Source of the DNA: an uncultured bacterium
GTDB taxonomy: Bacteria > Patescibacteriota > Minisyncoccia > UBA6257 > 2-01-FULL-56-20
DNA length: 64,000 nucleotides
NCBI GenBank assembly: GCA_963719425.1
Contig: OY970382.1
Location: forward strand, 586,880-650,879
Reading direction: 5' to 3'
Shown here: piece by piece, positions 1-64,000 of the stretch
Layout: every line of letters begins with the position of its first letter
Numbering within the stretch: the stretch's first letter is position 1
Notes under the pieces: generated by a model
What the model was told of the DNA's origin: nothing
Database searches by the model: none
The model's input: only the letters and a program-made list of their open reading frames with translations
Position numbers and translations under genes: made by a program

Positions 1-301
1 CAGTCGTGCCCACGTTGTCGGTCACGCCGGGGAGAAACCCGATCTCAACCGCCCATGCGAACTTCTTTGGCGCCTCGGCGGAATTAATTACCGCTCGTTC
101 AACGAGCGGGTTTTCAAAGAGTGCGGCGACTCCCTTGCGCTCCTTTGCCGTGAGCGGCATGTCCACCACGTATGAATCCGCGAGCGCGACGCCAGCGATC
201 CTCCCTTTGAAACCGCGGTCTTCAAACTGCCGCCGATACACCTCGGCCCGCGTGTCAGGTACTTTGTATCTGACATCAATGCGCACAGCCATTGCTTCCA
301 T
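1..301 (-). CDS. PurS-like domain protein, possibly the N-terminus of an FGAM-synthase-type protein. The 3' end runs off the window start.
   Basis: Reverse-strand ORF starting at ATG 301 (MEAMAVRIDVRYKV...LFENPLVE...VEIGFLPGVTDNVG). The pattern V.V.LK.GV.D..G occurs twice and looks like PurS, which is the basis for the call. It is truncated by the window edge. Confidence 0.3.
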   Translation of the reverse strand, partial: MEAMAVRIDVRYKVPDTRAEVYRRQFEDRGFKGRIAGVALADSYVVDMPLTAKERKGVAALFENPLVERAVINSAEAPKKFAWAVEIGFLPGVTDNVGTT

Positions 302-454
302 AATAACGTCCCCGCCAAACACGCGCAATACTCTGCTATGCCTGTCTTAGAGCACCACCCACGCACCCCGGGTGACAAACTAAGAAAGGGAGGGGGTCCT
401 CGGAAATAGCATGGCTGCGTGCGCGAAGATCCCCTCAAAATTATGGGTGCCCCA

Positions 455-751
455 TCAGGCGCAGATTCTCGGAGAACGCGGAATCGTACGGGCGAAAAGT
501 TTACCAATAGGAATCGCAGCTCCTTTAACTTCAACCCGGTGGCCATTAAAGACGTACGTCGCAGGAATGACGGTCCTTGCTTCAGAAGCCCAGGGTCCGC
601 CAGCCACGATGGCACTCTCCTTGTGAACGTACGCCTGGCTCAACTCCGAGTAAGATGCCCATTTGAAGTCCCGGTTGAGATACTTCCCTTCCCCTTTTAA
701 AACGATGAAGCCGTCTGCACTTCCCACGCTTCCGTTCATACTTCCCTCCAA
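455..751 (-). CDS. hypothetical protein (98 aa)
   Basis: Intact ORF with balanced composition, divergent from the Nudix gene. No recognisable motif. Confidence 0.3.
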   Translation of the reverse strand: MEGSMNGSVGSADGFIVLKGEGKYLNRDFKWASYSELSQAYVHKESAIVAGGPWASEARTVIPATYVFNGHRVEVKGAAIPIGKLFARTIPRSPRICA

Positions 752-841
752 AGATGGTGTCGGACACTCTTGCTGCCCGCTGCCAAAAGTTTAATCGGGC
801 GGACTTTGCATGTCAACAAAATCGGGTACAATAATACTGCT

Positions 842-1429
842 ATGGGGAACAACAGCGAACCAAGGGAGGGATTGCCACCGAACGCGCGCATGGTCTTTAA
901 GGGCGAAATTTTTGAGGTGTGGCAGTGGGAACAGAGGATGTTTGATGGAACGACGGAAATTTTTGAAAAAGTGTGGCGGCCGCCGACGGTAGAGGTCATA
1001 GCGGCGGTCGGCGACAAAATACTCATTGAAGAACAGGATCAACCCGACCATTCGCACTATATAAATTTGCCAAGCGGCAGAATTGACAATGAAAAAGCTC
1101 CGCTCGCAGAAGCAAAGCGGGAATTACTTGAAGAAACCGGCTACGAATCGGATGACTGGCAATCATTCATGCACAACAACAATAGAGGAAAGGTACTGCA
1201 TGACGGTTATTACTTCGTCGCAAGGAATTGCAAAAAGACGCGCGAGCCGAAGCTTGACGCGGGGGAAAAGATAACAACAAGGTTCATCACGTTCGACGAG
1301 CTTCTCGCGCTTGCCGACGAACCCCACTTCTGGGCCTTTCCCGAGTTCGTTACTTATCTCCTCCAGCTGCGGCTTGACCCCGCGAAGAAACAGGAATTCA
1401 AATCGCTGCTCTTCACTTATACACATTGA
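842..1429 (+). CDS. Nudix hydrolase
   Basis: Nudix box GRIDNEKAPLAEAKRELLEETGY (G-x5-E-x7-REUxEExGU). The ORF opens at 770. ATG 842 lies just after a TTGCAT...TACAAT promoter-like stretch at about 806-836. An alternative start is at 890. Confidence 0.75.
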   Translation: MGNNSEPREGLPPNARMVFKGEIFEVWQWEQRMFDGTTEIFEKVWRPPTVEVIAAVGDKILIEEQDQPDHSHYINLPSGRIDNEKAPLAEAKRELLEETGYESDDWQSFMHNNNRGKVLHDGYYFVARNCKKTREPKLDAGEKITTRFITFDELLALADEPHFWAFPEFVTYLLQLRLDPAKKQEFKSLLFTYTH

Positions 1430-1482
1430 CGCCGTAGCCAGTACGCTGTTATAGATTTTATTAGGAGAGGAGGTGATCACGA

Positions 1483-1836
1483 ATGCTGATCGCCAAAAAT
1501 GAGCGGGAGATGGAAGGGATCATCATATTTGATACCGGCATCATCCGTGCTGCAGACATAAACGGTGAAGTTCCCCTCCGTTGCAGGCTAGGTGACTGCT
1601 TGGCAGGTGGCAGAACGAAAGTGATTTTAAATCTCACCAATTGCCCCCGCCTTGGAGGCGAAGAAATCGGCGACCTCGCCGCCATAATCGCGGTCGTACG
1701 CAGTCCCGGCGGTAAGCTGAGATTAATTGTGGGGAGAAGAGTCTACGATTCGCTTCAGCTCAACAATCTCCTCACCGTCTTCGATGTTAATACTGACGAG
1801 GAGGCAGCGGTGAGAAACCTCAGGGATCAATGGTAG
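1483..1836 (+). CDS. STAS-domain protein (anti-sigma-factor antagonist family)
   Basis: STAS-like pattern VILNLTNCPRLGGEEIGDL...GGKLRLI...TDEEAAV. A strong SD (aggagaggagg) precedes the ATG. Confidence 0.6.
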   Translation: MLIAKNEREMEGIIIFDTGIIRAADINGEVPLRCRLGDCLAGGRTKVILNLTNCPRLGGEEIGDLAAIIAVVRSPGGKLRLIVGRRVYDSLQLNNLLTVFDVNTDEEAAVRNLRDQW

Positions 1837-1930
1837 CGGGGGTACGCATTTCACACTTAAACTCAATGCATGCCCCCGCACTTCCTAAGTACGGAACGAC
1901 GGTTGCATCTTTAGGAAGAGTTGCGAAGTA

Positions 1931-1960
1931 TTGACGATTGCGCCGCTATTTGCATATAGT
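1931..1960 (+). promoter_or_regulatory. sigma70-like promoter (TTGACG, 18 nt spacer, TATAGT) for the downstream hypothetical gene
   Basis: -35 TTGACG at 1931-1936 and -10 TATAGT at 1955-1960. They are followed by SD AGGGAGG at 1967-1973 and ATG at 1979. Confidence 0.4.
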
Positions 1961-1978
1961 GGTGGCAGGGAGGCAGTC

Positions 1979-2386
1979 ATGCCAAGCAAATTCATTAATT
2001 GTTGGACGTACCCACTTTCCGACCTTCTCCTTGCGGCGCTTTCCACCACTGGAAAGAATAACGATGGAGAAAAGCGGGAATTAGTGAAATTTCAAGTGAC
2101 AGCGCGGGACTTGGAAAACTTCACCCGGGAACATCACGAACTCCTGTGCTTATTACTAACAAGGGACGAATTCGAAACCGCGACAAGCGCCCTGACACTC
2201 CTCTGTCGAGCCGGTTATGTACTGGAACAGGCAGAGGTAGATGAATTCGTCGTGACCATCGAGGGATTCCAACGCGGCCAAGAGATAGTAAGTGAACATT
2301 TCAGCCGCCCGTTGGAACAGAGAGAAGATTTTGAGCGATTCTCCACCTCGTTTAACAAGCGGTTCGCTGTCGCGGGAAGTGAATGA
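1979..2386 (+). CDS. hypothetical protein (135 aa)
   Basis: The ORF track begins at TTG 1931. ATG 1979 has the good SD and is downstream of the promoter. No known motif. A 7-bp-stem hairpin follows at 2403-2438. Confidence 0.5.
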   Translation: MPSKFINCWTYPLSDLLLAALSTTGKNNDGEKRELVKFQVTARDLENFTREHHELLCLLLTRDEFETATSALTLLCRAGYVLEQAEVDEFVVTIEGFQRGQEIVSEHFSRPLEQREDFERFSTSFNKRFAVAGSE

Positions 2387-2475
2387 GGTGAGGCCAATTA
2401 TAACCAGGCCCGTTGTGAGTTCGAACCTCCTACGGGCCGGGATCTTCTTTACGTACTATAATGAACACAAGTTGT

Positions 2476-3420
2476 ATGAAAAACATCGTCACTATTGGAG
2501 GCGGTACCGGCAGCTTTAATGTTTTGAGCACCCTCAAAGGATATCCGGTACATCTCACGGCCATCGTCACGATGTCGGATGACGGCGGCTCCACGGGCCT
2601 CCTGCGCGACCAATACGGAGTGCTCCCGCCGGGCGACGTGCGGAGGGCGCTCGTCGCCCTCTCGGAGTCAAGCGCCGTGATGCGCGACCTTTTCAATTAT
2701 CGGTTTGAGAATGGAGGACTTGAGGGGCACAGTTTCGGCAATCTCTTCATTGCGGCGCTTGAAAAGGTAACCGGCAATTTTTCGGCGGCCCTTAAGGAGG
2801 TATCGGGCATTTTGAACATACGGGGAGAAGTGGCGCCGGTGACGCTTGACAACATCCGCCTGTGCGCCCGCCTTCGGAACGGGGAGGTTATTCGCGGCGA
2901 AACGAACATTGATGTTCCCGGCGCCCCGCACCGCTCCCCGATAGAAAAAGTGTGGCTTGAGCCCACCGCGCGCATGAACCCAAACCTGCGGCGCATCATA
3001 AGGAACGCCGACCTCGTCGTGATTGGTCCGGGTGATCTCTACACGAGCATCGTGCCGAATTTGCTGGTCCGCGGCGTGCGGGAGGAAATCAAAAAATCAA
3101 AGGCGAAAAAAGTGTTTCTCTGTAACCTGATGACAAAACGGGGCGAAACGGACAATTTCACTGCGGAAGATTTCGTGAAAACGGTTGAGTGGTATCTCGG
3201 CAAGAACGTGCTTGATTTTGCGGTTTTCAACAAAAAGCGGCCACAGCGGCAGCTGCTCAAAAAATACGGAGAGGAAGGCGCGCGCTTTGTAACTCCGCCG
3301 AAGGGATCCACAAGAAGCCGCAAGCCCGTCTATCTCATCGCGGACGTTCTTGATAGTTCCCGCTTCATCCGCCACGGTTCGCCCAAAAAGCTCGGGAAGT
3401 TGCTTCTTTCCCTTCTCTAA
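2476..3420 (+). CDS. YvcK/UPF0052 (CofD-like) gluconeogenesis-factor family protein
   Basis: N-terminal IVTIGGGTGSFNVLSTLK...TAIVTMSDDGGSTGLLRD typical of the YvcK/CofD family. -10 TACTATAAT at 2452-2460, with ATG at 2476. Confidence 0.8.
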   Translation: MKNIVTIGGGTGSFNVLSTLKGYPVHLTAIVTMSDDGGSTGLLRDQYGVLPPGDVRRALVALSESSAVMRDLFNYRFENGGLEGHSFGNLFIAALEKVTGNFSAALKEVSGILNIRGEVAPVTLDNIRLCARLRNGEVIRGETNIDVPGAPHRSPIEKVWLEPTARMNPNLRRIIRNADLVVIGPGDLYTSIVPNLLVRGVREEIKKSKAKKVFLCNLMTKRGETDNFTAEDFVKTVEWYLGKNVLDFAVFNKKRPQRQLLKKYGEEGARFVTPPKGSTRSRKPVYLIADVLDSSRFIRHGSPKKLGKLLLSLL

Positions 3421-3431
3421 ACGAAAATACC

Positions 3432-4223
3432 TTACGCGAGGAGCACTCCTCCATCAACCACGATCTGGCTTCCCGTCATATAGGAAGACATGTCGGAAGC
3501 GAGGAAAAGCGCGACTTTGCCGATGTCATCCGGTTCTCCCATCCGCTTCATGGGAATCCTTGCAAGAAAGTTCGCAAGCGTCTTGGTCATATCAACACCC
3601 CCGGGCGCCTGCGCCGTTTTTTGCATTCCGGTGGCCCCGGGCGTCGCGATCCCTCCCGGCGCGATCGCATTCACCCAAATGCGGTGCGGCGCGAGTTCCA
3701 ACGCCACGTTCTTTGTAAATCCCCACACGCCGTGCTTTGAAGCATCGTAGTGCGCAAGGCCGATGGATGAGGGATGCAGAGCATCAATGGAAGTAATGTT
3801 GATGATTTTCCCTCCGCGCCCCTGCGCGATCATCCGCTCGGCGACTTTTTTCGTGCACAAAAACACGCTCTTCAGATTGACGGCAAGCACCCGGTCAAAA
3901 TCGGCGGCGGCCATATTCATCACAAGAATGCTTGGATAGATGCCCGCATTGTTCACGAGAATATCCACGCCGCCGAACGCCTCCGCCGCTTTCGCTACCA
4001 TGCGCTCCACGTCCGCCTCATTGGACACATCCGTCTGCACCGCGTCCGCCTTCCAACCGTCCGTGAGAAGTTCCTGCTTCGCTTTCTCCACGTTCTCGGC
4101 ATTCACGTCCGCGAGGAGTACGTTCGCTCCCGCTTCCGCCAACCGGCGGCTGATCCCCCAGCCGATGCCCACCGCCCCGCCCGTCACGATTGCAGTTTTT
4201 CCCGAAAGATTGAGTAGTTCCAT
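3432..4223 (-). CDS. short-chain dehydrogenase/reductase (SDR) family oxidoreductase
   Basis: Rossmann motif TGGAVGIGWG, NNAG, catalytic YxxxK and the usual length of about 264 aa. The start was placed at MELLNLSGK (ATG 4223) rather than the upstream ORF opening at 4472. Confidence 0.85.
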   Translation of the reverse strand: MELLNLSGKTAIVTGGAVGIGWGISRRLAEAGANVLLADVNAENVEKAKQELLTDGWKADAVQTDVSNEADVERMVAKAAEAFGGVDILVNNAGIYPSILVMNMAAADFDRVLAVNLKSVFLCTKKVAERMIAQGRGGKIINITSIDALHPSSIGLAHYDASKHGVWGFTKNVALELAPHRIWVNAIAPGGIATPGATGMQKTAQAPGGVDMTKTLANFLARIPMKRMGEPDDIGKVALFLASDMSSYMTGSQIVVDGGVLLA

Positions 4224-4262
4224 AGGATTGCCATTTATTGTAGCACAATTTATTGCAACACA

Positions 4263-4514
4263 ATGCCCGCGGCCGAAAAGTGGTATAATGGTAATGTGCA
4301 GAAAAGGGATGCCATCTATGACGCGGAGAAGCTTGCCAGGTTTTTCGGCGTCACAAAAAAGACGGTGTGGGATTGGTGCAAGCACGGCAAGCTCCCCGGC
4401 TTCAAGATTGGAAAACAATGGAAGGTGCGCGTGGCGGATTTGCAAAAGATGATTGACCGGAAAATACGACATCCGAAGGAAGGCGCGGCGCCGACGACTC
4501 CAAAATTGTTTTAA
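4263..4514 (+). CDS. excisionase/MerR-family helix-turn-helix DNA-binding protein
   Basis: LARFFGVTKKTVWDWCKHGKLPGFKIGKQWKVRVADLQKMI matches the excisionase-type HTH_17 pattern. The start codon is uncertain. An extended -10 (TGGTATAAT) at 4281-4289 lies inside the ORF and a GTG at 4296 is an alternative start. Confidence 0.5.
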   Translation: MPAAEKWYNGNVQKRDAIYDAEKLARFFGVTKKTVWDWCKHGKLPGFKIGKQWKVRVADLQKMIDRKIRHPKEGAAPTTPKLF

Positions 4515-4551
4515 TTATTCTTAAAGGTCGGGGAAAACATTCATCATTTTT

Positions 4552-4701
4552 ATGTGGAAGCAGTGGATTAACTTCCTTCTTGGACTTCTTGTCATCATCT
4601 TCGCATATGCGACTCCGGGCCACACGCTGCGATTCGCCATCGCAGGACTTGTCATCGCGCTATTGTCGCTCTGGGCCGCGCTCGGCAAAAAGAGCGCGTA
4701 A
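4552..4701 (+). CDS. small hydrophobic membrane peptide (49 aa)
   Basis: MWKQWINFLLGLLVIIFAYATPGHTLRFAIAGLVIALLSLWAALGKKSA. One to two TM helices. An intrinsic terminator follows directly. Confidence 0.35.
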   Translation: MWKQWINFLLGLLVIIFAYATPGHTLRFAIAGLVIALLSLWAALGKKSA

Positions 4702-4710
4702 GCGTAAGGA

Positions 4711-4733
4711 ACGCCCCGAAAGGGGCGTTTTTG
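4711..4733 (+). terminator. rho-independent terminator
   Basis: ACGCCCC-GAAA-GGGGCGT stem-loop followed by TTTTT. Confidence 0.6.
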
Positions 4734-4770
4734 ATTGCCACGGATCACCTGCTCTCTCAAAAATAAACCG

Positions 4771-5418
4771 CTACGAACTCACGGCGGACTTCAAGAGCGC
4801 GTAATCCGCGCGGAAAAGATTTTTCGCAATGTGAAAGACGCCGAACGCGATGAAAAGCGCGGAGAACACGTCTATGGAATAGTGGAGATGCCCAAGGAGC
4901 ACGGAAACGCCGCCGATCGTGGTGAATGCGAAGAAAAGGTATCGTAAATATTTTTCGTCCCAAAAGACGAAGGCGAGCATAAAGGGCAATCCGGCATGCG
5001 CCGAAAAGAAGAGATCGTCGCCGGAGCTAAATCTATAGAAGAAATCGGTAGTATCAAGGTAGGAATGCACCTCTGGCGGCGCGATATGAGTAAGCACCAT
5101 AAAGATAGAACGAATGAGCGTAAAGAGGGCGATGCTTTTCAATACAAAAGGGATTCGCCGCGGCTCGTAAAAAATAATGAGAAGTACGAGGACATAGAAA
5201 ATAGTGGCTCCCTCCGTGAAGACAAAATCAACGTTTACGACAGGAATATTATCCAAGATAATGTCCGTGACGGTATTTGACGCATGCGTCACCGTAAAAA
5301 TATTCGCGTAATACGTTGCGAAGAGCGCAGCCCCATAAAATATCACACCGAAAATCACCCCGACAAGGAAGCTCTTTTTTGTCCAAATGCCTCTATGTTT
5401 TCGTATGAATCTCTCCAT
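4771..5418 (-). CDS. PAP2-superfamily membrane phosphatase (tentative)
   Basis: Multi-TM protein with SGH-like (FSSGDDLFFSAHAG) and HxxxD-like (HLHYSIDV) motifs. The start overlaps the upstream stop (TAATG). Confidence 0.45.
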   Translation of the reverse strand: MERFIRKHRGIWTKKSFLVGVIFGVIFYGAALFATYYANIFTVTHASNTVTDIILDNIPVVNVDFVFTEGATIFYVLVLLIIFYEPRRIPFVLKSIALFTLIRSIFMVLTHIAPPEVHSYLDTTDFFYRFSSGDDLFFSAHAGLPFMLAFVFWDEKYLRYLFFAFTTIGGVSVLLGHLHYSIDVFSALFIAFGVFHIAKNLFRADYALLKSAVSS

Positions 5419-7343
5419 TAGCGAACGTGAAGTTTCGCCTCGCGCACAAGTCCGGCCACAATCACATCCATATCCATCGTCGCCACCGCGACGAACTTGT
5501 CAGCTCCCCCGTAATACACGTAGAGCTGATGCTTCATCATAACCGCCCCGCAGGGAAATACAACATTCGGGACCACGCCCTCCTTTTCGTAAGACATCTC
5601 GGGCTCCAAGAGCGGGTCGTGCGTCCGATAAAGCACGAGAGAAGGATCTTTGGCATCAAGCAGCGCGGCGCGGATATTGTAATGGTTCGTGCGGCGCGAA
5701 ATGCCATGATAGAAAAGCAGCCATCCATATTCGGTTTCCAAGGGCGGCGAGGTGCCGCCAATTCGCTTTGAATCCCATTCGCTTGCGCGCGGCTGCATAA
5801 GAATCTTTCCGCCGAGGAATTTTGTCTCGCCGTCAAAATTCAAATCATCCACCGAATCAATCCAAATATCCGATCCAAGGCGATGCAAGAACCAATATTT
5901 CCCGGCAATCTTTTTGGGAAAGAGCGCTGCGTCTTTGTCGTCAAGGCCCAGCGGGGAGATCAAAACCGGCTTTGTCCAGTTCCATTTATGATCATCAAAA
6001 TCTCGCGCGCTAATGGAGGTGAACGCCACGCGCGGAGGGTTCTTCCCATCAAACGCGGTGTAGCACATATAGATCGTATCCTTTATTTGCGTAAGCCGCG
6101 GATCCTCGCAACCGGAATTGCTGCCCGGCATGAGCTTTTGCTCAAAACCTTCGCGTGGTGTGTAAATCGGATCCTGGAGCCGCTTTGCGATATGCACGCC
6201 ATCCACCGAGCTTGCGTATCCGATGACCGACGTATTGTCGTTGGACATCGCGCGGTAGAGAATCCGCACTTTCCCGTCCAAAAATATTGCCCCGGGGTTG
6301 AAGGTCGCCTTCGCTTCCCATGCATGCTCCTTGACCGGCGCGATGATGGGATTGCCTTCAAAACGGATGAGTTCCCGCCGTCTCGTGAAGACCAGTTGCG
6401 CCAAAAGGTCATTGAGCGGCAGCACTGCGGCACAAGAAACAGTATCTGCGGCGCCATAGTACAGGTATGCTTCCTTCTCGCGGATGAGCGCGCCTGACGG
6501 GAACACGGCATGCGGCACGCGCCCGTAGCACTCATATTCCTCTTCTGGCACAAGAAACGGCCGTTTCACCTCGCCAACGATTTTTTGGGGGTTCTTGAGA
6601 TCCAACAGCGCCGCCTGCACCCCGAAGATCGCCGGCGGCGAAAAGTAATTGTAAATATAGGAATAAAAAACGAACCAGCCGTCTTCGGTTTTTAGTGGCG
6701 CCGAGCCGACCTCCACTTGGTCCTTCTCCAAGTTTTCTTCAATGTCAATGACATGGCTTTTCCAATCGGCGTACCACGCGTTCCAATATTTTTCCGACCA
6801 AATGTCTTCAATGCGATCAAAAAGCGCAAAGCAGATCTTCGCCGGCGGCCGATCGGTGTTCACCGTAAGCATCGCCGCGATCTTGCCCTGGACACGCTCC
6901 GGAAAAAGCGCCATCGCCTTCGCGTTGAAAGGCGTCACAAGATGCTTCTCTTGTATCGTCCTGCAATCGTCGGTGATTGCGACGGCCACCTTGATGCCGT
7001 CCGCGGAAAATTCCCTGACCGCCGTGTAAAAAATATAGTGTTTTCCTTCGAACGTCGTCGCGCGGGGGTCTTCGCAGCCGTAGCGTTCCCAATCATGCTC
7101 CGGACCGAAGAGCCGCTCACGGTTCTTGAAATGAACGCCGTCCTCGCTTACCGCGTGGCCGATCACAGAAACTTCCACTTCGCGGTCTCCCATTTTTTGC
7201 CTCGCGCCCGTCGCGCGATAGAGCATGTGAATCAGGCCGCCTTCCGTGACGACGCACGGATTGTACGCGGCGACGGATTCCCACCCTGACTGCGGGTCGG
7301 GTGAAAGCACCGGATTTTCGGATAAACGCCTAACGAGCGGCAT
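5418..7343 (-). CDS. glycoside hydrolase family 130 (beta-mannoside phosphorylase family) protein with two tandem GH130 domains
   Basis: Two copies of the GH130 signature (NPxVxxxxxWE...YNPxxV...LYRA). The start was placed at MPLVRRLSENPVLSPD (ATG 7343). The ORF opens further upstream at 7583 and overlaps the preceding gene. Confidence 0.75.
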   Translation of the reverse strand: MPLVRRLSENPVLSPDPQSGWESVAAYNPCVVTEGGLIHMLYRATGARQKMGDREVEVSVIGHAVSEDGVHFKNRERLFGPEHDWERYGCEDPRATTFEGKHYIFYTAVREFSADGIKVAVAITDDCRTIQEKHLVTPFNAKAMALFPERVQGKIAAMLTVNTDRPPAKICFALFDRIEDIWSEKYWNAWYADWKSHVIDIEENLEKDQVEVGSAPLKTEDGWFVFYSYIYNYFSPPAIFGVQAALLDLKNPQKIVGEVKRPFLVPEEEYECYGRVPHAVFPSGALIREKEAYLYYGAADTVSCAAVLPLNDLLAQLVFTRRRELIRFEGNPIIAPVKEHAWEAKATFNPGAIFLDGKVRILYRAMSNDNTSVIGYASSVDGVHIAKRLQDPIYTPREGFEQKLMPGSNSGCEDPRLTQIKDTIYMCYTAFDGKNPPRVAFTSISARDFDDHKWNWTKPVLISPLGLDDKDAALFPKKIAGKYWFLHRLGSDIWIDSVDDLNFDGETKFLGGKILMQPRASEWDSKRIGGTSPPLETEYGWLLFYHGISRRTNHYNIRAALLDAKDPSLVLYRTHDPLLEPEMSYEKEGVVPNVVFPCGAVMMKHQLYVYYGGADKFVAVATMDMDVIVAGLVREAKLHVR

Positions 7344-8520
7344 TGCGTAACCTTGGAGCACCGTAGCGCTTGAGTCCCCTGAGAAACGTATCAAGTTTGG
7401 CCATTGCGACGCAGACCACGGAATCTCCTCCACCGTAGTACACATAAAGCTCGCCGTCTTTCGCGACCGCGCCGCAGGAATACACAACGCCGGATTTGAA
7501 CCCACCGTTCTCGTAATGCATATCCGGCTCCAAGACCGGCACCCGCGCGCGATATAAAACCTTCGTGGGATCTTTGAGGTCAAGGATCATCGCGCCGATT
7601 TTGTAGCGATCGGGGTCACGCACATCCATCGCGTGATAGAAAAGCAACCATCCCAGCTTCGTCTTTATGGGCGGCGGCCCCGCGCCGCGGATCCAGCTGT
7701 CCCAACCCCCTGTGCGCGAAACGCGGTCATAATGGCTTTGGATGACTACTTCCTCATTTTCCAATTTTTCCAAGCTGTCAAAATATTCAATTTCAACGCG
7801 CGGCGAAATACTGTGCAAAATGGCGAACTTGCCGTTGATCTTTTCAGGGAAGAGCACCCAGTTTTTGTGAATTTCTCCGGGTGGAGAGATGAGCGCCGGC
7901 TCCTTCCACGTCCAGCGCTTTTTCAAAAAATCTTCCAAACTGATGGAGGACAACGCGATGCGGATAGAGCCCCAGCCGTCAAACGCGGTATACATAAGGT
8001 ACACGGTATTGTGAAGAAGCGTGAGGCGGGGATCCTCGCAGCCACCGTTCCATCCCCCACCCGAGGAGTACGTGAGGGGTGAAACGGACACCTCGGGCAG
8101 CGGCTTCTTGCGGCTCACGGGGACAAATGCAGGTCGCTCTAAACGCTCCGCAATTGTCACCCCATCGTCGCTTCGCGCATATCCCAATACTGACATGTCG
8201 TCCCCCCCGATGGCGCGGTAGAGAAGATGCACGCGCCGATCCGCGTACACCGCACCAGGATTGAACGTTGCTTTCATTTCCCAATATCGCCCTTCGTGCG
8301 GCGAGAGGATCGGATTATGCTCGTGCCGCATAAGTTGATGGGGTTTTGCGCGCGCCCGTTCTTTCTTTTCCCTCCGCGCCCGCGCGAGCGCCGCGCGGCG
8401 CAAGGTTCGCAGCAATGCGGCGTGATGGAAATTAGATTTTTTTGTGCGGCCTCGCCGAACACGCTTTCCGGGAGAAGCGCCGGCGGACTTTTTTCTGATT
8501 GCTTTGCGGAGCAGCGGCAT
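7330..8520 (-). CDS. glycoside hydrolase family 130 (mannoside phosphorylase family)
   Basis: HNPILSPHEGRYWEMKATFNPGAVYADRRVHLLYRAIGGDD is a GH130 signature. The longest ORF adds a 63-aa Arg/Lys-rich N-terminal extension. An alternative start at ATG 8331 (MRHEHNPIL) gives a 334-aa core. Confidence 0.75.
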   Translation of the reverse strand: MPLLRKAIRKKSAGASPGKRVRRGRTKKSNFHHAALLRTLRRAALARARREKKERARAKPHQLMRHEHNPILSPHEGRYWEMKATFNPGAVYADRRVHLLYRAIGGDDMSVLGYARSDDGVTIAERLERPAFVPVSRKKPLPEVSVSPLTYSSGGGWNGGCEDPRLTLLHNTVYLMYTAFDGWGSIRIALSSISLEDFLKKRWTWKEPALISPPGEIHKNWVLFPEKINGKFAILHSISPRVEIEYFDSLEKLENEEVVIQSHYDRVSRTGGWDSWIRGAGPPPIKTKLGWLLFYHAMDVRDPDRYKIGAMILDLKDPTKVLYRARVPVLEPDMHYENGGFKSGVVYSCGAVAKDGELYVYYGGGDSVVCVAMAKLDTFLRGLKRYGAPRLRNAAR

Positions 8521-8607
8521 TGTATTAGCGATACCAAAACATGGGGATGAAAAACCCCCGACCTTATTTACAATTATACACTACACAGTACGCCGCGGAG
8601 GCCCCTC

Positions 8608-9807
8608 TTAGTGCATAAGGCCCCACGTCGCGGGGTCCAAATCCCCATCCGCCTTAAAAAGCATTGCTCCGCGAAGCCCGTATTTCTTGGCTAATGCAAT
8701 CTTATCCGCCGTTGATTGCGCATCGCTGAAGGAGACAAAAAAAGTAGTGGAGGCATTGGGATTTGTCGTCACGAGTGCGGTAGGAAGCGTGGAAGCGACA
8801 ATGGAAGTCAAGCTGGGATCGGCATCTATGTGTGTGCTGGAAGCAAAAGTGAAACTCAACTCACCGGCATTATTGCGGTACGGCGCGATGCCCAAACTGT
8901 CCGCCCGGTCCATCGCCTGGAAAAACGTAAAGCTGCGCACCCTCTCGTACGTGGTCGCCCCCATGTTCCATGAAACCTGATATTCGTAACCGTAGGTCGG
9001 GATGCCGAGTATAACTTTTTTCGGGCTAATCGTCGTGATCGTATTCTTGATCACTTTTTCCACCCATGCCGGATCCGCGGTCGGCGCGTAGAGTGTGCCG
9101 TTCCCTTTTGACGCATCAAGTTTGACGTCAATCGTTCCTTGGTCGTAGGCCATGACGCGCACCTCGTCGCAATATTTATTGAGCACGGCGTAATCTTCCG
9201 CATATTGGACCGTAGGTAATGGGTTTGAATCATAGAGTGAACTCACGGGTGTTCGCGGCAGAACGGTACAGGCAAGCGCCTTGTTCGCCGGGTGCAACCG
9301 GAGTGCGAGCCCATAGATAAAAAGAGAATAATACGGCTTCGTGCTGGATGACATTCCTTCAAAATCAATATCAATCCCGTCAAATTTTTCCGATTTCACA
9401 AGCGTGGCAATCGTATCCTCTTCCGCTTGGCGTTTCTTAGTATTGGAGAGCAGCTTATAAATGTTTGTGGTGTCAAACCAAGCAATGGTGGGAATGATCT
9501 TCACGCCCGCGTCGCGGACGGCACCGAACCACGCGTCCCATGAACCGTTGCCGATGTTGAGGTCGTCAATCAATGCGCCGCTTGAATTCAGTTCATAGGA
9601 AAACGGGCTCACCTCGTGAAGGGTGCTAAGGTTCACCGCGATGTTCGCCGCACCATTTTGGCTCTCCCAAAACGGCAGCCAGACGCCGTAGTAGAATGGC
9701 GTCTTTGCGGCCGCGTGCGCCGTTGCCATCCCTGCCGCACCCGAGAAAATTGCGGCCGGAACCGCAAGGATCGCTATAAAAATTGTGGCGATGATTTTCG
9801 TTTTCAT
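8608..9807 (-). CDS. secreted glycoside hydrolase family 18 protein (chitinase/ENGase-like)
   Basis: N-terminal signal peptide. GH18 catalytic motif FDGIDIDFEG (DGxDxDxE). Confidence 0.65.
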   Translation of the reverse strand: MKTKIIATIFIAILAVPAAIFSGAAGMATAHAAAKTPFYYGVWLPFWESQNGAANIAVNLSTLHEVSPFSYELNSSGALIDDLNIGNGSWDAWFGAVRDAGVKIIPTIAWFDTTNIYKLLSNTKKRQAEEDTIATLVKSEKFDGIDIDFEGMSSSTKPYYSLFIYGLALRLHPANKALACTVLPRTPVSSLYDSNPLPTVQYAEDYAVLNKYCDEVRVMAYDQGTIDVKLDASKGNGTLYAPTADPAWVEKVIKNTITTISPKKVILGIPTYGYEYQVSWNMGATTYERVRSFTFFQAMDRADSLGIAPYRNNAGELSFTFASSTHIDADPSLTSIVASTLPTALVTTNPNASTTFFVSFSDAQSTADKIALAKKYGLRGAMLFKADGDLDPATWGLMH

Positions 9808-9815
9808 GCTTGTTC

Positions 9816-10703
9816 CTATGTGATAAATCCTTCCCGCACGAGTGCGCGCACGATTTTCCGAATCCGCGGAAGGGGTTCTTTTATTTCCCGGTTGATCTTC
9901 CGAACGAGCGATGCCCGAGAAATATTTCCCAAGCCCCGCCCCAAAAGTAATATCCGCAATATTTTACCACGCAACTCGCGGTCCGAGCCAGCAAACCGCG
10001 GCTGCGGCCCATAATGAGCGCTTCTCCGATTCGGATTTTCGATGCTGCGCCCGCGGCGTACGCCAGCATTGCCACCTCCCCTGCCAGTCCGGGTTGCTGC
10101 GCCGAGCATCGCGCCGTAATCCATAAGCGCCCAATACCACTCGCGCACGTTCTTCCGTGGCAGGGTCCGTTTGATATAACACGCAAGCTCCCGATCAGTT
10201 ACCCGCTGTCGGCCCGTTCGGCGCGAAAGGAGCGATCGGCGCGAAAAGAAAAAATGGATGAAGACGCGGCGGACGTTCGTTTCAATAAAAATTTCCGGTT
10301 CGTTCCACACAAACGCGCGGATGGCGCCCGCCGTCGCCTTCCCTATTCCGGGCAGCGATTCAAGTTCAGCGCGGTTGCGCGGGAGTTCGCCGTTAAATTT
10401 TTCTAAAATAATCCTTGACAGGCGCTGGAGCGCAAGTGCGCGGCGGTTGTATCCCATCCCCTGCCATGCGCGGAGCACCTCCACCGTCCTTGCCCGCGCG
10501 AGCACCCGGAAATTCGGAAATTTTTTTATGAAAATCGGATAAAACTTCATCACCCGCGCGACCTGCGTCTGCTGAAGCATGATCTCCGAAACCAAAATAC
10601 GGTACGGATCGCGCGTCCGCCGCCAGGGCATTCGGCGCCCCTTATGGCGGTAATAATCCCAGATAATCCTTCTAAAATGGGCCATGGACATCGTTTTTAT
10701 CAT
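9816..10703 (-). CDS. HhH-GPD superfamily DNA glycosylase (MutY/Nth-like), apparently without Fe-S cluster cysteines
   Basis: MPWRRTRDPYRILVSEIMLQQTQVARV...LESLPGIGKATAGAI is the HhH-GPD core. The C-terminus is basic with no CxnC cluster. Possible starts are 10703, 10691 and 10685. The ORF opens at 10892. Confidence 0.75.
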   Translation of the reverse strand: MIKTMSMAHFRRIIWDYYRHKGRRMPWRRTRDPYRILVSEIMLQQTQVARVMKFYPIFIKKFPNFRVLARARTVEVLRAWQGMGYNRRALALQRLSRIILEKFNGELPRNRAELESLPGIGKATAGAIRAFVWNEPEIFIETNVRRVFIHFFFSRRSLLSRRTGRQRVTDRELACYIKRTLPRKNVREWYWALMDYGAMLGAATRTGRGGGNAGVRRGRSIENPNRRSAHYGPQPRFAGSDRELRGKILRILLLGRGLGNISRASLVRKINREIKEPLPRIRKIVRALVREGFIT

Positions 10704-10730
10704 AAACCAAAATCGGAGCCCCCGCGGGGC

Positions 10731-10760
10731 TTGCAATATTTGGCACCGTTGTGGTATAAT
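10731..10760 (+). promoter_or_regulatory. sigma70-type promoter (TTGCAA, 18 nt spacer, TGG-TATAAT extended -10)
   Basis: Near-consensus hexamers with an extended -10. It sits about 185 nt upstream of the RRM-protein gene. Confidence 0.5.
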
Positions 10761-10797
10761 ACAAACGTTGTAAGTGTTCTTAGTAGGTTTGGCTTGT

Positions 10798-10843
10798 CCA
10801 GCCGTAGTTTTGCCCGTGACTTCGTGGGTAAAACTACGGCCGG
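10798..10843. repeat. palindromic hairpin element CCAGCCGTAGTTTT...AAAACTACGGCCGG (copy 1 of 2)
   Basis: 14-bp stem with one mismatch and an 18-nt loop. The same arm sequence recurs at 26145-26176. Confidence 0.6.
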
Positions 10844-10944
10844 ATGAGAGAGCAGAGGAGAAGTAGGTCGCCTTACACAAAAATAGCAACACAGAGAACT
10901 CGGCACCAAATTGTTTTCGCGAGAAGGCGCTGGGTTTATATTGA

Positions 10945-11247
10945 ATGGCTACAAAATTATACGTTGGGGGTTTGCCCTACACCACGACGCAGGATGAGCT
11001 TCAGAATGCGTTCGCGCAGGCCGGCACCGTTTCGTCCACGACCATCATCGTGGACAAGATGACGGGCCGCTCGCGCGGGTTCGGTTTCGTCGAAATGGCG
11101 TCCGACGAGGACGCCCAGAAGGCGATCGAGATGTGGAACGGCAAGGACTTCGGCGGCCGCAAGTTGACCGTGAACGAAGCAAAGCCCCTTGAGCAGCGCG
11201 CTCCCCGGAGCGGCGGCGGCTACGGCGGCGGACGCCAGAGCTGGTAA
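10945..11247 (+). CDS. RRM-type RNA-binding protein with a Gly-rich tail
   Basis: RNP-2 LYVGGL and RNP-1 RGFGFVEM. C-terminal GGGYGGGR. Confidence 0.9.
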   Translation: MATKLYVGGLPYTTTQDELQNAFAQAGTVSSTTIIVDKMTGRSRGFGFVEMASDEDAQKAIEMWNGKDFGGRKLTVNEAKPLEQRAPRSGGGYGGGRQSW

Positions 11248-11272
11248 ATCTGCTCACTGCAGAAACAAAAAT

Positions 11273-11297
11273 CCCGCAGCAATGCGGGGTTTTTGTT
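11273..11297 (+). terminator. rho-independent terminator
   Basis: CCCGCA-GCAA-TGCGGG followed by GTTTTTGTT. Confidence 0.65.
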
Positions 11298-11469
11298 ATG
11301 TCCTGTTTTGCCTTTTTCGGAACCCGCTCATGACTTCGGAAAATCTAATTCGCTCCCGACGAAAATCCGCCACCCTCTCGCCTTCGGCGGGGGTCCCGGC
11401 AGATTTTCGGTTCGCTCGTTGATTTTTCTCGCCATTCCGCTAGGTTCCTCAAAACTCAAAACAGGACAT
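11298..11469. repeat. about 170-nt intergenic element bounded by a 13-bp inverted repeat (ATGTCCTGTTTTG / CAAAACAGGACAT)
   Basis: Perfect terminal inverted repeat. The interior holds GC hairpins (gccttcggcggggg). It lies between two convergent genes. Confidence 0.5.
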
Positions 11470-11509
11470 ATGCAAAATATCCCGCTTGTCTGCGATGACA
11501 ATTTAATTT

Positions 11510-13294
11510 TCAGACTACCTCCGCCTGATAGCACCGCTCGCAATACACGATCTCCGACCGGCCGGGAGCGTAGGGGGTTTGAAATCTGTTTGGACACGGA
11601 GCTGTACCGTGAAAATGTCTTCCGGTATTTGTGTATTTTTCTTGTTCGGACCATTGTCCCTTGCACATGCAATCCCGCTTCCAGAGCTTAAGCGGGTTTC
11701 GTTCAGCAAGACGTTCATGGTGCCGACAGTTCGGGCATAATCGCGGAAGCGGTATATTGAGCTGGCGGTAGAACTGTAATTCGCGCGGAACAATACGAAA
11801 CGCAGTCGTACACTGTTCATTGCACGCACCCTTGTGAGCGCAGCCTATAATGTCTTCCGTGATTTTGTCAGGTACGTCGCGAATATGATCTGGAAGGGTA
11901 TCGGGTTGCTTCGTGATTTGGTAATCCCTTCCACCTTCATTTTTCCAATAAAACCCTTTTGCTTTTGCATCTGCTTCCGCCAGCGTAAAGTACTCTTGCG
12001 CAACTGTTTCGTTGTATCCAAAAGGCGACAGGTCGGGAGGGAAAAACTCACCGTATTGGTACGTTCGCCCGTTCTGATCCTGATATGGCGAGGTGTTCAT
12101 GTGCTCGATAATCTTAGGAAGGAGAATTTCGTATTTTTCTTGGTCGTACTGCTTGTTCAAAATGCAGTGCGCGTTATTTCGCATTCCTACACACCCAAAT
12201 AGGTGCGACGAGTGTCCGCAGAAGGCGGTGTATTGAATATCTTGGTTGTTACCTCCCTCAGCGCCGTGAACGTTGAACCTGATCATAGCGCTGAAGGAAA
12301 TTCCTGCCCCTTGGGATTCGTAAATAAGCTGCGTATTTGATCCGCCGCTCACATCCATGGAATCTTTGATAAATGGTGCCCGCCACATGTACGCAGCATC
12401 CTCGAGGTCGTGGCTGCTGAAGGACATGCGGGCATTTTTTGAGTTGATGAGGTCGTCTCCTGTGCAATTACTGCAGTTCACCAGGGAGGCATATTTGTGC
12501 AACGCCCTCGCAGTGAGCGAAGTAAATTCTTCTATGAGCTTCGTTTGGGTATGGTAGCTGCCGAGATCGAGCTTTTCCAACTCTGCAAGATACTCTTCTT
12601 TTGTGCGTGGCATGTTTCTGATGCAGAATTCTTTGTTTCGGAGATTGGTACACAGGAAACAGTTGCGACAATTGTAGCACTCATAGAGAAATGATGAGTC
12701 AATACAATTACTGGAGTGTAAGGCGAAAGCGCAATTGTAGTTCTTGTAGCTCAGGACACTCTGGTATACGTTTTCCGAACTGGTGACGTCGAAGCTGTCG
12801 AATACAATTCTCGACTTGTCAACGTCTTTCGAGTAGTAGATCTCTTCCGAGCCGATGGCGGAGTACGATAGGTACACCGCATTACAATCCCGCAGGATGT
12901 TCCCGGCGAAGGGAGAATTCTTCACGTTGGTTTGGGAAATGTTTTGCCGTGGAACGACGGACCAAAGCGTCCGCAGTTGTTTGAAAAAGGGAGTATCCCA
13001 GTCATAATCACGGCCGTACGTAGCGGCATCCCACTTATCCGACAACCAGCATTCGGTGCAGTAGACGGGAAACGGTAAATTTTCTGCGTACATTGAGAGC
13101 ATTTTATTACCACACAGGCCGCAGTTTCGCATATGCAAAAAGCGTTCATTACGGAAAAGCAGTCGTCGAATCATACGGCACTCCGGGCACCACGTCGGCG
13201 GCGGGACCCTTATCTTCTTGTAAAAGTCAAAATCCTCCGGCTCAATCACGAACTGGATTTTGCAATTTTGGCAAAAACGTACCTCAGACTCCAT
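11510..13294 (-). CDS. hypothetical cysteine-rich protein with multiple CxxC zinc-ribbon motifs (594 aa)
   Basis: CQNC...CPEC, CGLC...CTEC, CYNCRNCFLC, CSNC, CPNC...CERC. Long intact ORF with no recognised family. Confidence 0.6.
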   Translation of the reverse strand: MESEVRFCQNCKIQFVIEPEDFDFYKKIRVPPPTWCPECRMIRRLLFRNERFLHMRNCGLCGNKMLSMYAENLPFPVYCTECWLSDKWDAATYGRDYDWDTPFFKQLRTLWSVVPRQNISQTNVKNSPFAGNILRDCNAVYLSYSAIGSEEIYYSKDVDKSRIVFDSFDVTSSENVYQSVLSYKNYNCAFALHSSNCIDSSFLYECYNCRNCFLCTNLRNKEFCIRNMPRTKEEYLAELEKLDLGSYHTQTKLIEEFTSLTARALHKYASLVNCSNCTGDDLINSKNARMSFSSHDLEDAAYMWRAPFIKDSMDVSGGSNTQLIYESQGAGISFSAMIRFNVHGAEGGNNQDIQYTAFCGHSSHLFGCVGMRNNAHCILNKQYDQEKYEILLPKIIEHMNTSPYQDQNGRTYQYGEFFPPDLSPFGYNETVAQEYFTLAEADAKAKGFYWKNEGGRDYQITKQPDTLPDHIRDVPDKITEDIIGCAHKGACNEQCTTAFRIVPRELQFYRQLNIPLPRLCPNCRHHERLAERNPLKLWKRDCMCKGQWSEQEKYTNTGRHFHGTAPCPNRFQTPYAPGRSEIVYCERCYQAEVV

Positions 13295-13368
13295 ACAACC
13301 TCATTCTACCAAAGTCCGCTCCAGCGCCGCGGCTCGCTCTCCGCCTCACGCGGTGGTAAAATGAACAC

Positions 13369-14418
13369 ATGGAAATCGCGCTCTTCGCTATCATTATTAT
13401 CATCCTCGCCGCAATCGCCTGGCGGCTCTGGAAACCGCGGGCGGCGCAACCAAAGCAGGATAACCAGGCGCTGCTTCTTATCCAAAACCAGATCCAGGAC
13501 CAGCAAAAACAGATCCAACATCAGATGAGCGATCTTTCGCGGACGCTTGATACGCGGCTCGGCGATTCCACGAAGACCATGCTCGCACAGTCGGACAAAA
13601 GCGTGCAAATCGTAAAGGAAATCACGGGCGAGATCACGAAAGTAACCGAAGGACAAAAACAGATCGCCTCACTCGCCGACCAATTGAAAGGACTGCAGGA
13701 TATTTTGAAAAATCCGAAACAGCGCGGCGTGCTCGGAGAATATTTTTTGGAAACGGTTTTGAAGAATGTCCTTCCGCCCGGCGCCTACCAACTGCAGTAT
13801 CCCTTTGCCGATGGGACAAAAGTGGACGCTGTCATTTTCTATCAGGACCGCGTGATCCCGATTGACTCAAAGTTCAGTCTGGAAAATTACAATCGTTTTG
13901 TGGGCGCGGCCACCGACGAGGAACGCAAGCGCTACGAAGACGCCCTGCGCATGGACCTCAAAACGCGCATTGACGAAACCGCAAAATACATCAAGCCCGC
14001 CGAGGATACGCTGGACTTCGCCTTTATGTTTATCCCGTCGGAGGCGCTTTACTACGACCTCCTTGTGAACAAGATCGGCGCTGCCGCCGAACGCGACCTT
14101 ATCCAATACGCGGGCGAGAAGCGTGTCTATCCTGTTTCCCCCACCACGTTCTACGCCTACCTCCAGATGGCGCTCCAAGGAATCCGCCAAATGGAGATCA
14201 ATAAATCCGCCGAGCGAATTCGCAAAAACGTTGGCGAACTGCAACGCCACCTGGAACGTTACGAGGAGTATCTGGAAAAAATCGGTTCACACCTTTCGAC
14301 CACCACAAACGCCTACAACACCGCCTACAAAGAATTCGGAAAGATAGACAAAGACATATTAAAAATCGGCGCGAGCGCCGAGTTGGATAAAGAGGAAGAA
14401 CCGGAGAAACTGCCCTAG
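13369..14418 (+). CDS. rmuC: DNA recombination protein RmuC
   Basis: N-terminal TM helix, coiled-coil and a C-terminal RmuC-like nuclease domain (IPIDSKFSLE...FMFIPSEALY). Confidence 0.8.
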   Translation: MEIALFAIIIIILAAIAWRLWKPRAAQPKQDNQALLLIQNQIQDQQKQIQHQMSDLSRTLDTRLGDSTKTMLAQSDKSVQIVKEITGEITKVTEGQKQIASLADQLKGLQDILKNPKQRGVLGEYFLETVLKNVLPPGAYQLQYPFADGTKVDAVIFYQDRVIPIDSKFSLENYNRFVGAATDEERKRYEDALRMDLKTRIDETAKYIKPAEDTLDFAFMFIPSEALYYDLLVNKIGAAAERDLIQYAGEKRVYPVSPTTFYAYLQMALQGIRQMEINKSAERIRKNVGELQRHLERYEEYLEKIGSHLSTTTNAYNTAYKEFGKIDKDILKIGASAELDKEEEPEKLP

Positions 14419-14421
14419 TTG

Positions 14422-15720
14422 TTACTTCTTCCTGCGCCGGAGGAACGCGGGGATATCCCACGCGTCGCTTTCCTTCTCTTTCTTTTCTTTGCTTGATTTT
14501 GACTCGGCGGGAGCGGAGGCTTTTGCGGGAGCGTCTATGGAGGAGAAAATCTCGCTGTCCGAAGACCGTTCGCGTTCGCTACGGGCTGTGGCGGCAGCTT
14601 CCTTCCCTGCCTGCGGCTTCTTTGTTGAAAACGATTCAAGCGCGGGCGATCCGGCGCCAGGCCGGGCGCCTCCGCCGCCGCTCGTCCCGCCGCCGAACAT
14701 GCCCGGTTGCCGCTCGTAGTGGCTCCCGCTCCCGCCGAAGAGCGCGGTCGTAGAACCCCCGTTGAAACCTGCGGCAATCACGGTTATTTTGATCTGCCCG
14801 TGCTTCAAATTGCGATCGTGATACGCGCCGAAGATGATGCGCGCGCCGGCGTCGGCGGTCTGCGCGACGATCTTCGCCGCTTCATTGATCTCGGTCATCT
14901 TCAAATCTCGTCCCCCCGATATTCCCAAGAGCACCGCTTTTGCGCCTTCGGGACTCGTCTCCAAAAGCGGCGAGTGGAGCGCTTGGTTCACTGCCGCAAC
15001 GGCGCGGTCCTGACCGCTCGCTACGGCCACACCGATAATCGTCACCCCTGCGTCCTGCATGATGTTCTTCACGTCGGCGAAATCCACGTTGATAATGCCG
15101 GGTATTGCGATAATCTCCACGATCCCCTTGAGCGCTTTCCGTAAAATGTCGTCAATCGCCTCAAACGCCTTTATGATCGGCGTGTCCTTGCTGATCACCG
15201 TGAAGATGCGGTCGTTCGGGACGACGATGAGCGCATCCACTTTGTCGCGCAATTTCATAAGTCCCTCTGCGGCAATTCGTTCGCGCTGACTCCCCTCAAA
15301 GGTGAACGGCTTTGTGACAACGGCAATCGTGAGCGCCCCTGCCTGCTTTGCGGCTTCGGCAACTATAGGCGTGGCACCCGTGCCGGTGCCGCCGCCGAAC
15401 CCCGCCGCGAGAAACACGAGATCAGCTCCCTTCACGATCTCGCCGATTTCGGAGCGGTTTTCTTCCGCGGCCTGCCTGCCGAGATCGGGATTCATGCCCG
15501 TCCCCAACCCCTTCGTAAGCCCCTTCCCTATATATAACCGGTGTTTGACGTTGCAGTGATCAAGGTCCTGGTGGTCGGTGTTGATCGCCACGAAATCAAC
15601 GCCGCGAATGAAGTCACGCGCCATTCGCGCGACCGCGTTCCCCCCTCCCCCGCCAATGCCAATCACTTTGACGTTCGTCGCAAGGGGTTGGAATTTCTCT
15701 TTCTTTTTAGAGGAAGCCAT
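14422..15720 (-). CDS. ftsZ: cell division GTPase FtsZ
   Basis: GIGGGGGNAV, the tubulin signature GGGTGTG and the C-terminal DIPAFLRR peptide. Confidence 0.95.
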   Translation of the reverse strand: MASSKKKEKFQPLATNVKVIGIGGGGGNAVARMARDFIRGVDFVAINTDHQDLDHCNVKHRLYIGKGLTKGLGTGMNPDLGRQAAEENRSEIGEIVKGADLVFLAAGFGGGTGTGATPIVAEAAKQAGALTIAVVTKPFTFEGSQRERIAAEGLMKLRDKVDALIVVPNDRIFTVISKDTPIIKAFEAIDDILRKALKGIVEIIAIPGIINVDFADVKNIMQDAGVTIIGVAVASGQDRAVAAVNQALHSPLLETSPEGAKAVLLGISGGRDLKMTEINEAAKIVAQTADAGARIIFGAYHDRNLKHGQIKITVIAAGFNGGSTTALFGGSGSHYERQPGMFGGGTSGGGGARPGAGSPALESFSTKKPQAGKEAAATARSERERSSDSEIFSSIDAPAKASAPAESKSSKEKKEKESDAWDIPAFLRRRKK

Positions 15721-15791
15721 TTAACTCAATAATAGCAAATCTTCCCGTGGCGTGCCACCTGTGCATATTTTCTCGAGTCTGCCTCAAACAA

Positions 15792-17036
15792 CTACGGCGT
15801 GAAGTAGCGGATGATCTTCCTCAAACCGAACCTGGAGGATGCTCCTTCCTTGTTCCAACCTTCGCCATCCACGCCTGAGAGGACAAGGCCGAAGGCATTT
15901 ACGAATTCGGGATCCTCAAGGAACTCCTTGAAAGGGCCGCCACTTGACTCCCAGTCGTCACTGACCGAGAAGCCGATCTGCGAGGAAAGTTTCATCTCCT
16001 GTTTCGCGAGATCGGTGATGCCGGGAAGCTTCGCGCCGCCGCCCACGAGCACCGCGCCGCCGGGAAGCTCGCCGAACTTTTGGCACAATTTCAGCTCGCC
16101 GTTTACAAGGTCAAAAATCTCCTCAAGGCGCGACTCTATGATCTCGGCCGCAAAGCGCCGCGAGACGGTGTTCTTCGCTTCCGGCAAAAACTTCTTGAGC
16201 TCAATGGACTCTTTGCTGCCAACGTCTTTGGGAAACGCATAGCCGTAATGCAGTTTTATTTCCTCCGCCGCGTCCACGGGAATTTTCAATCCCACGGCAA
16301 GATCGTTGGAAATGTTCCCCGCGCCGACGGGAAACTTCGCGACGTCTACCAGTTTCCCCTCCTCATAGACCGAAAGTCCCGTTGTACCGAAACCGATGTC
16401 CACGAGCGCAGTGCCCAAGTCGCGCTGGCGTTTGGAGAGCGCCGCACGCGCGGCGACGAGCGGTCCGAAGACGAGCCCGGAAACCTCGCCGCCGCCCAGT
16501 TCCACCACGCGGATCAAATTTTTTATGTGCGGCGAGAATGCATCAATGATCAAACTTTGCACCTCCAAACGGCTGCCCGAGAGCCCCAGAGGGTCCGCAA
16601 TCTCCCCCACGCCGTCCACGACGAATTCTTTGACAAGCGTGTGGATGATCGTCCGATTTTGCGGGAGGTTGACCGCCTGCGACGCCCGCACCGCACGGTC
16701 AATATCGTCTTGGTAGATCTCCGCATCAGCGCGCGAGACCGCGACGATCCCGCGCGAGGATTGCATTTTTGCCTGCGGCGTACCGATGGAAATATAAACG
16801 TTTTTGAGCGTTGATTTGGAAACCTTCTTCGCGCCTGCGAGCGCGCGGCTCACGGCCTGTGAAACCTCGCTCATCTCCACGATGGCTCCTTTCCGCATGC
16901 CGTAGCACGGCACTTTCTGCACGTGCACGAGTGCTGGCTTCCCATTGCGCCGTTCGGCAACCGCCACCTTGATGGAAGACGTGCCGAGGTCCAAGCCCGT
17001 CACAAAATTGCCGCCCGAAAGTCCCTTGAGCTTCAT
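15792..17036 (-). CDS. ftsA: cell division protein FtsA
   Basis: Actin-like ATPase (GLDLGTSSIKVAV) located directly upstream of ftsZ. Confidence 0.9.
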   Translation of the reverse strand: MKLKGLSGGNFVTGLDLGTSSIKVAVAERRNGKPALVHVQKVPCYGMRKGAIVEMSEVSQAVSRALAGAKKVSKSTLKNVYISIGTPQAKMQSSRGIVAVSRADAEIYQDDIDRAVRASQAVNLPQNRTIIHTLVKEFVVDGVGEIADPLGLSGSRLEVQSLIIDAFSPHIKNLIRVVELGGGEVSGLVFGPLVAARAALSKRQRDLGTALVDIGFGTTGLSVYEEGKLVDVAKFPVGAGNISNDLAVGLKIPVDAAEEIKLHYGYAFPKDVGSKESIELKKFLPEAKNTVSRRFAAEIIESRLEEIFDLVNGELKLCQKFGELPGGAVLVGGGAKLPGITDLAKQEMKLSSQIGFSVSDDWESSGGPFKEFLEDPEFVNAFGLVLSGVDGEGWNKEGASSRFGLRKIIRYFTP

Positions 17037-17113
17037 ATCCTCCTTATTCTATGCGGCGCGAGGGGCGTCCGCAACTGTGCATTGGGCCGGATTAAAAAAT
17101 TATTAAGGAATAC

Positions 17114-17229
17114 TTGACTTTGTCTCCGTATCGCAATACTGTGCCAATATGCCCGCGCGAGACGTCAGTCTCTATCGGCTCAGCTGGTAGCGGGCATGGT
17201 AAAGAATCTCCTCCGGGAGATTTTTTATT
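17114..17229 (+). ncRNA. candidate small RNA: promoter-like TTGACT-17-TACTGT, then two hairpins, the second a canonical terminator
   Basis: An ATGCCCGC...GCGGGCAT 8-bp stem is followed by AATCTCC-TCCG-GGAGATT plus TTTTTTATT. It lies in the ybeY-ftsA spacer on the opposite strand. Confidence 0.3.
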
Positions 17230-17683
17230 CCTCCATAATGCTTAAAATTTTTTCTTCCAACCGTTCCATTTTGGTTGCATCAGCTCTCTTTTTGTGGTCA
17301 TAGCCCAAGAGATGCAACATGCCGTGCAGCAAAAGCGGTGCGGTGCGATCAGGACTGCGCTGCAGGATATCGCGGTTCAAGTAGATCTCGCCGAGATACC
17401 GCTTTTTGGTCTCCGGATGAGGAAAACGGAGTGGTTCCAGGAACGACAGCACGTTCGGCTCGGAACGTTTTTTCATAAATCGCCGCTTGAGCGCCCTCAT
17501 ATCGCGGCCGGGCAACAAAAAAATGTCCAGGGTCGCGTTCTGCACGCCACGATCGGGCGCGCCGAGGGTCTTCAAGATCTCTTTTGCAAAGCGGTGTATT
17601 TTTTTCTCCATCCAGGCCGTCTGCGTCATCACGGTTATTCTCGTGCCCGCCACGTCAACCAAGTTTCTTCCTCGCGATGTCAC
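17225..17683 (-). CDS. ybeY: rRNA maturation endoribonuclease YbeY
   Basis: Zinc-binding HGMLHLLGYDH motif. The start may be internal (17629 or 17611). The longest ORF overlaps the yqeY 3' end. Confidence 0.8.
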   Translation of the reverse strand: MTSRGRNLVDVAGTRITVMTQTAWMEKKIHRFAKEILKTLGAPDRGVQNATLDIFLLPGRDMRALKRRFMKKRSEPNVLSFLEPLRFPHPETKKRYLGEIYLNRDILQRSPDRTAPLLLHGMLHLLGYDHKKRADATKMERLEEKILSIMEE

Positions 17684-18101
17684 CCACTGTTTTGCCGTCC
17701 GCGCGCCCCTTCGTGAGCTTCATTGTTTCGCGCATGAGCGAGTTGAAGTCATTGAAACCCTTTCCCTTAAGCTCATCCACCATCTTTTCAATTTCCTCCG
17801 CAGAAAGTCCCTTGGGAATATATTCATAGATCACCGCGAGCTCGGCCTCCTCCTTTTTTACGAGATCATCCCGCTTCCCCTGCCGGAAGAGTTCAATTGC
17901 CTCCTTGCGCCGCTTTGCTTCTTTTTGTAAAACCGCGACGGCCTCGTCGTCGGTCAGTGCCACGCCCGGCTGCTTTGCGTTTTTCTCTTTCTGCACATTG
18001 TAGAGCCCCGAAGACATAAACCGCAATATCCCCAGGCGCTGCCCGTCGCCGCTTTTCATCGCGGACTTCATGTCATCGCCTATTCTTTCAAAGAGTGTCA
18101 T
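17655..18101 (-). CDS. GatB/YqeY domain protein
   Basis: MTLFERIGDDMKSAMKSGD...LSAEEIEKMVDE matches the YqeY family. Start chosen at M7 of the ORF. Confidence 0.8.
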   Translation of the reverse strand: MTLFERIGDDMKSAMKSGDGQRLGILRFMSSGLYNVQKEKNAKQPGVALTDDEAVAVLQKEAKRRKEAIELFRQGKRDDLVKKEEAELAVIYEYIPKGLSAEEIEKMVDELKGKGFNDFNSLMRETMKLTKGRADGKTVGDIARKKLG

Positions 18102-18145
18102 ATCTACAGTATAAACCAAAGCCCCGCATCACGGCGGGGTTCGTA

Positions 18146-18364
18146 CTAACCAAGAAGCCCAAGCTTTTTCATCCGTTCTACCTCCGCCCGTTTCGCATCG
18201 CGGTGGATTGCCGAGAGTTTGCGTTTGATCCGGCTTACCGGGCGATCGTGGAACTTACGTGCGCGCGCTTCCTTCAAAATGCCGCTCCGCTTCACTTTCT
18301 TCGTGAAGCTGAAAAGTATGCTGTTCGGAGATTCGCCCTCCCGCTTTCGTACCTCAACTGCCAT
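18146..18364 (-). CDS. rpsU: 30S ribosomal protein S21
   Basis: MAVEVRKREGESPNSILFSFTKKVKRSGILKEARARKFHDRP is the bS21 pattern. Confidence 0.85.
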   Translation of the reverse strand: MAVEVRKREGESPNSILFSFTKKVKRSGILKEARARKFHDRPVSRIKRKLSAIHRDAKRAEVERMKKLGLLG

Positions 18365-18371
18365 GAGGAGA

Positions 18372-18399
18372 AGTATAGCAGAAAGAACAAGGCAGTCAA
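18372..18399 (-). promoter_or_regulatory. sigma70-like promoter for rpsU (TTGACT, 16 nt spacer, TATACT)
   Basis: Reverse strand: TTGACTgccttgttctttctgcTATACT lies 7 nt before the rpsU ATG. Confidence 0.4.
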
Positions 18400-18487
18400 G
18401 GAAAATTTGATGGATAAGGTGGCCTGCACACGAATTGATTTTGCAGAACCGTGCGGAGGCCGAGCGAAAAATCCGCGAGTGAATAGG

Positions 18488-18532
18488 AAAAATGCCGGGT
18501 GCCCGGGAGCCGCGACTAGGGCGGCATTTTTT
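18488..18532. terminator. bidirectional intrinsic terminator
   Basis: AAAAATGCCG...CGGCATTTTTT. A 9-bp stem flanked by an A-run and a T-run. It lies downstream of HIT/hisS on the minus strand. Confidence 0.5.
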
Positions 18533-18600
18533 CGTTATGAGCGAGCCGGATTTTGCAAGGCCGGAAAGGGTTCTACAAAATCAATTCGTGTGCAGAAGTC

Positions 18601-19026
18601 CTAGCCAGCGATTTTCTTGCGAATCTCTTCCAGGGTCTCTTTCGATTTTCTATTTACCAGTGACTGGACAGGCTCTCCCCCGTCGCCATACCATCGGGGC
18701 ATCACATGCACGTGGAGATGGTCCACTTCCTGGCCGCTCGCGCGGCCCTGGTTGATCCCAATCGTGATGCCGTCGCACTTCAATTTCCGCGAGAGCATCT
18801 CCGCCACTTTCTTTACCGCCGCAAAGAGCGGGGCGATCTCGGCGTCCGGCAGTTCAAGCAAATTCGGCGCATGCGTTTTCGGAATCACCATGGTGTGCCC
18901 AGGCGTCCGCGGCATGATATCCAAGAACGCGAGCGCGCGGCCGTCCTCGTACACTGCCTGCGCCGGAATTTCCCCGGACGCTATTTTGCAGAAAATGCAA
19001 TTTTTGTCTCGCACTGGTTCTTTCAT
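18601..19026 (-). CDS. HIT (histidine triad) family protein
   Basis: HLHVHVMPR HIT motif. Confidence 0.85.
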   Translation of the reverse strand: MKEPVRDKNCIFCKIASGEIPAQAVYEDGRALAFLDIMPRTPGHTMVIPKTHAPNLLELPDAEIAPLFAAVKKVAEMLSRKLKCDGITIGINQGRASGQEVDHLHVHVMPRWYGDGGEPVQSLVNRKSKETLEEIRKKIAG

Positions 19027-19031
19027 GGTTC

Positions 19032-20324
19032 CTAAAACCGCTTTCTGATCTCGTCCACGACCTTGTGCCGCGGCACCGCTTCCTGCAATCCGGTTTTCAA
19101 ATCGCGGACGATAACGCTGCCCTCGTAAATCTCCTTTTGGCCAAGAATGAGCGCGAGCTCAATCCCTTCCTTATCCGCGGTCTTCAGCTGCGCCGCGAGC
19201 GATTCCTTCGCGAGCACTTCGGAAACAGCGATGCCGCGCGCGCGCAGTTCCTTCAAAAGGCCGAATGATTTCTGCTTCGCCAAATCGCCCGCGTGTACAA
19301 GAAACACCCTTTTCTGGGCCCGTGCAGGCAAGATGACCGCCTTCGCCTTCATAACAGCAATCAGGCGCTCCACGCCGCATGCGGCGCCGACGGCGGGCGT
19401 GAGGTGTCCTCCGATCGTCTCCATCAGATAATCGTAGCGGCCGCCGGCCGGAAGCGCACCGATCTCGGCTTCCTTCCCATCGGCATACATTTCAAACACC
19501 GTCCGACTGTAGTAATCCAGTCCGCGCACCAGATGGTTATCAAGTTCGTATGGAATCGCCGCTTCCTCAAGATATTCCAGAACTGATTTGAAATGCTCGG
19601 CGCACGTCGCGCACAGCTTGTCCAAAAAGATCGGCGCCTTCTCCTTCAATCGCATGCAATCCTCTTCCTTGCAATCCAAAAGGCGCAAGGGGTTCGTCGC
19701 GAGCCGCTTCTTGCAATCCTCGCACAATTCCTTCTCGTGATTCTTGTAATAGTTAACAAGCTGTTTCTTGTACAGCGGGCGGCACACACGGCAGCCAATG
19801 GAATTTATCTTCAGTGTGAAGTTCTTTATCTTGAGCTCGTGAAGGAGATCCGCGCAGACGGAGATGGTTTCCGCGTCATAGATCGGATCGTTCGGCCCGG
19901 CGAGCGTTTCAAAGCCGATTTGCGTAAATTGGCGATAGCGGCCAAGCTGCGGCCGATCGTGCCGGAAGACAGGCCCGAAGTGAAAAAGCTTCTGCGGCTG
20001 GCCGAGGCGGCTTAAGCCGTTTTCAAGGTAGGCGCGCGCGATACCGGGGGTATATTCGGGACGGAGCGCAAGCACGTCGCCGCCCTTCGTACGCAACGTG
20101 TACATTTCTTTCGTGACTACGTCGCTTGCTTCGCCGGACGTCTTATTATAGAGGTCTGCAAACTCCAAGACCGGTGTCTCTATCCGCGCGAACCCGTAGG
20201 ATCGCGCGAGATCCTTCACCGCACCTTCAATCCGCTCCCAATAAGGCTGGTCGGCAGGCAACACGTCGTGCATGCCCGTCGGGGCCCGAAAGGTCCTCAC
20301 CCCCTGCTTTTCACCGGTTTTCAT
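19032..20324 (-). CDS. hisS: histidyl-tRNA synthetase
   Basis: Class II aaRS motifs with an HisRS-type N-terminus (GMHDVLP...RYRQF) and an anticodon-binding C-terminus. Confidence 0.95.
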   Translation of the reverse strand: MKTGEKQGVRTFRAPTGMHDVLPADQPYWERIEGAVKDLARSYGFARIETPVLEFADLYNKTSGEASDVVTKEMYTLRTKGGDVLALRPEYTPGIARAYLENGLSRLGQPQKLFHFGPVFRHDRPQLGRYRQFTQIGFETLAGPNDPIYDAETISVCADLLHELKIKNFTLKINSIGCRVCRPLYKKQLVNYYKNHEKELCEDCKKRLATNPLRLLDCKEEDCMRLKEKAPIFLDKLCATCAEHFKSVLEYLEEAAIPYELDNHLVRGLDYYSRTVFEMYADGKEAEIGALPAGGRYDYLMETIGGHLTPAVGAACGVERLIAVMKAKAVILPARAQKRVFLVHAGDLAKQKSFGLLKELRARGIAVSEVLAKESLAAQLKTADKEGIELALILGQKEIYEGSVIVRDLKTGLQEAVPRHKVVDEIRKRF

Positions 20325-20325
20325 T

Positions 20326-20877
20326 TTACTTATATTGCGGCGCTGCGAACGCAGTCACGTCGGTGGGCGGCCACAACCGGACGCGCACGAGGCCAACGAT
20401 GTTCTTCGCAGGCAACGCCCCCCACATGCGTGAATCATAACTGGCGGGCCGGTTGTCGCCGAGGAGCAAATAGGTGCTGGAGGACAGCGTGAAAGTGTAA
20501 TTTCCCGATGTATCCGTCCCTTTGGGCAAATAGGACTCGTCAAGTGCAAATCCCTGCGGGTGATCGTCATTAAACACCGTAACCGTATCGTTCTTGATCG
20601 TGACGCGCTCGCCGGGCAGGCCGATGACGCGCTTGATAAAATAGGTGGAATAATCCTGCGGGTCGTGGAACACGACTACCTCCCCGCGCTCCGGCGCGCG
20701 CAGGTCGTAGGTGAGTTCGTCTACAAGAACGTAATCACCATTTGAAAAATTCGGCGACATGCTTGAACCACTCACGAGGAAAGGCTGCACAAGAAACGTG
20801 CGCACAAGGAAGACGGCGCCCACGGCAATCACGGCGACCTCAAGCACCTCCAAAAAGGCAGCGAAAAACTTTCTCAT
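20326..20877 (-). CDS. lepB: signal peptidase I
   Basis: GSSMSPNF (catalytic Ser), RGEVVVFHDP and KRVIGLPGERV. Start chosen at MRKFF, which precedes the TM anchor. Confidence 0.85.
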   Translation of the reverse strand: MRKFFAAFLEVLEVAVIAVGAVFLVRTFLVQPFLVSGSSMSPNFSNGDYVLVDELTYDLRAPERGEVVVFHDPQDYSTYFIKRVIGLPGERVTIKNDTVTVFNDDHPQGFALDESYLPKGTDTSGNYTFTLSSSTYLLLGDNRPASYDSRMWGALPAKNIVGLVRVRLWPPTDVTAFAAPQYK

Positions 20878-20920
20878 GTAGTACTCATTATATCCCGCGC
20901 ATTGTGGTAAAATCAAGCCA

Positions 20921-21460
20921 ATGAAAACGGAAAAAACGATCCTCGTGGGTCTCGGCAATCCCGGACCGGAATTTAAAAACACCTACCACAACGTGGGCCA
21001 AGCCGCCCTCGCCGCGATCGCGCGGCGGCTTCCGAACGGCGAATCCCTCACATGGAAAACGCACAAAAAACTGTTCCGCTACGCCGCCCACGGTACTATG
21101 GTGCTTGCGGCACCGCTTACGTTCATGAACGAATCCGGCATGGCGGTGCGGGAAGCGATGAAGAAATTCAAGGCGGCGCCGGAGAATCTCGTCGTCATCC
21201 ACGATGAGAGCGATCTCCCCGTGGGAATGTATAAAATATCGTCCGGAAGAAGTTCTGCAGGTCATAAGGGAATCCAATCAATTATAGACACGCTCCGCAC
21301 GAATCGTTTCACCCGTATTCGCGTCGGCATCCGCGAAGCAGGCGAAAAAAAGCGCAGGAAAGCATCCGCATTCGTCCTTGCAAAAATAACTCCGAAGGAC
21401 CAGATCGTCTTTGATGCGTTGTTCTCTGCGATTGCAAGCAGGTTTCCTTACTGCCCCTAG
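20921..21460 (+). CDS. pth: peptidyl-tRNA hydrolase
   Basis: LVGLGNPGPEFKNTYHNVG and HDESDLPVG. An extended -10 TGGTAAAAT lies just upstream. Confidence 0.9.
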   Translation: MKTEKTILVGLGNPGPEFKNTYHNVGQAALAAIARRLPNGESLTWKTHKKLFRYAAHGTMVLAAPLTFMNESGMAVREAMKKFKAAPENLVVIHDESDLPVGMYKISSGRSSAGHKGIQSIIDTLRTNRFTRIRVGIREAGEKKRRKASAFVLAKITPKDQIVFDALFSAIASRFPYCP

Positions 21461-21519
21461 GAACCGAGATTTGAGAACTTGTTGGGAGACAGATGGACGG
21501 AAATTGCCGCAGCCCCGGA

Positions 21520-23019
21520 TTATTGGGCATACGAAAAAGTCATGGAAAATGAAGTAGTGAGGCCGTTTGTTTGTACCTGTCCCAATGGAAGGTTGACGGA
21601 ACTGAAATGGGAATCGCTCTCGAGCGCTGTTTCAAACGCAAGTATCGCATCCTGCGTCCGCGCGCTCCCCGAGAGCGCGATAGGAGCACCCATGGACTGA
21701 AACGCAACGTGACTCACGGTCACTTGATTGCTCCCCGCGATATCCAAAATTTTTTTTAAAATGACGCCTTTGGGGCCCGCGGCGTTCAGGGCGGCGGCGA
21801 CAAGCGCCACGGAACCATTGAAATCACTTGCAGTTGCCTGCAGTGCAACAGTTTCCGCAACCTGTGCGCTGCCCAAACTAAATGAGGAGCGTGATTCAAT
21901 GGTCGTCCTCGTTTCCGAGAGGAAAATATCTGCTCCTGCGAAGGTAACGACGAGAAGCAGCAGGGCGGCAGGAAGGGCGACGCGCCAAAATCGCATGAAA
22001 CTCAGAAGCTCCTCCCCGCGGAACATATCCCGCAAATCATTTCCCAAAAGATTGATTTCCCGATCTTTCATTTTGAACCCCGACCCGCGCAAACTGCATC
22101 CGAGCGCGGTAAACCATGCCGACGAAACCGGCTGGCCCACCGTGAGCATGCAACGTACCGCGGGAACCGAGGTGCTCTCCATGATGACTCGCTCGGTCTC
22201 TGCCTCTAAAATCACGGTGGAAAAGATGACTGCATCCAAGGATCCGGCCCAGTGCTGGTAATAAAAATTTACGACGCGTCGCACGCTTGCCCCAAGCGTT
22301 TCTTCAAATTTTGGAATTGATATCTCCCTTTTATCATCCATAAGATCCTGCCATGGGACCGCGTATTCAAAATACGGCACGCCCTTACGAATAATCGCGA
22401 AATCCAATCCAGAATCATCAATATTCACAAAGAGGTAGGACTTGGCTATATCAACGCCAGCCGCCTTTTCTCGGAGCAGTCGCGCGAGCGCAGATGCCCG
22501 CGATTCCACCGCCGTTACGATGAATCCCGCTTCAAAAAGCGCTTTCGCCATCCCATCCACCACGTCGCGCTCAATGAACGCGGAGAGGATCTGAAGCTGT
22601 AATGTGTTCTCGTCGTGTTCCACAAGCTCCCAGTCCGAATATGCCTCGTCCGCCTCAAGCGGCGAAGTCATCTTGAGGTTCAGCACTACTGCCTTTTCCA
22701 AATCCTTTTCCCCCACTGCGGGGAGCGCAAATATCTGCGTATAGGTCTCCACGGAATTGAAACATGCCGCCACGTTCATTTTCCCCTTTCTTCCTTTTTC
22801 TTGCGCTTGTTCCCTAAGCGCCGTGAGCGCCGCGACAAATCCTTCGCGATCGGCGATCTTTCCTTTCTTCACTGTGCCGGGCTCAAGGCGCACCGCATGC
22901 ATCTGCCAAGCTTTCCCGTCAAAATGCACGAGCCGCACCACCTGATCGCTTACGGAAAGCCCCACAGCCGCCGAATGGACGCGAAGGAGCAAAAGTAGTT
23001 TTTGGAACCAGCGTTGCAT
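21520..23019 (-). CDS. type IV pilus assembly protein: PilM (actin-like) fused to PilN/PilO-like membrane segments
   Basis: N-terminal PilM-like ATPase fold, a central TM helix (ALPAALLLLVVTF) and a C-terminal periplasmic region. Last gene of the pilB-pilC operon. Confidence 0.65.
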   Translation of the reverse strand: MQRWFQKLLLLLRVHSAAVGLSVSDQVVRLVHFDGKAWQMHAVRLEPGTVKKGKIADREGFVAALTALREQAQEKGRKGKMNVAACFNSVETYTQIFALPAVGEKDLEKAVVLNLKMTSPLEADEAYSDWELVEHDENTLQLQILSAFIERDVVDGMAKALFEAGFIVTAVESRASALARLLREKAAGVDIAKSYLFVNIDDSGLDFAIIRKGVPYFEYAVPWQDLMDDKREISIPKFEETLGASVRRVVNFYYQHWAGSLDAVIFSTVILEAETERVIMESTSVPAVRCMLTVGQPVSSAWFTALGCSLRGSGFKMKDREINLLGNDLRDMFRGEELLSFMRFWRVALPAALLLLVVTFAGADIFLSETRTTIESRSSFSLGSAQVAETVALQATASDFNGSVALVAAALNAAGPKGVILKKILDIAGSNQVTVSHVAFQSMGAPIALSGSARTQDAILAFETALESDSHFSSVNLPLGQVQTNGLTTSFSMTFSYAQ

Positions 23020-23030
23020 AGTTTAGTGGC

Positions 23031-24236
23031 CTAGAAAGAACTCGTGAGCTGGTAGATCGGCACAATGATGGAAAGCGCGATGATCATCACCATCAATCCC
23101 ATGCCTAGGAGAAGAATGGGCTCCAAGAGCGACACGAGCGTCTGGATGCTGCTATCAATGTTCGCGCCGTAGAAGTCGGCGAGGGTGGCGAGCACCTCGT
23201 CCAAGTGCCCCGCTTTTTCCGAGATGGCGATCAGATTGCTCAATGTTTTCGGGAAAACCGCCTCGCGCTTGAATGATTCCCCGATCGTAAGGCCTTTTGC
23301 CAAACCTTCGTTCGCAACCCGCATGAGCGCATATTGATAATCGCGGTGGTTAACGGTTTCCGCCGCGACCGTGATGGTTTCAATGATGGGTAATCCCGCC
23401 TTGATGAGCGAGCTCATCGTAGAGGCCATGCGTTGCACCGCAAGGTCGCTGTAAACCTTCCGAATGACAGGGAGGTTCGCCAAGATATTATGAAGGATTC
23501 TTTTCCCCGTCTCCGTCTTTTTTGCTCCCACAATGCACACGATGATCGCCGTAATTAAAATCGTGTAGATCGGCACGACATTCGCGCCGATGAAAAGCCC
23601 GACGCCGAAGACGATGCTCGAGAAAAGGGGCGGATTGATGGCCCCGTTTGAAAATGCCACGGCGAGTTTCGGCAGCGCAAAGGTAAAGAGAAACGTAAGG
23701 ATGGCGGCCGCCATGCACAAAACGACTATTGGATAGATAAGCGCCGCGCGGATTTTGGATTTTAACTCCGCATCGCGCTCAAGCGAAACAGAAAGGTCTT
23801 CAAAGGTTTTCTGCAAGTTGCCGGAAATCTCCGCGGCTTTGACCAAGTTCACGAACGTCGATGAAAAACTCTCCGGATGCCGCGCAAACGATTCGTAGAA
23901 CGGCTGGCCGCGGCTCAAACTGTCGTACACTTCAAGGAGAAAGTTCTTGACGGAGGGCTTGTCAAAATCCGCGATGAGGATGTTCACTGCGGAAAGAAGG
24001 TCGGTGCCCACGCGCAGCATAAGCGCAAGGTATTTGGTCAAAAACACCTCGTCGGACGTGGTGATGCCTCCCCAGAACCTCGGTGCGCTGAACCGGTCGC
24101 GCGCGAGCGCCTTGACCGCGATTGGGCGGAGCTCCTTTCCTGAAAGATAATGCAGAACGTCGTCAAGGGTCCCCGCATCAAAATCGGCCTCCTGCGTCTC
24201 TCCGGAGCGGTCCACTGCGACATAATGATAGAGCAT
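23031..24236 (-). CDS. pilC: type IV pilus platform protein PilC (GspF family)
   Basis: Two GspF repeats and polytopic membrane topology. Confidence 0.9.
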   Translation of the reverse strand: MLYHYVAVDRSGETQEADFDAGTLDDVLHYLSGKELRPIAVKALARDRFSAPRFWGGITTSDEVFLTKYLALMLRVGTDLLSAVNILIADFDKPSVKNFLLEVYDSLSRGQPFYESFARHPESFSSTFVNLVKAAEISGNLQKTFEDLSVSLERDAELKSKIRAALIYPIVVLCMAAAILTFLFTFALPKLAVAFSNGAINPPLFSSIVFGVGLFIGANVVPIYTILITAIIVCIVGAKKTETGKRILHNILANLPVIRKVYSDLAVQRMASTMSSLIKAGLPIIETITVAAETVNHRDYQYALMRVANEGLAKGLTIGESFKREAVFPKTLSNLIAISEKAGHLDEVLATLADFYGANIDSSIQTLVSLLEPILLLGMGLMVMIIALSIIVPIYQLTSSF

Positions 24237-24250
24237 AATCTTATTGTACC

Positions 24251-24412
24251 AGAACCCATATCAAAAGTAGGATTCGTCTATTCCGTGTCAGTTTCGAGCG
24301 AGAAAGGTGAATCCCGACGAAGCTGTAGCCATGCCTACTGCGAGGAGGGATTCGCCTTTCGCAGCCGAAATTGGCCGGAAGAGGCGATTGATCTACTTTT
24401 GATATGGGTTCT
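24251..24412. repeat. 162-nt palindromic element closed by a perfect 20-bp inverted repeat (AGAACCCATATCAAAAGTAG / CTACTTTTGATATGGGTTCT)
   Basis: It fills the pilB-pilC intergenic spacer and its right arm overlaps the pilB stop codon. Nested inner inverted repeats include GAATCCC/GGGATTC. Confidence 0.6.
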
Positions 24413-26127
24413 CATTCGCGTATCACGCGGAGCACTTCTTCCAATGTCGTGAGCGCAAGCTCGGCTTTCTGAAGGCCATCCTCAAACATTGTCTTTTCAC
24501 CTTCTTTTCTTGTGGCGGCGCGCAGGTCTTCAAGATTGAAATTTTCCGCAGTGACGACCCTTTTCACGGCATCGGTCACGCGGAGCAACTCAAAAATGCC
24601 AAGGCGGCCGCGATACCCCGTCATTCCGCAGGAGCTGCACCCTTTTCCCCGATAAAGGGTCTTTGGCGCGGACATGGCATCTTCCGGCACGCCAAGTTCA
24701 TGCAGTTGGACCCGAACGGTCCGGGCAACATCGGGACCGGCGTCGTACGAATAGATACAGGACGGGCACACGCGCCGGACGAGACGCTGGGCGATAATGA
24801 GATTTAGCACCGATCCGGCGAGGAACGGCGGAATCTTGAGATCAAACAGACGCGGGATTGCGGTGGGGGCATCGTTCGTGTGAAGTGAAGAAAGGAAAAG
24901 ATGACCTGTCAAGGCCGCCTGGACAGCGATGTCGGCGGTTTCCGCATCGCGGATTTCGCCGACCATGATGATGTTCGGATCCTGCCGGAGGAGCGCGCGG
25001 AGTCCCGATGCGAACGTGACTCCTGCCTGTGCATTGACCTGCGTCTGGTTCACGTAGCGCATGTTGTATTCAATAGGGTCCTCAATGGTCACCACATTCA
25101 CCTGTGGCTTGTTCAGAATGTTCATAAGCGCATAGAGCGTCGTCGTTTTTCCCGAGCCAGTCGGCCCGCAAGAAAGCACCATGCCATAGGCCTTCTTGAG
25201 TTCTTCTCTCGCCACGGCGGCATCTCCGGCCGCCATGCCGATTTCTTCAAGCGAAAGGGGCTTTTGCGACGATGTGAGCACCCGCATTTCCACCTTTTCC
25301 CCGTAAAACGTGGGCATTACGGAAACGCGCACGTCGGTCAACTCGTTCCCCACCTGTTCTCTGAACCGCCCGTCTTGCGGCTCGTAGTGTTCATCAATCT
25401 TGAGGCCCGACAAAAGCTTGATGCGCGCGACGATCGCGGGATGGATGGTTTTCGAAACGTTCAACACTTCGTAGAGGATGCCGTCAATGCGGTACCGTAT
25501 GAACATTGATTCTTCCAACACTTCTATATGGATGTCCGACGCTCGCGAAGCGATCGCGTAGGAAAGGATATTGTCCACAATAGCAACGATAGGAAGATCT
25601 CCCGCTGCTTCCTCGGCGCTCTTCGCCCGCGCCGCGAGCGACGCTTTGACGTTCTCTTCGATGAGCTTTTTGAAATCCTTACCGAGCTCGTAGCCGAAAA
25701 CCGAAAAACCGCGATTGAGATCTTCCTCGGTGGCGAGGAATGGCTTGATTTTCGCTTTCAAGCGCTGCGCAAGGAATTCTATCGTTTCAAGGTTGGACGG
25801 ATCCCTCATGGCAACGTCGTACGTCCCGTCGGCTTCCTTGGCAAAGATGACAACCTGGCGCTGGCGCGCGACATCTTCCGGAATAAGTTTTACCACATCT
25901 TTTTCCACCTCCTGCGCGCTGAAATCAACGCGTGGGACGCCCAGCGCCTTCGCCACAAGGCTATTCAAATAGTCCGCAGTGGTGAACTGTTCCGAAATAA
26001 GTACATCAAGAATGTTCTGGCTCTTCCTCTCGGCTTCGGCAAAAAGCTCATCAAATTTTTCTGCCGAGACGAGCCCTTCGTCAACAAGCAGTTTCTTAAG
26101 CTCTGGCAGCGGAAGCGGTAATCGCAT
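24412..26127 (-). CDS. pilB: type IV pilus assembly ATPase PilB (GspE family)
   Basis: Walker A GPTGSGKTT, GspE N-domain and a tetracysteine motif. Confidence 0.9.
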   Translation of the reverse strand: MRLPLPLPELKKLLVDEGLVSAEKFDELFAEAERKSQNILDVLISEQFTTADYLNSLVAKALGVPRVDFSAQEVEKDVVKLIPEDVARQRQVVIFAKEADGTYDVAMRDPSNLETIEFLAQRLKAKIKPFLATEEDLNRGFSVFGYELGKDFKKLIEENVKASLAARAKSAEEAAGDLPIVAIVDNILSYAIASRASDIHIEVLEESMFIRYRIDGILYEVLNVSKTIHPAIVARIKLLSGLKIDEHYEPQDGRFREQVGNELTDVRVSVMPTFYGEKVEMRVLTSSQKPLSLEEIGMAAGDAAVAREELKKAYGMVLSCGPTGSGKTTTLYALMNILNKPQVNVVTIEDPIEYNMRYVNQTQVNAQAGVTFASGLRALLRQDPNIIMVGEIRDAETADIAVQAALTGHLFLSSLHTNDAPTAIPRLFDLKIPPFLAGSVLNLIIAQRLVRRVCPSCIYSYDAGPDVARTVRVQLHELGVPEDAMSAPKTLYRGKGCSSCGMTGYRGRLGIFELLRVTDAVKRVVTAENFNLEDLRAATRKEGEKTMFEDGLQKAELALTTLEEVLRVIRE

Positions 26128-26142
26128 AGTTATATAATACCA

Positions 26143-26178
26143 ATCCAGCCGTAGTTTCGGAAGAAACTACGGCTGGAT
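26143..26178. repeat. palindromic hairpin element CCAGCCGTAGTTTC-GGAA-GAAACTACGGCTGG (copy 2 of 2)
   Basis: Perfect 14-16-bp stem with a GGAA tetraloop, between the pilin gene and pilB. The arms match the hairpin at 10798-10843. Confidence 0.6.
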
Positions 26179-26200
26179 GGATTTCGCTCAACAAAAACCC

Positions 26201-26863
26201 TTACAAGCTCAAGCTCGTCCCCTGTTCGTAGACGTAGTTATTGTTGCCACCATCGTTGTCCGTCACGTGGCCGGCACCTCCGTAGTAGAACTTCGAGCTT
26301 TCCATGAAGGCCGCAAGTTTGTACAAGGTACTGGTCGCGGTATAGCTATAGAAGAGGGAGCAGGACGAGAGGGAGGGACTTGATCCGGTACAACTAGCTG
26401 TGCCCGTACTATTTACCGGATCAATCGGCTCCTGACCAATCGGCGAGCCGGAACTGATGCCCGAGAAGTTTACCGGAATCCAACCGCCCCCAGTGATACC
26501 TCTATTCGTAAGTGCCAGGATAGTCGTGGACGTGGTGTTACCCGCAAACCAGTTATTACAAGTCGCATTCACGGCGGGGGCAGTCCACGATCCAGCAGCG
26601 CTCACAGTAGCCCATGCCGTAGACGACTGGCTCACGTCACACCACGTCGAGGTCCCGAGAGTCGGGGATGCCACGTCCACAAGATAGAGCGAGATAGCGC
26701 TCTTTAAGGTTGCCATATCCGAGATGCGGTTAGAATCCCTCGCTTGACGCAAAAGCTCCGCCGGGTTGAGGGACAAAATGATAACAACCGACAAAACCGC
26801 AATGATCGCGATCACGATCAGAAGCTCAATGAGGGTAAAGCCCTTTCGGTTCTTATATTTCAT
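26201..26863 (-). CDS. type IV pilin (prepilin, N-terminal methylation motif)
   Basis: MKYKNRKGFTLIELLIVIAIIAVLS is the class III signal peptide plus hydrophobic helix. The C-terminal half is Ser/Thr/Gly-rich. A -10 TATAAT lies upstream. Confidence 0.8.
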   Translation of the reverse strand: MKYKNRKGFTLIELLIVIAIIAVLSVVIILSLNPAELLRQARDSNRISDMATLKSAISLYLVDVASPTLGTSTWCDVSQSSTAWATVSAAGSWTAPAVNATCNNWFAGNTTSTTILALTNRGITGGGWIPVNFSGISSGSPIGQEPIDPVNSTGTASCTGSSPSLSSCSLFYSYTATSTLYKLAAFMESSKFYYGGAGHVTDNDGGNNNYVYEQGTSLSL

Positions 26864-27006
26864 ACAGTTTGTTCGGTGAAACGACCTTTTAAGGATTAAT
26901 TCATTATAACAACTGCCCGGGAAACATGGAAAGGACGGCTGTGGATAAGTAAGAAACCCATATCTCACGCTTGTGCGCCCTTTGAGCGCCGACGGTAACT
27001 CACGCA

Positions 27007-36765: not shown

Positions 36766-38994
36766 ATGGACCTCATCATCGTGGAATCGCCGACGAAAGC
36801 GAAAACCATCGGAAAATTTGTGGGCAAGAACTTTGCCGTGGAATCATCCTACGGGCACATTCGCGACCTCCCGAAAAGCAAAATGGGAATTGATACAGAA
36901 CACAATTTTGAGCCGCAGTATGTGATCCCCGCGAAGGCAAAACCCGTGGTAGCGAACCTGAAAAAACTGGCCGCGAAAGCTACGAAGGTAATCCTCGCAA
37001 CCGATGAAGACCGCGAAGGCGAAGCGATCGCGTGGCACTTGGTCGCGGCGCTCGGCCTTCAAGGAAAAAAGGACGGGGTGGAACGGATTGCATTCCACGA
37101 GATCACCGAATCCGCAATCAAAGAAGCGCTCCTCGCGCCGCGCGGCCTTGATGTGAACCTAGTAGACGCCCAGCAAGCACGGCGCGTGCTTGACCGGCTC
37201 GTGGGCTACGGCCTTTCGCCGTTTCTGTGGCGGAAGGTGCGGTATGGACTCTCTGCGGGGCGTGTGCAATCCGTCGCCGTGCGGCTCGTTGTTGAGCGCG
37301 AGCGTGAAATCCAGGCATTTAAAAAAGAAGAATACTGGTCCATTGAGGCGATGTTCAGGCCGCCCGAAGTCAAAACCGCATTCCCCGCTTTCCTGCAGTC
37401 CATTTCCGGAAAAGCATTCGGAAAAATGGACATCAAAAACGAGAAGGACGCGAAGCGCATCATAAAAAATCTTGACGGCGCGCACTACCGCGTCAAAGAG
37501 ATCACTACAAAAGAAATCCGGCGGTATCCCGCGGCGCCGTTCGTGACCTCCACGCTCCAGCAGGAAGCAGCGCGCAAGCTGGGATTCTCGGCGAAGCAAA
37601 CGATGGTCGTCGCGCAGAAGCTCTATGAGAACGGGCACATTACGTACATGAGAACGGACAGCGTGCACCTCGCGGAGGCAGCGCTCGTCGCTGCACAGCA
37701 AGCAATCGGGAAAGAATTCGGGAAGGAATATCAGCTTGCTGAACCGCGGCGATACGCCACACGGACGAAAGGAGCGCAGGAAGCGCACGAAGCCATCCGC
37801 CCCACGAATCTCAACGCCGCCTCCGGGCACGCGCTCGGCATAAAAGAGCGCAATGACCAACGGCTCTACGACCTGATTTGGAAACGCACCATCGCATCGC
37901 AAATGAGAGAAGCGCTCCTTGAACAAACCTCGGTGGACATTGAAGCGGATACCGCGCACAAAGAAATCTTCCGCGCGAACGGGCAGGTCGTGAAGTTTGA
38001 CGGTTTTATCCGCGCTTACACCGAAGGCCGCGACGAAGGCGCGAACGGCGAGAGCGCGAGCACTACGGAAATAGAGGGGCAGTTACCGAAGCTCACGAAA
38101 GATATGGCGCTCGCACTCCAAAAGATAACGCCCGTCCAGCACTTCACGGAACCCTTGCCCCGCTATACCGACGCCACGCTTGTGAAAGCGCTGGAAGCCG
38201 AAGGGGTAGGCCGTCCCTCCACGTACGCGCCGACCTTGAGCGTGATCCAGGACCGCGGCTACGTGGAAAAAATGGAGAAAAAATACCACCCGACGGACAT
38301 TGGCTTCGTCGTAAACGATCTGCTCGTCCTAAATTTCCCGGAGATCGTAGATATCAAATTCACTTCGCACATAGAGGAGGAACTGGACGAGATCGCCGAA
38401 GGGAAGATGAAGTGGACCGATGTCTGCCGCGAATTCTACGGCCCATTCAAAAAAGAATTGGATGAAAAGGAGGCGTCTGTAGAAAAGCAGGTGGAAATTT
38501 CGGACACCCCCTGTCCGCACTGCGGGAAACCGATGGTGATCAAGTTCGGTCGCATGGGAAAATTCCTTGCGTGTCCCGATCCCGCAGTGAAGGTGACACT
38601 GCCGATGCCCGAGGAGGCGGCGAAGATCAAAGAACTGGAAGAAAAAACAAAAGACGAGCGCTGTCCCATTTGCGGCAAACCCATGAAAGTGCGCCGCGGA
38701 CGCTTCGGATTTTTCCTCGGCTGCACGGACTATCCGAACTGCAAAGGCGTGGCAAAGATCTGGAACAAAACAGGCTTCGCTTGCCCCGCGTGCCGCGACT
38801 CCGCCGACCGTTGGGAAAAGCCCGGCGACATCGTAGAGAAAAAATCCCGCGGCCGCGGACGGCCGTTCTACGCTTGCACGCGCTACCCCGTCTGTACGTT
38901 CGTTATGAACAAAAAACCGGAATCGGAGGCCGACCTTGAAGAAGCGCTGAGGCATTGGCGAGAAAACCCACCGAAGACGAAGGTGAAAAAATAG
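36766..38994 (+). CDS. topA: DNA topoisomerase I
   Basis: TOPRIM (IVESPTKAKTI), a catalytic Tyr region and three C-terminal Cys4 zinc ribbons. Confidence 0.95.
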   Translation: MDLIIVESPTKAKTIGKFVGKNFAVESSYGHIRDLPKSKMGIDTEHNFEPQYVIPAKAKPVVANLKKLAAKATKVILATDEDREGEAIAWHLVAALGLQGKKDGVERIAFHEITESAIKEALLAPRGLDVNLVDAQQARRVLDRLVGYGLSPFLWRKVRYGLSAGRVQSVAVRLVVEREREIQAFKKEEYWSIEAMFRPPEVKTAFPAFLQSISGKAFGKMDIKNEKDAKRIIKNLDGAHYRVKEITTKEIRRYPAAPFVTSTLQQEAARKLGFSAKQTMVVAQKLYENGHITYMRTDSVHLAEAALVAAQQAIGKEFGKEYQLAEPRRYATRTKGAQEAHEAIRPTNLNAASGHALGIKERNDQRLYDLIWKRTIASQMREALLEQTSVDIEADTAHKEIFRANGQVVKFDGFIRAYTEGRDEGANGESASTTEIEGQLPKLTKDMALALQKITPVQHFTEPLPRYTDATLVKALEAEGVGRPSTYAPTLSVIQDRGYVEKMEKKYHPTDIGFVVNDLLVLNFPEIVDIKFTSHIEEELDEIAEGKMKWTDVCREFYGPFKKELDEKEASVEKQVEISDTPCPHCGKPMVIKFGRMGKFLACPDPAVKVTLPMPEEAAKIKELEEKTKDERCPICGKPMKVRRGRFGFFLGCTDYPNCKGVAKIWNKTGFACPACRDSADRWEKPGDIVEKKSRGRGRPFYACTRYPVCTFVMNKKPESEADLEEALRHWRENPPKTKVKK

Positions 38995-39039
38995 CGTGCG
39001 GGATTTGCGCGCTCTTCGCCGCGGTCATAAGATAGATAC

Positions 39040-40737
39040 ATGACCATAAAAGAGCTCGTGAAGAAACAACCCGACAGCCTGATTGGCAAAGCATACGCCT
39101 TCGCTCTCCGCGTGCACAAAGCGCAACAAAGGAAAACCGGCGAGCCCTATTTTAATCACCCGCTCGCGACTGCGGAAACGTTGAATGGGTGGCATCTTGA
39201 CGAAGACACGATTGCTGCGGGTCTCCTTCATGACACCGTGGAAGATACCGGTATTCCTCTTGAAACCGTAAAAAAGGATTTCGGGGACGATGTCGCATTC
39301 CTTGTGGACAGCGTGACGAAACTCGGCCACATCAAATACCGCGGCGCGGAAAACCGGGCGGAAAATCTTCGCAAGATGATCCTTGCACTTTCACAAGATT
39401 TGCGCGTCGTTTTCATAAAGCTCGCTGACCGCCTCCATAACATGCAGACGCTCGCGGCCCTCCCGCCCGCAAAGCAAAAGCGGATCGCGGTGGAAACGGA
39501 CGAGATCTACGCGCCGCTCGCCTACCGCCTCGGCATGCACAATCTTTCCGGCGAATTGGAAGATCTCGCATTCCCCTACCTCCATCCTACCGAGTACCGA
39601 TGGCTCCTCTCTACGGCGAAAGAACAATACAAAGAGCGGCTCGCATATCTCTTAAAGATGAAGCCGCAGGTGCGCAAGCTCCTTGAGGAACACGCGATCA
39701 AGCCGCTGGATATTGAAATCCGGGCCAAACGTTACGCCAGTCTGTACAAAAAACTTCTGCGCCGCGACATGAACATGGGGAAAATCTACGACCTCGTCGC
39801 GATGCGCGTGATCGTAGCCACCGTCCCCGAATGCTACGCGGCACTCGGCGTTATCCACGAAGCATGGCCGCCGGTTCCTCACCGCATCAAGGACTACATC
39901 GCCTTGCCGAAGCCGAACGGCTACCGCAGTTTGCACACCACGGTGATCGGCCCGGATGACAAAACAATTGAGTTTCAAATACGGACGAGGAAAATGCACG
40001 ACGAGAACGAATACGGCGTCGCCGCGCACTGGCTCTATGACCAGAAGCGCCGCGGCGAAAAAATTTCCGGGAAACAGCTTGCGGAAGACCTCTCCTGGGT
40101 GCAACAACTGAGAGCTTGGCAAGAACGGTTCTTTGGCGGGGGAGAAAAACCGCAAGAGTTTTTGGACGCGATGAAAATTGACTTCTTCCGCGGACGCATC
40201 TTCGCCGTCACGCCGCGCGGCGACGTCATTGACCTGCCGCAAGGCGCCACGCCCGTGGATTTCGCGTACCACATCCACTCTGACGTCGGGAACGCTGCTG
40301 CGGGGGCGCGGGTGAACGGCACGCTCGTGCCGCTCGACCACAAGCTGAAATCGGGGGACGTGGTCTATATTATCACTCAAAAAGGAAAAAAGCCGTCGGA
40401 CGACTGGCTCCGCTTCGTCGCGACTGGCATCGCCCGCGATCACATTCGCGCGGCGCTCCGCGAGAAAAACAGGTTCGTGCGCATGGCGAAAGCGCCCACG
40501 CACGCGGAACTGAAGCTCACCGTGGAGCCCCGCATCGGCCTCATTAAAAACATTTCAGAGGTGATTGCACGCCAGCACCTCGCCATCATGAACTTTTACA
40601 CCGAAAACCCGAGAGGGGGCCGCTACCAGTTCTATCGGATTGAAATCAAAACCGCCGACAAGGACAAAATTGAAAAACTGATCGTCAAGCTGAAAGCGAT
40701 AAAAGAAGTGAAGGAGGAAAGTTACAAATTAAGTTAG
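39040..40737 (+). CDS. rel: bifunctional (p)ppGpp synthetase/hydrolase (RelA/SpoT homologue)
   Basis: HD domain (HDTVEDT), a synthetase domain (YRSLHTTVIGPDDKTIEFQIRT), TGS and a C-terminal ACT-like region. Confidence 0.9.
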   Translation: MTIKELVKKQPDSLIGKAYAFALRVHKAQQRKTGEPYFNHPLATAETLNGWHLDEDTIAAGLLHDTVEDTGIPLETVKKDFGDDVAFLVDSVTKLGHIKYRGAENRAENLRKMILALSQDLRVVFIKLADRLHNMQTLAALPPAKQKRIAVETDEIYAPLAYRLGMHNLSGELEDLAFPYLHPTEYRWLLSTAKEQYKERLAYLLKMKPQVRKLLEEHAIKPLDIEIRAKRYASLYKKLLRRDMNMGKIYDLVAMRVIVATVPECYAALGVIHEAWPPVPHRIKDYIALPKPNGYRSLHTTVIGPDDKTIEFQIRTRKMHDENEYGVAAHWLYDQKRRGEKISGKQLAEDLSWVQQLRAWQERFFGGGEKPQEFLDAMKIDFFRGRIFAVTPRGDVIDLPQGATPVDFAYHIHSDVGNAAAGARVNGTLVPLDHKLKSGDVVYIITQKGKKPSDDWLRFVATGIARDHIRAALREKNRFVRMAKAPTHAELKLTVEPRIGLIKNISEVIARQHLAIMNFYTENPRGGRYQFYRIEIKTADKDKIEKLIVKLKAIKEVKEESYKLS

Positions 40738-41924
40738 CTCTCCTTCCCGAGCCGGCGCAGAATATTTTCCAATTCTTCTTCCGAATAAAAGGTGATGGTG
40801 ATCTTCCCGGTATTCGCGCCCTTGTGAATTGTGACGGGAGCGCCGAGATCCGTGGAAAGCGACTCCTGCATCGCTTTGAGTTCCGGCGGCAGGGGCGCTT
40901 CCGCACTTTTCGGGGGACGACCGCGGCGGCGCCCGCCCGCAACACTGCTGCCGAACTCACCCACGCGCTCTCTTACGTCGCGCGTCGTGAGCCCATGATG
41001 CACGACATCCTCAAAGAGGCGCTGTTGCGCGCCCGGATCCCGAATGGCCAGAAGCAGTCGCGCGCTGCTCTCGGAAATCTCCCCTCTTTCCACCGCCGTC
41101 CGGACGTATTCCGGAAGGTCCAAAAGTCGCACGCTGTTTGCAATCACTTCGCGCGACTTGCCGAGCTTCACCGCAATCTCGCGCTGGGTCATCCGGAATT
41201 CCTCCTGCAGCCGCTGGAACGCGCGCGCGGCCTCTATCGGATTCAAATTCTCGCGCTGGATATTTTCCAAAACGGCGAGCTCCAATTTTTCGCGTTCAAG
41301 ATCCACGTTCCGGATAATAGCGGGTACCGTCGCAAGCCCGAGCATCCTTGCGGCCAGAAGCCGCCGCTCACCCGCGACCAATTGATATGCAACGCCTACG
41401 CCCCCGGCAGTTTCCTTTTCAATGCGCGACACCACAAGCGGCTGCAAAAAGCCGAACTCGCGAATGGAATGCGCGAGGTCGCGAAGCCCCGCTTCGTCAA
41501 AATTCCTGCGCGGCTGGTTCGGATTCGGCGTTATCCTATCCACTTCAATATGAAAGACCGAGCCCATTTCCTGCGGTTCGCCCCTAAACGCTTTCGCTGC
41601 AACCGACGCGGGAGAAACCGTTGGTTGTGGTTGCGGCTGTGCGGGTTGCGGTTGAGGCTGGGGTTGTGAAATCGGCGCGGCTGCTGGCGCCTCAACCAGT
41701 GGCACTGGCCGCGACACTTCTTGCGGCACCGCATCGGCGTGCACAATTTCCGTTTCCGAATCCGGCGGCAGAGCCGGCGACCGCGCGGCCGGTGGTTGCG
41801 AAGCCAGCGGCTGCGATGACGGAACATTCTGCCCGCCGCCGTTCCCGTTACCGCCGCCACCGCCACCACCGCCGCTTCCATTCCCCTTCTTCGGTATTAA
41901 CGACTCAAGTCCTTTGCCGAGCAT
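40734..41924 (-). CDS. parB: chromosome partitioning protein ParB with a low-complexity Gly-rich and (QP)n N-terminal insertion
   Basis: ParB box ISPNPNQPRRNFDE...LAHSIREFGFLQPLVV and HTH. N-terminal G9...QPQPQPQP tract. Confidence 0.9.
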   Translation of the reverse strand: MLGKGLESLIPKKGNGSGGGGGGGGNGNGGGQNVPSSQPLASQPPAARSPALPPDSETEIVHADAVPQEVSRPVPLVEAPAAAPISQPQPQPQPAQPQPQPTVSPASVAAKAFRGEPQEMGSVFHIEVDRITPNPNQPRRNFDEAGLRDLAHSIREFGFLQPLVVSRIEKETAGGVGVAYQLVAGERRLLAARMLGLATVPAIIRNVDLEREKLELAVLENIQRENLNPIEAARAFQRLQEEFRMTQREIAVKLGKSREVIANSVRLLDLPEYVRTAVERGEISESSARLLLAIRDPGAQQRLFEDVVHHGLTTRDVRERVGEFGSSVAGGRRRGRPPKSAEAPLPPELKAMQESLSTDLGAPVTIHKGANTGKITITFYSEEELENILRRLGKES

Positions 41925-41936
41925 ATGTGCAGTAAA

Positions 41937-42755
41937 TCAAATATTGAAATTCCCGAAATTTTCGCTCGCGACGACCTCCCGCGGCAGATTGAAGTCCTTT
42001 TCCTGTTCCATGATCTCGTCCGCGAGTCGTTTATACGCCGTGGCCCCCGGCGAATCCGGCCGGTATAAAATAATCGGCTTTGAAAAACTCGGTGCTTCCG
42101 CGAGCGCGACCGCGCGCGGAATCTCCACGTCAAACACGTGATGCGGGAAATGTCGCCGGAGGTTCTTAGAAACCTCGCGGCTCAAGTGCTCACGTTTGTC
42201 ATACATCGTGACGAGCGCGCCGGCGACGCGGAGCGGATGTCTTAAGTTATTCCTGATAAGCTCCACGGTTTCCAAAAGCTGCCCTATACCTTCCAGGCTG
42301 TAATATTCCGTCTGCACGGGGATCAAAACCTCGTCCGCGGCGACTAGGCCGTTCACGGTAAGCAGGCTCAAGCTCGGCGGCAGGTCAACGAGAACGTAAT
42401 CGTAATTGTGCCGCAGCCGGTTCACGAACTTCCGCAAAAAATATTCACGGTCGGGGACGTCCACGAGTTCAACAAGCGCGCCTGCCAGATGCGGCGCCGC
42501 GGGCACAAGATGGTAATTGAAAATTATGGTCGGCTTTACAATCTGCTCGCACGGCACAGTTCCCAAAATACCGTGGTACACGCTCAACTCCTCTTTTATG
42601 TCGTGGCCGAGCGCCGAGCTTGCGTTCGCCTGTGGATCAAAATCAATCAGGAGCACGCGGCGCCCCGCGGCAGCAAGATACGCGCCCAAATTAACCGCGG
42701 TCGTGGTCTTCCCCACGCCCCCTTTTTGATTACAAATTGCGATCACGCGCGCCAT
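41937..42755 (-). CDS. parA: chromosome partitioning ATPase ParA/Soj
   Basis: Deviant Walker A KGGVGKTT. Confidence 0.95.
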   Translation of the reverse strand: MARVIAICNQKGGVGKTTTAVNLGAYLAAAGRRVLLIDFDPQANASSALGHDIKEELSVYHGILGTVPCEQIVKPTIIFNYHLVPAAPHLAGALVELVDVPDREYFLRKFVNRLRHNYDYVLVDLPPSLSLLTVNGLVAADEVLIPVQTEYYSLEGIGQLLETVELIRNNLRHPLRVAGALVTMYDKREHLSREVSKNLRRHFPHHVFDVEIPRAVALAEAPSFSKPIILYRPDSPGATAYKRLADEIMEQEKDFNLPREVVASENFGNFNI

Positions 42756-42833
42756 ATAGCTTGATTTTAGCGCGTAAAATAACTATTATCAATCGTGCGA
42801 GCGCGCGAGGTTACAGCCCCACGCGTCCCACGC

Positions 42834-42916
42834 GCCCGGGTGGCGGAATGGCAGACGCAATCGCCTCAAGAGCGATCGGCCGTAAGGCCATGCGAGTTCG
42901 ACTCTCGCCTCGGGCA
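42834..42916 (+). tRNA. tRNA-Leu (anticodon CAA)
   Basis: Type II tRNA with acceptor GCCCGGG/CTCGGGC (one G-U pair), anticodon loop CTCAAGA and long variable arm GGCCGTAAGGCC. CC is encoded. Confidence 0.85.
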
Positions 42917-42975
42917 CCGCGAGAATTTAACAAAAACTTAATACTTATTTAATGCCGCGTTGGTAGTATAGTGTC

Positions 42976-43683
42976 GTGCCCAAAAGAAGGTTACCGCCAA
43001 AGAATTTCGAATGGACGCCGAAACTTGCGTATGTGGTGGGGCTTTTGGTAACCGATGGGAATTTATCAAAGAACGGACGGCAGGTTATTATGCGCTCGGC
43101 AGAGCTTCCATTGCTCGAAACTTTTAAACAATGTCTCGGCATTGACGCAAAGATTGGAGTCGCAAAGAAAAAGACCGGCGATGTTTCCTATCGGGTGCAA
43201 TTCAGCAATGTCCAATTCTATGACTGGTTGCTCAGGATAGGACTATTCCCCGCAAAAAGTTATACAATAGGTCGTATTGACATCCCAGATAAATTTTTCC
43301 GGGATTATTTCCGCGGCTGCATAGATGGCGACGGCAGTATCCAAACCTATAAAGATAGTTATAATGTTTATCGCGGGCGGCGATATAGCACGCAACGTCT
43401 CTTTATAAAACTTGTTTCGGCGAGCGAAAAACACATTCGCTGGGCACGCTATAGAATAAATAATCTCGTAGGAATTTGCGGTGCGATTATAAGAAATAAA
43501 CCTGCCAGCGAAAATCGAGTTCTGATGTGGGAATTAAAATTCGCCAAGAAAGAATCACTACGCTTAATTAACTGGATGTATTATGCGCCAGATATTCCTT
43601 GTTTAGAACGAAAACGAGCGATTGCCCGAAACGCGCTCGCTATCATAAAGCAAGAAAAGCGACGCGAATACAGCCGAATATAA
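42976..43683 (+). CDS. LAGLIDADG homing endonuclease (two-motif, free-standing)
   Basis: Motif 1 LAYVVGLLVTDGNL and motif 2 FRGCIDGDGSI. GTG start. It lies between tRNA-Leu(CAA) and tRNA-Leu(UAA). Confidence 0.8.
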   Translation: MPKRRLPPKNFEWTPKLAYVVGLLVTDGNLSKNGRQVIMRSAELPLLETFKQCLGIDAKIGVAKKKTGDVSYRVQFSNVQFYDWLLRIGLFPAKSYTIGRIDIPDKFFRDYFRGCIDGDGSIQTYKDSYNVYRGRRYSTQRLFIKLVSASEKHIRWARYRINNLVGICGAIIRNKPASENRVLMWELKFAKKESLRLINWMYYAPDIPCLERKRAIARNALAIIKQEKRREYSRI

Positions 43684-43695
43684 TCTGAAGCAATG

Positions 43696-43779
43696 TGCCC
43701 GGGGTCGGGATCGAACCGACACGCTCTTGCGAGCAGGGGATTTTAAGTCCCCTCTGTCTACCGATTTCAGCACCCGGGC
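43696..43779 (-). tRNA. tRNA-Leu (anticodon UAA)
   Basis: Acceptor GCCCGGG/CCCGGGC, anticodon loop CTTAAAA, variable arm GCTCGCAAGAGC and T-arm GTCGG-TTCGATC-CCGAC. Confidence 0.85.
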
Positions 43780-43791
43780 AAATCGGGTTGG

Positions 43792-43864
43792 AGGCCTGGG
43801 CGGGAATCGAACCCGCGTATATGGGTTTTGCAGACCCATGCCTTGACCATTTGGCTACCAGGCC
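43792..43864 (-). tRNA. tRNA-Cys (anticodon GCA)
   Basis: Acceptor GGCCTGG/CCAGGCC, anticodon loop CTGCAAA and T-arm GCGGG-TTCGATT-CCCGC. CCA is encoded. Confidence 0.85.
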
Positions 43865-43875
43865 GTTCCTCAATC

Positions 43876-44205
43876 TTACTTTTTTAGGAGCGCTTTTTCA
43901 ACCGCCGCGGCGTTCTCCACGCCATGATCAATATAGAACGATATCCGCGGCATCGGTTTGATATTGATCTTCTTCATCAAAAGATGCTGGAGATAGCCCG
44001 TGCGCTTTTGGAGTTCGGCGAGCGCGGCGTCGCCCGCAGACGACGGGATTGCACTCACGCTGACCTTCGCACGCTCCAACTTTTTATCCACCGTGACCCC
44101 GGTAATCGTGACAAGGGCGTCGGGGAACTCAACTTCGCGGATAATGATCTTTGAAAGTTCCGCACGTATTAATTTGCCGACCCGCTCGGAACGAAAAAAG
44201 CGCAT
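43876..44205 (-). CDS. rbfA: ribosome-binding factor A
   Basis: RbfA KH-like pattern ...RVGKLIRAELSKII...VTITGVTVDKKLERAKV... Confidence 0.85.
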   Translation of the reverse strand: MRFFRSERVGKLIRAELSKIIIREVEFPDALVTITGVTVDKKLERAKVSVSAIPSSAGDAALAELQKRTGYLQHLLMKKINIKPMPRISFYIDHGVENAAAVEKALLKK

Positions 44206-44212
44206 TGCGAAA

Positions 44213-45793
44213 TTATTTACGAATGACGAGCGTGTCGCCTGTTTTGATCAAAACCTGCGAGTTCGCGAGTACACCAATCTCCTTTCCTTTTTCCGCCTGC
44301 GTGATTTCCGATTTCTTCTCGCGCAAGTTGAGGACGCGGCCCGTGCCGACCGCCACTTTCGGCATATCACGGGAAGCACCTTCCGCAGGAGCACCCTTCT
44401 CGCGAGCGTCTTTCTCAGAAACGGCCTCCGCCGCGCCGCGCCGCAGAATTTCAAACGACGCCTTTTCGCGGAAGATACCCTTCATGACGCGCCCCCCTAC
44501 GAGCTGCTTGTCTAATTTCTCTTGATTGAAAACCGCAAGCACCTCAAGCTCCCCCGCGGCCACCGGACCCAATCTTCCGGCAAGAAAATCTTCCACGGCC
44601 TTCACGAGATCGTAGACGATTTCCGAGGTAATGATCATGACGGACTGCGCATCCGCAAGATTCCGCGCTCCCTTCTCCACTTTATTTTTAAACCCGATGA
44701 TCGTAGCGTGCGTCGCCTGTGCGCGCCGCACATCGCCGTCGGTCACATCCCCCACCGATTCCTCAACCACATTGACCTCTTTGCCCCCCTGCTTATCAAC
44801 GCTTTTCAAGATCACGGAAAGCGCTTCAAGCGATCCGGCGTCGGAAGCTTTGAGAATCAGGTTCAGCGTATTCGGTTTTGATTTTGCGATCTGCGTGGCG
44901 ACCATAGTGCGCTGCGCAGGTGACGCGGCCTCCTTAATTTCTCCCACCGCGAATTCCTCCCCGACTTTCGGAAGCCCTTCAAAACCAATGATAACCGCAG
45001 GCGCAGACGGCTCCAAGCTCGCCGTGGACCTCCCGGCAAAATCCTCAAGCATCTTCACTTTGCCGCTCGCCGTGCGCGTCGCGACCAGATCACCGCGGTG
45101 GAGCGTCCCGTTTTTTACGATCACACTCGCTTCAACGCCGCGCCGCGGATCACGCCGCGCTTCAAGGATATAACCGGAAGCCGGCGCTTTCGGATCGTAG
45201 GTTAAATTTTCCATGTCGGAGGCAAGGAGCACGAGGTCTAAGAGTTCGTTCACTCCCTCGCCCGTCTTTGCGGAAACCCCGTGATAGCTCACCTGCCCAC
45301 CGTAACCCTCAAGCATCACCCCGGCGTTCATCAAGTCCGTTTTTGCCTTTTCAAGATTGCCGCCCTGCACTTTGTCAATTTTGTTGAACGCGACAATGAA
45401 CGGCGTCTTCGCGTCCTCCAAAATCTTGATGGATTCTTTTGTTTGTGGCTTCACCCCTTCGTCCGCGGCAACAACAAGAATCGCCATGTCCGCCGTCTGC
45501 GCCCCCCGCGCGCGCATCGCCATGAACGCCTCGTGCCCGGGCGTGTCAATAAAGGTAATCTTCCGCGGCGCACTCGCGTTTCCCTCCTTAGCTCCCGCCG
45601 GTGCGTGCACAATCTCGTACGCACCCACGGCCTGCGTGATACCGCCCGCCTCCCGCGCCGCAACGGTTGTCTTTCGAATGTAATCCAGAAGCGTCGTCTT
45701 CCCGTGGTCCACGTGCCCCACGACAACCACGATTGGCGGGCGCGGTTTTATATTCCTGCTCGCAGTTTTTACATTTTCACTTGCCATAACCAA
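44213..45793 (-). CDS. infB: translation initiation factor IF-2 (short form without an extended N-terminus)
   Basis: G-domain [17 protein letters not shown] and NKID. C-terminal beta-barrels. Confidence 0.95.
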
Positions 45794-45854
45794 TGAAATG
45801 TAGCAAAAAACATTGATAAAAACAAGTTTCTCGTGTACGTTTAACGAGTGCGCT

Positions 45855-45941
45855 GGAGGCGTGGCCGAGTGGTTTAAGGCAGCATCCTGCTAAGATGTTA
45901 AGGGAGAAATCCCTTCGAAGGTTCGAATCCTTCCGCCTCCG
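45855..45941 (+). tRNA. tRNA-Ser (anticodon GCU)
   Basis: Type II tRNA with acceptor GGAGGCG/CGCCTCC, anticodon loop CTGCTAA, a long variable arm and T-arm AAGG-TTCGAAT-CCTT. Confidence 0.85.
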
Positions 45942-46052
45942 CCCGTTAGGGCATCGGTTCGAGAGACCTTCCGGCCTCGGATTTTGCTATCTTTTTGAAA
46001 CGCAGTTCAGGCGACGAATCGCGACAGGTGTCTAGGACTCGAACCTCAAGAT

Positions 46053-47513
46053 CTAATAAGCCGCGGTCACCGTCCGATGATACGGCTTTTCGTGCTTGCT
46101 CTTGTCTTGCCCCATGAGCCAGAGGTGATCATTGATGCCAATAGGCATGACTCGCTTGCCGATCTTTTCGAGTTCCTGTCGGATGAATTCAATCGCCCAG
46201 ATAGTGTTTGCGCGGATATCGATCTCTTCCTGTTCGCCGTGGATCAGAGGAGTTTTGCTGTCCACCTTCTCCGCCAGACTTTTTGTATACGAGATAATAC
46301 CCAGCGTCCTCAACGACTGTGGAAGCTTGTAATCAGCGCATGCGGTGAGTCGCTCGGCGTTCGTGAGATTACCGTAGCCCTTCCTATCGAAAAGTTGGTA
46401 GATGTCGGCGACCAAGAGCTGCGCTCGCTTGTAAAATTCAATCTTCTGGCCGTAGAAGATGGCGGTGTCGTCAAATGAGGGAAAGTTCCGGATGATGTGT
46501 CCCAAGAGTTTCACGGCGTCGCCATTGGCTTGTTTCACGAATTCTGTGAAGCTGCCTCCATTGTTTTTCATAAGGTGGGCGGCGACCTCCTTCGTGATTT
46601 TCCATCGCTCTTCAAAGAGCGGAATTTCCACGTTGCCTCCCAAGATTTCTTGATATTCTCTTCTGCTTATCTTCGATCGGTATTTCGCGTCCAGAATCGG
46701 CTTGCCGTTCTCAAGCGCCCGCAGGATGGCGGCCACCATGCCCCATGAACCGTCGTAGCGCTCGCCGCGATATTCTACCATCCACTTCGGATCGCCCCAG
46801 TAGCAGAAGCTCGTGGAGTTGAAGACCAAGAGGAAGTTCAGTTTCTCTTCGTCGCTCAAGTGCGAGAAGCTCAACGGGGAGCCGCTTAGCCAATGTAGAA
46901 CATTGCGATGCTTGAATGTTTTGGCGAATTCGGTGATTTTCTCTCTATCGATTTTTACATACTTCGACTTCTCGACCGCGATCCGGGTCGTTTCCAAAAC
47001 CTTGGGTTCTGCAATGATAAGGAACAGTTTTATGGTCGACTTGAACCCTTCCGTATATTTCTTCGGATTCGCCTGCATGTCCTTCAAAACGTTTTCTGGC
47101 TTTGCCCAGTACACGCTCTTGACCTCGTCCTCTTTGAGCCGCACAGGATTTGCCTTGCAGACGTATACCCTGAACATATGCCTGCTATCGAACGCCTCAC
47201 CGTCGAAGTTCTTACCGACGTCGCGGGCTTGTGTCGAACCTATACTGCGCAGCTGAACGCCCGCGACGCCAAGCTCTTCTTCCAATTCGCGCTTGGCCGC
47301 AACGAAGTATTCCTCTCCGGCATCTACGTGGCCCGCCGACGAATGATCAAGATGGCCGTCTTTCGCCCGCTCGTTCACGAGAATTTCTCCTTTGTCGTTC
47401 ACGAGGTAAATGACGGCGACCCGATGGAGCAGTCCTTCTTTATGCGCCTTCCGGCGCGTTACCTCACCAATCACATTGTCGCGGTCGTCGACCCAGATGA
47501 CATTATTGTTCAT
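46053..47513 (-). CDS. Nudix hydrolase fused to a Qng1/DUF2419 queuosine-salvage domain
   Basis: N-terminal Nudix box GHVDAGEEYFVAAKRELEEELGV. The C-terminal roughly 330 aa carry FYKRAQLLVADIYQLF, ADYKLPQSLRTLGII and EEIDIRANTIWAIEFIR, which match conserved Qng1 (C9orf64) blocks. Confidence 0.7.
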   Translation of the reverse strand: MNNNVIWVDDRDNVIGEVTRRKAHKEGLLHRVAVIYLVNDKGEILVNERAKDGHLDHSSAGHVDAGEEYFVAAKRELEEELGVAGVQLRSIGSTQARDVGKNFDGEAFDSRHMFRVYVCKANPVRLKEDEVKSVYWAKPENVLKDMQANPKKYTEGFKSTIKLFLIIAEPKVLETTRIAVEKSKYVKIDREKITEFAKTFKHRNVLHWLSGSPLSFSHLSDEEKLNFLLVFNSTSFCYWGDPKWMVEYRGERYDGSWGMVAAILRALENGKPILDAKYRSKISRREYQEILGGNVEIPLFEERWKITKEVAAHLMKNNGGSFTEFVKQANGDAVKLLGHIIRNFPSFDDTAIFYGQKIEFYKRAQLLVADIYQLFDRKGYGNLTNAERLTACADYKLPQSLRTLGIISYTKSLAEKVDSKTPLIHGEQEEIDIRANTIWAIEFIRQELEKIGKRVMPIGINDHLWLMGQDKSKHEKPYHRTVTAAY

Positions 47514-48261
47514 ATTTATTCTTGAGATACTTATCCACGAATTTTCCGACTTCTTCGTTTACTTGCTTGATTACTTCTGGATGATAGCGATAATCATGAT
47601 CGCAATCCACTTTCACTACAATTTTCGGCTCTGGCACTTCGGCAAATAATTTTTCAGCTATTTCGGTTGGGGTAAATTCGTCTTGTGTTCCATAGATTAA
47701 AAGCTTCGGTTTCGTGAGGGTTCTTAAAATTTCTCCCGCATTGTATTGTTTACCATCCTCCCAATAAGCGATCGGCAGCTTGAATTCCTTCCGCTCTTTC
47801 GTTATAGAAGTTCCGGGTGGCAAATCCCTGCGCGATAACTTATACCCTTGTTTAGCTGCATCTTCGCCCGGGGCAGTAGGTTCGCCAAAATTCGCCATGA
47901 TTGGTACGAGGCCGACCACAGCAGGATTTGAGCTTGCGAATATCGCCGTGGCCGCCCCTCGGCTGTGACCGATTAACAGAGTTGGCCTGTTCCCGAAATA
48001 TTCAATCAGTTCATTAACGGCCTTGATGTAATTCGTGGTGGTATATAAATCGATGCTACCCGGGCTTTCCCATGTGCCCGGCGGGTCAAACGCTACCGCA
48101 TAAAAACCTCGTTCAGCGAGATAATCCGCATGGCTTGGAAAACATGCGTAATCTTTGGTGTCCAGTCGGCCGGGCAAAATCAACGCTAACTTCTTCGCAC
48201 TTCGATCACCTCGCGAAAGCACTGCAAGTTCAAACGATTTTGTTTTGATGACATCTCCCAT
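47503..48261 (-). CDS. alpha/beta hydrolase (dienelactone hydrolase/esterase-like)
   Basis: GHSRG nucleophile elbow. Start moved to MGDVIKTK (48261) to avoid an 89-nt overlap with the upstream gene. Confidence 0.65.
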   Translation of the reverse strand: MGDVIKTKSFELAVLSRGDRSAKKLALILPGRLDTKDYACFPSHADYLAERGFYAVAFDPPGTWESPGSIDLYTTTNYIKAVNELIEYFGNRPTLLIGHSRGAATAIFASSNPAVVGLVPIMANFGEPTAPGEDAAKQGYKLSRRDLPPGTSITKERKEFKLPIAYWEDGKQYNAGEILRTLTKPKLLIYGTQDEFTPTEIAEKLFAEVPEPKIVVKVDCDHDYRYHPEVIKQVNEEVGKFVDKYLKNKYEQ

Positions 48262-48262
48262 A

Positions 48263-48724
48263 TTATTGTCCCCAATCGATGAGTTCAGTAAACCGCAGAT
48301 AGAAGCCAAATGGATCCTCGACCCTGAAATCACGCCAGAGCGTATCGCCATCTTTCTTATCCATGACGGGTTGTTTGATGTGATCTTTTATCTTTGGCTC
48401 TATCTCGCCATAGAACTCATTAATGCGTGTAATGGGAATTGTCACCTCGGTTGCATACCCGCGCTTTGTATCTTTGGGAAAATTCTTGAAGTAGGATTGG
48501 TCGTAAACTTTCTCGCTGCCGCCATAAAAATTAAGGATTGTATCACCTTCGACAGCGCGCCGTTTTAGCACGAGGTAACCGGACTCTGTCGCGGTAATTG
48601 GGTTCTCCATAATTGGCGTGAAGCCAAGGAGACCGTAAAACTTTTTTGCGACATCGAAGTCTGGGACATGAAGCTCGATAATGAGGTTGTTCCGTATGGG
48701 GTTTGTCATTTTCAAAAGCAGCAA
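48263..48724 (-). CDS. VOC (glyoxalase/bleomycin-resistance) family protein
   Basis: IELHVPDFDVAKKFYGLLGF beta-alpha-beta-beta-beta module. Confidence 0.65.
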   Translation of the reverse strand: MLLLKMTNPIRNNLIIELHVPDFDVAKKFYGLLGFTPIMENPITATESGYLVLKRRAVEGDTILNFYGGSEKVYDQSYFKNFPKDTKRGYATEVTIPITRINEFYGEIEPKIKDHIKQPVMDKKDGDTLWRDFRVEDPFGFYLRFTELIDWGQ

Positions 48725-48741
48725 CGATTGCGTTATCGTCT

Positions 48742-49350
48742 TTAAGTATCAGCTTTAATCAACTTAACGATTTCAGGAAACTTCGGCACATTAAAATGTC
48801 CGTTCTTGCTCTTATACACAACAATGTGCGCGTTCTTTAGTTTCTTCCTATATTTTTCGGCCTGGGAAACGGGTACTATATCGTCATCCTTGGAAAAAAG
48901 GAGGTGGAGATTTCTACAATTCTTCTCAATCAACGAGAGATTTACCTTCAGCTTAAAGCCGCCAACCAGATCCTCCTCGGGTAAGGTGTTGTCGAATGGC
49001 GGGCAGACTAAATATGCTGCCAAGGCCTTCCTGGGCAATTTGTTTTCAGAGAGATATTTTGCGAGAAAAACCCCACCAAGCGAAGAACCTATCAAGATAA
49101 AGTTGCTCCCCAAAATGGGGACATACCGCTCAAAGATAATTTTCCAATCTCGATATTTCGCGTTGTCTTGCAGGGGCATACGCGGCGCAATGATCTCGAA
49201 TTTCCTGCCCAGGCTTTTTTCGAGATAGTCGCCAGCCCAATACACTTTTTTCTTCGCCGAAATTTTTTTAGTTCTGAGGTAACGAAGATAATCCTTCTCG
49301 CTTTTGAAGGTCATTCCACCGTGCACTGTTAAAATTCGGATCTTTTTCAT
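48742..49350 (-). CDS. alpha/beta-fold serine hydrolase (RBBP9/YdeN-like)
   Basis: GSSLGG nucleophile motif, about 200 aa. AT-rich gene. Confidence 0.55.
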   Translation of the reverse strand: MKKIRILTVHGGMTFKSEKDYLRYLRTKKISAKKKVYWAGDYLEKSLGRKFEIIAPRMPLQDNAKYRDWKIIFERYVPILGSNFILIGSSLGGVFLAKYLSENKLPRKALAAYLVCPPFDNTLPEEDLVGGFKLKVNLSLIEKNCRNLHLLFSKDDDIVPVSQAEKYRKKLKNAHIVVYKSKNGHFNVPKFPEIVKLIKADT

Positions 49351-49367
49351 ATTTGTAGTAACGCAGT

Positions 49368-50381
49368 TTAAATTTCTAAAACGATTTTCCCCATCTGTTT
49401 ACTTTCTTCCATCCGCCGCTGAGCTTCCGCGGCCTCTTTGAGCGGAAAAACTTTATCAACCACTGGCTTTAACTTGCCATCGTTAAAAAGTGAAACCACT
49501 TTTTCAAATTCTGTTTTCGTGCCCATGCGTGCGCCCAAAATCGTAAGTTGGCGGTAATATATTTCGCTTAAATCCTGCGTTCCCATATCTCCGCTCGTCG
49601 TCCCTGCGATGACGACCCGGCCATACGGACGAAGCATCATCAAGCTCGTTTCCCAAGTCTTCGCGCCGACGCTCTCGAAGACCGCGTCAACGCCGCGCCC
49701 ATTTGTCAGCCGCCTTACAGAATCTTCTACGCTCCCTTTGGTATAAATAACAACTTCACTCGCACCGTTTTCTTTGAACCTCTTTGCATCTTCCTCTGAT
49801 TTTGCTGCCGCGATGATTTTTGCACCGAGATATTTTGCAACTTGCATGCCAGCGGAGCCCAATCCGCCAGAAGCGCCCCAGATAAAAACAGTTTCTCCTT
49901 TTTGGAGATTTGCCCGGCTGGTAAGCATATGCCAAGCAGTAAGAAAGGTGAGCGGAAATGCCGCGGCTTCGGGGAAAGAAAGATTCTTGGGCTTTGGATA
50001 GAGTTGCCCAATGGGGATGGTAACGTACTCGGCGTACCCCCCTTGAGTTTTATAACCAAAGATCGTAACCAATTCACACGCTAACCCATTTTCACAGGGT
50101 GGACATACACCGCAGGAAATCGCCGGATTTATGATCATCTCGTCTCCGATGTCCAATGAGCTTTTCCCATTGATCTTCTCTATCACTCCGGCAACATCTG
50201 AGCCGGAGATATGAGGCATCGGACCCTCTATTTTCCCTCTCCGCTGTTGGACGTCGAGGTTATTAATCGCACATGCTCGCACTCTCACAAGAGCTTCGCC
50301 TATTTTTGGTTCGGGGGTCGGGACCTCTCCGTATTTCAAGACTTCCGTTCCGCCCGTCTTTTCAAAAAATATCGCCTTCAT
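49368..50381 (-). CDS. zinc-type alcohol dehydrogenase / quinone oxidoreductase (MDR family)
   Basis: GroES-like N-domain and Rossmann GASGGLGSAGMQ. Confidence 0.85.
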   Translation of the reverse strand: MKAIFFEKTGGTEVLKYGEVPTPEPKIGEALVRVRACAINNLDVQQRRGKIEGPMPHISGSDVAGVIEKINGKSSLDIGDEMIINPAISCGVCPPCENGLACELVTIFGYKTQGGYAEYVTIPIGQLYPKPKNLSFPEAAAFPLTFLTAWHMLTSRANLQKGETVFIWGASGGLGSAGMQVAKYLGAKIIAAAKSEEDAKRFKENGASEVVIYTKGSVEDSVRRLTNGRGVDAVFESVGAKTWETSLMMLRPYGRVVIAGTTSGDMGTQDLSEIYYRQLTILGARMGTKTEFEKVVSLFNDGKLKPVVDKVFPLKEAAEAQRRMEESKQMGKIVLEI

Positions 50382-50431
50382 GGTTGAGAAATGTTCTATA
50401 TGAGAAATATAACAGAAAAAACCGCAGAAAA

Positions 50432-51778
50432 CTAACTGTTTTCTTCAATCAAAATCTGCTTGTTCTTCAGCTTCAACCAACTCTTCAGGTTCACAAGCAA
50501 CTCTCGCTTCTCGGTAATGCTGCCCTCTTTGAGGAGATATTTTGCGTAGGTCTTGAAATCGATATCCTCAGCTTCTTTCTTTATCTTTTGCTCGATTTTG
50601 TCGATGCCAAACATGGCTCGTTTGAAGTGCTTATAGCGCTCAATCTCTTCCTCAAATTTCTTTTTAACGCCGATCTCATTCATATCAATCTGGTCCATAA
50701 GCTTCACGAGTTGCGCGATAAGATCCTCTTCCCGGATCGCCCCGCCCTTGCAGTGCAAATCGCGGCTCCGTGTGCAGGCATAATAGACGTAACGATGTAC
50801 GTTGCCATTCTTCTGCTTCTTGAACTTCTCATCGGCCGTGATGCCCGATCCGCACTCGGCGCATTTGATGAGCTTCGTGAAAGCGAACTCTTTTGATTCC
50901 CGCTGGATATGATCGCGCTTCAATTGTTCCTGCACTTTGTCGAAGAGATCCCGTGAGACGAGCGGCTCGTGTTTCCCGTTGTACCAGTTACCGCTTTTCT
51001 GGGGATATTCGAAGACGCCGTAATAAAAAGTGTTTTGTAAGATCACGTAGATATTTCCGAGCGATAAATGATGGTTGCTCTTCGTCCGGAAGTTCAGCTC
51101 GAATTTGAGCCAGTGGAAAAGCTTTCTCCCAGACCAGCGATCAAATGCCACTTTCTCAAACATCTTTTTGATCACAGGCGCTCGCTCGGCGTCGATGATA
51201 ACTTGGCATTTCCGCTCGGCAAGCCGCTGCGTGAGGTAGCCTGTTGGCGGGGTCGTTGGCCACAATCCCATCTCGCATCGTGCCCGCTGACCTCGCCTGA
51301 TATTCACCCCTCGGTTATCGTTCTCGAGTTTCGCCTGCGAACACAGGATCATAAGAAGGAATTTCTCATTCGGCGAATTCGAGAAATGCTGGCCATACGT
51401 CCGTATCTCGAGCAATAGTTTTTGATCCATCAGATCAACGAGCGAACCGAGGTCGCCCGCGTTCCTGCTTAACCGATCCGGCGCCCACGTGAGGATGCCG
51501 TTGAACTTGCCCATACGAAGATCATTAATCATCTCGTTGAAGATCGGCCGCTGCCCGGTCGCTTTCGCCGAGTGGCTCTCCCGCTTCATCTCCACAATCT
51601 CCAAATTCTCACGTTCTGCGATCTGAAGCATCTCCTTAATTTGCGAGTCGATGGAAAGGATCTGACGCTCCTCCGATTCAGTGCTTTTTCTTGCGTAGAG
51701 GCAGTATTTGACCTTTATGGGAATCTCCACTGTTGGCTGGATCCCGACTCCCCGGGGATCCGTTGTTTTTGCGGTCAT
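50432..51778 (-). CDS. large serine recombinase (integrase/resolvase family)
   Basis: N-terminal resolvase domain (YARKSTESEERQILSIDSQ), recombinase domain and a C-terminal zinc ribbon (CAECGS...YYAC) with coiled-coil. Confidence 0.85.
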   Translation of the reverse strand: MTAKTTDPRGVGIQPTVEIPIKVKYCLYARKSTESEERQILSIDSQIKEMLQIAERENLEIVEMKRESHSAKATGQRPIFNEMINDLRMGKFNGILTWAPDRLSRNAGDLGSLVDLMDQKLLLEIRTYGQHFSNSPNEKFLLMILCSQAKLENDNRGVNIRRGQRARCEMGLWPTTPPTGYLTQRLAERKCQVIIDAERAPVIKKMFEKVAFDRWSGRKLFHWLKFELNFRTKSNHHLSLGNIYVILQNTFYYGVFEYPQKSGNWYNGKHEPLVSRDLFDKVQEQLKRDHIQRESKEFAFTKLIKCAECGSGITADEKFKKQKNGNVHRYVYYACTRSRDLHCKGGAIREEDLIAQLVKLMDQIDMNEIGVKKKFEEEIERYKHFKRAMFGIDKIEQKIKKEAEDIDFKTYAKYLLKEGSITEKRELLVNLKSWLKLKNKQILIEENS

Positions 51779-51899
51779 ACCACAAGGGATGACGCAACGG
51801 CGGGTGGAGTCCAGGGCTCGCTACAAGGCGACGAAGAGACGAATGATGCAAGGAGCGACCAAACCATTGTTGTGCTTCTACGATTGACGGTCTCTGCGT

Positions 51900-52409
51900 G
51901 TGGGGCTTATGATTCGCGTAAACAAGATTAGTATCTATATGGCCGCTAAATCCAAAGTGGAACTCGTAAAGGAGGTCCGAAGTAAAATAGAATTTTCTAT
52001 CGTGGTGGCGATCTTCTTTTCGTCCCTGTTTTATATGGCGAGCAAAGCGAGCGGATCAAGTGATATCCAATCCAACAGCAACGGTTTGATCTGGGGCATC
52101 GCCGTCGCGGTCCACATTTTAAATTATCTCCTGATCGATCTGTTGGGCGGAGAGATAAAGAAAAACTGGTTCGCCTGGATTCGGGCGTCCCTCGTCCTTG
52201 GCATCCTCGCATTCGTTCCGGCCATTATCATCACGGTTGTGTATTACAACAAGGCCCTGCCTGTGGGATATGCCCTTACTTTTGAGGCCTCATTGATTGC
52301 GGCGCTCGCGATGCCAGTCCTGACATTTTTCCTCATCTGCGGGCACCTCGATTGGATGGCGATCAAGGGTTTCTGGAAAATGATACGTGATACATTTAGC
52401 AAGCAGTAA
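51900..52409 (+). CDS. hypothetical membrane protein (169 aa)
   Basis: Four predicted TM helices. An alternative start is at 51939. A terminator follows. Confidence 0.4.
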   Translation: MGLMIRVNKISIYMAAKSKVELVKEVRSKIEFSIVVAIFFSSLFYMASKASGSSDIQSNSNGLIWGIAVAVHILNYLLIDLLGGEIKKNWFAWIRASLVLGILAFVPAIIITVVYYNKALPVGYALTFEASLIAALAMPVLTFFLICGHLDWMAIKGFWKMIRDTFSKQ

Positions 52410-52418
52410 TCCGCAATC

Positions 52419-52450
52419 AAAAATCCTCCGTCGTGGAGGATTTTTGATTC
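52419..52450. terminator. bidirectional intrinsic terminator
   Basis: AAAAATCCTCC-gtcgt-GGAGGATTTTT. Confidence 0.6.
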
Positions 52451-52465
52451 TCATCGGTTCGGTTG

Positions 52466-53263
52466 TTACAGCTTGTATTGCGGTATATCCCCGTACTGCG
52501 GATTTCCTGCCTCAATGGCGTTTTCCGCTTGCCGTAAGTTGCTTGCCAACACCGTACAACCAACATATGAATTGGCACGCTCCGCGCTTGGCATCGTGTC
52601 GAACTCTTCCCTGATGAACGCGCAGAGGTGAATGTCGTTCTGAACCGTTGCGAGGCCGCCCCAATTGATCTTTGTATACAGCGGTCGATCCACCACGTAC
52701 GACATGAGCAAGCTGCTTGTCGAGTTGCCGTACTGGTCGGTCGTCTGTCCGTAGAAGGCGACGAGCACGTCGTAGAAGTTCGGATCAATCGGGAAGACGT
52801 TTTGGAATATCCCGGCAGCAAGTTGTCCGCTGCCAGTGATAAATGAATCTTCATTGAACGTTTCGCCCGTATTGATGTCGACCGTAACATACTCCGATCC
52901 CTTCGGCTTGTTCGAATCGTCGCTTTCGATGTTTGCATCTTTATACGATACCTGCATCGATGTTTGCTGTAGTTGCGCCTTCACCGCGTCATCCAATTTC
53001 TGTTGCGCCGTTTCCGGTACGGCAGTTTGTGCCGGTGCGGCTGCCGTCTGATTTATTGAGGGGGTAGATGCTGGCGCATTGTCCGTCGGCGTAATCGAAA
53101 CGCCGATAACAAAGAGAACGATGGTCGCAATGCCAAACGTCCAGCCAATCTTTTTTCTCGTGGCGTTGCCTTTGAAGACCTTATTAAAGTAAGGCGGCTT
53201 GATAAGCCCAACGACAAGCGCGACAAGCGACAGAAATGCTAGCACTCCGAATAATGGTCCCAT
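52466..53263 (-). CDS. hypothetical membrane-anchored protein (266 aa)
   Basis: Start chosen at MGPLFGVLAF (ATG 53263), which precedes two TM helices. The ORF track extends to a GTG at 53434. Confidence 0.4.
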   Translation of the reverse strand: MGPLFGVLAFLSLVALVVGLIKPPYFNKVFKGNATRKKIGWTFGIATIVLFVIGVSITPTDNAPASTPSINQTAAAPAQTAVPETAQQKLDDAVKAQLQQTSMQVSYKDANIESDDSNKPKGSEYVTVDINTGETFNEDSFITGSGQLAAGIFQNVFPIDPNFYDVLVAFYGQTTDQYGNSTSSLLMSYVVDRPLYTKINWGGLATVQNDIHLCAFIREEFDTMPSAERANSYVGCTVLASNLRQAENAIEAGNPQYGDIPQYKL

Positions 53264-53564
53264 GGTTTTGCTGATTTTCGTTTCGACCTTTGCGGAGCGG
53301 CCTGTTTGCCCTCCAACAACATGAATGACGCAACGGCCATGGAAGTCCAGCGTCCACGAAGGCCCAAAAACTCTGAACCCCGTGTCAGCTAGGCCTTGCG
53401 GCCCCATACCGGTTTCCCGATATGGCCCAATCACGAGTCGCTGAACGCGGGGTTCAGAATTCGTGATTGGGTCTTACGAGCCATGCCGAGCAAGACGCTT
53501 GGTTTAGACTCAGGGGCTTGCGCCCCACTATTCAGTTGTTGCCTTTATGATAGCGCTTTTAATG

Positions 53565-55365
53565 TTATTTTTTCAAGAAGTCACCTCGCGCGAAACCCTC
53601 AAAGAAATCGTCCCAGCCCCCTCCCGACGAACCGTGAGAAGACCCGCCGCCGTTCTCGTCCGACCAGCCGAGGCGCGGGGAACCGCCTCCCGACGAGAAG
53701 CGTATGCCCGACGATCCTCCACCAGAGGGTCCACCAGAATCATCGTTCCACGACGGGTTTCTCTCGTACAATCGCTCAGCCGCATCCGAGAGTATGCTAT
53801 GCAGCCGCTCGCTGTTCATTGGCCCGTCGTCAATGAGCGGCGTGAAAGAAGGACGCGAGGAAGGGCCGAGATCGATCCAATGAATGGCGGGCAACGTGCC
53901 GTCATCAACGTAGCCCTCAATGATCTGCCGGACGGCGGTCGTGAAGGCGTCGACCAGATCATCGAAGCGCTCCGTACCGAAGCCGGTGAGCTGCCGGATG
54001 AGCTCTTCGGCTCCGTAACGTGGGAATAAAACCTTTCCCGCGTAGAGGAGATCCGTGCACGACGCGAGGCGCGACCGCTTGTCCGTCGTCACGTGGATGC
54101 CCTTGACCTTGTCGTCGTGGATGCCGTCGCTTTTCAATTGGTCCACCGCCGCCTGCTGGAACTGGTTGTTCTCGATGTCGATCTCCGTGTGGCCGCGCTG
54201 TGCAAGCGTGCGATAGAGTTCCTTCATCTTTGCAATCGTGGCCGGAAAATCCATCCGGTCGTTCACGATGTTTGGTAGCACGTAGGCGGTGAATTCTTTG
54301 CCGTAGCCGGACACGAGGATCGGCACCATGGCCGTTTTATCGGCGGTTTCTTTTTGCGAAATCGCCAAGTCCGTGCCGATGTGCGTCGCGCGATAGTGCT
54401 CGATCTCAGGAAGCTCGTCGTAGTAGTGAATCATCTCATTGCGCACCACCTGATCTTCGTCGGGCACGATGTTCAAGAGGTATTCCCTCTGCCATGCAAT
54501 CTCGTTGCCGACCCGCAGGCGTTCTTTGATCACGTCCTTGATGCCCGCGTATTTGCCGGGCCAGAGTACCGTGTCGTTCTCGGCGATCAGTGGGTACCGC
54601 TTGTAGGCGCCAGAGCGCTTGCCCTCGTCAATCTCCCGGATGAGCCGCATGAGCAAAGAGTCGTCATGCAAGAGATTCCCGATCACAATAAACCGCGTGG
54701 TCTTGTCGCCCAAAGGAAAGATGTCGCGCGTCACCCATTCGTAGGTGGCGTTTCTCGTTTCCTGCGTGCGCACGCTCGCAACATCCTCACAGTCGTCCAA
54801 AATGCAGAGGTCGGGCCGGAACGCGCCGTGTTTGATACCGCGCACGCTCTGCTCGGCGCTCGCCGCCGTGATCCTCGCGTTGTAATTCGGGATCACGAGC
54901 GAGAAGGAATTCCAGTCGTCCTCCTCGCGGAAGGGACCGAGGTCGTTCCTCAAAAGCGGATTGCCGTCCAGCTGGTCCTTGATGTTCCGGAGGTACTGCT
55001 TCGCCTGCGCGAGCGTCTTCCCGAAGATGACGACGTGTTTTTTCTTCTGCTTGCCCGTGACAGCCCAGATTGGATAAAGCTCCGCGAATAGGGTCGTCTT
55101 GCCGCTGCCCCCTGAACGCCATAACAATGGCAAGGTCGGCCGAGTCCGACTCTATGATCTGGTGCATTTCGTAGTGCATGGGCGCGGGCGCGTAGGTCAT
55201 CCGGTCCGGGAAGTAGCACGGCACGAACCAGCTGAAGCTCTGGCCCGTGACGGCGACCCGAAAGTCACGGTCAACGAGCATCCGCTCCAGTATCTTCTTG
55301 ATCTCATCCGCGTTTCCGGCTCCGTACGCCGGTATATTACTATTGTTGTTTTGATTCTGTTCCAT
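53565..55365 (-). pseudogene. phage terminase large subunit (TerL), interrupted by a +1 frameshift in a G5 homopolymer
   Basis: N-terminal 95 aa sit in one frame (ORF 54787..55365, ...LAIVMAFRG). The ATPase and nuclease domains sit in the next frame (Walker A RSGGSGKTT, Walker B DLCILDD, nuclease GTDLAIS...). The frames join at AGGGGGCAG near 55107-55113, where AGGGGCAGC would give ...FRGSGKTT. Confidence 0.65.
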
Positions 55366-55828
55366 TTTGATTGTTGTTATCGGTTAATTTATTTTGACTG
55401 TCTTTTTCCTCACCGGAACCGACTGCTCCCGGCGGGGACTTGCCCGCAAGAAAAGGAGCGTTGATCAAAGCTCGCTCCACCGCCGCCTGGAATTCCGCGT
55501 TCTCCTCCGGCGTCATGGCGTCGCGCTTGACGTGGGCCGTAATCTCTATGCGGTCGCGGAACTTGGGGTTCCTGGCCTTGAGCCAAAAGGAAATCGCGGG
55601 CCAATGCTTGTCCTTTATTAACGAAATGAGCTGGCTTTCGCTCAAGTCGTTCATAAAGGCGTCCCCTTGGTTCATTGCTTCAACAACCGCCTTGTCGAAT
55701 TCCTTGTCCGCTTTGCGCCAGCGGTCGATCGACATCCTCGAGACGTTCACCTTCTCGCAGCAAACCTCAATGATCGGCACGCGCCGCAGGTGGTCAAGGA
55801 ACGCTTCCCGCACCCTGTCTTTTTTCAT
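55340..55828 (-). CDS. phage terminase small subunit-like HTH protein
   Basis: N-terminal HTH (VREAFLDHLRRVPIIEVCCEKVNVSRMSIDRWRK) located immediately upstream of TerL. Confidence 0.45.
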   Translation of the reverse strand: MKKDRVREAFLDHLRRVPIIEVCCEKVNVSRMSIDRWRKADKEFDKAVVEAMNQGDAFMNDLSESQLISLIKDKHWPAISFWLKARNPKFRDRIEITAHVKRDAMTPEENAEFQAAVERALINAPFLAGKSPPGAVGSGEEKDSQNKLTDNNNQNGTESKQQ

Positions 55829-56593
55829 TTACGTGATGCGGCGAGGTGTGAGGCCGAACAACTTCTCCATGCGGGTCAAAATCGTCTGGCAATACTCCTC
55901 GTCGCGTTCTATTAACACGCTCGACCTTTTGACCTGTTCGGCGGCGACGGCCGTCGTGCCGGAACCGGCACAACAGTCGTACACCGCGTCTCCAATAGCC
56001 GTGGAATTGAGGATGAGCCGCCGCACGAGGCCGACGGGCTTCATTGTGGGGTGAAGCGGGCTCTTCGCCGGTTTTGGGAACCAGAGCACCGACTTGTCCT
56101 TCGCCTTGCGGAATTCGTGCTTGCCATACCAGCCGTAGGCGATGAGTTCGAACTGCGGGAGGTAATCCTTGCGTCCTATCACCGCATTGTTTTTGAGCCA
56201 CAGAAGGAGCTGGGAGAAATGGATGCCCGCCCGCTGCATTCCTTCGCGCAGGGCGAAGATCATGAAGTCGCTGTTGAAAACGTAGAAAGCATTCTTGGTC
56301 GCGAGATGCGGCAGGACGGGCATGATCCAGTCCTTCGTAAACTGCACATACTCGGACTCGCTCGTAATGTCGTCGTTCCAGACCTTCTTCGGCTTTCTGA
56401 TTTTGGAAAATCCCTCTTTGGATTCCACGATCCTAACTCCGTAAGGGGGATCGACTATCACGGCGCGTATTTTTGCGTTGCCGATTACGCGATCCACGAA
56501 CTTGGCGTCGCGAGCATCGCCGCACCCGAGCACGTGGTTGCCGATCCGGAAAATATCGCCGCACGCTATTTTGTTGATGGGAGATTTTTTCAT
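55829..56593 (-). CDS. DNA methyltransferase (N6-adenine/N4-cytosine, DPPY family)
   Basis: IVDPPYG motif IV and C-terminal AdoMet motif I (DCCAGSGTT). Confidence 0.85.
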   Translation of the reverse strand: MKKSPINKIACGDIFRIGNHVLGCGDARDAKFVDRVIGNAKIRAVIVDPPYGVRIVESKEGFSKIRKPKKVWNDDITSESEYVQFTKDWIMPVLPHLATKNAFYVFNSDFMIFALREGMQRAGIHFSQLLLWLKNNAVIGRKDYLPQFELIAYGWYGKHEFRKAKDKSVLWFPKPAKSPLHPTMKPVGLVRRLILNSTAIGDAVYDCCAGSGTTAVAAEQVKRSSVLIERDEEYCQTILTRMEKLFGLTPRRIT

Positions 56594-56598
56594 GAGGG

Positions 56599-57861
56599 TT
56601 ATTGCGTTAGCTTTTTATATCTGGCGACGATGAGGTCGCAGAACACGGGCTCCAATTCGACGAGGTAGGCCCGGCGTTTCAATTGGTGCGCGGCCACGAG
56701 CGTGCTGCCGCTTCCAGCAAAACTGTCCAAGATGATGTCGCCTGGCCGCGTACAGCGCCTGATCGCTTTTTCATGGAGAGTCGGCGGCTTGGCAGTCGCA
56801 TGCGTGTACTCGGTGCCCGGCAGTCGCCGCACGAGCCACAGATCAAGTTGGTCCAGAATGTCGTCGATCAGCCGATTGCCAGACGAGAGTTCCTTGTTCT
56901 GGATCTCGTTGAACGATTGAAGTCCCCTCGCGAGGAACGGCTTCCCGCGAACGCCATAGACCGCCGGTTCGTAGCACTTTGAAAAGGCGACGTCGGGCGT
57001 CGGGTTTTGCCCGTTCTTAACCCACAGGCACACGCGCTTGTTGTGGATGCCGAGTTCGGCATAGAGGGTCTGCAAAAGCCATACGTAGCTCTGGTCGCAG
57101 TAATAAAAGACGTGCGTATCGTCCTTCGCAACAGCAAGTGCGTTCACGATGCTCTCACGCAAGAACTCCTTGTATTCCGGATCGCTCCGTGTGTCGTTCA
57201 CGGTTGCCCCGTAGTTCGCGTGGCCGCCCACGCCTTTCGCGTATGACACGCCGCCTTTGAGGTTATAAACGGGATCAGAATAAATCATGGACGCCTTCTC
57301 GCTCCCGAAGAGTTTCTTCAAAATAGCGGCGTCGGTCGCATCGCCGCAAATCAATTTATGAGGGCCGAGCGTGATGACGTCGCCGAGCTTCGTCTTCGGT
57401 TTCTTTATTTTTTCCAGCTCGCGATCAATGTTGAATTCGTCATCTTCCACTTCCGCGATGTCGTCCCAGAGGTGCGCCAGTTCCTCGTCTTTAAAACCGA
57501 CGGTCAATAACAATTCCGTGTCGAATGTGCGGAGCAACTCGTATGCCCAGTCGCCACGCACGGCGTTTGAGGTGAGTAAGTATTGTTCGAACTCACGCTT
57601 CGTCAATTTGCGGTTCGGCACGCGCACTTCTATCTCCTCATTGCCGCGCCCCAAAAGTTGCAGCGCCTTCAACCTTTGGTGACCGGCGACCACCGTGCCG
57701 TCCGCGTCGATCGCGGGAAGTTCCACGACATTGAATTTCTTTAAACTATTTTTGAGCGCTTCAAGCTGCGCTTCGCCGATGGTGCGAGGATTTTTGGAAA
57801 ACGGAACGAGGGCGTTGATAACTTTTTTTTCCGTATGCCAAGTCAAAGATTGTTTACTCAT
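56599..57861 (-). CDS. ParB-like nuclease domain fused to a DNA methyltransferase
   Basis: N-terminal ParB/Srx fold (ELPAIDADGTVVAGHQRL), then SDPVYN (motif IV variant) and DSFAGSGST. Confidence 0.85.
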   Translation of the reverse strand: MSKQSLTWHTEKKVINALVPFSKNPRTIGEAQLEALKNSLKKFNVVELPAIDADGTVVAGHQRLKALQLLGRGNEEIEVRVPNRKLTKREFEQYLLTSNAVRGDWAYELLRTFDTELLLTVGFKDEELAHLWDDIAEVEDDEFNIDRELEKIKKPKTKLGDVITLGPHKLICGDATDAAILKKLFGSEKASMIYSDPVYNLKGGVSYAKGVGGHANYGATVNDTRSDPEYKEFLRESIVNALAVAKDDTHVFYYCDQSYVWLLQTLYAELGIHNKRVCLWVKNGQNPTPDVAFSKCYEPAVYGVRGKPFLARGLQSFNEIQNKELSSGNRLIDDILDQLDLWLVRRLPGTEYTHATAKPPTLHEKAIRRCTRPGDIILDSFAGSGSTLVAAHQLKRRAYLVELEPVFCDLIVARYKKLTQ

Positions 57862-57871
57862 GTTTTATTGA

Positions 57872-58111
57872 TTAATGCTTTGGGGTAAGGCAGCGACCGA
57901 CATCGCGCCAGAATGATGGCTCAGTTTGCCAATGTTCCAAGACGGGCACGGCAACGCCGAGCGATTGAGCGAATGCCTTCAGGGCACTGGGCGTTTTTTC
58001 CCTCATTGCGGCATACCACTCTGCGAACGCAAGACGCTTGCGCGGGTCGCGATTCTCGAGCACAAGGAGCGCGTTCCCGGGATTGTTTGATGTTTGAGGT
58101 TTATTTTTCAT
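57872..58111 (-). CDS. hypothetical protein (about 80 aa)
   Basis: The ORF opens at 58180 and an internal ATG at 58111 is preferred. No motif. Confidence 0.3.
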   Translation of the reverse strand: MKNKPQTSNNPGNALLVLENRDPRKRLAFAEWYAAMREKTPSALKAFAQSLGVAVPVLEHWQTEPSFWRDVGRCLTPKH

Positions 58112-58265
58112 TGATGCGATAAAAGTGTTCTCTGGCCTTTTTCTTTTAATGGAAACATCCCACCCCACTCCCTCGTCCAATCCATTTTTTATGAGAAATA
58201 CAACAAAAAATGCCGACTTTTCGGCATTTCACTTTTCGCTATCCACTGGAGAGGGCGAGGGAGTC

Positions 58266-59078
58266 CTACGAATCAGAGATTTCTATAACTTTGTATTCTT
58301 CGTTAATCATATAGCCGCTTGGAGCGTGCGAGATGATGAAGCGTTGGTCCTCACGTTTCCCGAGAGAAAAGGTACGACGGGCGGTGACGTTCATTACGCG
58401 GATTGCTTCTCGGAGCGATCCGGCGTTTACATAATCGGTTTTCCCGCGCAGCTCGTCGGTTGACACAAAAGACTCTCGTCCCAAAAGCGCCTCAAAGATT
58501 TGGCGGCGCATTTTATCCAAATGATAGCACTGCGAAGATTTTGATCTGCGATATAAATTCCCGTCAGTTTGATTGAATATAAAAACATTAACGTTCGTCT
58601 CGCCGGATGCAGACATAATCGGCAGCGTCGTCAGTAATTTCTGCGCTGTCTGCGTGCTGATTTTGGAAATCACCTCTTCGCTCAACTCAACTTTATTATT
58701 TGTCTCTGGCCCTGGACTTCTCATCGCCGGACGCGGCGGAGGCAACATCGTAATCCTCGGCGGCCAATCAAGAGAGGTTTTGATAATTTTGGAATAATTG
58801 TCTGCCAGCTTGGCAATGTCCATTATGCCGGAACTTCTCATCGCATTAGAGAGATTTTCAGCCATAGCGCTAAACTGTCGCATCATGGGTTCGGCGTCGA
58901 TCGCCAATTTTTCCATAACCGCTTGTATTTTCATATTCTGCTCGGCGAGATACCGCTGCCCTTCCGGCGTAGTGAAATATTCCCGCGCTGTCATTTCGAG
59001 AGCGGACTTTTCCTTTTTCATAATGGCCGTCGTGGTAGGCTGGACGATTTTTTCTGTTTTACGTTTCTGCTTGGGCAT
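58266..59078 (-). CDS. hypothetical protein (270 aa), divergently transcribed from the LexA-domain giant gene
   Basis: Intact ORF with a Lys-rich N-terminus. No motif. Confidence 0.4.
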   Translation of the reverse strand: MPKQKRKTEKIVQPTTTAIMKKEKSALEMTAREYFTTPEGQRYLAEQNMKIQAVMEKLAIDAEPMMRQFSAMAENLSNAMRSSGIMDIAKLADNYSKIIKTSLDWPPRITMLPPPRPAMRSPGPETNNKVELSEEVISKISTQTAQKLLTTLPIMSASGETNVNVFIFNQTDGNLYRRSKSSQCYHLDKMRRQIFEALLGRESFVSTDELRGKTDYVNAGSLREAIRVMNVTARRTFSLGKREDQRFIISHAPSGYMINEEYKVIEISDS

Positions 59079-59172
59079 TGCAAGCTAATGGTAATTCACC
59101 TGTTTCGCTCGAGCAAATTGGTATAGCGAATCACGGCCTGAGAACCAAAGATCTACGCCACGAGGTAGGGGT

Positions 59173-59204
59173 GTTGACACCTGAGTATTTACTCAGGTAA
59201 TATA
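59173..59204 (+). promoter_or_regulatory. sigma70 promoter (TTGACA, 18 nt spacer, TAATAT) with a perfect palindrome CCTGAGTA-TT-TACTCAGG in the spacer (candidate operator)
   Basis: Consensus -35. The dyad-symmetric site sits between -35 and -10, about 10 nt before the start codon of the LexA-DBD gene. Coordinates are within 1 nt. Confidence 0.5.
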
Positions 59205-59209
59205 CTCTT

Positions 59210-62200
59210 ATGGCAAAACCCATCACTGGACGACAACTCGAAGCCCTCCAGAAGATACAACTTCTTTCCGGGCGCGGCACCCCTCCAACTTTTAAAGAAC
59301 TTCGTAGGGCGCTGGGGGTCGCGTCCGACCAGGGTGTTATAGAGCTGGTGGATCACTTAATCGCGGGCGGCTATCTCCGAAAAGATGTCGGCCAAGCTCG
59401 CGGCATTTTTTTGACTCCGAAGGCGCATCTGACGCTCGGGCCGTCCGCGAAAGGAACCGATGAGCAAAGCGCACGAACGTTCCGCTTCAAGCCGGTCCAA
59501 AGGCGAGTGTACGAAGGTCTCCTGAGAATCGATCCGCGCTTGGGCCGCGCGTACGAAGGCGGCTTGCGCGTATTGCTCGATCGTAGCAATCCAGAAAGTA
59601 TTTCCCAGTCGGCTCATTCTATGCGGGAAATAGGCATGATGCTTGCCCGTAAAGCCGGAGAACCCAAAGATGATGCGAAAGATGAAAAGAGCAAGGAACG
59701 AAGCGCCTTTTCCAAAAAGATCTGGAAGGTGCTCGATCCTCGCGGGGGAACCACGGAACTCAAAACGGTTTACGATATTTGGAACGAGGAATTCCAGACG
59801 TTTTTCACGAAAATCGCGCACCATAACAATGGAGAAGAAGTTCCGCGAGAGGCGTACGACAAGAAGTTGGCCGAATTTGATGAGCTTTTACGATATGTCC
59901 TTGCCTTTCAAACGGAAATATACGAGGAGATCGACGGAATAATCAAAAAGGGCCCGGGCAAAGCTCACCCTCAACGTTTGGCGTTCTTGATCAAACGAAA
60001 CGTGGAATCGTATGGCTATTTCTTCCGGAACGCCAACGCGTCATGGCTCGATTTTTTGAAGGCCAATCTTCTCTTGACCTCGACGTGGGAGGTTGGCCAG
60101 TATCTTTTAAAAATCGCCAAAGAAAAACCCGCTGACGTGATGGACGTCATACTCAAAATGAAAGCCGTTCCGATGGCGTGGCGCATCAGGGATGCCATGG
60201 TGACGGCGGCCTCTAAAATGCCGTCGGATGTTGCGGCGAAGATTGTCCCTAAAATCGTTCGCCAGGAACACTGGCTCGAAACTACGCCCGGCCACTTGCG
60301 CGACCTGCTGCTCCACTCCCTAAACGATCTTCTGAAGACCCTTATCTCGGGCGGAAAATATCCAGAAGTCTTGAGCCTTACGCATAAGATGCTGGAGGTC
60401 AAAGTCACCGTCGATCCGACGACGAAACGAGCGATCGAGCGGCCGATGGACAGTTATTATTACGGCGAAATAATAAAAACTTTGCACACCCTGCCCGATG
60501 AGCAAGCCGGGAATTTGGCGAAGGTTCTTCGCGAGAAACTTTGCGAGGCGATCGCCGTTGAATCACCAGAAAGAAACGAGCAAGATTATTCTCATATCTG
60601 GCGTCCGGCCATTGAGGCAAACAGGCAAAATTGGGGGAACGAGAATACCAAGGAAATTTTGGTGACCGCTTTGCGCGATTTTCTGGAACGCCATGTCGCA
60701 TTTCTCATACAAACGGGCGCGACCGATATTCCCAAAAAAATCGCCGCGATCTTGGCGAATAAAATTGACTACGCCATTTTGAAGCGGTTGCGCCTCCATG
60801 TTTATCGTTTGCATATTCTCCAATTCAAAAGGGAAATTCCCGCTGAGCTACTTCGGAACGAAGAGGATTCGGATTTGTGGCATGAATATTTCCTACTTCT
60901 TCAAGCGGCGTTTTCTGAGATGCCCGCCGCATTTCAGCGTTCTTACGTCGCCCGCCTTTTGAAAAAGAAGCCTCGCAACATCCGGAAAGAAATGATTCCG
61001 TATTGGCGGGCGCGCCGCCTCGTGGCGATCAAGAATTATCTCCCGGAAGGAACGGCGAAGAGGTTTGAGAAAATGATTTCAAAATTTGACGATGATGACG
61101 CCGCCTTCACGATGCGACACGAAACCTTCCACGGCCCGACTTCTCCGTTGACCGAAGAAGAGATGGAAAAGGCCACGATCGAGGAATTGGTGGAGCGTTT
61201 TATAACGTGGGAACCTGCGTCCGACATTTTTTCTCCTTCCCGAGGAGGCCTCGGCTTGAGCTTCGCGAACGTCATAAAGAAACAGCCCGATCTTTATATC
61301 GGGAAGGTGACTCTTTTCAAAAACCCGAGGTTGCGACCCGTTTTTTTCTATCATCTTTTCGGAGCGCTGAGGGAAGTGTTGCACAAGCGGGGCGATCGGG
61401 ACTGGTCCGGCGTGGTGGATCTTGCGGCTTATCTCGTCCAGAACGGTCAAAAAGGTTTATTACCGGTTTTCGAGGATCCCAAAGAACGGGAGGCCGATTG
61501 GAACGATGTTTTCCAGAACGTGGCCCATTTTTTGAGCGACGGGTTGCAGTTCCAAGAGTACGGTTTCAAAAAAGATGATGATGAAAAGATATGGAATTGC
61601 ATTCAATTTCTTTGCCAAAACGAAGACCCGACCCCGCAGCGCGAGAAACAATACATGGAAGGGAATTTCGATCCCTACGGTCTTTCAATCAACACCGCCC
61701 GGGGGCAGGCATTCCACGCCCTCATCATGTACATCTTTTGGGCCAACCGAAACGCGAAAGCCGCGAAGCGCTTTATACCGGAAGGAGTAAAAACAATATT
61801 AGAAGAGCACCTTGACGTTTCCCGCGACGGCAGCTTGGCCGTCCGGTCGGTGTACGGCAGATTCTTCCCGTGGCTTTATTCCCATGATCGTGAATGGGTT
61901 GAGAAAATTACCCCTCTCATTTTCCCCGATGACAATGAGGAGCTTTGGTATGCCGCATGGGAAGGTTATCTTTTCACTTTCTTCGGCGACGTGTATCGCG
62001 CGTTCCGCGGTCTTTATGACAAAGCAATAGAAAAAATCGCGACACCGAAGCCGACCAGGCGCTATTTTATAGATCCCGTCGAAAGGTTGGGCGAACACGT
62101 CATGGTGGGGCTGGCCCACGGTTACGACGATGCCGGGGTCGCTCCGCTTTATGAAAAATTTTTCGCAAAAGCGAACCCAAAGCAACGAGGCGACGCCATC

Positions 62201-62698
62201 AGTTTCGCCGGCAGGCATTGGATCGTACGTGATCAAATACCCGAGGGTGAGCGATTGACCAGCACGAAACCGTTGGAGAAGTTTTGGGAATGGAGACTGA
62301 AAAATTCAAACTCCCCGGAGGAACTCCGGGAATTCGGTTGGTGGGTGAAGCCGGGTGCGTTCGACGATCGATGGATGCTTGAGAATCTCATCTGGACGCT
62401 GGAAAAAACGGAGGGGGATGTTGATGGGGAATTTAAAGTGATACAAGCGTTGGCCGAGCTCGCCGACAAGCACCCCCTCGCGTGCGCCAAGGTCATTTCC
62501 TTGGTCACACGCTCGCGTGTTAGGGAGAAAGTCATTTTTCACACCAACGAGGATGAAATAGGGCAAGCCCTGAAGAAAATATATGCTTCTAAAAACAAAG
62601 ATGCCCTTGAACTGGCCGATGGGATCGTCGATCACCTCACCAAGCTGGGCTTCGAGAGATTCCGATATATAAAAACACCGAGAGAGCCAGAGAAATAA
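59210..62698 (+). CDS. 1162-aa protein with an N-terminal LexA-type winged-HTH DNA-binding domain fused to a large alpha-helical repeat region of unknown function
   Basis: ITGRQLEALQKIQLLSGRGTPPTFKELRRALGVASDQGVIELVDHLIAGGYLRKDVGQARGIFL resembles the LexA N-terminal domain. No S24 peptidase domain follows. The rest is helical with no known motif. Confidence 0.7.
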   Translation: MAKPITGRQLEALQKIQLLSGRGTPPTFKELRRALGVASDQGVIELVDHLIAGGYLRKDVGQARGIFLTPKAHLTLGPSAKGTDEQSARTFRFKPVQRRVYEGLLRIDPRLGRAYEGGLRVLLDRSNPESISQSAHSMREIGMMLARKAGEPKDDAKDEKSKERSAFSKKIWKVLDPRGGTTELKTVYDIWNEEFQTFFTKIAHHNNGEEVPREAYDKKLAEFDELLRYVLAFQTEIYEEIDGIIKKGPGKAHPQRLAFLIKRNVESYGYFFRNANASWLDFLKANLLLTSTWEVGQYLLKIAKEKPADVMDVILKMKAVPMAWRIRDAMVTAASKMPSDVAAKIVPKIVRQEHWLETTPGHLRDLLLHSLNDLLKTLISGGKYPEVLSLTHKMLEVKVTVDPTTKRAIERPMDSYYYGEIIKTLHTLPDEQAGNLAKVLREKLCEAIAVESPERNEQDYSHIWRPAIEANRQNWGNENTKEILVTALRDFLERHVAFLIQTGATDIPKKIAAILANKIDYAILKRLRLHVYRLHILQFKREIPAELLRNEEDSDLWHEYFLLLQAAFSEMPAAFQRSYVARLLKKKPRNIRKEMIPYWRARRLVAIKNYLPEGTAKRFEKMISKFDDDDAAFTMRHETFHGPTSPLTEEEMEKATIEELVERFITWEPASDIFSPSRGGLGLSFANVIKKQPDLYIGKVTLFKNPRLRPVFFYHLFGALREVLHKRGDRDWSGVVDLAAYLVQNGQKGLLPVFEDPKEREADWNDVFQNVAHFLSDGLQFQEYGFKKDDDEKIWNCIQFLCQNEDPTPQREKQYMEGNFDPYGLSINTARGQAFHALIMYIFWANRNAKAAKRFIPEGVKTILEEHLDVSRDGSLAVRSVYGRFFPWLYSHDREWVEKITPLIFPDDNEELWYAAWEGYLFTFFGDVYRAFRGLYDKAIEKIATPKPTRRYFIDPVERLGEHVMVGLAHGYDDAGVAPLYEKFFAKANPKQRGDAISFAGRHWIVRDQIPEGERLTSTKPLEKFWEWRLKNSNSPEELREFGWWVKPGAFDDRWMLENLIWTLEKTEGDVDGEFKVIQALAELADKHPLACAKVISLVTRSRVREKVIFHTNEDEIGQALKKIYASKNKDALELADGIVDHLTKLGFERFRYIKTPREPEK

Positions 62699-62889
62699 AT
62701 GTTACACGTCTCGGCGGGGCGGCGATGCTCCATAAGCGCTGTATTTCTTAATCTTTTCGGAAAATGTTACCCTGATTGTGACATGCCCCTCCCGTGTAAC
62801 ATTTGTAACATTTTGCTCCTTTTCCAAAACTCCGAGAGCGACCTCCCGGCTTCGAAAACCACGTTTCCAAGAAAGCCCTGAAAGGCTCA

Positions 62890-64000
62890 TCAAAAAGAGG
62901 TTCCCGACCGATGATCACCGCAAATAGAGACTTCGCGATCAGAAAGAAATTTACCCTGCGTCCGCGCGGCGGACGCAACTGCCAAAATCTCGCGCCGCTT
63001 CGCGGCAAACTGGCTGGGTTCGGAAAATTCAAACAGGGCGGATTTATCACGAACCCTCGGGTTCGTTCCGATTTTTTGGACAAACGTTTTCAGATCACGG
63101 AACGTGCCGCCGTTTGCCAAAAAATCCGCTTGCTTCGTATCTTGTATCCATCCCCGCAAGGGTTCGACCCAGTTTTTTCTCCCGCGTTCAAAATCGTTCA
63201 GTTTTTCTTGGAGCGAGGCCGAGGCGCGCAACAATTCGTCCTTCCGTTTGAGATAGGTCGGCTTGGGGATGTCGCCATCCAGATAAGTTGAAACGAGCTT
63301 CTCCATCCGCGCCTCATTCGCCTTGATCTCATCGTTCAGATTTTGAACCGCGCTTTGCGACACCGATACATCTCCATTCTCCCACTCTTTGACCTTGCCT
63401 AGCATCCAATCGGTGTAGCGGTCGGAAAGCGCGATGGTTTGAAGCCGTACTTTGATCTGTCCCGCCAGCTCTGGCTCTTGGAGATAGGACTGCGAGCACC
63501 CGCCGCGCTTCTTGGAACAGCGGTAGTAGCGGTATTTCGTGCCCCAGCGATTGGTCGTCCACTGCGCGGAGATCATGGAGCCGCACTCGGCGCACCTGAA
63601 GAGTCCCGTGAAAGGAAAATCGTGTTTCGCGCGGCGGTGGCGCGGCCGTTCTTTGGACTTCAATACCTTCTGCACGGCTTCAAACAATGCGGGAGAAATA
63701 ATGGGTTCAAATTTTCCCTCAAACCATTCGTCGTTGTGCTTCACGAAACCGAGATAGGCGCGGTTCGTCAAAAGCCGCTTGATGGAAAATTTGGCAAGGG
63801 GCGTTCCGTTCTTAGAGACAACACCGAGGTCTTTCAGAAATAAGGCGAGGGACACGAACGAGTGCGTGCCTTTTTCGTACTCCTCGAAGGCGCGGCGGAC
63901 GATGCGGGCTTCCGTCGGATGCGGCTCGATGTTGCGCTTCAAGGGATTGTTCTGATAACCGAACGGCGCAAGATTGAGCCACTCGCCCCGCCGCAATTTC
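62890..64000 (-). CDS. large serine recombinase. The window holds the C-terminal recombinase and zinc-ribbon domains. The N-terminus lies beyond the window end.
   Basis: Recombinase domain, Zn ribbon CAECGS...YYRCSKKRGGC and coiled-coil. The ORF is open to position 64000. Confidence 0.8.
   Translation of the reverse strand, partial: KLRRGEWLNLAPFGYQNNPLKRNIEPHPTEARIVRRAFEEYEKGTHSFVSLALFLKDLGVVSKNGTPLAKFSIKRLLTNRAYLGFVKHNDEWFEGKFEPIISPALFEAVQKVLKSKERPRHRRAKHDFPFTGLFRCAECGSMISAQWTTNRWGTKYRYYRCSKKRGGCSQSYLQEPELAGQIKVRLQTIALSDRYTDWMLGKVKEWENGDVSVSQSAVQNLNDEIKANEARMEKLVSTYLDGDIPKPTYLKRKDELLRASASLQEKLNDFERGRKNWVEPLRGWIQDTKQADFLANGGTFRDLKTFVQKIGTNPRVRDKSALFEFSEPSQFAAKRREILAVASAARTQGKFLSDREVSICGDHRSGTSF

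What the first reader, a model, noticed from the sequence alone, without database searches (positions are those of the whole stretch)
46053..47513. Nudix hydrolase fused to a Qng1 (DUF2419) queuosine-salvage domain
The C-terminal 330 aa share several conserved blocks with Qng1/C9orf64 (queuosine-5'-phosphate N-glycosylase that releases queuine), for example FYKRAQxLVAD, ADYxLPQ and ExxIRxxxxWxxExIR. The N-terminal domain is a canonical Nudix hydrolase. The fusion suggests a single enzyme that first removes a pyrophosphate-linked group (a Q-containing dinucleotide or Q-nucleoside di/triphosphate?) and then liberates queuine. That would be a salvage route useful to an organism that cannot make queuosine de novo. 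The gene sits in the accessory region.
Basis: partly seen in the sequence, partly recalled or inferred. Interest (0 to 1): 0.65.

Follow-up and report, generated by a model that had tools for sequence, protein, structure and literature searches.

The report
Nudix fused to divergent Qng1-like glycosidase
A tiny-genome (CPR/Patescibacteria-type) bacterium has fused a nucleotide pyrophosphatase to a relative of the queuine-releasing enzyme Qng1, probably forming a two-step enzyme that recovers a modified base from scavenged nucleotides; the Qng1-like half has an altered base pocket, so that base may not be queuine.

Summary
Window 46053-47513 (-) is one 486-aa ORF with an N-terminal Nudix domain that has a canonical Nudix box and is YfcD-like. 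Its C-terminal domain matches Q_salvage/DUF2419 (Pfam E=2.9e-74; 39% identical to crystallised StQng1).

The fusion is real and rare. It arose at least twice from different Nudix parents, and a second lineage shows purifying selection on both halves after fusion. Nudix genes of several subfamilies also lie directly beside stand-alone Q_salvage genes: 12 of 71 loci, fusions included. In three further lineages the Nudix is fused to a PF06821 serine hydrolase instead, a gene the window also carries.

The Qng1-like half keeps the catalytic Lys/Asp, the 5'-phosphate pocket and the essential free C-terminal Tyr, so a Nudix-then-glycosidase route is well supported. The fusion belongs to an uncharacterised 'NS.ND' subfamily, found in CPR bacteria and DPANN archaea, in which the proposed general acid, the guanine-edge Asp and the queuine side-chain pocket are replaced. 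TGTs of related CPR bacteria also have a non-canonical pocket. Genome-wide presence of tgt and absence of queCDEF could not be tested.

The parts
46053..47513 (-). Complete fusion ORF, 486 aa plus stop: Nudix joined to a Q_salvage (DUF2419/Qng1-like) domain
   Evidence: identical in L001
47019..47513 (-). N-terminal YfcD-like Nudix hydrolase module (residues 1-165). It is collinear with complete stand-alone 162-170-aa Nudix proteins that are 72-75% identical.
47265..47333 (-). Canonical Nudix box GX5EX7REUXEEXGU (residues 61-83). The position of the catalytic Cys of IPP isomerase is Ala60.
47004..47018 (-). Five-residue junction 'IIAEP' (residues 166-170). It replaces the Nudix C-terminal tail and stop codon and the first two residues (MN/MS) of the stand-alone Q_salvage protein. 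There is no ATG, and only an AAGG 2 nt ahead of the nearest TTG, so no well-placed internal start.
46056..47003 (-). C-terminal Qng1-like HhH nucleotide N-glycosidase domain (residues 171-486), of the 'NS.ND' subfamily. It ends in Tyr486, whose free carboxylate is part of the active site in Qng1.
46326..46430 (-). HhH catalytic segment: Lys362 (St K199), Asp370 (St D207), Asp394 (St D231, the nucleophile), Tyr395 and Lys396 (phosphate contact)
47503..48261 (-). Alpha/beta-hydrolase (esterase-like) gene. Its stop codon overlaps the fusion ORF's ATG by 11 nt, so the two are probably co-transcribed. A distantly similar alpha/beta-hydrolase (21% identity, E about 5e-6) occupies the same position upstream of stand-alone Q_salvage in L059.
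48742..49350 (-). PF06821 Ser_hydrolase (YdeN-like) gene of the same co-oriented cluster. In L005, L060 and L065 this kind of domain is fused to a Nudix domain next to Q_salvage.
45854..45944 (+). tRNA-Ser(GCT) flanking the 3' end of the fusion gene; possible island insertion point (no att repeat was found)
50432..51778 (-). Large serine recombinase bounding the cluster on the other side. Prophage-like genes follow: terminase at 53565-55133, DNA methylases at 55829-57861, and a recombinase at 62890-63996.

Best explanation
The gene encodes a bifunctional nucleotide-salvage enzyme. It was made by a recent end-to-end fusion of two accessory-island genes in a Patescibacteria-type (CPR) bacterium.

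Step 1 (inferred): the YfcD-like Nudix domain hydrolyses the pyrophosphate bond of a modified purine nucleoside 5'-di- or triphosphate, or another NDP-X form, to give the 5'-monophosphate.

Step 2 (inferred from conserved catalytic and phosphate-binding residues): the Qng1-like helix-hairpin-helix domain cleaves the N-glycosidic bond through Asp394, with Lys362 and the free carboxylate of Tyr486 positioning the ribose. This releases the free base and ribose 5-phosphate.

The base is most likely a 7-deazaguanine-family or otherwise modified purine. The recognition residues differ from those of queuine-specific Qng1, so it is probably not recognised as queuine is in the characterised enzymes, and its identity is open. 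The fusion is one manifestation of a wider, undescribed three-part module (PF06821 serine hydrolase + Nudix + 'NS.ND' Q_salvage) in CPR bacteria.
For: Shown:
- Both domains are intact, with catalytic motifs.
- The 5'-phosphate pocket is kept as K243/K396/Q469, so an NMP, the product class of Nudix enzymes, fits.
- Qng1 is inactivated by C-terminal extension. All fusions seen (2 Nudix lineages and 4 methyltransferase fusions) are N-terminal, and Nudix genes lying downstream are never fused.
- The fusions arose independently. The Nudix halves are 31% identical while the Q_salvage halves are 75% identical. The junctions differ, and P0002 retains the ancestral 'MSQVLETT' start. In a neighbour-joining tree (no bootstrap) each fused Q_salvage domain groups with a different stand-alone protein.
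- Post-fusion dN/dS is 0.15 (Nudix) and 0.06 (Q_salvage) between L002 and L003.
- Nudix is the most frequent enzymatic neighbour: 5 of 138 flanking genes, Fisher p about 0.006 against other genes of the same loci. A Nudix domain lies within 500 bp in 12 of 71 loci, upstream, downstream or convergent, and comes from YfcD-like, other non-YfcD and hydrolase-fused types.
- Ser_hydrolase-Nudix fusions lie next to Q_salvage in L005, L060 and L065.
- Other neighbours act on nucleotides or RNA: HIT, NYN, PF05014 and TGT.
- DR_0079, the one biochemically characterised hydrolase among the solved structures that best match this Nudix domain, converts (d)NDP/(d)NTP (PMC5389931).
Against: There are no biochemical data for any member of the NS.ND subfamily, and none that I am aware of or found for YfcD-type Nudix enzymes other than DR_0079.

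Most Q_salvage loci (59 of 71) show no adjacent Nudix, although many are short contigs. The 12 positive loci are not all independent (L001 is the window; L002/L003 and L060/L065 are pairs), and the Fisher background count rests on my own profile and regex hits.

The closest stand-alone Nudix (72% identical, L061-L064) is not next to a Q_salvage gene. The closest stand-alone Q_salvage with context (L059) has no Nudix.

Q_salvage is also fused to unrelated methyltransferases, so fusion partners are not unique to Nudix.

Both genes are island cargo, so some co-location could reflect shared mobility rather than shared pathway.

Replacement of the proposed general acid N72 by Ser might mean altered or reduced catalysis.
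Confidence: 0.5

Rival explanations
1. The C-terminal domain is an orthodox Qng1 that releases queuine from queuosine 5'-monophosphate. The Nudix domain supplies Q-5'-MP from Q-5'-di/triphosphate (for example from phosphorolytic tRNA decay) or from a Q-containing dinucleotide. Queuine is then inserted by a queuine-type TGT in an organism lacking de novo Q synthesis.
For: There is a strong family match and 39% identity to StQng1. The nucleophile, the HhH Lys, the ribose and phosphate contacts, W302 and the C-terminal Tyr are conserved. TGT is widespread in Patescibacteria, and one Q_salvage-NYN-TGT cluster exists in L023. Q-5'-MP is the established Qng1 substrate and its source is an open question.
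Against: The residues that read queuine are changed in a subfamily-wide, covarying way: D69N, N72S (the proposed general acid), Y93S, D298N (the guanine edge) and W299D (the cyclopentenediol pocket). Both characterised enzymes keep D/N/Y. The subfamily occurs in DPANN archaea. CPR TGTs keep Val233, which blocks queuine in Z. mobilis TGT, and lack the published queuine motif.
Confidence: 0.25
2. General nucleotide catabolism rather than modified-base salvage. The NS.ND domain would be an NMP nucleosidase acting on common or damaged purine nucleotides (for example GMP, XMP, IMP or AMP). It would yield ribose 5-phosphate for central metabolism plus a base, in organisms that live on scavenged nucleotides. 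Nudix, HIT, histidine phosphatase and NYN neighbours would funnel diverse nucleotides into it.
For: The subfamily is distributed in both CPR bacteria and DPANN archaea. The neighbourhoods are rich in generic nucleotide and RNA hydrolases. An Asp-to-Asn change at the base-edge position is the kind of change that alters purine specificity in other nucleotide-binding proteins (my own knowledge, for example NKxD GTPases). Nudix partners come from several subfamilies.
Against: Characterised Qng1/QNG1 do not touch AMP, GMP, CMP or UMP. W302, the aliphatic stacking residue and most of the deep pocket are retained. One locus links the gene to TGT.
Confidence: 0.17
3. An accidental, functionally neutral fusion. 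Two tightly packed island genes lost the stop codon and intergenic spacer, and the two domains keep unrelated functions.
For: The fusion is very rare: 2 clusters among the top 120 hits, and none among the 150 representatives at 50% identity. The junction is a minimal 5-residue splice. The cluster lies in a variable island where gene order is shuffled.
Against: Two independent fusions arose from different Nudix parents. Both halves show purifying selection after fusion. Adjacency is statistically enriched in many arrangements, and Ser_hydrolase-Nudix fusions lie beside Q_salvage.
Confidence: 0.08

Closest known systems
Qng1/QNG1 (DUF2419, PF10343): queuosine-5'-monophosphate N-glycosylase of Sphaerobacter thermophilus, S. 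pombe and human C9orf64 (PMC9881137)
   Same: The fold family is the same (E=5e-67, 39% identity). Conserved features are the HhH Lys362 and Asp394, Asp370, Tyr395, the stacking Trp465 and Leu366, the 5'-phosphate pocket (K243, K396, Q469), His479, and the terminal Tyr486 with a free carboxylate.
   Different: There is an N-terminal Nudix domain. D69 is N, N72 (the proposed general acid) is S, F75 is Y, Y93 is S, D298 is N, W299 is D and H53 is S. It belongs to a separate covarying 'NS.ND' subfamily found in CPR bacteria and DPANN archaea, and no member of that subfamily has been characterised.
E. coli YfcD (PDB 2FKB) and Deinococcus DR_0079, Nudix hydrolases that match alongside IPP isomerases
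   Same: This is the best structural-sequence match (E=1.3e-12). It shares the N-terminal extension seen in IDI-type Nudix proteins and a canonical REx2EE box. DR_0079 hydrolyses (d)NDP/(d)NTP.
   Different: It scores 65 bits against the NCBIfam YfcD equivalog cutoff of 152, so it is not an equivalog. To my knowledge the substrate of YfcD itself is unknown. It lacks the IDI catalytic Cys (Ala60), so it is not an isomerase. It is fused to a glycosidase.
Bacterial queuine/queuosine salvage routes: Chlamydia direct queuine salvage (queuine-type TGT plus YhhQ) and Clostridioides QueK nucleoside hydrolase plus QueL lyase (as summarised in PMC11570991)
   Same: The overall purpose would be the same: recovering a 7-deazaguanine base for TGT in an organism that cannot make it.
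   Different: The enzymes differ (HhH nucleotide glycosidase plus Nudix, rather than QueK/QueL). It acts at the nucleotide level rather than the nucleoside level. The TGT pocket in related CPR bacteria is V158/GGLSVGE, unlike either published class.
Sanitise-then-deglycosylate handling of modified nucleotides, for example the DNPH1/Rcl (PF05014) dNMP N-glycosidase acting after (d)NTP pyrophosphatases (my own knowledge)
   Same: The logic is the same two steps, NTP to NMP and then NMP to base plus sugar phosphate. PF05014-like genes occur twice among the Q_salvage neighbours.
   Different: The glycosidase fold is unrelated. No fusion of the two steps has been described, and here the likely purpose is salvage of the base rather than only disposal.

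Membership tests
Q_salvage / DUF2419 (PF10343) superfamily | Profile match above Pfam's gathering threshold over the full domain | tested here: met
   250.6 bits against a cutoff of 25, covering profile positions 6-283 of 285
Qng1 (queuosine-5'-MP N-glycosylase) in the strict sense | HhH catalytic Asp (St D231) and Lys (St K199) | tested here: met
   D394 and K362. These columns are invariant or nearly so in about 150 representatives.
Qng1 (queuosine-5'-MP N-glycosylase) in the strict sense | Protein ends in the invariant Tyr, whose free carboxylate completes the active site | tested here: met
   Y486 is the last residue before the stop codon
Qng1 (queuosine-5'-MP N-glycosylase) in the strict sense | 5'-phosphate pocket (St R80, K233, Q306, Y232) | tested here: met
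   K243, K396, Q469 and Y395
Qng1 (queuosine-5'-MP N-glycosylase) in the strict sense | Proposed general-acid network D69/N72, required for complementation in S. pombe | tested here: not met
   N232 and S235. StQng1 and human QNG1 both have D and N.
Qng1 (queuosine-5'-MP N-glycosylase) in the strict sense | Queuine recognition: D298 reading the 7-deazaguanine edge, and the cyclopentenediol pocket formed by W48, Y93, W94, W299, P46 and H53 | tested here: not met
   D298 is N461, W299 is D462, Y93 is S, H53 is S and P46 is a gap. W48 and W94 are kept.
Qng1 (queuosine-5'-MP N-glycosylase) in the strict sense | Releases queuine from Q-5'-MP and is inactive on canonical NMPs | not testable with these tools
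   This needs an enzyme assay with an untagged C-terminus
Qng1 (queuosine-5'-MP N-glycosylase) in the strict sense | Genome context: tgt present, de novo queC/D/E/F absent | tested here: inconclusive
   No tgt was found in the 64-kb window. TGT is common in related Patescibacteria.
Nudix hydrolase superfamily (PF00293) | Nudix fold match and an intact GX5EX7REUXEEXGU box | tested here: met
   56.6 bits against a cutoff of 21.1; the box lies at residues 61-83
YfcD equivalog (NCBIfam NF011922) | Score above the curated equivalog cutoff | tested here: not met
   65.2 bits against a cutoff of 152. It is YfcD-like only.
Type 1 isopentenyl-diphosphate isomerase | Catalytic Cys (E. coli C67) and a degenerate Nudix box; score above the cutoff | tested here: not met
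   Ala60 aligns with the Cys of 3hyq; 61 bits against a cutoff of 127

The most novel reading that the evidence does not exclude
The 'NS.ND' clade of DUF2419 may not be a queuine-salvage enzyme at all. It could be a new nucleotide N-glycosidase specificity for a different base, for example preQ0, preQ1 or an archaeosine-type 7-deazaguanine, or a deaminated or otherwise modified purine. It would work with a Nudix pyrophosphatase and a PF06821 serine hydrolase as a three-enzyme pathway. Ultra-small CPR bacteria and DPANN archaea would use this pathway to process scavenged modified nucleotides. It may have co-evolved with the unusual Val158/GGLSVGE TGT pocket of Patescibacteria.
Probability: 0.35. 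Interest if true: 0.75.

Novelty: new variant of a known kind. Interest (0 to 1): 0.6.

Why it matters
Qng1 was only recently shown to act on queuosine 5'-monophosphate, and how that nucleotide is generated is still open; in eukaryotes the kinase is unidentified. Recurrent, independent genetic coupling of Qng1-like genes to Nudix hydrolases points to a pyrophosphatase route into the glycosidase and can be tested with one recombinant protein.

The finding also exposes a large uncharacterised subfamily in CPR bacteria and DPANN archaea. This subfamily keeps the catalytic core but replaces the proposed general acid and the queuine-reading residues. That either challenges the proposed Qng1 mechanism or marks a new substrate specificity.

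For CPR/DPANN biology it adds a candidate pathway for exploiting host-derived modified nucleotides. It also cautions that the database label 'queuosine salvage family protein' may be an over-annotation for this clade.

Tried and rejected
- **Structure prediction of the fusion** was abandoned. The combined MSA (A3) misaligned the stand-alone Nudix sequences (about 15% apparent identity). Only two fused sequences exist for inter-domain signal, and the tool returns no coordinates for inspecting the pocket.
- **Locating the window's own genome** failed. The genome-contig scan did not return it (best hit 76% identity), and the look-up of encoding contigs read only the 5.6-kb Logan contig, not the 888-kb NCBI contig. 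The genome-wide tgt/queCDEF check was therefore impossible.
- **The Nudix-half homology search** did not return P0001 or P0002 themselves. The word-index search can therefore miss fusions, and rarity rests mainly.
- **Literature.** No paper in the library mentions a Nudix-Qng1 fusion or CPR queuine salvage. Zallot 2014 (PMC4136680) is not held, so I cannot exclude that fusions were noted there.
- **IPP isomerase** was rejected as the identity of the N-terminal domain (Ala60 and a canonical Nudix box).
- **An internal start for a separate Q_salvage protein** was rejected (no ATG and no well-placed SD at the junction).
- **A search for an att direct repeat of the tRNA-Ser end** was negative.
- **The RBBP9 analogy for the PF06821 hydrolase** was not confirmed by sequence; only YdeN matches, at E=1e-4.
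Full report
**1. Observation**

The finding is real. Window 46053-47513 on the minus strand is an uninterrupted 486-aa ORF.
- Pfam places a NUDIX domain at residues 30-154 (E=3.5e-15) and a Q_salvage/DUF2419 domain at residues 220-484 (E=2.9e-74).
- Against solved structures, residues 172-486 align end to end with Sphaerobacter thermophilus Qng1 (7u07/7uk3, E=5e-67; 39% identity) and with human QNG1 (E=3.6e-48). Residues 8-143 match E. coli YfcD (2fkb).
- The Nudix box GHVDAGEEYFVAAKRELEEELGV (residues 61-83) is fully canonical.
- NCBIfam's best models are YfcD and IPP isomerase, both far below their cutoffs. The residue aligned with the isomerase's catalytic Cys is Ala60. The domain is therefore a YfcD-like hydrolase, not an isomerase.

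**2. Is the fusion genuine?**

The same DNA (100% over 5.6 kb) is present in a separate Logan assembly. That may derive from the same sample, so it argues against mis-assembly but is not an independent sample.

A diverged protein with the same architecture exists: P0002, 502 aa. Its close variant P0387 (NCBI MFH1089839.1) comes from a Candidatus Uhrbacteria MAG. These occur in two further assemblies, L002 and L003.

The fusion is rare. It accounts for only 2 of the top 120 clusters. None of the 150 best representatives at 50% identity is a Nudix fusion, in an exhaustive search of 1.84 billion proteins. No further fusion turned up among 12 metagenome loci.

**3. How it arose**

Both halves have stand-alone relatives in Patescibacteria: 162-170-aa Nudix proteins at 72-75% identity and 318-aa Q_salvage proteins at up to 80% identity.

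In the window protein the complete Nudix ('...FKSTIKLFL') is spliced through five residues ('IIAEP') onto residue 3 of the Q_salvage protein ('KVLETT...'). In P0002 a different linker is followed by the still-visible ancestral start 'MSQVLETT'.

The two Nudix halves are only 31% identical, while the Q_salvage halves are 75% identical. In a neighbour-joining tree (no bootstrap) each fused Q_salvage domain groups with a different stand-alone protein. These were therefore two independent fusions with different YfcD-like Nudix parents.

L002 and L003 both carry the second fusion, so their divergence is post-fusion. It gives dN/dS of 0.15 for the Nudix half and 0.06 for the Q_salvage half. Both domains are maintained in the fused state. 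Against its relatives the window gene shows pN of 0.11-0.15 with saturated synonymous sites.

**4. Genomic context in the window**

The ORF's ATG overlaps the stop codon of an upstream esterase-like alpha/beta-hydrolase gene by 11 nt. Further co-oriented genes are a 148-153-aa ORF without family matches, a PF06821 Ser_hydrolase (48742-49350) and a Zn-dependent alcohol dehydrogenase.

A tRNA-Ser(GCT) gene abuts the 3' end of the fusion gene (45854-45944). On the far side lie a large serine recombinase, a terminase, a LOOT RNA, two DNA methylases and another recombinase. G+C drops from about 0.55 to 0.46-0.50.

The cluster is therefore island cargo next to core genes (infB, rbfA). No att repeat was found.

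No tgt was found in the window. The motif scan finds none, and Pfam scans of 30 of the 55 called ORFs, including most of TGT-like size, find none.

**5. Is Nudix functionally tied to the Qng1-like gene?**

I fetched 55 genome loci and 12 metagenome loci that carry relatives.
- Among the two genes on each side of Q_salvage in 40 loci (138 proteins), NUDIX is the most frequent enzymatic family, with 5 members. Winged-helix regulators occur 7 times. NYN, PF05014 and a methyltransferase family occur twice each, and TGT once.
- Compared with the other genes of the same loci this is about a 10-fold enrichment (Fisher p about 0.006). The background count rests on my own profile and regex hits.
- Over all 71 loci with a Q_salvage gene, a Nudix domain lies within 500 bp in 12, including the three fused loci. 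These are not all independent: L001 is the window, and L002/L003 and L060/L065 are pairs.

The arrangements differ from locus to locus:

| Locus | Arrangement |
|---|---|
| L034 | Nudix 11 bp upstream of Q_salvage, same strand |
| L068 | a near-identical Nudix (by its Nudix-box motif) lies 9 bp downstream instead |
| L012, L026 | Nudix 7 bp downstream |
| L017, L072 | YfcD-like Nudix overlapping the Q_salvage stop codon |
| L008 | convergent, about 35-55 bp away |

In L005, L060 and L065 the neighbouring Nudix is itself fused to a PF06821 Ser_hydrolase domain (Pfam). That is the same kind of gene that sits two genes upstream of the fusion in the window. Nudix is thus fused to the hydrolase in some lineages and to Q_salvage in others. 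This Rosetta-stone pattern links three activities.

Other immediate neighbours are a HIT hydrolase (L005), an NYN ribonuclease followed by TGT (L023), a weak PF05014 protein (L003) and a histidine phosphatase (L058).

There is counter-evidence. The closest stand-alone Nudix (L061-L064) and the closest stand-alone Q_salvage with readable context (L059) are not adjacent to the partner gene. Most loci show no linkage.

**6. What the C-terminal domain can and cannot be**

From the Qng1 structure paper (PMC9881137) I mapped the functional residues.

| Role in StQng1 | StQng1 residue | Window protein |
|---|---|---|
| Nucleophile | D231 | D394 |
| HhH Lys | K199 | K362 |
| Catalytic network | D207 | D370 |
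| Ribose stacking | Y232 | Y395 |
| Base stacking | W302 / I203 | W465 / L366 |
| 5'-phosphate pocket | R80 / K233 / Q306 | K243 / K396 / Q469 |
| C-terminal anchor partners | E267, H316 | both conserved (H479) |
| Terminal Tyr (free carboxylate) | Y323 | Y486, the last residue |
| General-acid network | D69 | N232 (changed) |
| Proposed general acid | N72 | S235 (changed) |
| Ribose contact | F75 | Y238 (changed) |
| Stacks on base and 7-methylamine | Y93 | Ser (changed) |
| Reads the 7-deazaguanine edge | D298 | N461 (changed) |
| Cyclopentenediol pocket | W299 | D462 (changed) |
| Cyclopentenediol pocket | H53 | Ser (changed) |

The paper shows that C-terminal tags inactivate the enzyme. 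That explains why every fusion partner found is N-terminal and why Nudix genes lying downstream remain separate.

Human QNG1 shares D, N and Y with StQng1. Across about 150 family representatives these columns covary. 'NSND' is the largest class (44 sequences) and contains the window protein, P0002 and three of the four methyltransferase fusions. The characterised 'DNDW' type has 11. Nearly all fetched loci are NS.ND or DS.ND, including the fourth methyltransferase fusion, L035.

The domain is therefore almost certainly an NMP N-glycosidase of the Qng1 kind. A defining part of the queuine-specific machinery was tested and is not met. The subfamily also occurs in Nanoarchaeota, Woesearchaeota, Pacearchaeota and Micrarchaeota MAGs. 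As far as I know these use archaeosine, not queuosine.

**7. A hint from TGT**

The TGT next to an NS.ND gene (L023) has, in Z. mobilis numbering, Val158, Ser232 and Val233 ('GGLSVGE'). Of its 120 closest homologues, several labelled Uhrbacteria or Patescibacteria, 118 have LSV, and all 101 readable at position 158 have Val.

Published queuine-inserting bacterial TGTs carry GG[LS][AS]G, and preQ1 types carry GGLAVG (PMC11570991). Cys158Val lowers preQ1 affinity, and Val233Gly is what makes room for queuine (PMC3660597). The CPR pocket fits neither class. This is compatible with a different 7-deazaguanine substrate but proves nothing.

**8. Mechanism proposed**

Shown: two intact catalytic domains in one polypeptide, a conserved NMP-binding glycosidase core, recurrent independent Nudix linkage, and selection on both halves.

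Inferred: the Nudix domain converts a modified purine nucleoside di- or triphosphate, or an NDP-X conjugate, to the 5'-monophosphate. Such nucleotides could arise from phosphorolytic RNA decay or from phosphorylation of scavenged nucleotides. The glycosidase then releases the base for re-use, plausibly by TGT, together with ribose 5-phosphate.

DR_0079, the one biochemically characterised hydrolase among the solved structures that best match the Nudix domain, hydrolyses (d)NDP/(d)NTP. The PF06821 hydrolase and the esterase-like neighbour may remove an acyl or aminoacyl group first. That is speculation: RBBP9-type enzymes cleave aminoacyl amides and esters, but the window's hydrolase matches only YdeN.

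**9. Comparison and novelty**

The protein works like Qng1 preceded by a house-cleaning Nudix. It is a member of the DUF2419 superfamily but cannot be filed as an orthodox queuosine-5'-MP glycosylase.

Neither the fusion, nor the Nudix/PF06821 linkage, nor the NS.ND subfamily is mentioned in the searchable literature. NCBI labels the Uhrbacteria fusion simply 'queuosine salvage family protein'. I rate it a new variant of a known kind.

**10. Verdict**

| Item | Assessment |
|---|---|
| Observation | confirmed |
| Coupled two-step pathway, substrate unresolved | about 0.5 |
| Literal queuosine version | about 0.25 |
| General NMP catabolism | about 0.17 |
| Neutral accidental fusion | about 0.08 |
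| Interest | 0.6 |

Noticed in passing
P0242, P0243, P0254; L035:8307-9998: The same NS.ND Q_salvage domain is also fused at its N-terminus to generic class-I SAM methyltransferases (UbiE/BioC/ArsM-like). This occurs in at least four distinct proteins, one of them from a Woesearchaeota MAG. The role of a methyltransferase here is unexplained.
   Followed up: partly
L009, L031, L032, L035, L037, L038, L040, L041, L055 and others: Q_salvage homologues 40-55% identical to the window's occur in DPANN archaeal MAGs (Nanoarchaeota, Woesearchaeota, Pacearchaeota, Micrarchaeota). These organisms are not expected to use queuosine. MAG contamination was not excluded.
   Followed up: no
L023:3487-4725 and P0389-P0508: Patescibacteria TGTs share a uniform substrate pocket, Val158 plus GGLSVGE (118 of 120). 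It matches neither the canonical preQ1 type (Cys158/GGLAVGE) nor the published queuine type (GG[LS][AS]G). Their physiological base is an open question.
   Followed up: partly
L023:2003-4725: There is a compact Q_salvage, NYN ribonuclease, TGT gene string. It suggests an 'RNA decay, base release, re-insertion' unit.
   Followed up: partly
L005:11363-12484; L060:2-1084; L065:292-1413: PF06821 Ser_hydrolase-NUDIX fusion proteins lie next to Q_salvage. The L060 and L065 Nudix box has Gln in place of the final Gly (RESEEELQI).
   Followed up: partly
L072:43-699: This Q_salvage gene (72% identical to the window's) carries an in-frame stop at 466-468. It could be a pseudogene, a sequencing error or recoding.
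   Followed up: no
window 53391-53510 (-): A LOOT RNA motif (Rfam RF03000, 73 bits) lies immediately beside a terminase large-subunit gene (53565-55133) in the prophage-like part of the window.
   Followed up: no
window 42834-43864: A LAGLIDADG-domain ORF (42976-43683) is sandwiched between tRNA-Leu(CAA) and tRNA-Leu(TAA)/tRNA-Cys genes. It is a free-standing or remnant homing endonuclease in a tRNA cluster.
   Followed up: no
L059:2307-5968 and L061:109-3782: The same N6_N4 DNA methylase plus DEAD/ResIII helicase pair precedes the variable cargo region in both places. That region holds Q_salvage in one relative and the stand-alone YfcD-like Nudix in another, which suggests a shared hot spot or island scaffold for these cargo genes.
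   Followed up: no
Literature: PMC9508795: In E. coli, YfcD protein abundance is listed as modestly increased (0.60) in a tgt (queuosine-deficient) mutant proteome. This is a weak, possibly coincidental link between YfcD-type Nudix enzymes and Q metabolism.
   Followed up: no
Neighbours of Q_salvage in 40 loci: Winged-helix AsnC/MarR/TrmB-type regulators are the most frequent neighbours overall (7 of 138 flanking genes). I did not determine which loci they are in or how they are oriented.
   Followed up: no
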